Assembly (NCBI RefSeq): GCF_902652985.1
Contig: NC_047030.1
Coordinates: 5,084,001 to 5,148,000 of the forward strand
Origin: Pecten maximus
Lineage: Eukaryota
Direction of reading: 5' to 3'
DNA: 64,000 bases
The notes beneath the pieces were generated by a model that was given only the letters and a program-made list of their open reading frames with translations, was not told the origin of the DNA and did no database searches. This document shows, piece after piece, positions 1 to 64,000 of this stretch. Positions within the stretch are counted from its first letter, which is position 1; the number at the start of each line of letters is the position of its first letter. A program made the position numbers and the translations under genes.

Positions 1-713
1 TCAAGGTTATGTATCAGTACCCTCATGGAATCTAGACATAGATACATGTACAGCTATACAATGTACTTGTACAACAATCGTACATTTGGGTTTTGTGTTC
101 CATCTAATCAGAAAATTGTCATTTGATTCGACAATGACCACCTTTAATTATCTTTGTCCGACAAATGCAATATTGTACATGTACAAAAATGTATAATGTA
201 TATCTATACACGTATATGTTTTTGCTATCGAATAATGTTAACATATTCACGAAAATTTAATTCCACTCTTTCATCAGTAATACTATATGCTCAGTCCCGT
301 ATCGAAAATCAAACCATCTATCAAAACTGAGCGTGCCATCTTTGTTAAAACCGCTGTTGAAATAAAAGAAAAGCTCGAGTCCGGGTACTGGAATCTCGCC
401 CGGGACCGGCGTATTATTTTTACGCTATTATATAAACTAATGCAACTGTACAAAGTAGCATCACTTTCAATAGCATCTCGTCACTCGCTCAAATATAGCC
501 TTTAGACGGACCAGGACTACTGATAGGAAAAAAGTTTCTGGTCAAGCTGGACACTAGACTGTCCACTAAAGTCAATGGATGAAGGACATCTGAAGGGAAG
601 CAACATGTATATGTGTGGAATTTGATATTTCTCTAGATTTTATAACGTGGGGGATTATGTACAACGTCGTGATGATCAGCAGCTGATGACTATTCATATG
701 ATTTTATGGACAG

Positions 714-3700
714 GTCAGAGTGTGTTTGTTGACCAGGGGAACCCTTACGCCGATGGACCATTACGTGTTGGCGAGTTAAGTCTAGCGAAGACTATTGTGA
801 ATAGTTCGCTTCACAGCAAAGGTAAATATCATGCTATTATGAAGCATTCTATGATAATTTGTTATTGCTTTATTCGCAGTTATTAAGTATTTCGCGAAAA
901 TAAATACCAGGCGAATATTAATTTACACAGAAATGTATAGAAGAGTTTACTGCATATAACTGAAAAACACAATACAAACATACAATACTTGTAAGCTAGA
1001 GTATAAACTGTTGTATATCACAAATTCATAATTAACTTACGATAAATGTTAGGACGTCAGTAATATACATATATGGAAGGCATGTCGTCATATCTTATAA
1101 AAGGATCGTGACTACCTACATGTATATAATGATCTATATAAAGCTAAAGATTAAAGCCGAAGATTTTTTTTAGATGAGGAAACGTTTTCTGAAAAAGATA
1201 CCTGATAATAAACTGGATATTTGATATTGTATGAAAAAAATGTACAATACAAAAGTAAGTATGACGTAACATCTTCAGAGAAATCGCCAATCGCAACATC
1301 TCGGGGAAATTTCCGGCAACACTCGGAAATCTACTCCCTCGAATGCCAATCGCAACATCTCGGGGAAATTTCCGGCAACACTCGGAGATTTCCGTAATTA
1401 CAAATACACCTTTCTTAAGAGCGTAACGAATTGTTTGGATCCATGTGTGCGCTCTGCCTCTCGACAACGCTTCTTATAAATTTGTCTTTTATGTTTGTTC
1501 CGAAACAATCGCAGTTCAATGGATGCAATCGCAATGGAGCTTTGGTTACATCAGTGGTTAAACTTAAGCTTCTGTTTTATCGAAACCAATGTAGTTTGCG
1601 GAACTTGTTTTAGTTAACTCTTTCATACATGTATTTATAACTGTCCTCTGTTTCAGTATTCTTTCCACTGAAACCTGACACCTACGCGGCTGTTTATTTT
1701 ATTGGAGGACTAGGAGGGCTGGTTCCCACGGAGACGTACGAGATCTTTCTATCAAAAGTAGCTTCACATGGATTTTTCGTTTTTGGTGTTGACATCCTGT
1801 TTCCAGTGTATTCTGCCCATTCTACACCCCAGGAGGCATCAAGAAGGAAGAACATCGGTGATGCACTTGAGAAATACTACAGTCAGTTAATTTGGGTAAA
1901 CATACGATTTTATCACTGCTTCGCAATATTATAAAACAATCCTTTTAGACTCTGATATAAAACAACAAAAGCAATGTACAAAATGTACAAAACTTAAGTT
2001 TAGCAAATTTTTCAATCACAAATACATTACACCGCAGATTTAATCTATAGTGTTAGTCCCTGGGTAACATGATTTGTGTTTACAGTATCCATGGCAATAT
2101 AATAAAAGAGGCAACTAAGTTCGAGATTTCATCCTTTCTCTGTTAAGAAAAAATCTAAAAATCATAAAGAAGTTTAAATATAACTGATAAGACTTTCTGA
2201 AATTTTTTAGCATATCTTCGTAAGATGATGCCCCAATATATTATTCGTGAAAACCTTTTGGCTTGAAGCTAAACGTGAGAAAAGCCTATAAAATTTAGAT
2301 GTGGTTTGCAGGATAGCGACATACCTCAGGACTAAATGTACAACAACGTAGTACACCACGCGAAAACGGCGTTTAATTTCTGTGTACGACACGGATGATT
2401 AGGCTGTGATTACGAATTACAACATAGTTTGTAAATAATTCAGTCTCTATTAAAAAAAAACACGGTTGATGTTTCATGAAGAGAGACACAGACTGGTGTC
2501 AATCTTACTATAGGAGGAAATTGTGGTCTAGTTATGGTTGTGAAGGATGAATAATTAAGGTGTAGAGATTCGACAGTGTTTGCTCGAATAAAGGAAAGGG
2601 AATTATTGCCCTTGGTTGAGGAAGAATAATCCATGTAATCAATCTATTCCAATAAGGAATATAAGCTTCGGCTCATTTTCAAGATTGTATGCAAAATAAG
2701 GTAGAGTTATTGGTGCTGCCAATCATGCTTACACCAATGTACTCATAAATGCTATTTCAACGCTATCATCTCTTTCATTACAATCTTACTGTGATATTTT
2801 AATAATTCAGCTGCAGTCCTACATGCGGAACCAGACGCTATCGACGATAGCATGGGACAAGTTAGCTCTCGTTTGTCATTCGGCTGGATGTGATGACACC
2901 CTCAGACTTATCCTCGGAAATCGTACAATGTACTCGGTAATAAACTCTCCTGGATGATAACTGTAACACCACAGGCGTGTGTATCTGTTTTGTATTTATA
3001 TAAATATTAGCACCTACTAATACTTATGTTGATACAGTTACTGTAGGGGCTAAAGTTTTGTTTCTATCAATAATAACTATTTAAGATTGCAGACACCTGT
3101 GATAACACGCACAGTCTGCACTCAAACGTCCGGTATTAAAGGGGCATTCCTTCGTTTGAATTAGTGTAGGTCGTCAACACTAAACTTACTGGAAACTATG
3201 TATTTTTCCAAGTAGTAAAAGTTATAATCTCTACATAAATATCGCAGTTTTACTCTCAAGATAAACCAAACTTCTTCGAGTATTAAGTTCTGAAAGTTCT
3301 TAATACGACCCGAAGTATCACTCATTACCGCAAAGACATATGGTATTTGTATACAATACACATTTTTCCTTTACATTTTGGCGTTAATTTCATTACTTTT
3401 AGGACAAACACTCTTGTAATCATCGTTCGGACACACATTTCATCAATAGAAATTGTGCATGTTTCTGATGTCCGAACGAATTAAGGAAATTAAGGAATGC
3501 CCCTTTAACAGCTCTTCTAGTGAGTCTGTGTACCATCGCAAATGAACTCACCAGGAGACAGAATGTGGGTCAGTTTCTATTTCTGTGTACCATATGCAGT
3601 ACATGGATGTGTATAAAGTGTTAAAAGTTGGTATGTAGTTTCATGACCGTAATTTTATCACAATTCCTATGAATGAAAGTATATGAATTCAATAACATTC

Positions 3701-5128
3701 AAACTTTGTTATCTCGAACTGATAGCTCAAAGAGCACGCGTAACTCAAAGGAAAAGTAAATCAATTTCGACCTTAAAATTATACATAAAATATACATTGT
3801 ACTAGGTTACCTCGAATAATCTGGAGAGCTCAATTTTTTTAATGACCCAGCCGACTTCGTGATTACAAAGTTCGAATGTATTATTATATATGTTTTAAGT
3901 TTAATTTTTAGTGTCTTACAGACTGAAACGTAAACTGGCCACCAGACCCTAAGTTCTTTTTGTTAAGAATTGCCAAGTTGAATTCTAATACTAGATTATC
4001 TGCCCCTAATTTCAAACTCTAGACATATCCTGGGGACCAAAATCATGAAGCTCAATTTTATTTATAATTTTGATATTCTAGAGACAGGGAGCCTGTCTTA
4101 CTGAAACACATCAGACTAAAAGTCCAAAGTAAATATCAATTTCTCATGAAGGGAACAGCAATGCACTCTGTTAGAGATTGAGTAAATATCTGAGAATCCA
4201 AACGGTTTATGTAGGTTTCATTTTATCCTATAATACGTGTTTTTTTCTAGGCGTCAGTTTTCCTGGAACCCTACAGCAAAAATGTTAAGACAAAGATGGG
4301 TTTCCAAATGCCTGCATTGATGTATGGAACTCAGCTCTCGGAGGAAGGACTGCCATGTGCAATTAAAGGCTTTGACTGGAACCAGTTTTACGACGTCTGG
4401 CAATGCCCGAAAATAAAACTAGAAGCTAGTGTACGTATGGTCCAGTTATAACCGCGCAACACTCCTTTATTTACAGTAACCATACGACAAAGTCTGGTGT
4501 ACATTGTAGCTTCCGGGTGATATTTCGGTAGAACGAAGATAAAAAGGATAATAATTTTCTCATTTTGTTTTTAATTTCAGGGATTTGGACACTGTGATAT
4601 TCTCGACCCTGAGGCGTGGGAAGGTGAGCTATTACAACTATTCAAAGCAAAGGAAACATCAATCAGTCTTGCTGGTAGATCGCTAGATAAATTCCCAAAA
4701 AAACCTGTGAGGTTGAACCCCTCCCCCTCTCCACGAATCTAAAATTCAGATGTGGACGTTTTCATCAATTCATAGTAGTTTGTAGATGGTTCGATAAAAG
4801 GTTCGACGCGTAATGAATGCGAAACTGTATATAAGATGATCAAAGGACTAAAACATAAATTTTATCTTTTTCATATTTCTATTCCCAATTTTAACAGAAT
4901 ATTTTCTCATTTCTTGCTACAGTATGCCACCTTACCCATTTCTGCAAGACGACAAATAACACACGACTATCCGAATATCGGCAGTTCGTCCAGGGCGCTG
5001 TCTCCAGTTTCCTGATGACTACTCTACAGGGGCGTACTGACGCCTTGTCTTACATATCGGACATTCGAAAAATTCCATTACCTGTCATGGATTTGAAGAC
5101 TGAATTCAATTGTTCAACGATTCATTAG
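714..5128 (+). CDS. Chlorophyllase-like alpha/beta hydrolase, 5'-partial (first coding exon not identified)
   Basis: Six GT-AG exons joined in frame: 714-821, 1657-1895, 2811-2936, 4251-4430, 4581-4623, 4923-5128 (TAG 5126-5128), ~300 aa. Motifs: VFFPLKPDTYAAVYFIGG..YEIFLSKVASHGFFVFGVD, nucleophile elbow LALVCHSAG, FLEP, PALMYGT..PCAIKG, GFGHCDILD, C..FCK..YRQFVQGAVSSFL. These are collinear with plant chlorophyllase motifs (ASHGF, GHSRG, DP, PCAP, YGHMDMLD, RRFVGG). Several N-glycosylation sequons (NSS, NQT, NRT, NNT, NCS). Confidence 0.85.
1286..1392. repeat. Two-copy ~59-bp tandem duplication
   Basis: gccaatcgcaacatctcggggaaatttccggcaacactcgga occurs at ~1286 and ~1345. Confidence 0.8.
3140..3504. 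mobile_element. Kolobok-type MITE (non-autonomous DNA transposon)
   Basis: TTAA at 3136-3139 and 3505-3508 flanks TIRs aggggcattcctt / aaggaatgcccct. TTAA TSD with purine-purine 5' termini is the Kolobok signature. Lies in an intron of the chlorophyllase-like gene. Confidence 0.75.
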
Positions 5129-6489
5129 AAGTATCGAGAAAAAATATTGCAAGTGTAGAACGTTTGTGTATATATCGGCATTCATATCTTTTAATCTGTG
5201 CAGAATACAGTCTTCGTTCATATTGTCTCTGACTCCTCGAGCGTCCTATTAACAGCCAGGGTCATTTAAGGATGTTCTTGGATGAAGCACGGCAAAATCG
5301 TAGGCTTTGTTAGTTACAGACAGAAACCAATTAATATTTAATATTGAAAAGTCAACATGAAACCAAAGATGGTCAGTCTGAAACGGTCAACATGTTATAC
5401 AAGAGCCTGTGTTTCTTTTTAAAGAGCTGCTGCAGGTAAATTATTGTTATGACTCGCACATGCTTCCTGCTCAAGATCTCATAAACAATAAAATTCGGGC
5501 CAATTTTGGTTGGCCAGTAACAAAATTCAAAAAACGATCACCATATTTTTTCCGGTCGGTCTCAAAATTTAATATACAACTACAGATTTTTGTGTGAACA
5601 CAAACATATGTCTTTCTTACTGGGCACTGGTTTTAACCTTTGACCTTTAAGTCAAGATCACAATGATCTATGATCCAATAACAAATACAAAAAAAAAAAA
5701 AAAAGATTGTCTACAGACGAGGCACCGATGTCGGGGATAAAACATCAGTTCCTCTGGTCTTCGTCCCGGTGAGATAAAAATGGCCACTGGTTAGCTATTA
5801 TGTTTTCCAGTAAATCTCAGAATTCAATATGCACAGCTAGGGACTAGGAGGAGCCCACATTTGGACAATGCAGACACATAAACATTTCCCAATTCTAGTA
5901 TAACTCGCCCTTAACTTTGTTGCAGGGGTATAATTTAAAGAATTACGATAAGTAATTGGGTTACCTAGGAATTATCGAAAATCCATCCTTTGAATTACTC
6001 CTCATCTTTGTATCTACATGTGGGTCTTCAAAAATTAGTGTATGTAAGCCTTACCTTAGGACATGGCACTCATGCCTCTGATACAGCCAAATCGTAGAAC
6101 TCGCACATCGTACTGTCGGGAAAAATCAGCACACAAAAGTGACACAGGCACATAGGAACTACTATCCTCCACCTCATCTAAATATACAACTGTATTTTGT
6201 CCCTCTTTTAAGAAGGCATCTCAAGCGATACAAATCCTCTTGTTTTTCAACATTGACCAATACATAAGAAAAGTTGAGATTGTCTATAACCACAATGTCG
6301 CTGAGGAAATACTGTAAAGTACCATAATAGGAGATAATAGCTGAAAGGATATTGAAATAACCGAACTACACATATCTGATAATCAACCCAAGTTTGTAGG
6401 CGAGGACAATGAAAATCAATTTATAGAGTTAGAGTGACATCAATTTATACTAGCAGCTAGCATTTATGTTTTTGATTTATATATTATAT

Positions 6490-6912
6490 AAACATCCCTC
6501 TAGTACTTTTCAAGAAATAACGATAAAACTCATTTGTCAACATCCATGGTGACCACATGTCGACCATTTTTGTTTTCCTGATCACACTTAAAATTAAATG
6601 GGTACAACTAAGAAATAAGGGGAAGCTACTTGTGCAATTTGAGAAAAATTCCTCCAGCACTTTTCAGGAAATAACGGTAACTTTTTTTTGTCAAAAACAA
6701 AGATGGCTGCCTGTCGGCAGTATTTGTTTTCCAAATCAGACTCACAATTGAGTGGGAACAACTAGGTACAAAGAGGAACCTACATGTGAAGTTTTGAGAA
6801 ATATCCCGTCAGTATTTTCAAGAAATACAACAATGATTATTTGCGCATGGACGACAGACCACAGACGAAGGGTGATTTGAATAGTCTACGATCTGATGAG
6901 GGCGGGCTAATA
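6490..6912. mobile_element. Helentron/HINE-like non-autonomous element with ~150-bp internal repeats
   Basis: Two to three diverged ~150-bp units (caagatggctgcctgtcggc, gaacctacatgtgaa), followed by a ggacgacagac microsatellite and a terminal hairpin. Same family as 28550-28865. Confidence 0.55.
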
Positions 6913-9129
6913 AATATGGCGGCCATCTTGAATTTCGGACACTCAAAAAATAAGAACACTTGGTCAGGACAATCTTCATTTCAGGCAAGTTTGAGTTAAA
7001 TCCCATTGGCGGAAAAAGAGGTTTAAAAGCGTTGCTTGGGAAAACGATGACTGTGTAATCATGCAACAGAAAGGAAGGTAATGGCCTAAAGTAAACAACA
7101 TTATTTTTTTGATATTGTATATACGAATATATAACAGACTATCATTGTTTTAAATCCTAATTACTGTTTGTTGGAGACGTAGACCATTTTATTGTTTCCT
7201 GTTAATAAACCTATGTAAGCTAGCATGCACTCGCAATGTAGAATCTAGCCCGTTTACTATATATTATGTATGTTGCTAACGACTACATAGGTTTTAATTC
7301 AATTCTCTACAAAGAAAATACTTTAAAAAACATCTTTTTTCATCTCAGAAGTAAACACAGAACATATGAGAAAAGCATTCTATTCGGCCACACGCTTATA
7401 GTTATGGTTCATATCTGATATCCACCTAATCTTCATCGTAACAAAATATCTGTGTTAGACAGTTAGTTTGTCCTATGACCCCGATTTATAAGAAGATAAA
7501 GGAGGGAGTAAGCTGGATGAAAAGATACAGATATCGAGATATTACACGAGTTTCCATATCGGTAGATTTATGAAACGAGTGACATCAATTTTGTATGAGA
7601 CTGAAACGCATGCAAGATTTTATATATCACAAAACAAACATTCGTCTAAGCAGCATTTTATCAGATTGATATGAAACATCAGTATCAATATATATTTCCC
7701 TTTCTGTCTCTTCTTTCGTCTTGGGGGACGTCACATTGCGTGTGACGTCATGACATTAGAACGGCACAATCAAAACATTCCTTCTAACACTAACACTAAT
7801 ACCAAAATGTACGCCAATTGGTTAAATAACACTGATAACAGAGTAATTGTGTGATTCTATTCAAAAGAACTCTTTGAGTGTAAACTCATTGCAACAAGAT
7901 AGTGTATAATAGGACGTAGTATAGTGTTATACAACTTATTGTTTAAGCATCCTCTCTGGATTTGACTTATTTTTAAGACGGATGTCGTTGATGAAGACGC
8001 TTATCCTTCCTAAACATCTGGTCTGATAGTTCTTGTGTAATGTTCTTCATGCAATTATATATTTGCTCCATATGTTGCCGTCTTCTTATCGATTTTGTGT
8101 TAGAAGTATGGTTTGCTCTCTTTCTGTCTTTTGCTTGTGAACTACCAGTCAAGGTAGGTTCCGCTGACACTTTATGTCTCGGGCGTGCTAATTTTCTCAT
8201 TATCATCTGCTAGCGAAATACCTAACAGCATCGGTCGATTCTTTACCATATGGAGATGATTAACAGTCAACTAATGAAGAAAATCCTTGGTGTTTAACAA
8301 CGTGTTCAATGATGGAAAACAGTCGCTTATATACATTGTATATCCAGCTGGTCAAAAGGAATCACCCATGTCAAGTATCTAATTTTCAACACATGTATTT
8401 TTAAGTTGCAATACTAATATGGTTTAGTGCAAAAATGAAACACAGGGTTACTTAAGACCCATTTATTTCAAGTGTTACTCTGTGTTTATTCATCAAACAT
8501 TCAAAGACATTACAAAGAACCGGTACAAAATCACATCAACACAAATCAATCTAAGACTAAAAGCTAATATTACTTAAAATTGGTAACATCACAAGTTAGT
8601 TACAGACCCTATTTTACAAGTTATGCTGTGTTTAGCTATTTATACAATATTTCTTTATATTTGCTTAGTGTTGCTAAAACAACTACTGTTAGGATGATCA
8701 CAGACAGGACTAGGGTTAATGATCTTATATCACATCATCAGAATGTTATCTGATGAATTCGTCCGTGTTATAGTGTTACACTTGTGTAATATTCTCTAGA
8801 ACGATTTTCATAGGGTACGTCTTATATAAATCGACTGTGACGTCAAAATATTGAACATGACTCGACGTTATGTGTGAAAAATATCCATTTCATATGAGAT
8901 TTTTATGAAAATTTTATGAAAATATATACACCTGATTCATAAAATTTCATATAAAATGAAAACTCATCTAAGATCCTAAATACAGAATATCAAAACGTCC
9001 GATTTCACTTTGATATAGCGTGATACCTTTACTTCATGGATCAATATTGAACCAAAAATCCGATTTAACCAGAAAGGATATGAATAGTATGTGATAACCA
9101 ATCACAATCCATATTACGAACATTATATG

Positions 9130-12100
9130 TCAGCACCAGCCTGGTGTCCATGCCCCACCGTGGAGTTTTGGGTTGCTGAAGGGATTCGGGAGGGGGTAGT
9201 TCGCGGGTACCATTGTGTCATGATAAGTTTTCAGTCGAGCGGCTAGCTTATTGACAATGTCCGGGTTATTTGACGACAGGTCATTGTGTTCTGTCGGATC
9301 GTCTGTGAAAATAAAAAAAATAAAAATAAAAAATACGTCTTATCAAAGTTAGAATGGGCGAAAAAACAAGGACGTTCATAAAATATCACACAATATTATC
9401 AAGTTGAAGGACAAATTGGAAATCCTTCATTATTCCTTTCGAGCGATGACGTCATCATACTTGTGATGTCAGGATTTATGTAAAGGTGATTGCCAATTAG
9501 ATCAAGCTAAAGCGGGTTTGTTTAGACAAAACTAGAGTTATACATTTTCATTGATTAATATGTTAGTTTAGATGATATTTGATCGCCTATTAGATATTTG
9601 TTTTTTAATAATAAAAATACAGTGTTAACATTTTCGCACAGATTTAACAATTAACTCCATAATGAGGTAATCATCTCTTTATCTTCGGATTGTTACAAGG
9701 AAAACTAGCTCTACATTCTATTCGATACTAACCTTTTAGATTGTACAGTTGATACCTGACACCATGACAGCTGGGTTGAAGGCCATTTAAAACTGTCAAA
9801 ATGGATTATTGTGTCAGGAACCCAATTATTTATGATGAAAATATTCCGACAATATTTCATAATAGACTAGACAATCTATACCTATTTCACACAGACAGCT
9901 CCAGAGACAACTGTCACGTAGTAATAGTACAGATCTTCACTTTAATTGGAAGACTTTCTGAAAGTAAAATATTTTACAAGTGCTAACCTTTTAGATTATA
10001 CAACTGGTACCGACTGACTTGTTCCTGTTCAAATTGTTCAATGTCAAGTTTGGTTATGTTGTAGTCCTTCTCCACCGACTGTGGTTTGTACCATTCCGGA
10101 TAAAGTCCGGGGTATCCGTCAATCAGTTTATAATCCCCAACTCTGAAATAATGATAAATCCGTAACATTTACAATAATCAATTTCTGTTCCTAGCAGTAG
10201 TAAACTCTCTCTCTCTTGGGATCCATCAGGTGACCGATGAATTAGGAAATCATTTAAGTATTGAACTGCCATGATACGATTGAATCAAATGACAAAACAT
10301 TACATGCAAACATCATATTGGTATGCAAAGCTCGTAAATATATAGAGAGTTGACATTTGTTATGAGTTAAAATGTACGAAGATTGGAGTTACATCATATA
10401 ACTACAACAAATTGGTTTTCAATGTGTTTATCTCATACAGTTGTGAATATGACGTTTAGAACTGAATATTTACATTTGGATGGCATACCACTATATACAT
10501 GTAACCTAACCAGTGGATGGGATTATAACCGACTCCCAAATCCACTCTATACGTCTTCCATTGTCATACACAACACATGTTTTGTCGGATAGACATGTAG
10601 AATGGATACAGCAAACTAGATTTCCCGCTAAAAAATGTTTCAGATATTTTGTAGTAAAACTGAAAAAAATCTAAATACCTATTTAATAGCACGTGTCATT
10701 TCCCACCTTATTGCGGCATGTCCTTCCTCATATGGAAATAGGTCATCAATGTTATAGACTAACTCTGTTCTCGGTGAGGATGACAGCTGGCTTAACGCAG
10801 GCCACATGTTAACTCCGTCCCCCTTATATCCCACTAGGAATAAAATATAGTTACTGTCTTCATTTAATATTGTGAATTAGATTTCTAATAATAGGTTATT
10901 AGGTTTCAAGGTATGAATATCTTAGTATAAGACATTCTCAGTTTCAGAACCTTTTTTCTGACGCATGTTACTAGAATGCATCTATTATCTTTATCTTAAA
11001 AGAAAAGATTGTTAGGATAATGTTGAGAAATAGATTACTTTACGAAAGCAAATTATGGATACATTGTAAATAATGCTAATAACTGAAATACTGAGCTCAC
11101 TCTTTTATTCTTCAGAAGTTCAGATTGAGCTCAAACGAAAAGGTATAAACTTAATACAAAACGCTTAAGAATATCGCTTATACGATATATATAGTAACCG
11201 TCATATAACAAAAGAATATTTAGGATACCATGATTTCGATTATGGAAATACCGAACTACTCACCAGGGGGAGACTCCCCGCCGCCTACCGACACCAGCGT
11301 AGGAAGCCAATCAACTGCGTGCATTAAACTGCGATAAATTTATCAAAGGATTTGATTGGTTAAAGGAAATCGGATTGTATATAGGATTATAAATGTGTGC
11401 GATAATGTTTTTTTCTCGACAATTTCACAAATGATCCTTTGATCAAGACATTCATATACAATTTAGTTTCATACGAATATGTGATTACCAGAGTAACAAA
11501 AATGCAATATATAGGCATCCACTAACTAACGAAATACATACTATAACAAGACATTCATAGTGGACGTTTGTCTGGATGCCCTCGACATAATACTATTTTG
11601 CTTTCCCCGTAGTTTCCTGCTTGCACACAGGAGCATTACTGTATTTACATCGATATAATATCTATCGGCTCTTGTTATATATAACTATTAAAATTGATAT
11701 CTCTATAGACGTCACTTCTTGTCGAGTTGTGTCAAGATGAATAAACTCGGAGCGATGTCCGATGTGATGTTTAATGCATAATAAGTAAGAAATTCCACTG
11801 ATAGTTACATGTTCTTCCAGTGGGAACAAAGAAGCATTAGATGAAAGTGGCAAAATTTAATGCAAAATTTAATGCAAACTAATTAAATCATGTTTTGATG
11901 TCCATTTTTACATCAATTTTAGAAATTTCGCATTTGAATTAAAAGACTATAGTACCTACCCATCGAACCGCCTGCCAGTTACGTTCAATCCTGGTCCCCT
12001 AACAAAGCCAGCAGCTCTAGTACCACCCTCGTATATGGTAAACTTAGCTCCCCTTAGTGGATAGTTGTTCCCATAGTATAAAGGCCAGCCGCCATTCTGG

Positions 12101-15100
12101 TAATAACATTTCTTACGAATGTATTATAGTAAAACAAATTGATCAAAAACATCACAACACCAGTTATAATGGAAGCGTTACACGCTAGAACATTGACAAT
12201 TCTCCATTTTTAAATAAAAGTTTCAGTACCATAAACTACTTTATCTGGCTATGGTCTTTTATATTGAAATGTAATAAAACCGCATACCCCAAAATAACCT
12301 AAAATCCTAGTTACACACATGTAAATAATGGTAATCCAAGATGCTCATTCACGCTCTCCTAACATCACATTCCTGTACTGAAATTCGCTAAAAAATCGAA
12401 ATCTGAAAACGTAGTTTCACATGTAAGTAATGTTCTTTGTTCGACTCTTTTTTAGTCATCGTTATTTTGTAATGTCTAAATTACAAACAATTACAACAAT
12501 ATACAGAATACAGATAGGATAAAGAAACCGTAATTCAAACTCCAAATCGTTTCAAGGAAGGCAAAACATAAACAAAAACATAGATTCAGAGAATAGCAAC
12601 ATGTGCTCCGGAAGCGTAAGCGTCTTCTGCTTCATCAACGACACCCGCCATACAAATCTGGATCAAATCGACGACAACCGCAATACAAATCTGGACCAAA
12701 TCGACGACACCCGCCATACAAATCTAGACCAAATCGACGACACCCGCAATACAAATCTGGATCAAATCGACGACAACCGCAATACAAATCTGGACCAAAT
12801 CGACGACACCCGACATACAAATCTGGACCAAATCGACGACACCCGCCATACAAATCTGGACCAAATCGACGACACCCGCCATACAAATCTGGACCAAATC
12901 AACGACACCCGCCATACAAATCTGGACCAAATCAACGACACCCGCCATACAAAGATGGGTAACAACGGAACCACTAACCACGTCCGACTTCATATCGCAA
13001 CAGGGAAATAAAATATGTCTAAATCTAAAAGAGATCATAATGTCGACCTTTTAACTCTACCATGGTGTTCATCAAACTGTGTATCTCTAAACATTTTGTT
13101 GTTGATTTCTCCTTTGGCAGGCAACATCTGTCACGGAAATCGTGATAATGGGAATCAACTCTTAAATATCGAATGAACTGGGACATGTGGATACCGTAGT
13201 AGGTAAGGGATGAAGGGATGTTGCTATCTAGAAATGGAAATTTAACAACTGGGAAATTGAACTTATCTTGCTTATCATACAGCTAAATTGTAAGCTTCCC
13301 TGTTGGGTACGTTGTAAGTAAAGATCGAGGTAAGCGGCTGATGTTAAAGTAAAGATCGAGGTTAGTGGCTGATGTTTAGCCTTAGCCTTATGTTGAACAG
13401 GATATATCCGATCGATATGGTCAATTAAGATTTTGCTATTTGAATATAAATCACATCGTCAATATAAATAAATGTTGAATTGAAGGATGCTGCAGGATTT
13501 CTGTTACCTGTTATAGGCTCTTAGATATAAGCAGCTTCTTATGAGAATATAGACAAGTTAGCCAACAGAGCCGCACAGTTTGTTCCCATGGATATGATAA
13601 TCGTCTGTCACCAATCTCAACAAATTAAGATGTTTTCATTCTGACATTCCATCATGTTCAAGATTTATCTTCGGTGTATGTTCCTTGTTGTTGGTTTAAC
13701 GAAATAGGGTCCCCGTATAGTTCACAACTATGCAATTTTATCGTCTTGAAAAGAATGCTCATTACAAGAGAACAGAGATTACAATCTTAAAAGGTTAAAA
13801 CATAATCAAAAGACCTTTCAATTTCTTTAAATCTACATTTTAATTCGTATTTAAAAAGCATCCCAATAGGACTGAAGCCCCGAACCTAGAATGGTAGTTA
13901 GAAATATTAATGTGTAAAATGCTAGATACATTTTATTCGGAATGCTTAAACATTTGAATATAAAAGTACCCTTGATCTAAAATAACAACTGAGAGCAAAT
14001 ATTCGATGGAATGTGAATAATAAATAGAGATAGAAAGACCATCGAAAGAGAAAAAAAGTCAATTAACCCTACAAACTACTCAATACCTTCTAGTAACTGT
14101 ATTCATTTACGACAGCGTCACATTGTTATATAGGTCAAAAAAGTTCATATCGCCGTCACTATATTTGTTTTAAAATGTTATCTATACCAAGCTTAAGTTG
14201 ATAAACAAGCATGATATCGATATAATAGGTAACAAAGACTTACGTCAGCAGTAAACACAAAGAGCGTATCGTCCTTCATCCCTTTCTGTGCTAACTTGTC
14301 CGTAAGGTTCCCTACAGCTTCGTCCAGCGCGCTCACCATGCCTTATACAGCGAGAAAAAATCTTAATACAGACTTAAAGTGTAAATATGCTAGAAAGGTA
14401 GTAATTATGTATTTTACACTATCTAAATAATGTTTGTACATGTTACAAGCATTTTCATTAAAAAATATTTTTCAATCAATAACGTAAAAATGTCTTCGCC
14501 ATTCACAACATCGCTTTTAATTGACTGATGTATAATTGAGAGTGTGTACAGTAGCTAAAATTATGACGATTATCATGAATATATAATATGCCATGTAGTG
14601 ACAAGTTACTCTGGTTTTATTCATTTCTTGGCATACATATAGTATCTCGGTGTACTATATTTGTTAGTTTATTTTATAGCTAAAATTGCTATTCATCTGT
14701 TTGTGACTTTTGTTCAAACCTTTATATTATTAAGTAGAACCAATCTACAGTGTTTTATGTCGATTTCATTCTACGCTATACCCTAAAGTACAATTATTTG
14801 TATACATCAATGTCGCATAGATATCTATAACCCACCTGAAAATTTACGCCTCCCTTCATTCTGAATATTGGGATACATATCTTCATATTTCTTTGGAACC
14901 TGTATTTTGGTGATGAAACATACATTACTTTAAAACGTATAACCTTTTATTGAAACAAGGTGTTACAGAAAATATAATATACGTTGAAATCGTCATTATA
15001 AATATTGGCTACATGCATGTAGATTATCAAACTGCATTATGTAATGAATGTACATGTATGCTCAAACACGTAAATCATTATGAATAAATACCTCTATTGG

Positions 15101-15450
15101 ATCGTGGACATTCTGAAAAGCCATATATAAAAACAAAGGTTCGCTCGTGTTGTGATTTATGATAATGTCTGCTGCTGCCTGGTCGTAGGAATACTATAAT
15201 AGAGCAGAATAAAAACCATATCTTAATGATAAAATATACAATCTGTTGTAAAGTATTTTACGGTGGAGGAATTTACATTTCATATCCTACAACAATTTAA
15301 TTGTTTTCTCGAAAGTGATTCAAACAAAAGATTAAAAAAATAGTAATTAGACATTGTTGAAATATCTTTTTCGGTAAATATCATCAATATTTCATTCAGA
15401 AGGAATGATCGGAAACAGGGTATCTGTATTTTCAAAAATATAAATGATTC

Positions 15451-15486
<36 letters not shown>

Positions 15487-18400
15487 CGACCGTCATATAA
15501 GTTAATACATATAATGACATGTGATACAGCTGTAGATACAAAATGTAAAAATCTGTAAAAGTTTTAATCCAATTCAATTAAATTCCAAAAATGTTTTATG
15601 AAACTCGTCTCGAACTTTTAATTTTTGCTCGCCAAGGCTCACAAATTCTAAGACTCGTTAAAACTCATTAAATATCCTTATATATACAGTGTGTGCAATT
15701 GATTGTAAGGTACTTTTAAATACTCACTAAAGAATAGGTTCCATTAAATTCGGTAGCAAGACGTTCATTTTGCCTTAAATCATATCCACCCTCTAAAAGA
15801 TATACACAAATGTATAGCTATTAATTTATGAATTATACATTGACTTTTAAGCTTAAAGTCTGAAGACTTCCTTACGAATTGATAATAAGACTGGATGTTT
15901 TCATGCTATATGAAATCCAGGATACATGTATGTTAAAACTTTGTTTAGTGAAGAAATTACTACTTTTCGTTTTTATGTTTTGAAATTAATGTTTGAAATG
16001 ACAAAATAAATATCATACATTTATTCAATTTATCAAACGATTTGTATTTGAATATATGTTTTGGTTATTTTAATTCAGATATATTTCATTACGTACTCCA
16101 ATCGTGAGTATAATAGTCTTCCTGGGCATTGTAATACCCAAAAAAGGAGTCGAACCCGCGATGTGTCGGTGTACACTCCCACTTACAGAACCCTAGATGC
16201 CACCTGGAAAGTAATGTCATAGATACATATGAATATGTGTCGTGGATACACTAATTTAATGACATACTAGTGCTTACCAAACTTTCGACAGAAATTTATG
16301 GTTTTGCATTTTATTTAGTTATGGTTTGTCATAGGACTGGTTGATATGGTGTGAGCCTCATACTGAAGGATTTGAATTTTACCGGACATATTGTATTATT
16401 TTTCAACATAATCCCCTTCAGTTTCTTTACACTTTTTCAAGCGGTGTTTAAGGACCTCAATGACAGTTTTACTGAACTCCTTTTCTTACCTGTTCAGAAA
16501 GTCGTCCAATGCATGTATGGCGTCATCATCGGACTGAAAGTGGGTGCCTGAAATATCTCTTTTCAGTTTTGGATATAGATGAAAGTCTGATGGAGCGAGA
16601 TCAGGTGAATAAGGCGGCTGCTCAATCAATTTAAAGCCACAATCGTGAATGGCAGCCATGGTAATGACAAACTTGTGAACAGGAGCATTGTCCTGATGGA
16701 ATAACAAACCTTTAGTGGGCTTTCTGAGACGCTTAAGTTTAATATTTCCCTGTAACTGCCTCAGAAGTGAAGCATCGTATGTGCCATTGATTGTTTGTCT
16801 CTTTTGTAAATAATCATTCAGCAGAATACCTTCTGCATCCCATAAAACCGAGGCCAAAACCTTCCCCAGCTGATGGAACAGTCCTTGCCTTCTTTGGCCT
16901 GGGAGAGCCAGGGTGTCCATCGTTTCGATTGTTGTTTGGCCTCTGGGGTAAATGATTGAGTCATGTTTCATCCATAGTGACAAATCACTTATCAAAGTAG
17001 GCAGGATCTTCCTCAAAAAGGTTAAGATTAGCACACGATAATGTGCGCCTGGTGTGCTTCTGATCAACTGTCAGAAGTGGTGGTACCCATCGGGCCGAAA
17101 GCTTTCTCATTGATCCTCGGTCAGAATAGAATATACTCTTTCCTGTAAAATGCCAACTCTAGTAATATATATCTTTCTGTGACTTGTCTTTCAGTTATAA
17201 CAATATCAGAAACTTTATTGACCATTCCTTTTTATACAAATATTGGATCACTGCTCTTTTACGGATTTTGTCTATTTTGCAAAAGCCGTTTGTCTTGTTT
17301 ACTTTAGAGTGCTACCTCTTCGATATAAACAAACCAAATGAGACCAGTCCTTGGGTACACGGCCTTATATAGTCAGAGAATAAGAAACTTAAAAAAAACA
17401 ACCTTGAGTACCTCCTTCAATACGGGGCTCACAACAGATCAATAATCCCTCGTATCTCATTTTGACTGCGTATACAGTAGTATGCCCGTAGTTGGCAGCA
17501 ACATATCCTATGGAGCGCCTTCGGATATGTTCGTTGTCTACTACGGGCACACTACCGTAAACGCAGTCAAAATGAGGTATAATCCTCAAATATCTTTAAT
17601 ATAATCAATATGAATATAGCTTTTGATATCAGATTCAATACTAGTATATAGTATTGAATATCAGGATCACGGGAGTATGGGCTTTTTCTCATTTGTGCCC
17701 CCCCCCCCCCCCCCCCCCCCCCAAAGTATAACTTCAACAAAATTAAATATTGAATTCGTGATACCATCACAATATACTTGAAACAAAGCAATGAAGTTTT
17801 CCTGGAAGACGGTGCTTTGGAACATTTAAAAATGCGAAAGCCAGTTGGGTTCATTTTCGTAGGAAAAAAAAAATACTTTTTCGCGTAATAACGCGAAACT
17901 AACGCGTTATATCGGTAAAGGAAAGATATTATTTTCTTCTACAATAATGAATCCAATTAGATTTCAAATACAAAAGACAATTGAAGGTACAATAGACATA
18001 CTTGCCGACCATATGTGTGGCGTAACCGAGATCTTTCAAGTACTTTGGAAGGAACTGCATGTCTAGAGGAGAACACACCGGCTGTTCTGGCATAATCACA
18101 CGGTGCTGGGAACAAAGCATTATAAACCAGTCAGATGTATATCCGCATTGGAGGTGGACTGTTTCTGTTTCATTTCACATCTAATATCAATTTACTAATA
18201 AAGGAATAATGAATTTACAATGTATATAAAGGTCGTGGTGGCAGATGCGGTGGTTTAGCGGCGTGGTGACTTTAAGGCGACCTTAGACTTGGCGACAAAG
18301 GCGGCAGTTTGGTGACGCGGTAGCAGATGCTGCGGTTGGGTGAGATGATGGCGGTAAAAGCGATCAATGACATGGTGGTAAATGCGGCTGCTTGGTAACG

Positions 18401-18952
18401 CGGTGGCGGTAAAGGCGATCATTTGTAGAGGCGGCGGCTTGGTGACGCGGTGGTGGTTAAGGCGATCATGGACGTGGTGGTAGAGGCGGCGGTTTGGTGA
18501 CGCGGTGGCGGTTAAGGCGATCATGGACGTGGTGGTAGAGGCGGCGGTTTGGTGACGCGGTGGCGGTAAAGGCGACTTTAGTGTTTGTAACAGAGGAGGC
18601 GGTTTGTCGACGTGGTTGCAGTTAAGGCGATCGTTCGCATGATAACAGAGGTGGCGATTTGGTGGGGCGGTGGCGGCAAAGGAGATCATGGACGTGGTGG
18701 TGCGGTGGTTGTAATGGCGACGGTAGACTTGGTGACAGGGGCGGCGATTTGGTGGCGCGTTTGTAGAGGCGGCGGTTTGGTGGCGCGGCGGCAGTTCGTT
18801 GACATGGTATACTAGTTGTAGGTGGTGTTGACAGTGGTACGTGGTAGTATGATGTAGATTCAGATGCCTAGCAGTGATAGTGATAATGAAAGTGGTGTAT
18901 TAATGGTGGTGACAGGTAATGGTTTTTTTTGTTTTTTGTTTTTTGTTTTTTT

Positions 18953-18988
<36 letters not shown>

Positions 18989-20532
18989 TTTAACATCATT
19001 GCAACACCCATGCAGGGTCATATGAGGACAGGGTTAGTGGGTGGTAATGAGTGGCACACTGACTCAGTGATACCAGCAGTTCCTTCTGGTATTAATAAAC
19101 ATTAATTGCAATGAAAGTTAATCCTTTATCACATACATATATTAGAATTCGCATGTACATGTATGTTGTTATAATTCCTTGCAACCAGAATATGGATGAT
19201 CATACCTGCAGTCCTGCGTGGAATGGGTAATACCCGGTCATAAAGGAATGACGAGATCTGTAACACGTTTTTTTTAAACTCACTATTAGGTGTTATAATT
19301 TGACAAAATTTTTCGTTTAACACAAAATTCTTTTGATGTCAATTTGCTAAGCCATTAAGGCTTGCGAGAAAACATTACCATAAACATACAAACAATATAT
19401 AGACAAAGACAGTTGGCTCTCCATTTCAAACCTGCTGACGTATACCAATTTTCAAATTTATATATAGAATGCGTAGAGATCCACTGTCCGTGGTACTGGA
19501 GTAAAGCTACACATACGGGCTACAAAGTGGCTGGACATAGGACTGGTTCAGTATCACACCTTCTCCCGCCATTTTGTCTAGATGAGGCGTCTTCATATCG
19601 GGATTGTTGAATCCAATATCATTCCACCCTGTAAAATCAAACTGTACATTCTCGCATTCCAAGGTAATGATTGTTATGCAACACCTTATACCAATATGAA
19701 ATGATGATAGTTATAAGAAAATTTTGTTATAATTCCCTCCCTTGTTAAAACACATGTACATGAATATACAACAGTTATATTCTGATAAAGTTAGTCTTGT
19801 GTATAGAGGTCGCGATATTAATACTTAATATGGGGTAGTAATGTTTAGGGTTATTGAGAATGACTAATATTTAATTTTGGTTTAAAAGTGAAAAAGTACA
19901 CATATCTAGGTAAAGCTCGTAAAATAACTTCTTTGTACCACATCGCGGCTGTCAAGCTAAATCATCGCTAGTGTGGAAAGCTCGTACGTTACGGGTGTAT
20001 GTGCGTAATCCTTTATGATTTCGAAGGTTCGTTTGTATTATTTTAATGTTTATTATCAGATATTTACATTTTTGTTATTTGTCGAACCTCGAAATGTAAA
20101 TATCCCATAATAAACTTTTAACATCACGACTGTCAGTCTGCTGGTAACAAAAACAGAGACTATAACTAAATTCTCTGAACTTAAAGCGGTATGACAGTGA
20201 ATTATCGTGGCAGAGAGGTGATTACAATGATACCACCAGGGTATAGGAGTTTTCTTAGCCTTGTCCCTAAAAGTTAGTAAGCATTTCTAGGTGAGCGCAT
20301 GCAATAAATTATAGGGAAAAGGAGAAATAGTATCTACACTGGCATGGAATTTGAGCAGCTGCCATAATTAAACAGATAAAAGTTATATACTGTGAACGGA
20401 GTCACCAAAGGGAGGATATGTATCCATCTTACCCAGATCATCGGCAACAATGAAGACAATGTGGGGTGGTTTAGCCTGCACGGACAAAAGTATCCCCAGG
20501 TATATCAGACAAAGAGAGAAGAGCCCCGCCAT
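9130..20532 (-). CDS. Arylsulfatase B/I/J-like sulfatase (secreted/lysosomal), ~486 aa
   Basis: 14 GT-AG exons on the minus strand: 20433-20532, 19517-19628, 19206-19257, 18002-18105, 16097-16203, 15728-15792, 15092-15193, 14836-14899, 14244-14341, 11960-12096, 11264-11328, 10707-10833, 9988-10142, 9130-9302; total 1461 nt, in frame. Signal peptide [20 protein letters not shown], then [17 protein letters not shown], formylglycine motif [68 protein letters not shown]-terminal GAWTPGWC. Confidence 0.93.
9733..9792 (-). CDS. Putative alternative 60-nt exon of the sulfatase ([19 protein letters not shown])
   Basis: ttttgacag|TT TTA AAT ... AGG TAT CAA CTG TAC AAT CTA AAA G|gttagt. Phase 1-1, open frame. 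Re-encodes RYQLYNLK of exon 13 with only synonymous differences. Confidence 0.6.
12637..12953. repeat. 33-bp minisatellite (~9.5 copies) inside a retroelement-like fragment
   Basis: Unit acgacacccgccatacaaatctggaccaaatcg. It explains the overlapping repetitive ORFs in the ORF track. Confidence 0.9.
16330..17452 (-). mobile_element. Decayed mariner (DD34D) transposon, transposase pseudogene
   Basis: Minus-strand translation gives LSARWVP, FVTMDET* (nonsense), [44 protein letters not shown]. Imperfect ~40-bp TIRs (tacgagggattattgatctgttgtgagccccgtattgaagga versus taggactggttgatatggtgtgagcctcatactgaagga); TA at 17453-17454; frameshifts. Lies in sulfatase intron 4. Confidence 0.88.
17455..17577. 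mobile_element. 123-bp fold-back (hairpin) MITE flanked by TA
   Basis: Arms ctcattttgactgcgtatacagtagtatgcccgtagt..aacatatcc and ggatatgtt..actacgggcacactaccgtaaacgcagtcaaaatgag are ~85% complementary over ~54 bp; TA on both sides. Confidence 0.7.
18232..18800. repeat. Degenerate GC-rich ~57-bp tandem repeat
   Basis: Recurring ggcggtttggtgacgcggtggcggt(a/t)aaggcgatcatggacgtggtggtagag in sulfatase intron 3. Confidence 0.8.
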
Positions 20533-20945
20533 CCTCGTGTAAGCTGTTATGGGTGACAGAGAAGTAATTTACCCTATATCAATATCATCTGATAAAGAAA
20601 TATTGGAGTCCCAGTTTCTGAACGTAAACTCAACGTGGTATTATATGGACTAGCATTTTATATGGACTAACATTTCAGTGTCCTATCAATAGCTACATCA
20701 TAGTAGGCCAATGTGATTACAGTATTGACATTGACAGCTAGAGAGTGTCATCCTCGGTCCGAGGTGAACATCACACTATTGCTAATTAAGGATAGTGCGA
20801 TTTTGAAAATGAAGAATGCCGACAATTAATGTAGCTATGACTCGAACTCTATAAAACCCAGGTAAAATATCAAAAGAAAAACCAAAACCCTTAACAAATG
20901 ATATCAGACCAGTAGTCCCAGCAGGGTGAGCGTCTCCCGTATAAC

Positions 20946-21103
20946 AGGCGACTCTCGGTATGTAAATCTAGGTCAAGTCCAGGTAATGTCATGTTCTCCG
21001 GCGACTCTCGGTATGTAAATCTAGGTCAAGTCCAGGTAAAGTCGTTCTCCGGCGACTCTCGGTATGTAAATCTAGGTCAAGTCCAGGCAATGTCATGTTC
21101 TCC
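20946..21103. repeat. ~53-bp tandem repeat (3 copies) in a retroelement-like fragment
   Basis: ggcgactctcggtatgtaaatctaggtcaagtccaggtaatgtcatgttctcc x3. Confidence 0.85.
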
Positions 21104-21839
21104 AGACGTAATGATGTTGCACACAGCACAATCCCAAAGACATGATTAACTTTCGAAGGGTGTTGAGAGAGTTTTGGATTGGGTTAGGTGTTGTGTGGAT
21201 TATGGTAATATTATGACTTTCCCATGATCTTTTATATTCAACAGAGTAGCATTACACTGGAAACTCAAATCTTCAACCTTCGGATCAACAACACATAGTA
21301 CATACGACACATTGTGGTAATAATTATACAACATAGTAACACAATCACATGGGTGACAATATTGCATGACTCGTGCCACGACCGACCCTTGGACTTACGA
21401 TCTACGGTACTTTCACCTAGCCCATTTGCAGCTAATATATCGACACCACCGATGTTAAAGATTATAGAAGCGACTTTGAAGTAGTGATTTTGTGAAATGA
21501 AGTTGTGCTTGCCCATGCTTTTGCTCGTTACCCATGAAAGACCTTAATACAGGTGCTCGTTACCCATGAAAGACCTTAATACAAGAAGGTCATATTTCAA
21601 TTTATTGTTCCCCGTTGAGGCGTTTAGTCCAAAGAGCTAGTGATTTGGAGACATGGTATTTGGGTCAGTAGCGTGCCCGGATGAAGGAGTAGTTTTTTGA
21701 AATGAATGATATTTACCTATATATTTGCAATCGCCCTGAATAACCAAGAAATCCAGGGACCCAGTAGTTTGCTTTACAACCAAGAAGGCTTCAACAATGA
21801 TATCTTAACCAGTGAAAATATGGCATGAAGCATTACCTT

Positions 21840-23000
21840 TCCTTAAAATGACCCCTGTGACCTTGACAGCAGGTCAAATGTCATTAATTTGAACAAACTT
21901 CGTTTTCATTGATCCCAACATTCTACTGGCTACACTGTTAATATCATGACATTAAGCACCTTGGTTAATCAGAAGTTGTTTCAAAATTTGGATATATTTA
22001 ACCCATGACCTTGAAAGAAGGCTAAGGTCATTCGTTGGAACAAACTCTGTAGCCATATTCCCTGAATGCTAAAGGCCCAATATCAGGTCTCTGGACGGCT
22101 TGGTTATTGAAAAAAGTTTTCTTTTAAAGATTTTAGCACATTTGGCCCATGTGACCTTTCAGGCTGTATAACTCAAGTGACTTTCATTCATTTGAACAAA
22201 CATGGCTCACCCCCACCATGATATAGGCCAAATATCGGGTCTCTGGACATCTTGGTTATTGAAAAAAAAGATTTCTTTAAAAGATGTTAGGACAATTGAC
22301 CCATGTGACCTTGGAAGTCAGTGAAGGTCATTCTTTGAACAACTTGGTAGAACCTCGTCTCAGCATGCTACAGACCCAATATCAAGTCATTGGAACAAAC
22401 TCTGTAGCCATATTCCCTGAATGCTAAAGGCCCAATATCAGGTCTCTGGACATCTTGGTTATTGAAAAAAAAAGATTTCTTTAAAAGATGTTAGGACATT
22501 TGACCCATGTGACCTTGGAAGTCAGTGAAGGTCATTCTTTGAACAATATTAGTAGCCCTTCACTCACACCATGCTATAGGCCCAATATCATGTATCTGGG
22601 ACTCATTGTTAAAAAGAAGTAATTTCAAGATTTCAGGCTATGACTCCAGTGACTATCATTCATTTGAACAAACATGGCTCACCCCTTCCATGTATAGGCC
22701 CAATATCGGGTCTCTGGACCTCTTAGGTTATTGAAAAGAGTTTGTTTAATAATCATAGCATGTTTGACCCCTTGTGGCCTTGATAGTCAGTGAAGGCCAT
22801 TCTTTGAACAACTTGGTAGAACTTCGTCGCAGCATGCTACAGACCCAATATCAAGTCTCTGGGACTCTTGATTACCGATATGGAGTCGTTTATAAAGATT
22901 TTATCCTATTTGACCCCCGTTACCTGGAATGCAGGTTAAGGTCATTCATTTTTACAAACTTTGCGGCTCTTCATCCCAGCATGCTACAAGCCCAATATCA
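21840..23000. repeat. Dispersed ~130-bp satellite-like array (tgaccttgaa...aaggtcattcatttgaacaaac...ggcccaatatca), probably Helentron-borne
   Basis: About 8-9 diverged units. Related arrays occur at 25325-25950 and, inverted, at 37190-37690. Confidence 0.7.
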
Positions 23001-23393
23001 TTGTTTTCATGTTTGTGATATCTAATTTGACGTCTGTAATTTTCATTTGAAGTCCATGTTATTTGCTTTAATACACTTCCCAGATTCACAATCAAGATAG
23101 CACAAACAAAATACCCAGGGAATATAAGTGTATACTGCACAATGTCCATAAGGCCAGGTTTTGGTAATATGTTAAAGGCCAAACTGGGACAACCGCTAAT
23201 TTTCAGTCCCAAGAAATTTAACTTCACGTATAGAACTTTAAAAAAAAAAATTTTTTTATAGAACTTCACGTATAGAAGACATTATCATTGGGACACTAAG
23301 TTTTTGAAGAAGAATGACAATCCTGGGTTACAGACCAAATGCATTCAACAATATTTCTTTTAAAAGATAAAATTTGCAGCATTTTTTATGCTA

Positions 23394-23600
23394 TACAGTG
23401 GTCCTCCTATTTACGACCAATCTCAAGAACGACCACTCCCTGTATGTGACCAAGTTTCGCGTTCACCGACGTTTTCCAACGATAAATTACCCCTTCTAAA
23501 CGACCACCCCGCTAACCCGACTAACGACCGCTTAATCATGTCCCAAAAACGTGAAATGTACTTTGGTATCCCTCTCGTGAACGACCAAGATTTTGGCAAC
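23394..23600. mobile_element. Terminal fragment of a TA/CAGT-type (pogo/Tigger-like) MITE
   Basis: ta|cagtggtcctcc.. start followed by repeated subterminal acgacca motifs; the matching end was not found. Confidence 0.4.
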
Positions 23601-24456
23601 GTTTCATAACATTAATAAAATAGAAAACACAAAACCATATATCACACAAGTATTAATTTAATTGTGGCATACATCTCACACAGACACAATACTCCTGTTA
23701 GGAGTCCTATCATCATGATATATATATATCTAATTTATCATAACATACATCACATTAACACTAACATAGACATACAATGGATGTCCCTCTCGTTCATACA
23801 AAATCTTCTATATTTTACCTCAAAATGAAAATAATTAGTATGTACATTTTATGTTCAATATTCTTGTCTTGTTGTACATATCTCAAAACACCACATGATG
23901 TGATCTGTAGAGATCTGACAAGTCTGAATCTGTGCCAATACAGAAATGATAATGTGGTGATTGTGTTGAAATGTTGTTCGTATGATAAAACAAATCAAAT
24001 CTCTCACAGTTTGAGGGAGTACACCGACATTTAAATGTCCATATTTCATATATATCTAAATTCATTCACAAAACAATTCAATTCACCTTGTACATGATAA
24101 TGAAAATAAACTGCCATCTTTCTCAGATACAGCTTTTGTTAAAGGTTATATTATAGAGGTTAATCCGTACAAAACACAAATGAATGGTGCTACAATGTAT
24201 CTTGTTTTTTTTTTATATTTTCCCATAATCATAGGAAGATGATGATACAATGGGGCCTTCTAATATTAGCCAGAACATATTAAAATTGGAACTACCAATG
24301 TCTTGACTGGGACCAGCTTCTAGCCATATAAAGATTCTGTATGGTATTTAGTTCCTGAAGTTGAGATGATCATGCTGCATTTCACACATTCTCAATGATC
24401 ATGTAACATTTGTCAACATAATTGTTTTCATTGTTATTAACACTACGAGATACTAG

Positions 24457-27400
24457 CTAGGTACTAAATGTTGGGACCTTCAGCATGGCCCGCGTCATTA
24501 CACCTTTTGGTGGAGGCTTCACAGCATCTTCTAATCCCATTTCTTCTAGTCTTTGTTTCACATAAACTGTGAGACTCTGAAATGAAAAATCATTTAATTA
24601 GTTCAAAACAAATCAAAATAGCCATGTTCTTTTGAGGTAGAACACTATTACTTCTATGCAAAATCTGCTCATGCTTTTTGAGGTAAAACAATGTTCATTA
24701 TGTGCACAACTTGATAATAGAAAATTTAGATTGATTTCACCTGCAGGTGGTATTTACTATACATTGAAAATAAACATAAACAAAATCTACTATCCCAAAG
24801 TGACTGTAAAAAGGTATGTATATATAAATCTGTGTATTGAAACTATGTAAGTACTACTATTATGGAAGATAGCTCGTCACCCAAGACCCTTGCTGTTAAT
24901 AGGATGTTAAACAAAACAAACCAATCGTCACCCAAGCATCATCTATACAGTCTATCAAATCTGATGAGGGAGCACAATTAATTGGTAGATATATACAACA
25001 CTGTCTTTTATATCATTTCCAATGACATACTTACATCCTTATAATAATTAACAGAACCTAAAAGCTTAGTTAATGATGACAATATTTTGTTAAATCATTG
25101 TTACCTGAAATGTCCTAGGTTCGTAAATGGCAAGGTCTGCTAATACTTTTCTGTTGAGTGCTATATTGGACTGAAACATAAAAATCATGTTTTAATACAT
25201 ATTTCCTTTACAAGCTGCTAATACTTAATTTATATGTATAATATAGTGAGGCCTACTAATCCTATAATATGACAATAACTGAGCCCTACAAATCCTTTAA
25301 TCTGACAATTATTGAGTCCTTTTATGAAGGTCAAGGTTATTCATTTGAACAATATTTGTAGGCTTTATACCAGAATGCTATAGGCCGAATATCAGGCCTG
25401 TGGGCCTCTTGGTTATTGAGAAAATGGCCTTTTCATATTTTTGCATATTTGACCCTGCATGGTGACCTTTAATGAAGTTCAAGGTCAGTCATTTGTACAA
25501 TCTTGATAGCTCTTCACCCCAGCATGCCACAGGCCCAATATCAAGTCTCTGGACATCTTGCATGATTGAATCCTGTGACCATGAATGTAAGTGAAGGTCA
25601 TTCATTTGTACATTTGGCATCTTGTTTATTGAGAAGAAGTCGTTTAAAGATTTTAGCATATTTGACCACTGTGACCTTGCATAAAGGTTACAGTCATCCA
25701 TTTGAACAAACTTGGTAGCCCTAGGCCTTCATCCCAGCATACTACAAACTCAATATCATGTCTCAGGGCAAATTGGTTATTAAGAAGAAGTCTTTAAAGA
25801 TTTTAGCACATTTAACTCCTGTGACATTGAACGAAGCTCTTCATTCCAGTATGCAGCAGACCCAGTATCAGGTCCCTGGGCCTGTTGGTTATTGAGAAGA
25901 AGTTAAAAATGTAAATTGTTTATGACGGACGAGACATGAGGCATAACGAACGGCGCTGGACAAAAGGAGATTGCAATAGGTACTGAAGACTTGAATAGAG
26001 GATCATAAGTAACTGATGAATTATTTTATCTGTATACTCATACACATGAATCACTGTGAGTTTTAGTTTCAAGTTAAATGTACATGACCTGTAGTATCTT
26101 GGTCTAGACATGAACTATGGGCACATATATTCAATGTAATCTGGTAAAGAACATGGTGCTATACACTTTAGGGTGAATATCAATAAAGTTTGTTGAGAGG
26201 TCTGTATGACATAATGGTACCTTGCCCACCTTATCTTTACTCTCTACTTTTTTAATCAAAGGTTGTTAAATCTAAGTGTGAATTTGACACTTTAACCTTG
26301 GCTGATGACCATCAAAATGTAATCAGGTATAGATCTTGATGTGATACTGAGTAAGTATCACCCAAATTATAGATTATAGCATGATGTTAATGATTTCGGA
26401 GACTTGTTGAACACCATTCTCTATTTTCCTATGGAAGTTAATTATTTCATGGTAAAATAAATAATCAATGCAAAACCAATACATTTAGATCTTACCTCAG
26501 CCAATGTTGTCATAAAAGTGTAGTAATCAAGGTTATGTTCTGTACATGCAGCTCCTATCCTTAGCCTCCAAAGCTGAAACAATCCGATGAAATCCCAATT
26601 AGTAAACTTTACTAAAGGAATCTTTTTGTGGCCATATCCTTTCTGTACTTATAAATGTCTAATTGAAAAACATCCTAAATCTCAACATATTTTATCTTTA
26701 TATATATATATATATATATAATAAGTACAGATTCGACCATATTTGTAAGTAAATAAATTTTTGCACTTTGAAAAAAGCATCCTGTCCATGCTGGGGTTTG
26801 AACTAGCGACTTTTTTGTCTTGTTGTCTTGCTCTAGATCTTAAATCAAACATTGTACCACTAGGATTAAGGAAAATTCTCGCTAGCTTGAGCTAGTAAGG
26901 TAATCTATTTTTTCCACTTTTCCACTTACAAATGAAAATACTACCAAACATGTACTAGTTTGTATATTTGAAGGGAGATAATCAATGGTATTTCAACTTT
27001 GACAACCATTTACAAGTAGGAGTAAGCAAGAAATCATTCTTTTTTTGGTCTTTAAAGGTTATTTTTTAAATTCAAATTTCTTACTTGACTGATGTACAAA
27101 GTAGATGAGAGGAGACAACCTTTGTACATTTATGTATGAATTTTTGTCCATAGTAATTGGGGGATGTCTTCCCTGTTACATTGGGACGCTCAAGAATAAA
27201 TTTACACAACATCTAAAACAACCCCAACAGTGTATGACTTCAGTTGCCATTGTTGTTTGTGAACTTGATAGCATCAGGATATACCAAGTAAACCCTTTAC
27301 TTTAAATATGAACTTTGTAATGTAAAACTTTTGCATTCAAAAGGTTCAAGATTGAAAGAATTTCCTTTATTTTGGATCATATATAGAACTGATATAATAT

Positions 27401-29382
27401 TTACTGTGAGAGAGAGCTAGAGAAAAACAAAAACAAAAACAATCGCCAAAGAAGGAATATAGGTGTATCATATCTGTAAGAAATATGATGTAAAAATGTG
27501 AATATGTTGGAATATTACAAATATCATAAATAAACTATGTTTTCTTGTTACTTGTTTGTTATATTTAACTTAATATATAGGGATACACCAGCCTATTGTT
27601 GGTTCACCAATTAACTGGTTAATGGACAGAAGATATTCTGTCAAATCAGTTTTAAAAAAACTGACTGGTTTGACATCCCTAAATAAAACAATCCCATACT
27701 GCTATAGATCGATAATTTTGATTATTAAATAACACAGAACAATCCATAGATCCGAGGAGGAAACTTACTTTGCTCATTGTTTTTCTTTTTTCATATCTTG
27801 CATTTGTTGAATACATCATGGCTTTCCTCACAGACCGTACAGCAATGGAAAAACATTGCCTCTTCCTTCCATAGTAACTCTGTGGAAAAGAAACACAGCA
27901 TCAGTATCATCAGATACATGTTATTACAATGTCAAAAAATTGTTGACCCACGGTCAGGTCAATAAAATGAAACATTTCTCTTTATGTTGATATACATAAT
28001 AAACATTGGGTAGTCAGGTTAATGAAAACTTTATTTTGAACTTACTTTCTGAAGTTACAATTTGTATTTGCAATTTTATAGCATAATTGGTTTTAAAAGT
28101 ACAGCTGTTCCCAGTGTACCCTTGAATTTCAAATAATTCTTATTGGACCAATTAAATTCTAGTTAAGTAATTGGTAAAAGTGGAAAATTGAGGTGTTCAG
28201 CTGTTCCCAGTGTTCACCTTATTTGTCTTCCAGAAAATTTTACACAAGTTATATTGAATTGATCTCAGTTCTGGTTTGCCCAATGACTATAGCTAGTTTA
28301 GAGTCGGTAACCACATCTTTTTGAAGCCATGGCCATATAATTGCCAAACCTTTTTCTAAAATAAAATGTCATTTGAACTTTATTTTTGGATATAATACCT
28401 TAATATATATATATATATAGAGAGAGATAATCTCTACTTTTATACAGTTCATGTCACTAAATCAACTCAACATTTCCTTTAGCTGGAGCCGTGTCAGTCT
28501 ATTATCAACTCTATACAATTTTCTGACTTTTATTAAATCATTACTTAATGGGGGACCAAGGGGAACCTACATATGAAATTTCAGAAAGATCCCTTCAGTA
28601 CTTTCTGAGAAATAGCGATAACAAACTTCAATTGTCAAAATCCAAGATGGCTCCCTGTCGGCCATGTTGTTTTCCGATTGGTCCCAAAATGCAATTTGCA
28701 TAACTATGGACCAAGGAGAACCTACATATGAAATTTGAGAAAGATCCCTTGAGCACTTTCTGTGAAATAGCAATAACAAAAATTGTTAATGGAGGGACGG
28801 ACAGAGGGACGACAGACAACAGACGAAGGACGCATGCGCAGGACAACACGGCATACCCAGGTGAGTTTATAGATGTGATTTTAGTCAATTAAGTGAGATG
28901 GGGTGCTGTTTTTGACGGAGTTTCAGGCCTTCACTTTTACACACTACACATACCACTGATATCATTTTTTTTCAAAATTAAAATTCTCATTTTCTATGCA
29001 AGCGACTGTGGTTCAATAAGTGGAAAAAGAACCTGTTATAATAATGTGAAAAGTGGTCAACAGATAATCAAAATGTAATTTTCATATGGAAATCTCGTCC
29101 TTTATTCAGACATCCCCAATAAATATTCTATCTTAGTGTTGTAATTATTAACTTGAATCATATAACTCAAATCAAGAAATCGAGCCCCTGTACTGCAGAT
29201 TATATAATTAAGGGTAGATTCTAAAAACTAATCACTGTTGTCAATTAAAACTACTAATTAAAACTAATTAGTGATTCAGAGTTTTCCAGACGTACCCATG
29301 ACATCCTTAAATACATCCTTTTTCTCCATCCTTTATCCGGACCTCTAGACCTGATGAGATTCAGTGGTGTCAGAAAAACCAT
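24457..29382 (-). CDS. MRPL20: Mitochondrial ribosomal protein L20 (bL20m), 153 aa
   Basis: Five phase-0 exons: 29296-29382, 27769-27879, 26496-26573, 25105-25170, 24457-24576. Protein [74 protein letters not shown] matches the bL20m signature (human MVFLT..[26 protein letters not shown]). Confidence 0.95.
25325..25950. repeat. Second array of the ~130-bp dispersed satellite family
   Basis: aaggtcattcatttgaacaa / catcccagcatgctacaggcccaatatca / ggttattgagaagaag units, ending in a gacggacg microsatellite. Confidence 0.65.
28550..28865. mobile_element. Helentron/HINE-like element fragment
   Basis: Two ~155-bp units (ggaccaagggaacctacatatgaaattt.agaaagatccc), then a ggacggacagagggacgacagac microsatellite and a caggtgag terminus. 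Confidence 0.6.
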
Positions 29383-29848
29383 GATTAAAACGTGATAACC
29401 GTGTTAAAAGTCAAATGACAGCGGCCATGCTTTTTGATAATCACACTACAAAACATGTGGTGACGGTGAGTAACACTTTCCGGAAATCGGTATTTATATT
29501 TTTTGATAATGTTATGTTATATTAGATATTTTAACGATACTTAATATATATATTGTCATCTGAATAAATAATAAGCGCGTACTGTAAATACATTTTATCG
29601 ATCATATATAGAAAATATGCATGCATGTTCTTAGATATTGATTTACCTATCCGTAAGAAACCATCCGTAATACGGTTTTTATTCTAGATAGTTTTAAAGT
29701 GAAACTAGGGGTTTCCGGTTCCGTTTGACCTTTTCAGCGTAAGTGTCACACAGCCGGGTTGAGTGAGAAAGCGGAGCAGGATCTTCCTACAAGTTTGTAT
29801 CGAACAGCAGCGCTCAGCGTAAATTGATTTCCACTAGAACAAGAAAAA
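29383..29848. promoter_or_regulatory. Bidirectional promoter region shared by MRPL20 and PGD
   Basis: Divergent ATGs are 466 bp apart. ETS-like ttccggaaat (~29478) and tttccggttccg (~29712); YY1-like gcggccatgctt (~29421). Factor assignments are inference. Confidence 0.7.
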
Positions 29849-32800
29849 ATGGCTGAACCTAAGTAAGTAAATACTGTATGTTGTTATGTTTGCCTTCATA
29901 CGATTTCATGTAAATTTGTTTTATTTATCGGTAAAAAGCAAGAGTCGAATTTACCAGTACCGGGTCGTGACTTGCAAGTTTATACCTTGTTGTATTGCTT
30001 TCACTTCCACTATTTCAGTACGTGCTTGTCACGTATTAGGGCAAAGTTTTAATGTAACTCGTTGAAATTGTGAATAAAATGCGTGGGGTACTAGTATAGT
30101 ATGTAGTTAAAATATGACTTTGAAAAAAAAAACTTTTTTAACTGCAATTAAATATTCATTATAAAATTAAATGTTGACGTCATTTAAAGAGAAATACTAT
30201 ACATCCAGGATATACCTTTATCAGTCCATGACCATCCTATATTTTCCACTTGTGATCAGAATCAATTATGTACTCACCCAAATGACATTTTCAACTACAT
30301 GTACATGGAAAAGGTAGTTGAAAGAAGCCGGCCATTATGTATTAGTGTAAATAAATTTTCAAATCCATTAACAATGTACAAATGTATGTGTAATAGGAAG
30401 GAGCTATGAAAAATGCCCTGCCTGCTCTGGGGCTTGAACCAGTGACGTCTTGCTCTCTAGGGAAACATCCTACCTCTAGGCTATTGGGAAATTCCTGCTA
30501 GACTGAGCTAGTGAGGACCTTATACTTTCTACTTTTAAACATTCTTTAACGGTTTCTTAGAATTATCTGGTAATAAATCATATACTGAGGCTATGGCACA
30601 GGTATCTTACAATGATATGAAATTGAAAGAAAAAGTCTTAACCCTTTAAGTAATTAGAAAACTTAGTATCTGAGCTGAAGTCATAGAATATATTTAGATT
30701 TCCATTTTGGTGAGAGTGGCTATCAATTATTTTTATTTCAATTAATGCTCTCTAGAGAAGGCCTCAGAAAAAGTCTTTTTAATGTTCATTATACAAGTAT
30801 CAATCTTGTATATCAGTAGAAAATTTCCCTTGATTAGTTTGAAGAATAGTGAAAGCCCAGGTCAAGCATTCTTTAAGGTAGTAAGAAAAACCTAGAGAGA
30901 GAGGCCAATATTTAACATGTAGCTATTTTTAGTTGTTTCATATTTACTTTTATTTCTTTGCAAAAAACTTAATAAATTCTGATACATTGAAATCACTAGT
31001 GTTAGTCCATAAACCTGAACTCTATTTGCCTTCATATGAAATACCAACAAATAACTTAATATACATGTAACGTCCAACATTCAATCTGACTTACTACTGT
31101 TCCAGTTCACTGCCTTATTTAAAACATGGTATCACTAGTCGAGTAAGTATGATCAGATGTTGCAAGGGTAAAGTATTTAATATATTTCATGAATGCTGGC
31201 CCATAATAAATGGCTAAGTGGTACCTGAAATTACTCTAACACACTATTAAAAGTTCTTATTTGTTGCAATATCATATGTATGAAAAAAATACTGTTGATC
31301 AAATCAGGGTTTAAATTGTCATGGTTGACAAAACATTGTGAATCATGATGCTCGTAATAACATTTAACATCACTTAGGAGTACATTTGGTAGCTACTAAA
31401 TAAACTAATATTTAAAGTGATAACAACCATGAACAAAATCTGTTGGGGTTTAAAGTGGATTTGAGAACTTTTTAAAAAGTTACTATGTTACAGTTAATTT
31501 CATTTGTCAATAGTTACTGACTATAAATTACACTATAAATGAATGTACAAGTAACATATTAATCAGTTAGGTGTTGGAATAGATGGGTAAAAAAAGAAGT
31601 CTGTTTCAATATTTCCTAATTTTACTTGTTCTACCAACTTTTTATATCCTGTATCCAATATTCAGTAAATCAAAGACTTAAATGTGATGGTTCATGGATT
31701 GGATATGGGCATTCAAGCTGTTTAGTCCAATAGCTAGCTTTTGTGGCTGTGAGGTTGAGTGTTTGTGTCTGTGTACCGAAGTTAAGCAACATTGAGCAAG
31801 GTCATGCAGCTCTTGGATGGGTGACAGCTCCGTTGTACCCCTGGTGCATGTTACATTAATTTTCCTATAAAAGGAAAGTTCTTTTCACAATAAAAACATA
31901 TTTCTGATCCCTGTATACATCTTAAGTGACTTAAGTAGGAATGAAGCTGATCGAGGCAAACATTTTGTTTACCCCAGTCAATGCCAAATGATCATAAGCC
32001 TATACACAAACAGTTTTGATCTTTAGATTGTAAGAGCTTGTCTATTTAACTAGTAGATAACATGTAGATGGAAACATTTAATGCTTAAAAGTCACTGCAT
32101 CAGGTTAGAATTAGGTTAAAAAATGTGTTTTTTTTATTGTTTGTTTGCAGAAACGTTTTAAAGTGAAATGGGTATTATCATCTGATCATTGAGTATTGAT
32201 TTATACATAATGGTGGTATTATAACTCTATCATATACATGTAAGTCATATTTATTGCATATATAATAAATCAATATTTTCTTTTTTTTTGCTCACCTTTT
32301 CGACGGCTATTTAACCTTTGTATTATAGTGTCTGTTGCCTTACTGGTATATATACATGATATCTTCTTATATGTATATACAAATGTACAATGTAACTGTA
32401 TAGTCAAAGTCCGGGTATGATAATTGTGTTGGGCTAGTAAGTTTGCTAGAATCAAGGCTACTAAGTTTGCCCAAGTGAATAACCTTAACCTATTTTGAAG
32501 ATTACATGTATCAAATATATTGAATAACAATAAATATGGTTTTTTTCTCAAAGGTCATGGCATTAATAAGACCTAGCAGCATTCTAGAGTGAAATGTTAC
32601 CAAGTTTACTCAGATATATGACTGTAATTATCAACATGTACTTGCAAGCCTAACAGTGGTCAGGTTAACAGAAATTCTGTAATGCTGTGATACTTAGTGT
32701 TGTAGGGGAGATATGATTGGACTGGCTGTAATGTTGTGTTAATGTTGTAGGGGAGATATGATTGGACTGGCTGTAATCCTGTGTTTATGTTGTAGGGGAG

Positions 32801-35800
32801 ATATGATCGGATTGGCTGTAATGCTGTGTCTATGTTGTAGGGGAGATATGATTGGACTGGCTGTAATGTTGTGTTAATGTTGTAGGGGAGATATGATTTG
32901 ACTGCCTGTTGTAATGTTGTGATAATGTTGTAGGGGAGATATGATTTAACTGGTTATAACTGTGTATTTATGTTGTAGGGGAGATATGATTGTACTGGCT
33001 GTAATCCTGTGTCTATGTTGTAGGGGAGATATGATCGGACTGGCTGTAATGTTGTGTTAATGTTGTAGGGGAGATATGATTGGACTGGCTGTAATGTTGT
33101 GTCTATGTTGTAGGGGAGATATGATTTGACTGGCTGTAATGTTGTGTCTATGTTGTAGGGGAGATATGATCAGACTGGCTGTAATGTTGTGTTAATGTTG
33201 TAGGGGAGATATGATCAGACTGGCTGTAATGCTGTGTCTATGTTGTAGGGGAGATATGATTGGACTGGCTGTAATGTTGTATTTATGTTGTAGGGGAGAT
33301 ATGATTGGACTGGCTGTAATGTTGTATTGATGTTGTAGGGGAGATATGATTGGACTGGCTGTAATGTTGTGTCTATGTTGTAGGGGAGATATGATTGGAC
33401 TGGCTGTAATGTTGTGTTGATGTTGTAGGGGAGATATGATTGGACTGGCTGTAATGTTGTGTCTATGTTGTAGTGGAGATATGATTGGACTGGCTGTAAT
33501 GTTGTATTGATGTTGTAGGGGAGATATGATTGGACTGGCTGTAATCCTGTGTTGATGTTGTAGGGGAGATATGATTGGACTTGCTGTTATGCTGTGTCTA
33601 TGTTGTAGGGGAGATATTATTGGACTGGCTGTAATGTTGTGTCTATGTTGTAGGGGAGATATGATCGGACTGGCTGTAATGTTGTGTCTATGTTGTAGGG
33701 GAGATATGATTGGACTGGCTGTAATACTGTGTTTATGTTGTAGGGGAGATATGATTGGACTGGCTGTAATCCTGTATTGATGTTGTAGGGGAGATATGAC
33801 TGGACTGGCTGTAATGTTGTATTGATGTTGTAGGGGAGATATGATTGGACTGGCTGTAATGTTGTGTTTATGTTGTAGGGGAGATATGATTTGACTGGCT
33901 GTAATGCTGTGTCTATGTTGTAGGGGAAATATGATTGGACTGGCTGTAATGTTGTGTCTATGTTGTAGAGGAGATATGATTGAACTGGCTGTAATGCTGT
34001 GTCTATGTTGTAGGGGAGATATGATTGGACTGGCTGTAATTCTGTATTGATGTTGAAGGGGAGATATGATTAGACTGGCTGTAATGTTGTATTTATGTTG
34101 TAGGGGAGATATGATCGGACTGGCTGTAATGCTGTGTCTATGTTGTAGGGGAGATATGATTGGACTGGCTGTAATGTTGTGTCTATGTTGTAGGGGAGAT
34201 ATGAGCGGACTGGCTGTAATGTTGTGTTAATGTTGTAGGGGAGATATGATTTGACTGGCTGTAATGTTTTGTCTATGTTGTAGGGGAGATATGATTGGAC
34301 TGGCTGTAATGTTGTGTCTATGTTGTAGGGGAGATATGATCGGACTGGCTGTAATGTTGTGTTAATGTTGTAGGGGAGATATGATTGGACTGGCTGTAAT
34401 GCTGTGTTTATGTTGTAGGGGAGATATTATTGGACTGGCTGTAATGTTGTATTGATGTTGTAGGGGAGATATGATTGGACTGGCTGTAATGTTGTGTCTA
34501 TGTTGTAGGGGAGATATGATTGGACTGGCTGTAATGTTGTGTCTATGTTGTAGGGGAGATATGATCGGACTGGCTGTAATGTTGTGTTAATGTTGTAGGG
34601 GAGATATGATTGGACTGGCTGTAATACTGTGTTTATGTTGTAGGGGAGATATGATTGGACTGGCTGTAATCCTGTATTGATGTTGTAGGGGAGATATGAC
34701 TGGACTGGCTGTAATGTTGTGTTGATGTTGTAGGGGAGATATGATTGGACTGGCTGTAATCCTGTATTGATGTTGTAGGGGAGATATGATTGGACTTGCT
34801 GTAATTCTGTGTTAATGTTGTAGGGGAGATATGATCGGACTGGCTGTAATGCTGTTTATATATTGTAGGGGAGATATGACCGGATTGGCTGTAATTCTGT
34901 GTCTATGTTGTAGGGAAGATATGATTGGGCTGGCTGTAATGTTGTGTTGATGTTGTAGGGGAGATATGATTGGACTGGCTGTAATGCTGTGTCTATGTTG
35001 TAGGGGAGATATGATTAGACTGGCTGTAATCCTGTATTGATGTTGTAGGGGAGATATGATTGGACTGGCTGTAATGATGTTTATATATTGTAGGGGAGAT
35101 ATGACCGGATTGGCTGTAATTCTGTGTCTATGTTGTAGGGAAGATATGATTTGACTGGCTGTAATCCTGTGTCTATGTTGTAGGGGAGATATGATTGGAC
35201 TGGCTGTAATCCTGTGTCTATGTTGTAGGGGAGATATGATTTGACTGGCTGTAATTCTGTATTGATGTTGTAAGGGAGATATGATTGGACTGGCTGTAAT
35301 GTTGTGTCTATGTTGTAGGGGAGATATGATTGGACTGGCTGTAATTCTGTGTCTATGTTGTAGGGGAGATATGATTGGACTGGCTGTAATCCTGTGTCTA
35401 TGTTGTAGGGGAGATATGATTTGACTGGCTGTAATTCTGTATTGATGTTGTAAGGGAGATATGATTGGACTGGCTGTAATGTTGTGTCTATGTTGTAGGG
35501 GAGATATGACTGGACTGGCTGTAATTCTGTGTCTATGTCGTAGGGGAGATATGATTGGGCTGGCTGTAATTCTGTGTCTATGTTGTAGAGGAGATATGAT
35601 TGGGCTGGCTGTAATTCTGTATTTATGTTGTAGGGGAGATATGATTGGGCTGGCTGTAATTCTGTGTCTATGTTGTAGAGGAGATATGATTGGGCTAGCT
35701 GTAATTCTGTATTTATGTTGTAGGGGAGATATGATTTGACTGGCTGTAATCCTGTTCATATGTTGTAGGGGAGATATGATTGGGCTGGCTGTAATTCTGT

Positions 35801-38800
35801 GTCTATGTTGTAGAGGAGATAAGATTGGACTAGCTGTAATTCTGTATTTATGTTGTAGGGGAGATATGATTTGACTGGCTATAATCCTGTTCATATGTTG
35901 TAGGGGAGATATGATTGGGCTGGCTGTAATTCTGTGTCTATGTTGTAGAGGAGATAAGATTGGACTAGCTGTAATTCTGTATTTATGTTGTAGGGGAGAT
36001 ATAGCGTTGATTGGACTGGCTGTAATGGGACAGAACATCATCCTTAACATGAATGATCATGGATTTACGGTAAGTCACTGATACAATGATTGACACATCT
36101 GACACCATATAAATATAACACATTAAGAGTTCAACCTTGTCTGTTATGTAAATATTTCACATTTTCAAGTAATTTTGATAACATAGATGTTGTCAAAACA
36201 TTTTGCAAGAATACTATTTTTTATATATAATGATGGACAAAGCAGGTTCAAAGGTGTTGAGGGAGTGGTCGAAGCCTAGCAATATAGACAGAGTGATGTA
36301 TGTGGTAAACCAGTAACTGGGTAAAATTAGTGTTGAGAATCGGTTGAGATTTCAACATCGCTGATTGAATAAAATAAGTGTCATGCAGCCGATCTATTTT
36401 AAATTTTTAATCTGTTAGCCTACTGTTACATAATCATTTAAAAATATTCCTTCTTCTTTACTCAGGGATTGAATAGGCATATTTTCTCCAAAGCCGATTT
36501 TGCGGCCATTTTGATTTTACACTATAGCTTTACTCAGAGTAGTTTTGTATCATTTATTTTTTATCATACCATTTAAATGTTATAATCTTTGTTGATAAAC
36601 AGTACATCATATATGTTTTTGCAATTGATTATTAAAATAGTTAAATAGCATGATTGATAACAAGTTATCAGTTAAGAGTAAAATGATATAGAGCTTCTGT
36701 TCTCTCTTAATGAAAATGAAAGTTTAACTTGCACTTCCAGTTTTGAAAACAATCGTCAATGTTGACATCTGATAACTGATAATCGGGAATTGGTTGCCTT
36801 TCGGATTAGATTAATCAATTATAATCCATAATCAGAAGAACACTAAGTGTAATGCTGTGTTAATGTTGTAATGGAGATATATAGCACCCATATAGATAAA
36901 ATTTTAAGATATTCTTGTTTACTTGATCAACTGATCCTAACGCATAATACAGTGGGGATCAAATTTAACGTGAATTTAGTCTCCGTTTCTTTGAACACCC
37001 ACACCAATTAGACAACACAGAGACAGCCCAGTAGCATTCTACTTCAATTTCCAATCACACTTCAAACTGGAAACGATCAGAATACTACTAGTTATATCAA
37101 TTCTTTACCATGACACCACTAAGGAGCATGTCTAAAGGTAATTGATGCATCCTCAGTCAGTCATATTATCAAAGATTTTAAGATGCTTCTGACTTTGAAA
37201 GTATGTCAAATATGTTAAAAATCTTTAAACAACTTCATCTCAATAACTAAGAGGCCAAGGGTCATGATATTGGGCCAGTAGCATGATCAGAGGAAGGGCT
37301 ACAAAGTTTGTTCAAATCAATGACCTTGACTGACGTTTAAGGTCTCATGGGTCAAATATGCTAGAATCTTATACAACTTATTAATAACCAAGAGGCCCAT
37401 AACAACGATATTGCAGCAGTATCATGGTGGGATGAAGGGATAACAAAGATGTTTAAATGAATTACCTTGATGTAAGACCCAAGAGGCCCAGGGTCATGAT
37501 ATTGGGCCAGGATAGTGGCATGCTTTGATAGTTGACTGAAAAGTTTGTTCAATGGAATGACCTTTGCATGGTCTACCTTCAAGGTCACACTGGTCAATCG
37601 TATTAAATACTTGATCTAAAACCAAAAACATCAACTATCAGTATATCAGAACCCAGGTTACCTTTAAGGCTCTTGAGCCTCTTGTTGTTTAAGAGGTTAT
37701 TTTTTGCATAAGGGAAATGAACATTATTCAAGATTTCTATCAATTTCTATTTTGTTAATTTGGCTTTCTGAATTTTTTAATGCAGAGTTTGAACTTCATA
37801 ATTTACTTCTGTACGACTCTTCATTAAATCTCAATAATCAGTTCTCTCTCACTATATCTACATAGCTGTCTTTTGCTGCAAGGGCTGTATACATGTATAT
37901 ATATACTCACTGTGTACCAAATGATAATGATCAATATTGCACTCAATTTAATGTACATAACATTCCTCCAGTATGTATATCCTTCATGATATCATTAGTA
38001 AATGTAAAATTTGATATTCTCATTGACACTAAAACTTTTCTCCTGTATACATGTAGCACCTGGTGTTCATATTATGTGAATTGAAACCAGAAACCAACTC
38101 AGTTTGATCTGCCAATTAAACGTAGTTACAAGAAATCAATTTAACTTTGTAAACAGTCAGATCCCCGAGATATGTGCTCAGAAGATCTAGACATGTAGTC
38201 AGCTCGGAGCTGTGTAGACACACCATGTTTACATATATCAATTCTGAGTATGTAGCTCGGGGTACCGCGAGGGGACAGGGGTAGAAGTTTCAGATTTGTT
38301 GTTGATGTGCATTGCAAAGATGAAATAATGTCTAAAATAATAATCTTCATTTGACTATTGGAAATCTTAATAAATCAGTAACGGCCAGGTGAGAATTAAG
38401 GCATATATATAATTAATGCAACGATTAATTAGGCATCTATGAGAGACTTAATTGTTACAATCAATTCTAAAATTCATTGGAATGTACTTGTATAAGAAAT
38501 TACTATAATATAATTGATTGTTTAATAACTGGTATATATCTTATATGATTTTTCAGTTTTTGTAGCAGTTTATGTACCCTTGTGTGTCTGTTATACTGAA
38601 TCTTCCAGGCTTATGATACATTTAACATGGACACCTCTCAAACTTAACAATTTCCTGTGGGAAGTCCTGGTGTACTACAAGGATGTGTTATGGCCTTAGA
38701 CCTCTCCTGTCTGTGTATCTCCTGTTAACCAACATTTTACGTCCTCTAAGTCTGGTCAGCTTTACAAAATTTGTGAAAAAAGAATCAATGTTTTAGATAA

Positions 38801-41800
38801 AACTAAAATAATGATGGCCATGTTCTCACTGTGTGTGGGTGTAATGGTAAGAGTGATTCTTTATAGCTAAAAAGTCATATTCCATGATCCTACATCTTTT
38901 GACAGGTTTAGATTTGCGTGACTAAAGTTGATCAAACGGTGATAATTTTGTGTATATGGCCTATTTGTGACTGGAGTGAATTTGACAGCACTTTGTGTAT
39001 TACATGTCTCTTTCCTTTGGTGAAAATCTGTAACTTTATAAATTGAAATGATGATATGACCTAGCCTACTGATATTTCCTCCTACAGAAGGTGGGAGGGT
39101 CTCGGTAAAGGTTATCCCCTGTAATTGCCCATTATTACACTCAATCATGCAAGTTTTCTGTACACTTGGTTAACAAATTAAAAGCTTGGTTGCTGGTCCC
39201 AGGAATACATGTGTATAATTGAATCATTCACAACACACTACATTTCTCAATGTCTTTTGATATCAAGGCAATTTAAAATCTATCTTTTAATCTATTTATT
39301 TGGAAGAGTAAATCCTAAACTTTGAATGACTTATATATCCTCAAGACTTAAAATTTAAATTCCTTCATCAGACAAAGCAAACTAAATACATCATCAAAGT
39401 GTTACAGCTCACATCTTTGTCAGTTTCCTTAGAAATTCTTCCTTGTACATTAATGATAGAGTATGTGAAACACGATTTGTGTTCTGTAATCTGTCACAGG
39501 ATTTTACAAAGTTGAACACAGCTGTAATTTCAATTATCTGAGCTTCAACTTTCCCCCTTATATAAAGTGTGTTCCTGTTGTTAGGTACTCGTATTATCAT
39601 CTATGCATCCCCCTCGGATGGTTAATGTGAATTCGAAAAAGCTGAATATGTATTGCATTTATTCATCAATTTTGTTGTACTATTTGCTCAAGAGATAAAA
39701 CTGGCTGTGGTGTTTTCTGCTTCGATGGACAATTTGTACAGAAGTTAAAATGTATAGTGTTAATACTGTGTGTTATACTTGTTACCTTGGCTAAAAATCC
39801 TTGGGTTGATTGATGCGTGTCCCGAGATCATGTACATAGCGTGGGTACTGGGTGTATCAGTGACGAGTCATACCTGGTACTGTTGTTAGGTAAAAAATCC
39901 TTAGCAACTTGATACGTTCACTGAAACCTTCCTTTCTGTTAACCATTACATTTCATTTATAGGCAGTTAACTAAAGGAATCAAGGTCTAAGCTTTGTTAG
40001 TTTAGTTTTGTGTTGTTTAATATCCTATCAACAGCTATGGTCATATAAGGACAATAAACTTTGTTAAATCTTATCAAACTTAAAAAGAATTAATTGGTTG
40101 AAAAATAAATTTTGTTGTTGTATTGATTTGAACTGATTAGCTGATATCTTTGATTCATTGGATGTAGAAACTTCAATTTTAAATGAATTTATAAAAATCT
40201 AGACAATTAAAAAATTATGTAATGTATCGTAAAGCTGTATGCTGTAGCTAATATCATTCATATTGGATACTATTTCACAGCAAACTCTGGATATTTTGAG
40301 TAAAAGTAACCAAGATGGTTAATAGGACTCCATCATATGGTTCACCAACTGACTTGCTCTAGATTCCAGACACTGTGTTTAAATTCTATTGGTAATCTTT
40401 TCCATAAGAAATGCTGTTTTTAAGATTAAGATTTCACTTTTGTATTATGAGTGTGACATCTGTAATATTAAATTTGAACTTTCATGGTATTGTTGTAACT
40501 TACCTATTAGTACTGTATCAAAGTGTTGAATTGAAGCCGTTTAATTCAAGAAACTGGTAAAGTTATGCATATATTAAAGTAAGTATGATGCAGATTAATA
40601 AAATTTGACTCCACTTTTATAACTCTCAATTTGCGATGAAAGTTGCTATGACTTGTATGCCTTTTCTACAGTCCTTAGTATTACAATTTAATTAAAAGCT
40701 AATACAGTTGAATAAAACCTACTTTTCCTATATCCTGAGCTAGTGTTGTTTTTTTTTTTTTTAAATATTTCTTTTTCTGTGATACCAGTTATATTTATGT
40801 CTTTATAGTTAGTGGTGCATGGTTGGATGTGAGTGGGTGGGGGCACAATATCTCAGTTGGTGAGAGTATTGGCCACGTAACCTCGGGTAAAGATCCGAGG
40901 TGTGTGGTTCGACACTCTCTGTCAGTTTGTGTTTTTGGGAAACAGGCCGGTCTGTGCTGTTGTGGTAGTGTCCTAAGGTAAGAAAATTTACGCAAATTGC
41001 TATTGATAGCTTACGACACACCACCCGTGTGCTGTTCTGTGTAGTCACCAACTACTACAAGGAGACCCTGTCTCATAGTGACCCTGGCTGTTCACCTGGC
41101 AAAAAACCTAGCAAACAAAAGGTGTATATAATTTTGAAGCTGAGTGTTATAGAAATATGTCTACAGGAAACGAGAATTTGGTTTGTTTTTGTTTAACGTC
41201 CTATTAACAGCCAAGGGTCATTTAAGGACGTGCCAGGTTTTGGAGGTGGAGGAAAGCCGGAGTACCCGGAGAAAAACCTGGCAACTGCCTCACGTAGGTT
41301 TCGAACTCGCAACCCAGTGGTGGAGGGCTAGTGTTAAAGTGTCGGTACACCTTAACCACTCGGCCAACGCAGCCCCAGGAAAGGAGAATAACCTGTAGAC
41401 TAAGCCTTCATTAGCTAGCCTCAGTATTTCTGGTATCACCAATATATTGATCAATAATTGGCCTTGGGAGATCCAATAATGTTTCGTGTCATGTTGCATA
41501 TGTAAACTGATTATAGCTCATTAGTAGAGTGAGGCTATTGGTTGATGTAATCGTAATCAATATTGTACACTTCGTCCTTAATGAAGAAAAACACAGCTGC
41601 TGTCATAGTTATGAGGACTAGTGATATGAGCAGTGGCAAAATAGATTGTTAAATTATTGGAGTGTTCGTCCATCCTCCTCCTCACCACCACTGAATTGCT
41701 ATGACGATAATAAACAGTCATAAATATTCACAGTTTTCCTCTGTACATTAGAATTTGTTGATTTCTTAATTATCTAAATGCACTTTGACCTTGACATTTT

Positions 41801-44800
41801 AGGTGGTCGCCTTCAATCGGACTGTCTCCAAGGTCGATGATTTCATGAACAATGAAGCCAAAGGGACAAACATCATTGGGGCCAAGTCGATGGAGCAAAT
41901 GGTCAGCCTTCTGAAGAAGCCAAGGCGTGTCATGTTATTGGTCAAGGCTGGAGCTGCTGTGGACGCCTTCATTGACAAATTGGTAATTTCTCTTATTGAT
42001 TTCTTCTGGGTTTTCTGAAAGAAAATCTCAAGTGACCTATTCTCATCGCCTTTTGTCTGTCATTCATAAACGGTTTACATTTTTCTACTATTTTTTGAAA
42101 TCTTCAAAGAAATTTTGCAGAAACCTTCCATGGCACAAGGTCAACCAAAATTATGAATTATGCAGTACCTGACCATCATGGAAATTAAGGGCGGGCAAAA
42201 AGGAGTCAAATTGACTGAAATTTCAAAAATCTTGACCCAAATAAAGTAGAATCAAATACTCTTCATAGGCAGAACGGTCTTTACATTGCTTTTTTGTGAA
42301 TTTTATGACCCTGGGCTCTCGCATTTGCCCCTGGGAAGGGGATGAACCATAGTTTAAATAAAAGAAAATCACATTTTTGACTTATTACTTGTTGAATTTT
42401 TACGGAAATTAATTAAAACTTGGTTAGAGTAAGGGATATCAGTTTGGGTAGTTTGATGAAAGCGTATGTATTGTATGTATGTTGACTCTGACTTATATCC
42501 TCAGGGGATGATGGGTAGGGCAAAAAGAGGTCCAACTGACTGAACTTTCAAAAATTACCTTTTCAAGACCTAAATAAGGTAGAATCATTGCTCTCCAGGT
42601 GGAAGGGTCTCAAGGTACTTTACCAAAGAGTTGAATTTCATGGCCCTGAGGTCTAATGTTTGCCCCTTGGGAATTTAAGGGGTAAACTTGACTATCATTT
42701 GTTGAAAATTTATTGGAATTCGTTCAAACTTGGTTAACATTATCAGCATGGGATGACAGTTTGATGGTATGCACATGTTGGCCCTGACTGACCTCCAGGG
42801 GCTGATGGGCAGGGCCAAAAAGGGTGAAATTGACTTAAATATTACATGAACTCAGGTGAAAGTTTTAGGCCATTGGGCCTTTTGACATTTTTGCTTGTAA
42901 GTAAAACTATTGCAGTATTTTGTACAAAAGGACACTTTCTTCTGACCTATACTGTCAACATCAAAACATCTTTCCTGTCATCAGTTTGGACAAGCAAAAT
43001 TGGTGGCAAATAATAATTTCTGTCTGTCGGTATATAATTAGACTGACTAAATATTGTATTGGGAAATCCGGAACCGAGGGCTCAACTGATGATATATGTT
43101 ATGAAGTATTGGGTAGATACACAAGTGTGTTGTGTACATCACTCACTTATTATTTCTGCTGGGATCACAATTTCATTGCTTCCTAAAGCTTATTTCCTGT
43201 CGATTTTATAATGAACACAAATATTGCATACTGTTGAGCTAATACAAAGCAAACCCATTGGCAAACCTCTCCTGTGACTACTAATATAGAAAATGATGAA
43301 GAGTTCTGATTCAAGCAAACCTGTTATGACACAAGCAGGGCCATGTAGATGTGTATAACTCGATCTAGCTAGATCTATATAGAACTTCAACATATTAAAT
43401 ATCATATCTTTGTTTATGATTATTGTAATTACAATTTCCATATATTATATATATTTATAACATTATAGCGGGAAATTTGAGCAGGGCTTTAATTTGGCGA
43501 TTTGGCGGGTCCGCATATAAATCGCCAAAATTTAACCCGTCAAATTCGAACACCGTCAATTAAAAAGACACAATAATTTCAATTTCGACAATAGTTTCCG
43601 TTCCAACCGCCATTTACCTTTGATAACTCCCGAGAGTAACGACTGGTGCGTAACGTTGGTTGTTGCCTGGCAACTGTTGGCCAAAATGCTGATAGGTACA
43701 AATAGCTAGTGAACAACTACTCACGATACATGTATAGCAATATGCAAGTATGACTTATATCGTATCATAATAATTTTTCTGAAAACAAAGCCATTTACCC
43801 ATACCATTCAATGAACTGATGTTAAAACTTTACCTGTAGACTCATTGTTAAAATTACCTGTACGTATACACATCATACAATAGATGACCACTGCAATATC
43901 ATACGGTTGATTAAATTCTCTTTGTCTGTTGCTTGTACACATACACATATAAACACTAATTTGACAAATCTACATGTATGTGTTCGCCTGAAATTTTTGA
44001 GTAATAGTTTCCAGTTTCGAGACAGAGGATCGATAATACACAACACACTTAATCAACATTGATAGGAGGTATGGACATAACATGGTTATCTGTATACACC
44101 GGTAGGTAATATATATGCTCAACGCCAAATTAAAACCCTAGATTTAAGGGAAATCGCTAAATTTTAACCCGCCAAAATTTAACTTTCAGTTTTCATGACC
44201 AAATCGCCAAATTTTATGACCGCTAAAATTTCCCGATATACGGTAGCTCAAAAGTTCATATTGGACATGACAGAAAGGCAAGGGAGATCATAACTCAATC
44301 TACCTTGTACACATTCCTTTAGGATGAGATCATGTGGCAATCAACAAGGTAAACTAAGCCTGAACAGAGATTAACTGATTTTTTGTCTAAGAATTAAGTC
44401 AGTAATCTGCCAGAGGTATGGAGATCATCATATTTAGTGAGAAAGGTTTGAAGCAGTCTGTTAAGACCTTGCTCTGTTGGCATCCCTCTAATTTCTCACT
44501 GTATTGTTACACAGGACAAGATGTCTCTGTTGGCAGTACCTCTAGTTTCTGGACAATGTAAATAGTTACCCAACTCTTAATACATTTCCTCTAGTTTCTG
44601 GACAGTGTAAATAGTTACCCAACTCTTAATACATTTCCTCTAGTTTCTGGACAGTGTAAATAGTTACCCAGCTCTTAATACATTTCCTCTAGTTTCTGGA
44701 CAGTGTAAATAGTTACCCAACTCTTAAGACATTTGCTCTAGTTTCTGGACAGTGTAAATAGTTACCCAACTCTTAAGACATTTGCTCTAGTTTCTGGACA

Positions 44801-47800
44801 GTGTAAATAGTTACCCAACTCTTAAGACATTTGCTCTAGTTTCTGGACTATACGATTGTCAGGGAGTTTGAGGTGGAGGAAAGCCGGAGTACCCGGAGAA
44901 AAACCTGGCAACTGCCCCACGTAGGTTTCGAACTCGCAACCCAGTGGTGGAGGGCTAGTGTTAAAGTGTCGGTACACCTTAACCACTCAGCCACCGCAGC
45001 CCCAGGAAAGGAGAATAACCTGTAGACTAAGCCTTCATTAGCTAGCCTTAGTATTTCTGGTATCACCAATATATTGATCAATAATTGGCCTTGGGAGATC
45101 CAATAATGTTTCGTGTCATGTTGCATATGTAAACTGATTATAGCTCATTAGTAGAGTGAGGCTATTGGTTGATGTAATCGTAATCAATATTGTACACTTT
45201 GTCCTTAATGAAGAAAAACACAGCTGCTGTCATAGTTATGAGGACTAGTGATATGAGCAGTGGCAAAATAAATTGTTAAATTATTGGAGTGTTCGTCCAT
45301 CCTCCTCCTCACCACCACTGAATTGCTATGACGATAATAAACGGTCATAAATATTCACAGTTTTCCTCTGTACATTAGAATTTGTTGATTTCTTAAAGCT
45401 GACAGTGCAAGTTAAAAAGCATCTAATTGAGATTAAAAAAAAAATACATGTAAAGATTTCCAAAAATCGTTTCCGAGACATTCCCCAGTTATGGTAGTGT
45501 CGTATCTAAGGACGGGCAGACATTTTTCTTTTTTGTTATGCATGGATACAACCAAGCCGCCGCTGCTATAAAAAGAACGTGCTTCGTCACACTCGCATTC
45601 ACTCTAACCTCAGGTGTTCACGGTGACACACCTGTATCACCTACACTATATCTGTACACCACGTGACCTACAACTGAATTCGCGAACGACACCAAACAGA
45701 CGGAGCACTTACCTGTAACCTAAGCAGAAAGATGGTCAGTGTCTCTCAGTTTATCTTTCAAATGTTGTTCAAAATAAAATCTCCAAATAAATGCTGAAAA
45801 TGCATAACGAATTAATCCGAAATACTCTATCCATTTTCTCACGTGTTTTTCGTGGTTTCAGCCATTTCGATAAGAAGTAAACAGTCTGAGGAGTTCCAAT
45901 TTTTACTCGCGTCTAGCACTCGGAACTCCTCGGATGCATTCATATTATCTACACTACACTAGGGCTGTTGTAGTGCAGTAGTGCAGTTTTATCACGCTTT
46001 ACTTGCGTTATGACACGTGCACAAATAATACGAAGACAAGGAAAACATATCGATGGAAACTATGGATATAATACTGTAACAGTTGTAAAGACTCAGGTAG
46101 GAGTTTACTCATATATACTCTGTTTATAATTTTATTAGGTACATGGGTTTTTTTATGCCAAAATTTATTGTATTGTCAAAATGTTCTTTTCTTCCTTTTA
46201 AGTTTTATTGTAAAATAAAATTTATAGATATAATTATCTCTTTTAATTCCATATCCAAGTTCTACAATTGCGTACAATGAAAACAAAAACCCGTTGACGT
46301 GTGTATTGAGAACGTATACTATATAATAATGGAGAGATGTGTCGCTTTGCGTATGTATCGATAGACTGATCCTTGTTGTCAATGAACGCACGCGCTTTTA
46401 TAGCGGTTCGTATCCATGCATAACGAAAAAGAAAAATGTCTGCCCGTCCTTAGATACGACACTACCATAATTGGGGGATGTCTCGGAAACGATTTTTGGA
46501 AATCTGTACATGTATTATTTTTCTTTAATCTCAATTGGATACTTTTTAACTTGCACTGTCAGCTTTAATTATCTAAATGCATTGTAATGACCTTTGCACT
46601 TTGACCTTGACATTTTAGGTGGTCGCCTTCAATCGGACTGTCTCCAAGGTCGATGATTTCATGAACAATGAAGCCAAAGGGACAAACATCATTGGGGCCA
46701 AGTCGATGGAGCAAATGGTCAGCCTTCTGAAGAAGCCAAGGCGTGTCATGTTATTGGTCAAGGCTGGAGCTGCCGTCGACGCCTTCATTGACAAATTGGT
46801 AATTTCTCTTATTGATTACTTGTGGATTTTCTGAAAGAAAGTCTCAAGTGACTTATTCACATTGCTTTTAGTCTGTCATTCATAAAAGGTTTACATTTTT
46901 CAACTATTTTTTGAAATCTTCAAAGAAATTTTGCAGAAACCTTCCATGGCACAAGGTCAACCAAAATTATGAATTATACAGTACCTGACCATCATGGGAA
47001 TTAAGGGCGGGCAAAAAGGAGTCAAATTGACTGAAATTTCAAAAATCGTGACCCAAATAAAGTAGAATCAAATACTCTTCATAGGCGGAACGGTCTTTAC
47101 ATTGCTTTTTTGTGAATTTTATGACCCTGGGCTCTCGCATTTGCCCCTGGGAAGGGGATGAACCATAGTTTAAATAAAAGAAAATCACATTTTTGACTTA
47201 TTACTTGTTGAATTTTTACGGAAATTAATTAAAACTTGGTTAGAGTAAGGGATATCAGTTTGGGTAGTTTGATGAAAGCGTATGTATTGTATGTATGTTG
47301 ACTCTGACTTATATCCTCAGGGGATGATGGGTAGGGCAAAAAGAGGTCCAACTGACTGAACTTTCAAAAATTACCTTTTCAAGACCTAAATAAGGTAGAA
47401 TCATTGCTCTCCAGGTGGAAGGGTCTCAAGGTACTTTACCAAAGAGTTGAATTTCATGGCCCTGAGGTCTAATGTTTGCCCCTTGGGAATTTAAGGGGTA
47501 AACTTGACTATCATTTGTTGAAAATTTATTGGAATTCGTTCAAACTTGGTTAACATTATCAGCATGGGGTGACAGTTTGATGGTATGCACATGTTGGCCC
47601 TGACTGACCTCCAGGGGCTGATGGGCAGGGCCAAAAAGGGTGAAATTGACTTAAATATTACTGAACTCAGGTGAAAGTTTTAGGCCATTGGGCCTTTTGA
47701 CATTTTTGCTTGTAAGTAAAACTATTGCAGTATTTTGTACAAAAGGACACTTTCTTCTGACCTATACTGTCAACATCAAAACATCTTTCCTGTCATCATT

Positions 47801-50800
47801 TTGGACAAGCAAAATTGGTGGCAAATAATAATTTCTGTCTGTCGGTATATAATTAGACTGACTAAATATTGTATTGGGGAATCCGGAACCGAGAGCTCAA
47901 CTGATGATATATGTTATGAAGTATTGGGTAGATACACAAGTGTGTTGTGTACATCACTCACTTATTATTTCTGCTGGGATCACAGTTTTATTGCTTCCTA
48001 AGGCTTATTTCCTGTCGATTTTATAATGAACACAAATAGTGCATACTGTTGAGCTAATACAAAGCAAACCCATTGGCAAACCTCTCCTGTGACTGCTAAT
48101 ATAGAAAATGATGAAGAGTTCTGATTCAAGCAAACCTGTTATGACACAAGCAGGGCCATGTGAATGTGTATAACTCGATCTAGCTAGATCTATATAGAAC
48201 TTTAACATATTAAATATCATATCTTTGTTTATGATTATTGTAATTACAATTTCCATATACGTGTATTATATATATTTATAACATATAAATAGATTGCTTT
48301 TTCGCAAATTTTCAAATGAAATAAAAACTAGTAGCAGGAAATTTTAGCGGGGCTTTAATTTGGCGATTTGGCGGGTCCGCATATAAATCGCCAAAATTTA
48401 ACCCGTCAAATTTGAACACCGTCAATTAAAAAGACACAATAATTTCAATTTCGCCAATAGTTTCCGTTCCGACCGCAATTTACCTTTGATAACTCCCGAG
48501 AGTAACGACTGGTGCATAACGTTGGTTGTTGCCTGGCAACTGTCGGCCAAAATGCTGATAGGTACAAATAGCTAGTGAACAACTACTCACGATACATGTA
48601 TAGCAATATGCAAGAACTGATGTTAACACTTTACCTGTAGACTCATTGTTAAACTTACATGTATGTATACACAATAGATGACCACTGCAATATCATACGG
48701 TTGATTAAATTTCTCTTTGTCTTTTGCTTGTACACATACTCATATAAACACTAATTTGACAAATCTACATGTATGTGTTCACCTGAAATTTTTGGGTAAT
48801 AGTTTCCGGTTTCGAGACAGAGGATCGATAATACACAACACACTTAATCAACATTGATCGGAGGTATGGACATAACATAATTATCTATATACACCGGTAG
48901 GTAATATATATGCTCAACGCCAAATTAAAACCCTAGATTTAAGGGAAATCGCTAAATTTTAACCCGCCAAAATTTAACTTTCAGTTTTCATGACCAAATC
49001 GCCAAATTTTATGACTGCTAAAATTTCCCGATATACGGTAGCTCAAAAGTTCATATTGGACATGATAGAAAGGTAAGGGAGATCATAACTCAATCTACCT
49101 TGTACACATTCCTTCAGGAAGAGATCATGTGGCAATCAACAAGGTAAACTATAAGCCTGAACAGAGATTAACTGATTTTTTGTCTAAGAAGTCAGTAATC
49201 TGCCAGAGGTATGGAGATCATCATATTTAGTGAGAAAGGTTTGAAGCAGTCTGTTAAGACATTGCTCTGTTGGCAGTACCTCTAGTTTCTGAACAGTGTA
49301 CCCAACTCTTAATACATTTCCTCTAGTTTCTGGACAGTGTAAATAGTTACCCAACTCTTAATACATTTGCTCTAGTTTCTGGACAGTGTAAATAGTTACC
49401 CAACTCTTAAGACATTTGCCTCTAGTTTCTGGACAGTGTAAATAGTTACCCAACTCTTAAGACATTTGCTCTAGTTTCTGGACAGTGTAAATAGTTACCC
49501 AACTCTTAAGACATTTCCTCTAGTTTCTGGACAGTGTAAATAGTTACCCAACTCTTAAGACATTTCCTCTAGTTTCTGGACAGTGTAAATAGTTACCCAA
49601 CTCTTAAGACATTTCCTCTAGTTTCTGGACAGTGTAAATAGTTACCCAACTCTTAAGACATTTCCTCTAGTTTCTGGACAGTGTAAATAGTTACCCAACT
49701 CTTAAGACATTTCCTCTAGTTTCTGGACAGTGTAAATAGTTACCCAACTCTTAAGACATTTCCTCTAGTTTCTGGACAGTGTAAATAGTTACCCAGCCCT
49801 TAAGACATTTCCTCTAGTTTCTGGACAGTGTAAATAGTTACCCAACTCTTAAGACATTTCCTCTAGTTTCTGGACAGTGTAAATAGTTACCCAGCCCTTA
49901 AGACATTTCCTCTAGTTTCTGGACAGTGTAAATAGTTACCCAGCTCTTAAGACATTTCCTCTAGTTTCTGGACAGTGTAAATAGTTACCCAACTCTTAAG
50001 ACATTTCCTCTAGTTTCTGAACAATGTTAATAGTTACCCAACTCTTAAGACATTTGCTCTAGTTTCTGGACAGTGTAAATAGTTACCCAACTCTTAAGAC
50101 ATTTCCTCTAGTGTCTGAACAATGTTAATAGTTACCCAACTCTTAAGACATTTCCTCTAGTTTCTGGACAGTGTAAATAGTTACCCAACTCTTAATACAT
50201 TTCCTCTAGTTTCTGGACAGTGTAAATAGTTACCCAACTCTTAAGACATTTCCTCTAGTTTCTGGACAGTGTAAATAGTTACCCAACTCTTAAGACATTT
50301 CCTCTAGTTTCTGGACAGTGTAAATAGTTACCCAAATCTTAAGACATTTCCTCTAGTTTCTGGACAGTGTAAATAGTTACCCAACTCTTAAGACATTTCC
50401 TCTAGTTTCTGAACAATGTAAATAGTTACCCAGCTCTTAAGACATTGCTCTATTAGCAGCCCCCTGGTTTCTTGACTGCACATGTATATAGTTATACTGT
50501 AACAGCTCTTTAAACTTTACTCTGTTAATTTGGCAGTACCTCTAGTTTCTCACTGTATATTGTTACACAGCTCAAGATGTCTCTGTTGGCAGCCCCTCTA
50601 GGTTCTGGACAGCTGTGAGTTGTAATGGCGTTGTAGATGTTTGATATTTCCTTCTCATTTCATTTGTTTCAGGTACCATTATTAGAGAAAGGAGACATTA
50701 TCATCGACGGAGGGAATTCAGAATACACTGACACAAATGTAAGGTCATAGAGGTCAAACATTTATAGTAATATTAATTAACTTACTCTCAAAGATATCCA

Positions 50801-53800
50801 ATTATAAGGTTCATCCTACTAGGTAAATATTTCCAAATACCATACTGTTGTCATGAAACAGATTTGATCAGTTTTTAAGGATACATTTGTATTTATTCTA
50901 TAGATGAGAAACTGACATTTAATGCTTTTTTCAGGCATTCTCAATAGTATTACATGTATATTACCATTCCATTTACAACTTATTGTATATATTACTTGAA
51001 ATTTATCTATTATATGAAGATGCTTACACAAATGGTTATTAGTCATCATCTGTTTCATTTAAGTATATATACTACTCATTGTTAATGGCACGTAATATCT
51101 CTGAAATCTACTAAAAAAATGAAAAAAAAATGAGAAAAATTACCCCTCAGATGTTATATTATACATTTTTGTATATGATTAAAATTACATTTAGTCATGT
51201 GATTCATGATGGAGTCTACTATCTGTAAATTACAATAACAAAGTAGTCCTGATTTGTTTTTACAAGGTAGGTAAATTATTGTTTGTGTTTGTAGAGGAGA
51301 TGTAAGTCTCTGGCTGAAAAGGGCCTGTTATTTGTGGGGAGTGGGGTGAGTGGAGGAGAGGACGGAGCCAGATATGGACCTTCTCTCATGCCCGGAGGAG
51401 CACCTGAAGCATGGTAACCAAATATATAATTATATAGTTCTGTTGATGTTTAGGTCACCTGAAGCATGGTAACCAAATATATAATTAAACTGTATATAGT
51501 TCTGTTGATGTTTAGGTCACCTGAAGCATGGTAACCAAATATATAATTATATAGTTCTGTTGATGTTTAGGTCACCTGAAGCATGGTAACATATATATAA
51601 TTATATAGTTCTGTTGATGTTTAGGTCACCTGAAGCATGGTAACATATATATAATTATATAGTTCTGTTGATGTTTAGGTCACCTGAAGCATGGTAACCA
51701 AATATATAATTATATAGTTCTGTTGATGTTTAGGTCACCTGAAGCATGGTAACATATATATAATTATATAGTTCTGTTGATGTTTAGGTCACCTGAAGCA
51801 TGGTAACATATATATAATTATATAGTTCTGTTGATGTTAGGTCACCTGAAGCATGATATATGGTAACATATATAATTATATAGTTCTGTTGATGTTTAGG
51901 TCACCTGAAGCATGGTAACATATATATAATTAGATAGTTCTGTTGATGTTAAGGTCACCTGAAGCATGGTAACATATATAATTTTTTCATTGAAAAATAA
52001 AGAGCAGCTTAAAAAAATATTAATTTAGATTATACACTCAGTTTGTCGAAAGGTCAACAAACACATTTTCCTTAGGCTTGGGAATTTGAGTATGCACCAT
52101 CTCCCCAATTGAAATTCCAAGTTAGCATGTGTTGATCATTAAGACACATTTGTTTCAAAACTACATATTAGATTGAGTGTTGGTGATGTATTTGCAAATG
52201 TTTTTTAATTAATAAAGAATATAGTATGAAGTCTATGGTAATACATTGGTGTTATTTACAGGCCACATATCAAGAATATTTTCCAGTCTATCGCTGCCAA
52301 ATCTGGAAATGAGCCATGTTGTGATTGGGTGAGTTTAAAATCTATATCTTCTCCACAACACAATGGTTTATGTGACTGTGTGGTATTATGGACGTGTATT
52401 TCATGGGCTTTTCTACAAATATCAGTTATATTAATGAAACCTGTCAATAGACATTTTCCTATTTAACACAACATCTATAAATAGCTGGATGGCAAATGTG
52501 TACTATTTTCTGATCAGTGGATGGGGGTAAATATTACATTTTTAGATGAAACTTTATTCATAATTACATAGTCATGGTGATCTCTGCTTTAAATCCACAC
52601 TTAAAATAAAGGAAGAGTGTGAATGTTTTATTTACTGTGTAACAGGTGGGAAGTGAGGGCGCCGGACACTTTGTAAAAATGGTCCACAATGGTATTGAGT
52701 ACGGAGACATGCAACTCATCTGTGAGGCTTACAATGTGATGAAGGATGGACTTGGTATGAACCAGCTGGAGATGGCCGATGTGAGTACCACAGCTATGTT
52801 TTAGTATCAAAAAGAATTTGTCTTATCTTTGCTTTAACTTCATTGACAAAGTTTAATAACAATATGTAAACATTTTATTCAGTGGGCTTTGGTGTCAAGG
52901 TCAATGACAAGTTCACTCTTACTATTTATAGAAAATCTTCGTCAGCACTCTTGCTGTGTCTAGTAACTTCATCTGTTAACAAATTTTGATAAATCTTCAC
53001 AAATTGGTCAAGAAGGAGATTACCTAGAATGTGTTTTTCAGGGTACCAAGGTGAAGGACAAGGTCACTGTTACTATTTATAGAAGGTATTTTCAGTGTGT
53101 ATACTCAACATGTGAGGGGATTTGTATCCTCTAAGTTTAGATATGTTTCTGTTGACAGGTTTTTGAAGATTGGAATAAAACTGAACTGGATTCCTTTCTC
53201 ATTGAAATCACCAGGGATATCCTCCGTTTCAAGAATGAGGATGGCAGTTTCTTGTTGGAACAGATCCGAGACACAGCAGGACAGGTATATTTTACTTTGG
53301 CCAGGATGACTACTGGTTTTCTAAAACAATTGCTGTGAGTTTTCTACTCTGTACACACATTGAGAATATTCCTAGTAGATATATCGTTTTTCTTCTGATT
53401 TCTCCTTTAAAAGACATTCGTATAAGTTGCAGGCCTTTGTAAAATCAAGAACATTTTGAATCGTACAATACTGTCTTAAATAAATTGTTGCTTGGGATTA
53501 CATTTTGTATATAAAGGACTTAGTTCAAAGATCAAGGTCACTTACTATACATGTACATAGAAAATTGGTTTAATTATGTATGATATAACCTCTTTTTTTT
53601 TCTTTTTTTTTTCAGAAAGGAACAGGAAAATGGACAGCTATATCGGCACTAGAATATGGTGTTCCAGTGTCTCTTATAGGTAATTTGATTTGATATTTCA
53701 TAGCTTCATGGAGTTCAAAAAGGAGGATATTTTTCTTGATTTTAAGGGGAATAAAAATATGCTATAATATTGTCTATAAAACATATACAGTCATGTACAT

Positions 53801-56800
53801 TTGATTACCTATAAATAAATAATCTTATTTATTAATTCGATATATTGTCCATGAACCTCTATGGTATCCCAGTTGTAAATTGTATTAGTTGTAAATGTCT
53901 ACAATAAGTTTTTTTTTTTTTTTTGTATGTGATGTAAGTGTAAAACTATCTTGTCATAAATGATGATATAAATGACACTATTGATTCACTCTAGGTGAAG
54001 CTGTCTTTGCACGATGTCTGTCTGCCCTTCAGAAAGAGAGAATTGAAGCCAGTAAACATATCCAGGGACCAGAGAAAACTAAATACGATGGTGACAAGAA
54101 GGCATTAGTTAAAGATCTCAAACTGGTATGTTGCTACAAGTAATGAGTTTGTATGATTTGTTAAACGTTAATTAATGGTCAATGGTTGTGTTTTTTGATC
54201 GGTATTAACAATATTAATGGTCAATGGTTGTGTTGTTTAATACATCATTAATGGTCGATGGTTGTGTTGTTTAATACATCATTAATGGTCGATGGTTGTG
54301 TTGTTTAATACATCATTAATGGTCGATGGTTGTGTTGTTTGATACATCATTAATGGTCGATGGTTGTGTTGTTTGATACATCATTAATGGTCGATGGTTG
54401 TGTTGTTTGATACATCATTAATGGTCGATGGTTGTGTTGTTTGATACATCATTAATGGTCGATGGTTGTGTTGTTTGATACATCATTAATGGTCGATGGT
54501 TGTGTTGTTTGATACATAATTAATGGTCGATGGTTGTGTTGTTTAATACATCATTAATGGTCGATGGTTGTGTTGTTTAATACATCATTAATGGTCGATG
54601 GTTGTGTTGTTTGATACATAATTAATGGTCGATGGTTGTGTTTAATACATCATTAATGGTCGATGGTTGTGTTGTTTAATACATCATTAATGGTCGATGG
54701 TTGTGTTGTTTAATACATCATTAATGGTCGATGGTTGTGTTGTTTGATACATAATTAATGGTCGATGGTTGTGTTTAATACATCATTAATGGTCGATGGT
54801 TGTGTTGTTTAATACATCATTAATGGTCGATGGTTGTGTTGTTTGATACATAATTAATGGTCGATGGTTGTGTTGTTTAATACATCATTAATGGTCGATG
54901 GTTGTGTTGTTTAATACATCATTAATGGTCGATGGTTGTGTTGTTTGATACATAATTAATGGTCGATGGTTGTGTTTAAAACATCATTAATGGTCGATGG
55001 TTGTGTTGTTTAATACATCATTAATGGTCGATGGTTGTGTTGTTTAATACATCATTAATGGTCGATGGTTGTGTTGTTTAATACATCATTAATGGCCGAT
55101 GGTTGGGTTGATCGATCAGTAATTTATGGCTGATGCATTGGTTGTTCCATCATCAATTAATGGCAGACAAATGTTAGTATGGCGTCAATGAGGAGACCAA
55201 TTTTATCAACCCAGGATCATTAGTTTGATAGTTATACCTGACACTGTACCTGTTACAATTATTATATTTTCCGTTATTTTGTTACAGATTGTTTTCTTGT
55301 TTTCTGACCATGAAGGTTATTCGCTAACAGTTTTGTTTATATATAACATATAATGTTAAGTCATGTTTTCCTCCAGGCACTGTAAAGTTATATATCATGT
55401 TTTCCTTCAGGCACTGTATGCCTCCAAGATTGTCTCCTATGCCCAAGGGTTTATGTTGATGAGGGAGGCAGGGGCTGAACTGAAATGGGATCTGAACTTC
55501 GGTGGTATTGCCTTGATGTGGCGAGGAGGTTGCATCATCCGAAGGTTTGTAAACTTTGATAGATATTTCTGTCAAATATGAATATGGTCATAATTTCTAA
55601 CCATAGTTAATTTCGAGTTTTATTTTGACACAAATACCTGAAATAACATAACTTAAATGTACACTGTACCTGGAGGGATGAAGCCTGTTTTATCATAAAA
55701 TGTACCTCGACCACTGGAGCCCGTTTTATATCTTATTTTGTGTATAACTATTGGTTCAGATGATTCATTAAAACTTAGTACATGCATTGTTTTTCGTTTT
55801 TGTTGTCATCCTCCTGTAGGCCAATTTATATACTGTAAATCACTTATATTTCGCGAGTACTTAATTTCGCGATCTCACCTCATTCGACTTATTCGCGAAT
55901 ATATAATTTCGCGAATTCTGATCTCAAAATGACTTTAAATTTTAGGTAGGCGATATTTCAAGGTGGAGAGTGAAGTGAGTTGTTTTCAATGTAAATAAAG
56001 CTATCACTTCCGTTCATATATAGTGTTTTGTGATATAAATTTACACTCTGATATATGTATATAATTTATCATTCTATTCTTACTTTAACGACGATGTCTG
56101 TTCACCATCTAAAGATTACAGTATATTCAAAATGGACGCCACTTATTCTTGTCATTCTTATATAAATATTCGCGAGGGATTTGAATTCGCGTTTGACTCT
56201 CCTCGCGAATTAACGCGAAAATAAATCCCACACGAAATATAAGCGATTTACAGTAGTACCGGTAACCAACACACTACATCCTGATTACAGATCAGTAACA
56301 AGTGCTGCCAAACACTAATTCATTGTCCTGCAATAAGTCTGCAAACCGCCAACCCCACAACCCACAACCCACCACAAAATGAGTTGAAGGCTTGACTTAA
56401 AATTTCAAGATAAAAATAGTGTGCAATACACATCAATCTATATATACATGTACGACTGTAGTTGATTTTCATTCATTTAGTGTTTTCAATTGAAATGTGA
56501 AATAGCTTGACAAAAAATATATGTTTCAAGAAACTGTATTTGATTTCAGCCGTTTCCTTGGTAAAATAAAGGAGGCCTTCGACAAAAATTCCAAGCTGAG
56601 TAATCTCTTGTTAGATGACTACTTTAAGGCAGAGATACAGAAATGCCAGGCGGCGTGGCGAAGGGTTGTGTCTACCGCTGTCTTACTGGGAATCCCAACA
56701 CCAGCCTTCAGTACAGCTCTCGCTTTCTTTGACGGCTACCGTTCAGCCAGACTTCCTGCCAACTTGTTACAGGTAAATAGTTTGATAATGTGAAATTTAT

Positions 56801-57868
56801 ACATCTAATCAAATACCTGTTCTTAATAGACAGGTGTTTGATTAGACAGGTTCAGTTTGAAACACTTAGACCTGTTCTAAGAAGCAGTTCATAGAATTGG
56901 AAAATTCTGTTCATAGTGTTGTTTTTAACAGAAATGTGATGGATTACTCAGGTTTGATTTAAATGGAGATGTGAATAGAGCGATTTTTATGAAGACCCAA
57001 TTTAAAAAGGCTTCTCATGACAAAATTTGATATATTTCATGTGTTAATTAAGACTTCTGGTGTTCAAATTAATCATTAATAAATTCACTCTTTTGTTTCC
57101 TTCTATTGATAATCACTTCCAATCATCCAGAAAACTTATGATAAATAGCTTAGAATCAGGAATAAATGTTTTATTGTATACATGTAAAATACGAACAAAG
57201 ATGTTCTTATTATCTTACAAAATCATGCTTTTACATCGTTTTTGAAGGATAAGGGGAAGCAACTCCAGGTATTTTCAATGTCACAACTGAAAGTTACCAA
57301 ATTTAAGATAACAGTAAATGTGAATCAAATTGTATATGTACTGAATATGCTATAAATGATTGAATTATTTATCTTAGTAAAATATTCTGCTATTTTTTTG
57401 TCAAATTAAGACACTATTCTAGATATAACTCGGTTAGTTTGGTTTAAACCGTCATTTTACAGTAGTGATGTTAAAAGCATTCTTGGTCTACATCTACGTT
57501 TTTATACCAAATCAGATTTACTTATACTGTTATAACTGACTTCTATTGTTATAACTGACTTATACTGTTATAACTGACTGTTATAACTGACTTCTATTGT
57601 TATAACTGACTTATATTGTTATAACTGACTTATATTGTTATAACTGACTTATATTGTTATAACTGACTTATATTGTTATAACTGACTTATACTGTTATAA
57701 CTGACTTCTATTGTTATAACTGACTTATATTGTTATAACACATTTCAGGCACAGAGGGACTACTTTGGAGCACACACGTACGAACTACTGGACAACCCGG
57801 GTAAATTTATCCACACAAACTGGACAGGACATGGAGGGAAAGTTTCGTCCAGTACATATGATGCTTAA
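29849..57868 (+). CDS. PGD: 6-phosphogluconate dehydrogenase, decarboxylating, 484 aa
   Basis: Exons 29849-29862, 35994-36069, 41803-41982 (or duplicate 46619-46798), 50673-50738, 51295-51413, 52262-52328, 52646-52780, 53159-53284, 53616-53679, 53995-54125, 55411-55544, 56550-56772, 57749-57868; 1455 nt, in frame. Motifs [94 protein letters not shown]. Confidence 0.97.
31775..31831 (+). pseudogene. Degenerate 5S rRNA-like fragment (5S pseudogene or SINE3-type head)
   Basis: accgaagttaagcaacattgagcaaggtca..cttggatgggtgacagc resembles the 5S internal control region (GAAGTTAAGC..GTACTTGGATGGGTGACCG); the rest of 5S is not recognisable. Confidence 0.5.
32678..36027 (+). repeat. 45-bp minisatellite (~74 units) derived from the PGD intron1/exon2 junction
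   Basis: Unit tgttgtag|gggagatatgattggactggctgtaatgttgtgtcta. The last unit is the real exon-2 start (gggagatatAGCGTTgattggactggctgtaatggga). Confidence 0.97.
37190..37690. repeat. Inverted array of the ~130-bp dispersed satellite family
   Basis: Reverse complement of the 21840-23000 units (gatattgggccagtagcatg, tttgttcaaat..tgaccttga). Confidence 0.6.
40840..41120 (+). mobile_element. tRNA-derived SINE, CORE-like
   Basis: tRNA-like head (tctcagttggt..ggttcgacac), CORE-like gtgtcctaaggtaagaaaattta, and a 3' tail gaccctggctgtt..caaacaaa. Confidence 0.5.
41180..41377 (-). mobile_element. tRNA-derived V-domain SINE
   Basis: Minus strand: A box tggccgagtgg, B box gttcgaaac, V-domain ttctccgggtactccggctttcctccac, tail gacccttggctgttaataggacgttaaacaaaaacaaac. 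A truncated duplicate lies at 44870-45004. Confidence 0.8.
42028..42882. mobile_element. Helentron/HINE-like element (duplicate at ~46843-47697)
   Basis: Starts ctcaagtgacctattct..tttgtctgtc, has internal ~290-bp repeats (gggcaaaaaggggtcaaattgact), and ends ctcaggtgaa..aggccattgggcc hairpin. Confidence 0.55.
43465..44245. mobile_element. MITE with aaatcgccaaa subterminal repeats (duplicate at ~48331-49040)
   Basis: Left tagcgggaaattt..tttggcgatttggcg is inverted relative to right aaatcgccaaatttt..aaatttcccgatatacggta. Confidence 0.6.
44540..44847. repeat. 49-bp minisatellite, short copy (~6 units)
   Basis: Unit ctctagtttctggacagtgtaaatagttacccaactcttaagacatttc; truncated at the duplication junction. 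Confidence 0.9.
45397..46564. mobile_element. Non-autonomous Kolobok-type DNA transposon, 1168 bp, long TIRs
   Basis: TTAA TSD (45393-45396, 46565-46568); termini agctgacagtgcaagttaaaaag / ctttttaacttgcactgtcagct; ~160-bp imperfect TIRs; empty site atttcTTAAttatc in duplicate copy A (~41766). Confidence 0.88.
46619..46798 (+). CDS. PGD: Second intact copy of PGD exon 3
   Basis: Same 60 codons and the same AG/GT sites as 41803-41982; differs only at GCT GTG versus GCC GTC (synonymous). Confidence 0.8.
49280..50455. repeat. 49-bp minisatellite (~24 units)
   Basis: Same unit as 44540-44847; diverged units continue to ~50612, near the exon-4 acceptor. Confidence 0.95.
51400..51982 (+). repeat. 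54-55-bp minisatellite derived from the PGD exon5/intron5 junction (10 extra units)
   Basis: Unit cacctgaagcatg|gtaaccaaatatataattatatagttctgttgatgtttaggt; the first unit is the real exon end and donor. Confidence 0.95.
54171..55110. repeat. 34-bp minisatellite (~28 units)
   Basis: Unit attaatggtcgatggttgtgttgtttaatacatc with 30-bp variants; begins 45 nt after the exon-10 donor. Confidence 0.95.
55833..56253. mobile_element. TA-flanked MITE (ctgtaaatc...gatttacag)
   Basis: ta|ctgtaaatcacttatatttcgcgag ... cacgaaatataagcgatttacag|ta, with repeated ttcgcga subterminal motifs. Confidence 0.8.
57522..57738 (+). repeat. 19-bp tandem repeat (~11 units) abutting the last PGD acceptor
   Basis: Unit ttatattgttataactgac; ends 10 nt before the AG at 57747-57748. 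Confidence 0.9.
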
Positions 57869-59782
57869 TGACGATAATAGTGATTGACTGTTATTCACCA
57901 AGTCTAATGTCGTACACTTATAAGTTCAGAACGATGTAGTTTTCTATTCTAGTTGAAAGATTTGGAGTTTAGGTTGTCTTTGAACTTCAGAAAGTGTGTA
58001 TATTTGGAAATAGAAATTTGAAGTTTACAAATATTTCTTATGTTTGTGGTCATTAGATAAGTATCTTATATACTTATGCTTGAAGTTTGATTATAGATTT
58101 ATATTATTTTGAATTTAACCGAAATGATATGCTACATGTGTGTATTTCTAAAAGTGTCATAAAACTGAAATTGTGTCAAGAATTTCTATAATTGGTACTT
58201 TGAACTAAATTATTTACAATTCAATTATATTTGAGAAGTAGTTCTCTGTATCTATATAGAAATGCTTATAAACCCAAACTGTTAGGTACTCTAAGTGTTT
58301 TAAAGGGAGAAAACACAATAGACAACAGGTTAAAATTTATGAGAAAGCATGACTTGTAGTGATTGCTGATTGTGCTTTGAGCATTCTTTAGTTCAACCAC
58401 AAATATTTGAAAATAACATTTCAATATTGGTAGATTTCTTCATAGGAAGATGTTTTGCTTAAAAAATTCTGTAGAAAGACTTAATAGATTTGATGGAAGA
58501 GGAAAGATTGGTACAGATAGATATGTCAGTAAGACTTGGTTAGATATCATTAAGGTAGAAAATATAGTAACTGAAATTGATATATACATATATATATACA
58601 TGTACATGTATAATACATCTTTATGCGGATATTCTTACTAATGCTTGTCAGAGATGGAAATAGTGTAGACATGTGTGGATGGGTTCATCAATATTTGAAA
58701 GAAAAAAAAACAAAAACAAAAACCCAACTTTGTATTGCTATATGTTAATGAGATCATTAAGAAAAGTAATTATACGTCATTTTAGAGCAGGAAGTGAATG
58801 TGTATATTTAATTTACTATTCGCTGATTGTGCCTGTAAGAATAGAGCAATTGATGGACTTTGATCAAATTATGTTCCTTGTCAAACATGCTGTACATATC
58901 CACATTTTGTTGAAATTTTGTCTTCACGATGATATACTGTGAAACCAAGATAATTTATCACAGGAGCTGTTAATTGTGGTATTGTTGAATTTACTTATTA
59001 ATGTCTTGTTAATTTTTTTTACTTAAGTTTTTTTTTTCAATTTAATTCTTGAAAGAACAATACATGTATATATTTGACAGAATGAGGCTTAATTGGTGCA
59101 TTATGTATGAGCAATACTGCTACATCAGAGCTATATAACATTGATACAAAACTGACAATCAAATTAAGGATACTGTTCTGGTACATAAGAACCAATTAAT
59201 GGTAGTAAAAATACCTGGTTTTCTTTTATTAATCTTCAAAAAAATGTTTCATTGTGCCAGAGGTATTAAATTGTTTGGATATACTACCGGTACTTAGAAA
59301 TATCTGCAAGAAGAGGTCTTGTAAAAACTTAGCCTGTTGACATTGATTTGATAAAAAAATTGAAATAAAAGTTGTCTTCATCAGAACAGCTATAGATTTT
59401 GCAACCAAACCAAATATGGAATCTTTTTTTCTGTTTGTTTTCAATTATTAATTGATTATAAGAGTAATTATTCCTTAATAATTCCTGAAATCCATTCTGT
59501 TCAATAATTTATTTGGAAATAAATCTCTTAAGTATGCTTAAGCCATAATATTATGTTATAGTATTATACCTTAACATCTGATCTGTATATTTATTTAGCA
59601 AAATCATACTGAATAATTCATAAAGCAAATTCTCTGCAAAGTGAGGCTGTGATCCCAGAAACATCTATTCATAGTGATATATCATTCTTTACATATCTGA
59701 TCAAGACCCTTTGTATCTTAAATTTGTTATTGGAGGGACAGTGATTTATAGTCTGTTCCTTAATTGTTTGTTTAGTTTTTCC

Positions 59783-60215
59783 ATAGGTGTCTGCTTCTAG
59801 CCCCTACTCTTACAATATCAACAAGGTGAAACACTCGAAAAGTTGGAAGTAGGCGGTGAACTTTGATTCACTTTGAATTTAAGTTTGATCCGGCTAAAAT
59901 ATCAAACGCACACAAACTTCAGTCACGTACTTTGGTTTAGAATCATTAAATATCAATGCATGTTATTCTTTTGACTTGGTACAATGATTTAAAGATAAGA
60001 AAATGGATCAAAAGCGGTCGTGATAGCCAACGATGTATCAACTGCATGTGGAACAGAAGTAAGTCTGCAACGGGGTAATCTGATTGGTTGACAGCTCTGT
60101 ATAATCAAGCGCCCACTTCCGTTCAGCAGTCGATACATCTTCTGATCTTGTTGATATCGTTAGAGTAGGGTCTAACATTTGTTTCTATAAATACTAACCA
60201 GAAACAGACACCTGT
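59783..60215. mobile_element. Old MITE with long imperfect TIRs
   Basis: Left aggtgtctgcttctag..ccctactcttacaatatcaacaag..ggaagtaggcg is the reverse complement of right cgcccacttcc..cttgttgatatcgttagagtaggg..cagaaacagacacct. Confidence 0.6.
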
Positions 60216-60521
60216 GTTCTTTCCATTAATGACAATATAATGGAAAGACACATTTTACCATCTCACCACATGCACCACAAAATGCCTTATCAATTGCATT
60301 TTGCACATATAGCAATAAATTGTTTCCTGTGTTTACTTACATCCTGGACAGACAACAAACTTCATTGTACAAATAATGTAAATCACAGTAAAATATGGTG
60401 TTATTTTCCTGTATAATTCAGGCAGAGAGTCAGTTTGTTCTGTATTTATCTCCAATCAGTATTTATCTCCAATCAGAAAAGAGCTCCAATTCGTTTTGTG
60501 AATAGAAAGAAAAACAAAAGT

Positions 60522-60601
60522 AAAATTAAAATTTAATTCACAAAAGTTTTCCAGTTGATTATAATCAACTGGAAAACTTTTGTGAATTAAATTTTAATTT
60601 T
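60522..60601. repeat. Perfect 80-bp spacerless palindrome
   Basis: aaaattaaaatttaattcacaaaagttttccagttgatta|taatcaactggaaaacttttgtgaattaaattttaatttt. Confidence 0.92.
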
Positions 60602-62605
60602 TTTTTAATGGTTGGATATGCTAGTTTATCAGTAATATTTGAGGTATTGTTGAACTGTCAGATTATTACCTATTATAACATGGCCAGACATTCTATATAC
60701 AATATTTAATTCTTTGTTGAAGTTTTTGATAGTATGCTATACCAGTAGACTGGTCACACTTTTAAGTGCAATATGATTCCAGATTTATATTTATCTTCAG
60801 CATTTATAGAATGATGATGAAATGGATTTAACAATTCTTGAGTCATATACCCCCAGTACATGTACTTTCTACAGTAGAACTTGGCACATCAGAATTTTTT
60901 ATTTATTATAGAGTTGTAATCAAACAAATCATGTGTAGCCTCAGCAGTTCAGATATTTGGGAGTTCACTGTATATATGAAATAAAATGCAAATTATATTT
61001 AAACTTGTTCATCATACTTTCTAATATTAATATAAAATATAGATCTAAGATACATTTCTCTACGAATCACATTCAAATGTTTTTATGTTAACTGTGTGTT
61101 CAATACAATTCTTAAAGGGCCTTGATTAAGACCAGTACTTTGCTTTGTAGTATAGGGTGTGTGTAGATTAGGTTTTTAGATACTAGTATTGTCACCTTAG
61201 ACAGCACAGAATGTCATGCCACAGGAAATGGTTTACAAAATAATATATACATCTTAATATATACTTATGTAAATGAACAAAAACAATAAATTCCTAACTT
61301 TATACATTTGTAACAAAGTATATTTTTTTCTGGTATATAATCACATATTATAGATTGTCAGCAATTTTTGTAAATTCTGATTTTCTATCAAAACATATAA
61401 TAAAAGCTTCTTTTTTGTAACCCAGTTTTATGTTTTCTTTAAAAAAGGGAAATATTTTGGTAATTTGTTGTGAAGGGGATAGGAAGGGTTTTAGATCGTA
61501 AATGAAGGATTAATGCTGCAGTGCCCGACTTATTACCTCCCTTGTATATTGAAAAAGAAAGGCCAAGTCAGCCTGATCACCTTTGAGTAGTTACATGGTT
61601 TAGTTTATCCCTCGTCTTACACTACAAAGTCGGTGTTTAAATTTCTAACAGTTTGAGGAATACACGAGAAATCAAAGAATAGTCTTCAATTCATTAAACA
61701 GAATTATGTATCATGATTATAAAGCTTATCAAAGTTTCAAAGATATCAGTAGAAAACTGTAGGAGATCTCCAGACACTATTTAAAAGAACCAAAAATAAA
61801 GTTTTCACGGCAAAAATTGTCGGATCAAAATGCCTGTCGTAGAAACAGCTATAAACTAACTGTATCTGTGACGAGCCATTTTTAAGGGGATATTTATTCA
61901 CTTAAACGTAAGTGAATTTCTTTTTCAATAAAGCGAAAAAGAATTTCACTTAAGTGAACAAATTGCAGGTAAATAATTTCACTTCAGGTAAAAGTAGAAA
62001 GAATTTCACTGATGTGATATATACTATAATAGTGAGATAGACGTTCACATGTAATAAGAATTTCGCTCAAAAATGTCGTGGGACAAAAATAAAATACTGA
62101 AATAGACTTTTGCAATAACGTTCAAATAAAAATGGCGTTCTAGTGAAACACAACTATATATCATGATCATAAAATCCTACCTGGTTTGAAAGAAATTGGT
62201 TGTAAAGTGTAGGAGATTTCTGATGCTGAAATGAGCGAATGACAATGACTTTTTAAAAAATAGTGGAGTAAAAATTCCTTTCAGCGAAACATAACTAATA
62301 TTATGAATGATTATAATGCATACCGATTTTCAAAGAGCTCAAGGTCAGTAAAAAGATCTGCGGACAAATAAAGTGTACGCCGCACTATTCCCGTCAAATT
62401 AACGGCCGATATATTGTGCTATCTGTGTAGTCTAACCATATGAAAACAAGGGACACAACTCTGTTGTCCTTCGACTATTTTTGCCGTTCAAAACAACCAA
62501 GCATCGAGATCATTCCAGTCAAACGGCGCTAAAATAACCTCTACACTAAACCTGGTAATTATCTTATATTATAATTAGTCCCGTAAGTATACCCAGACAG
62601 TTTAT

Positions 62606-62858
62606 GGGTGGTCAGGTGACACAGTGGTAACACACTTGCCTTTCACCTACCCGTATGTAGGTGGTCAGGGTTCGATTCCCCGATTGTACGTGAAAAGGTT
62701 AGTCACCTGTCCGAGTAGGTGATTTTCTCCGGGTACTCCGGTTTCCATCCAAACTAAGACCCCTCGACCGTTCCCATCCGGGCCAACAAGCGTGATTAAT
62801 CTAAGTGGATATAATATGTTTCGCAGTTGTACAGTGTAGTAAAATAAAGTTTACATTT
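62606..62858 (+). mobile_element. tRNA-derived V-domain SINE (second family)
   Basis: A box-like gtgacacagtggtaa, B box ggttcgattcc, V-domain ttttctccgggtactccggtttcc, tail ..gtaaaataaagtt. Confidence 0.75.
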
Positions 62859-64000
62859 CTTTCATATTCAGACACGGACTTAGACAGGATAGGAAAACAA
62901 ATCCGAAAAAGATTCCATCGTTAGTCGCATAAAATAGAAACTACACGCAAGTGTTTAAAGTACTGAAGCATTGGAGGTGTTGGTCGAGGTGTCTGGTGGG
63001 GGTGGGGACGAGAGCAGATGATTTCTTTCTCTTAAACATGCACATAATTAATATAATCTCTCATCTCCTTGTGATGTAGACAGCTATCTTTGCCATATTA
63101 ACTCAGGAGTAAACTTGTTTTAAGTTGAGCTCGAGCTTTTTACCAGAGAGTTGGCAGAAAGTTGAAACCCTGATAGTAAATAAATTAATTTACACCATTC
63201 AATTGTACCATTACCCAATGTTCTTGTCTAATTGGCTGATTGAAGATAGTATATAGGTTTGTACATGTGGAACTCTTTTGAAGAGAGGTGCATGCTTCTG
63301 AAAGATGGTGGCATACATCCTTAATAAACGTAATATAGCATTTGTCCCAACACAATTACTGCTACGAATGTTCCTGTGGTGCTAATTTAATTAGTTTCTA
63401 TTCCGTATTTCAAAGACATCAGATAGAGTTTACGTAAAAACGATGTACCGCTTTCAGGTCAACTTGATACGAAATAAAAAGAAAACTTCATGCATTATGT
63501 TTTTCAAAACAAAACCTGAATATCTTTCACTTCGATTATCGGAAGAAAAGAACGAAATAACAAAAAATAAAAAGAATGAAAATTCAGACCTTTTTGAAAA
63601 AAAAATCATTTTAATTTTTTTCTTGACGATTCACCAAGCTGACAATGTTTTGAAAAAGTTGGTCCAGATGCCAGACGGAGTTAACCACAGGGGTATCTAC
63701 AAACTGAATGGGATGACATATCTTTTAATTAACTAACACTACAAAACTCGTGACGTGATTGTGGTGCTAGTTATCAAATACAGAGCGTACAACTTTATTG
63801 TACAAATCAAAGAATACCTACAGAATCCCCTGAGCTGTCTAATACTTCAAAGATACCCTTTACCACGATAGGTTTTGTGTTTATTTGTTTTAATGTAAAG
63901 TGCGGTTACGTAGGGTTGATGTCTCTTGTTAAACATCTATCGGGATATCTCGTGGAGGCTACAGTCATTATACACGGACTACCAGTTAACACGCGAGATT

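What the first reader, a model, noticed from the sequence alone, without database searches (positions are those of the whole stretch)
714..5128. Intron-containing chlorophyllase homologue in an animal genome
Seen: six spliced exons encode all motif blocks of the chlorophyllase family, plus five N-glycosylation sequons. Introns carry animal-type MITEs, so this is an integrated host gene rather than dietary contamination. Known: chlorophyllase removes phytol from chlorophyll, and bivalve and abalone viscera accumulate dephytylated catabolites (pheophorbide/chlorophyllone types) usually attributed to the diet. Inference: a host-encoded secreted digestive-gland enzyme could process or detoxify dietary chlorophyll. 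Similar automated annotations may already exist; the function is untested.
Basis: partly seen in the sequence, partly recalled or inferred. Interest (0 to 1): 0.7.

Follow-up and report, generated by a model that had tools for sequence, protein, structure and literature searches.

The report
Secreted chlorophyllase-family enzyme in scallop
A scallop carries its own spliced, transcribed gene for a relative of the plant enzyme that cuts the oily tail off chlorophyll; it belongs to an old branch shared with other shellfish, amphioxus and single-celled relatives of animals, is predicted to be secreted, and likely helps digest chlorophyll from eaten algae, though no activity has been tested.

Summary
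The gene is real. All six exons have GT-AG borders and one open frame. A seventh exon just upstream of the window adds the start codon and a signal-peptide-like leader. RNA contigs show all six introns spliced. The 319-aa product equals a RefSeq protein already named 'chlorophyllase-2, chloroplastic-like [Pecten maximus]'. It passes Pfam Chlorophyllase (72 bits, cut-off 26), and its closest solved fold is wheat chlorophyllase (Z 33.5, PETases 26). The triad is Ser-Glu-His, and both cysteines of the plant active-site disulfide are kept; several substrate-pocket residues differ. Animal chlorophyllase-family genes are already mentioned in print, without any assay in the passages I read. What this adds: the scallop protein sits in a distinct branch with molluscs, Lingula, amphioxus, a choanoflagellate and amoebae, apart from plants. 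That favours old vertical descent over transfer from plants. Digestive-gland expression and chlorophyll activity remain untested. 'Detoxification' is doubtful, because tail removal alone leaves a photosensitiser. Verdict: known family, undescribed variant, good testable lead.

The parts
1..713 (+). Remainder of intron 1. Coding exon 1 (ATG + 19-aa signal-peptide-like leader) lies outside the window, 57-114 bases upstream (G000:C16:5083886-5083943)
   Evidence: Leader found by ATG/phase-1 donor scan, sequence; equals the N-terminus of P0001; 770-base GT..AG joint in RNA contigs
714..821 (+). Coding exon 2 (residues 20-56): end of leader and first strands
1286..1389 (.). Dispersed ~100-bp repeat (two 45-nt copies, 59 apart) in intron 2
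   Evidence: 63 matches from 40 scored candidates, one being itself
1657..1895 (+). Coding exon 3 (residues 56-135): oxyanion loop and the ASHG block
   Evidence: Pfam PF07224 E 0.0014 on its own; splicing
2811..2936 (+). Coding exon 4 (residues 136-177): nucleophile elbow C-H-S-A-G-C; Ser159 codon at 2880-2882
   Evidence: aligns to wheat Ser145 (PMC10011514); H158 and S159 invariant in 75 of 75 rows
3136..3508 (.). MITE-like element with 22-nt terminal inverted repeats in intron 4
   Evidence: also present in the C3753 copy
4251..4430 (+). Coding exon 5 (residues 178-237): predicted catalytic Glu183 (4266-4268) after beta6; Cys213 (4356-4358)
   Evidence: Glu183 aligns to wheat Asp172, Cys213 to wheat Cys220
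4581..4623 (+). Coding exon 6 (residues 238-252): G-H-C-D block, predicted catalytic His241 (4590-4592), clade-specific Cys242
   Evidence: aligns to wheat His248; H241 in 75 of 75 rows, C242 in 43 of 43 clade rows and 0 of 32 others
4923..5128 (+). Coding exon 7 (residues 252-319, stop): Cys253, Cys259 (4943-4945, partner of the plant active-site disulfide), Cys315
   Evidence: Pfam PF07224 E 0.0017 on its own; Cys259 aligns to wheat Cys264

Best explanation
This is a spliced, transcribed scallop gene for a chlorophyllase-family serine hydrolase that is predicted to be secreted and glycosylated and likely removes the phytyl tail from chlorophylls and pheophytins of eaten microalgae in the gut lumen or digestive lysosomes. 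Shown: gene structure, splicing, family, fold. Inferred from homology: Ser159 attacks the C17(3) ester, His241 and Glu183 complete the triad, Cys213-Cys259 folds over the site as in wheat, and the acyl-enzyme releases chlorophyllide/pheophorbide plus phytol (or passes the chlorin acyl group to another alcohol). Inferred from the tree: the gene descends vertically from a phagotrophic unicellular ancestor, since choanoflagellate and amoebozoan proteins share the branch and its signature. The digestive location and the substrate are untested.
For: Pfam PF07224 72.1 bits against cut-off 26, PETase 20.3 against 28. Best PDB hit is wheat chlorophyllase 8FJD by sequence (E 1.2e-8; profile 3.2e-16 against 1.1e-8 for the next), Foldseek (E 1.5e-19, TM 0.75/0.80) and VIA-align (Z 33.5, rmsd 2.4 over 270 residues; next Z 26.1), on a model with mean pLDDT 87.4. 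The acid follows beta6 as in chlorophyllase, unlike cutinases/PETases. Both cysteines of the disulfide that matters for wheat kcat are kept: C213 in 74 of 75 rows, C259 in 73 of 75. Wheat enzyme accepts Chl a/b, pheophytin and bacteriochlorophylls and tolerates single pocket changes such as R146A and F216A with altered rates (PMC10011514). 24 of 28 close hits carry a name, all molluscs or amphioxus. A host 'chlorophyllase' is among the most abundant intestinal proteins in a crustacean gut proteome and falls 2.2-fold on a chlorophyll-free diet (bioRxiv 10.1101/2024.11.06.622251, passages). The family is reported lost in terrestrial animal lineages (PMC12804077, passage). Careful tree: 27-row branch 100/99 holds the 17 named lophotrochozoan and amphioxus rows with Codosiga, Dermamoeba and Rhizamoeba; plants lie across a 100/100 branch; holding the animals with plants against the protists is rejected at p-AU 0.026.
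Against: No assay and no tissue data. Identity to wheat is only 23-25%, and chlorophyllases share their fold with broad cutinases. Pocket residues differ: Arg146 becomes Ala/Ser/Gly, Phe71 Leu, Phe72 Gly, Leu249 Cys; the Phe216/Phe217 loop is shorter; the loop after the acid is 13-20 aa against 21-30. Homologues occur in Babylonia (carnivore, recalled), Solemya (chemosymbiotic, reduced gut, recalled) and Codosiga (bacterivore, recalled), so an algal diet is not required. The crustacean gut protein was not matched to a sequence; the one named crustacean protein in my tree (Panulirus) falls in a different branch with Ser at the acid column, so may concern another subfamily. A snail 'chlorophyllase-1' differs between parasite-resistant and susceptible lines (PMC13619432, one table row), which hints at other roles. 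The tree has no named algal or cyanobacterial row, 20 of 54 rows are ungrouped (18 without an organism), it is unrooted, the Codosiga branch is long, and the AU constraint was chosen after I had seen quick trees.
Confidence: 0.5

Rival explanations
1. It is a secreted or lysosomal general lipid esterase of the chlorophyllase fold. Its real substrates would be other dietary esters (carotenoid acetates such as fucoxanthin, wax or sterol esters, galactolipids), with chlorophyll at most a side substrate.
For: Changed pocket and extra cysteines around the nucleophile and the His; lidless cutinase-like fold (PMC10011514); presence in non-algivores (diets recalled); bivalves modify dietary fucoxanthin (PMC6949322, passage).
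Against: Closer to chlorophyllase than to any cutinase by profile and fold; the chlorophyllase active-site disulfide is kept across the family; reported loss in land animals and diet response in a crustacean gut fit a chlorophyll-linked role.
Confidence: 0.32
2. The enzyme acts outside digestion, for example in haemolymph, mucus or immune cells, on microbial or host lipids.
For: Leader and sequons fit any secreted protein; a snail homologue is 4.7- to 37-fold lower in one line of a resistant/susceptible comparison.
Against: One table row only; protist homologues suggest a phagosomal, digestive origin (inference).
Confidence: 0.1
3. The gene was acquired horizontally from plants or algae by an early animal, as speculated for crustacean CLH genes.
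For: PMC13163145 proposes this for crustaceans (passage, no tree seen); no named algal sequence was in my tree, so an algal donor older than the animal-choanoflagellate split is not excluded.
Against: Choanoflagellate and Rhizamoeba proteins carry all eight scallop cysteines and the short loop; land plants are separated by a long 100/100 branch; AU p 0.026.
Confidence: 0.07
4. Contamination, pseudogene or chance motif match.
For: Each exon alone scores below the Pfam cut-off, and a family search of the unspliced genome found nothing.
Against: Intact frame, six spliced introns in RNA contigs, 37.8-Mb contig, orthologues at 77-80% identity.
Confidence: 0.01

Closest known systems
Plant chlorophyllase CLH (Triticum aestivum, PDB 8FJD; Pfam PF07224; PMC10011514)
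   Same: Fold (Z 33.5), nucleophile-acid-His order with the acid after beta6, His before the Ser, no lid, cysteines of the active-site disulfide.
   Different: Glu for Asp; Ala for Arg146; G-H-S-R-G-G becomes C-H-S-A-G-C; about 10-aa shorter loop after the acid; extra cysteines 157, 162, 229, 242, 253, 315; no Cys270 dimer link; five sequons; 23-25% identity; non-photosynthetic host.
Auto-annotated animal 'chlorophyllase-1/2-like' proteins (RefSeq/UniRef: Pecten, Crassostrea, Haliotis, Biomphalaria, Lingula, Branchiostoma)
   Same: This is that group: P0001 is the window's own product.
   Different: The label 'chloroplastic' is inherited from plants and does not apply; I found no functional study in the searches run.
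Crustacean CLH-like genes (PMC13163145; gut proteome bioRxiv 10.1101/2024.11.06.622251)
   Same: Same Pfam family (Panulirus P0139, 110 bits), animal host, hydrophobic leader.
   Different: Panulirus lies in another branch, keeps the long post-acid loop and lacks C242/C253.
Bacterial cutinases / PETases (Pfam PF12740)
   Same: Lidless alpha/beta hydrolase core, N-terminal two thirds align.
   Different: Below Pfam cut-off, Z 26 against 33.5, acid after beta7 rather than beta6 (PMC10011514).

Membership tests
Chlorophyllase sequence family (Pfam PF07224) | Score above the curated gathering cut-off over most of the profile | tested here: met
   72.1 bits against 26; residues 55-301 on profile 32-288 of 301
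Chlorophyllase sequence family (Pfam PF07224) | Chlorophyllase fold as best structural match | tested here: met
   8FJD first in Foldseek and VIA-align, Z 33.5, rmsd 2.4, 270 aligned, on a predicted model
Plant chlorophyllase (EC 3.1.1.14) | Nucleophile-acid-His triad with the acid after beta6 | tested here: met
   S159, E183, H241 align to S145, D172, H248; the acid is Glu in 32 and Asp in 9 of 43 clade rows
Plant chlorophyllase (EC 3.1.1.14) | G-H-S-R-G-G elbow with Arg146 | tested here: not met
   C-H-S-A-G-C; Arg in 0 of 43 clade rows. R146A lowers but keeps activity in wheat
Plant chlorophyllase (EC 3.1.1.14) | Active-site disulfide Cys220-Cys264 | tested here: met
Plant chlorophyllase (EC 3.1.1.14) | Aromatic pocket walls Phe71, Phe72, Phe217 and tunnel Leu249 | tested here: not met
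   Leu74, Gly75, shortened loop, Cys242 by sequence alignment; low identity makes single columns uncertain
Plant chlorophyllase (EC 3.1.1.14) | Hydrolysis of chlorophyll to chlorophyllide and phytol | not testable with these tools
   Needs an assay; none seen for an animal homologue in the passages read
Cutinase / PETase (PF12740) | Score above the Pfam cut-off | tested here: not met
   20.3 bits against 28; NCBIfam gave 0 families for P0001
Secreted / lysosomal glycoprotein | Cleavable N-terminal signal peptide and sequons | tested here: inconclusive
   19-aa hydrophobic leader on its own exon, predicted helix 3-18, conserved sequons; no signal-peptide predictor was available
Digestive-gland enzyme | Expression in digestive gland or gut | not testable with these tools
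   Run tissues are coded; the supplement of a scallop digestive-gland paper could not be read

The most novel reading that the evidence does not exclude
Grazing animals and phagotrophic protists share an ancient secreted chlorophyllase branch that is the missing host enzyme of chlorophyll breakdown in aquatic food webs: it strips phytol from eaten chlorophyll and, by transesterification, makes the carotenoid- and sterol-chlorin esters found in shellfish viscera and sediments, and may feed the cyclopheophorbide-enol detoxification route whose genes are unknown.
Probability: 0.2. Interest if true: 0.75.

Novelty: new variant of a known kind. Interest (0 to 1): 0.42.

Why it matters
Tail-less chlorophyll products in shellfish viscera and grazer-derived chlorins in sediments are well known, but whether the animal or the eaten alga supplies the enzyme is open (my recall; no paper on it surfaced). 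A review suggests an unnamed abalone esterase makes the fucoxanthin-pyropheophorbide ester (PMC6949322). The genetic basis of chlorophyll catabolism in algivorous protists is stated to be unknown (PMC6775998). A single-locus, expressed, secreted candidate with protist orthologues makes these questions testable with one recombinant assay. It would also give biochemical meaning to the reported loss of the family in land animals (PMC12804077). If the enzyme proves to be a general esterase, the finding is an ordinary misnamed hydrolase.

Tried and rejected
Literature: 10 searches. Searches (any 2 of 5 terms; any 3 of 5) listed only off-topic papers with 0 'chlorophyllase' counts. 'chlorophyllase'+'digestive gland' and +'hepatopancreas' gave 0. 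'pyropheophorbide'+'scallop' gave 3, 'cyclopheophorbide'+'chlorophyllase' 2, 'steryl chlorin ester' 3; none named an animal enzyme in the passages read. The library lacks most subscription papers, so this does not prove absence. Supplements: the Nature tables held were cut and had 0 hits, so the lineages that lost the family are unknown to me; the scallop digestive-gland supplement (PMC8150855) was too large to read and could bear on tissue expression; an amphioxus gut paper's supplement had 0 hits; choanoflagellates were not found in the CPE table. Hu et al. 2015 on plant CLH location and chlorophyllide toxicity was not held and is not used. Expression level: 14 of 24 listed runs hold the last exon and 10 hold next to none; runs X17 and X19 showed no exon joints; contigs cannot show absence or level, so I draw nothing from this. 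Paralogues: the family search of the unspliced genome found 0; the protein search found only this locus and C3753; distant paralogues could be missed. Trees: (95 rows) and 70 were quick trees; the careful tree used 54 rows that I picked from about 200 proteins, leaving out fragments, near-duplicates and some long branches (P0070, P0124). I ran one AU test only. Cysteine pairing beyond C213-C259 could not be settled: co-occurrence is confounded by kinship. No complex prediction or atlas search was run.
Full report
1. Observation. The window is G000:C16:5084001-5148000 of a 918-Mb genome. The six exons named in 'parts' have canonical borders and give 299 codons with one stop, at 5128. A scan of 20 kb upstream for ATG-started hydrophobic frames ending at a phase-1 donor listed 30 candidates; the nearest, 57-114 bases before the window, was not the top scorer, but it equals the N-terminus of the database protein P0001. 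RNA contigs confirm it: run X2 (RNA on record) shows all six GT..AG joints, X1 four, X5 three and X9 one; X4 shows five plus the sixth with an allelic base, X11 one, X17 and X19 none. The five sequons are there. One intron holds a MITE-like element with 22-nt inverted arms and many genomic copies. A second copy of the 3' half on the 38-kb contig C3753 aligns along exons and introns (mean column identity 91%) and shares variants with RNA contigs (for example the 6-base insertion); I read it as the other haplotype, though a very recent duplicate is not excluded.

2. Identity. The product is identical to a protein that its source names 'chlorophyllase-2, chloroplastic-like [Pecten maximus]'. It scores 72.1 bits on Pfam Chlorophyllase (cut-off 26) and 20.3 on PETase (cut-off 28). 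Wheat chlorophyllase 8FJD is the best solved relative by sequence, profile and two fold searches. Using the wheat paper (PMC10011514; I read parts 1-4 of 10, abstract to the start of the bioinformatics section), Ser145/Asp172/His248 map to Ser159/Glu183/His241, His144 to His158, and Cys220/Cys264 to Cys213/Cys259 (alignment). The paper notes that the acid follows beta6 in chlorophyllase and beta7 in cutinases; the scallop protein follows chlorophyllase. Differences: Arg146 to Ala, Phe71/Phe72 to Leu/Gly, Leu249 to Cys, a shorter Phe216/Phe217 loop, no Cys270.

3. Relatives. The word-based search gave 28 hits; the 24 with names are 22 molluscan and 2 amphioxus proteins. The full HMMER scan gave 309 representatives at E 0.001 and listed 150. 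I looked up 30 of them; 13 carried an organism: Lingula, Solemya, Branchiostoma, Aplysia (2), Haliotis, Liolophura, Panulirus, the choanoflagellate Codosiga, the amoebae Dermamoeba, Rhizamoeba and Paradermamoeba, and the chytrid Boothiomyces (the group names are my recall). All of these that I scanned pass Pfam PF07224. A profile search added a liverwort, a fern and three unnamed plant-like proteins. In the careful tree (54 rows, 317 columns) the 17 named lophotrochozoan and amphioxus rows lie in a 27-row branch (100/99) with Codosiga, Dermamoeba, Rhizamoeba and 7 unnamed rows. Plants and eight unnamed G-H-S-R-G proteins (bacteria-like by their leaders; not shown) lie across a 100/100 branch. 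Panulirus and Boothiomyces fall in a third, weakly supported group (86/84). Forcing the 17 animal rows together with plants and the G-H-S-R-G rows against the protists, lobster and chytrid costs 45 log-likelihood units, p-AU 0.026; the constraint was chosen after quick trees were seen. The branch has clean markers: Cys242 and Cys253 in 43 of 43 rows against Cys242 in 0 of 32 others, and an acid-to-Pro198 segment of 13-20 residues against 21-30 (the 43 rows were chosen from the tree, so this describes the branch and is not an independent test). Codosiga and Rhizamoeba have all eight scallop cysteines. Limits: no root, no named algal or cyanobacterial row, protist rows come from transcriptomes, and Codosiga has a long branch.

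4. Mechanism. Shown: gene, splicing, family, predicted fold. Inferred: a secreted or lysosomal, disulfide-rich glycoprotein with a Ser-Glu-His triad and an open active site. I commit at 0.5 to dephytylation of dietary chlorophylls and pheophytins in digestion. The support is indirect: closest kin, the kept active-site cysteines, the broad pigment range of the wheat enzyme, filter-feeding and grazing hosts, a diet-responsive host 'chlorophyllase' in a crustacean gut and reported loss on land. The main rival (0.32) is a general lipid or carotenoid esterase, given the changed pocket and the non-algivorous carriers. Tail removal alone does not detoxify, since pyropheophorbide a generates singlet oxygen; a protective role would need a further step such as esterification to a carotenoid or cyclisation to CPE. 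CPE catabolism was found in half of the Amoebozoa tested and in chytrids (PMC6775998, passages), groups that also hold homologues here, but no species was matched, so this is only a lead.

5. What is known. The gene is annotated automatically. A 2025 Nature paper lists the 'chlorophyllase protein family' among families lost in terrestrial animals and its reviewers call the dietary link speculative (PMC12804077, passage and peer-review file). A 2026 paper finds CLH genes in five crustaceans and suggests horizontal transfer (PMC13163145, one passage). The Arabidopsis paper has 0 mentions of animals (PMC11659893, term counts and two passages). In the searches run I saw no assay, tissue study or phylogeny of the molluscan branch; most subscription journals are not covered. 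Our scan's index had nothing by sequence; the word search returned notes on viral and actinobacterial chlorophyllase-likes only, which I did not use.

6. Verdict. A real and intact gene of a known family, already labelled, whose presence in animals is in print. The undescribed part is the branch itself: secreted, Glu-triad, extra cysteines, shared with unicellular phagotrophs, and arguing against transfer from plants. Interest 0.42: not surprising as a family call, but it gives a direct test of who cleaves chlorophyll in grazers.

Noticed in passing
window 56506-56793 (+): Exon of 6-phosphogluconate dehydrogenase (Pfam PF00393, 87 bits): an ordinary host neighbour.
   Followed up: partly
window 16486-17070 (-): Remnant of a Tc1/mariner-type transposase (PF01359, 44.9 bits).
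   Followed up: partly
L002:6690-9645 (about 350-3300 bases upstream of the window): About 3-kb tandem array of roughly 30-40-bp units ending about 240 bases before the start codon; unit not measured.
   Followed up: no
window 32600-36100 and 12600-13000: Long tandem repeats that produce repetitive ORFs and strong GC skew.
   Followed up: no
G000:C3753:1-2600 (L011): Second, diverged copy of the gene's 3' half on a 38-kb contig, itself annotated as a 180-aa protein (P0006); likely the other haplotype.
   Followed up: partly
P0139 (Panulirus), P0047 (Paradermamoeba) and relatives: In 14 of 32 rows outside the scallop branch the column of the catalytic acid holds Ser or Asn, with an Asp three residues later in the two shown: the crustacean-type proteins may use a shifted acid.
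   Followed up: no
P0030 (Solemya), P0034 (Haliotis rubra), P0042 (Liolophura): A second molluscan paralogue group (100/98) that lacks Cys157, Cys162 and Cys229; P0005 (Pinctada) has two domains in tandem, possibly two fused gene models.
   Followed up: no
window 5242-5275: Short stretch in the 3' flank that attracts very many contigs in all 8 runs laid: the end of an abundant dispersed repeat.
   Followed up: no
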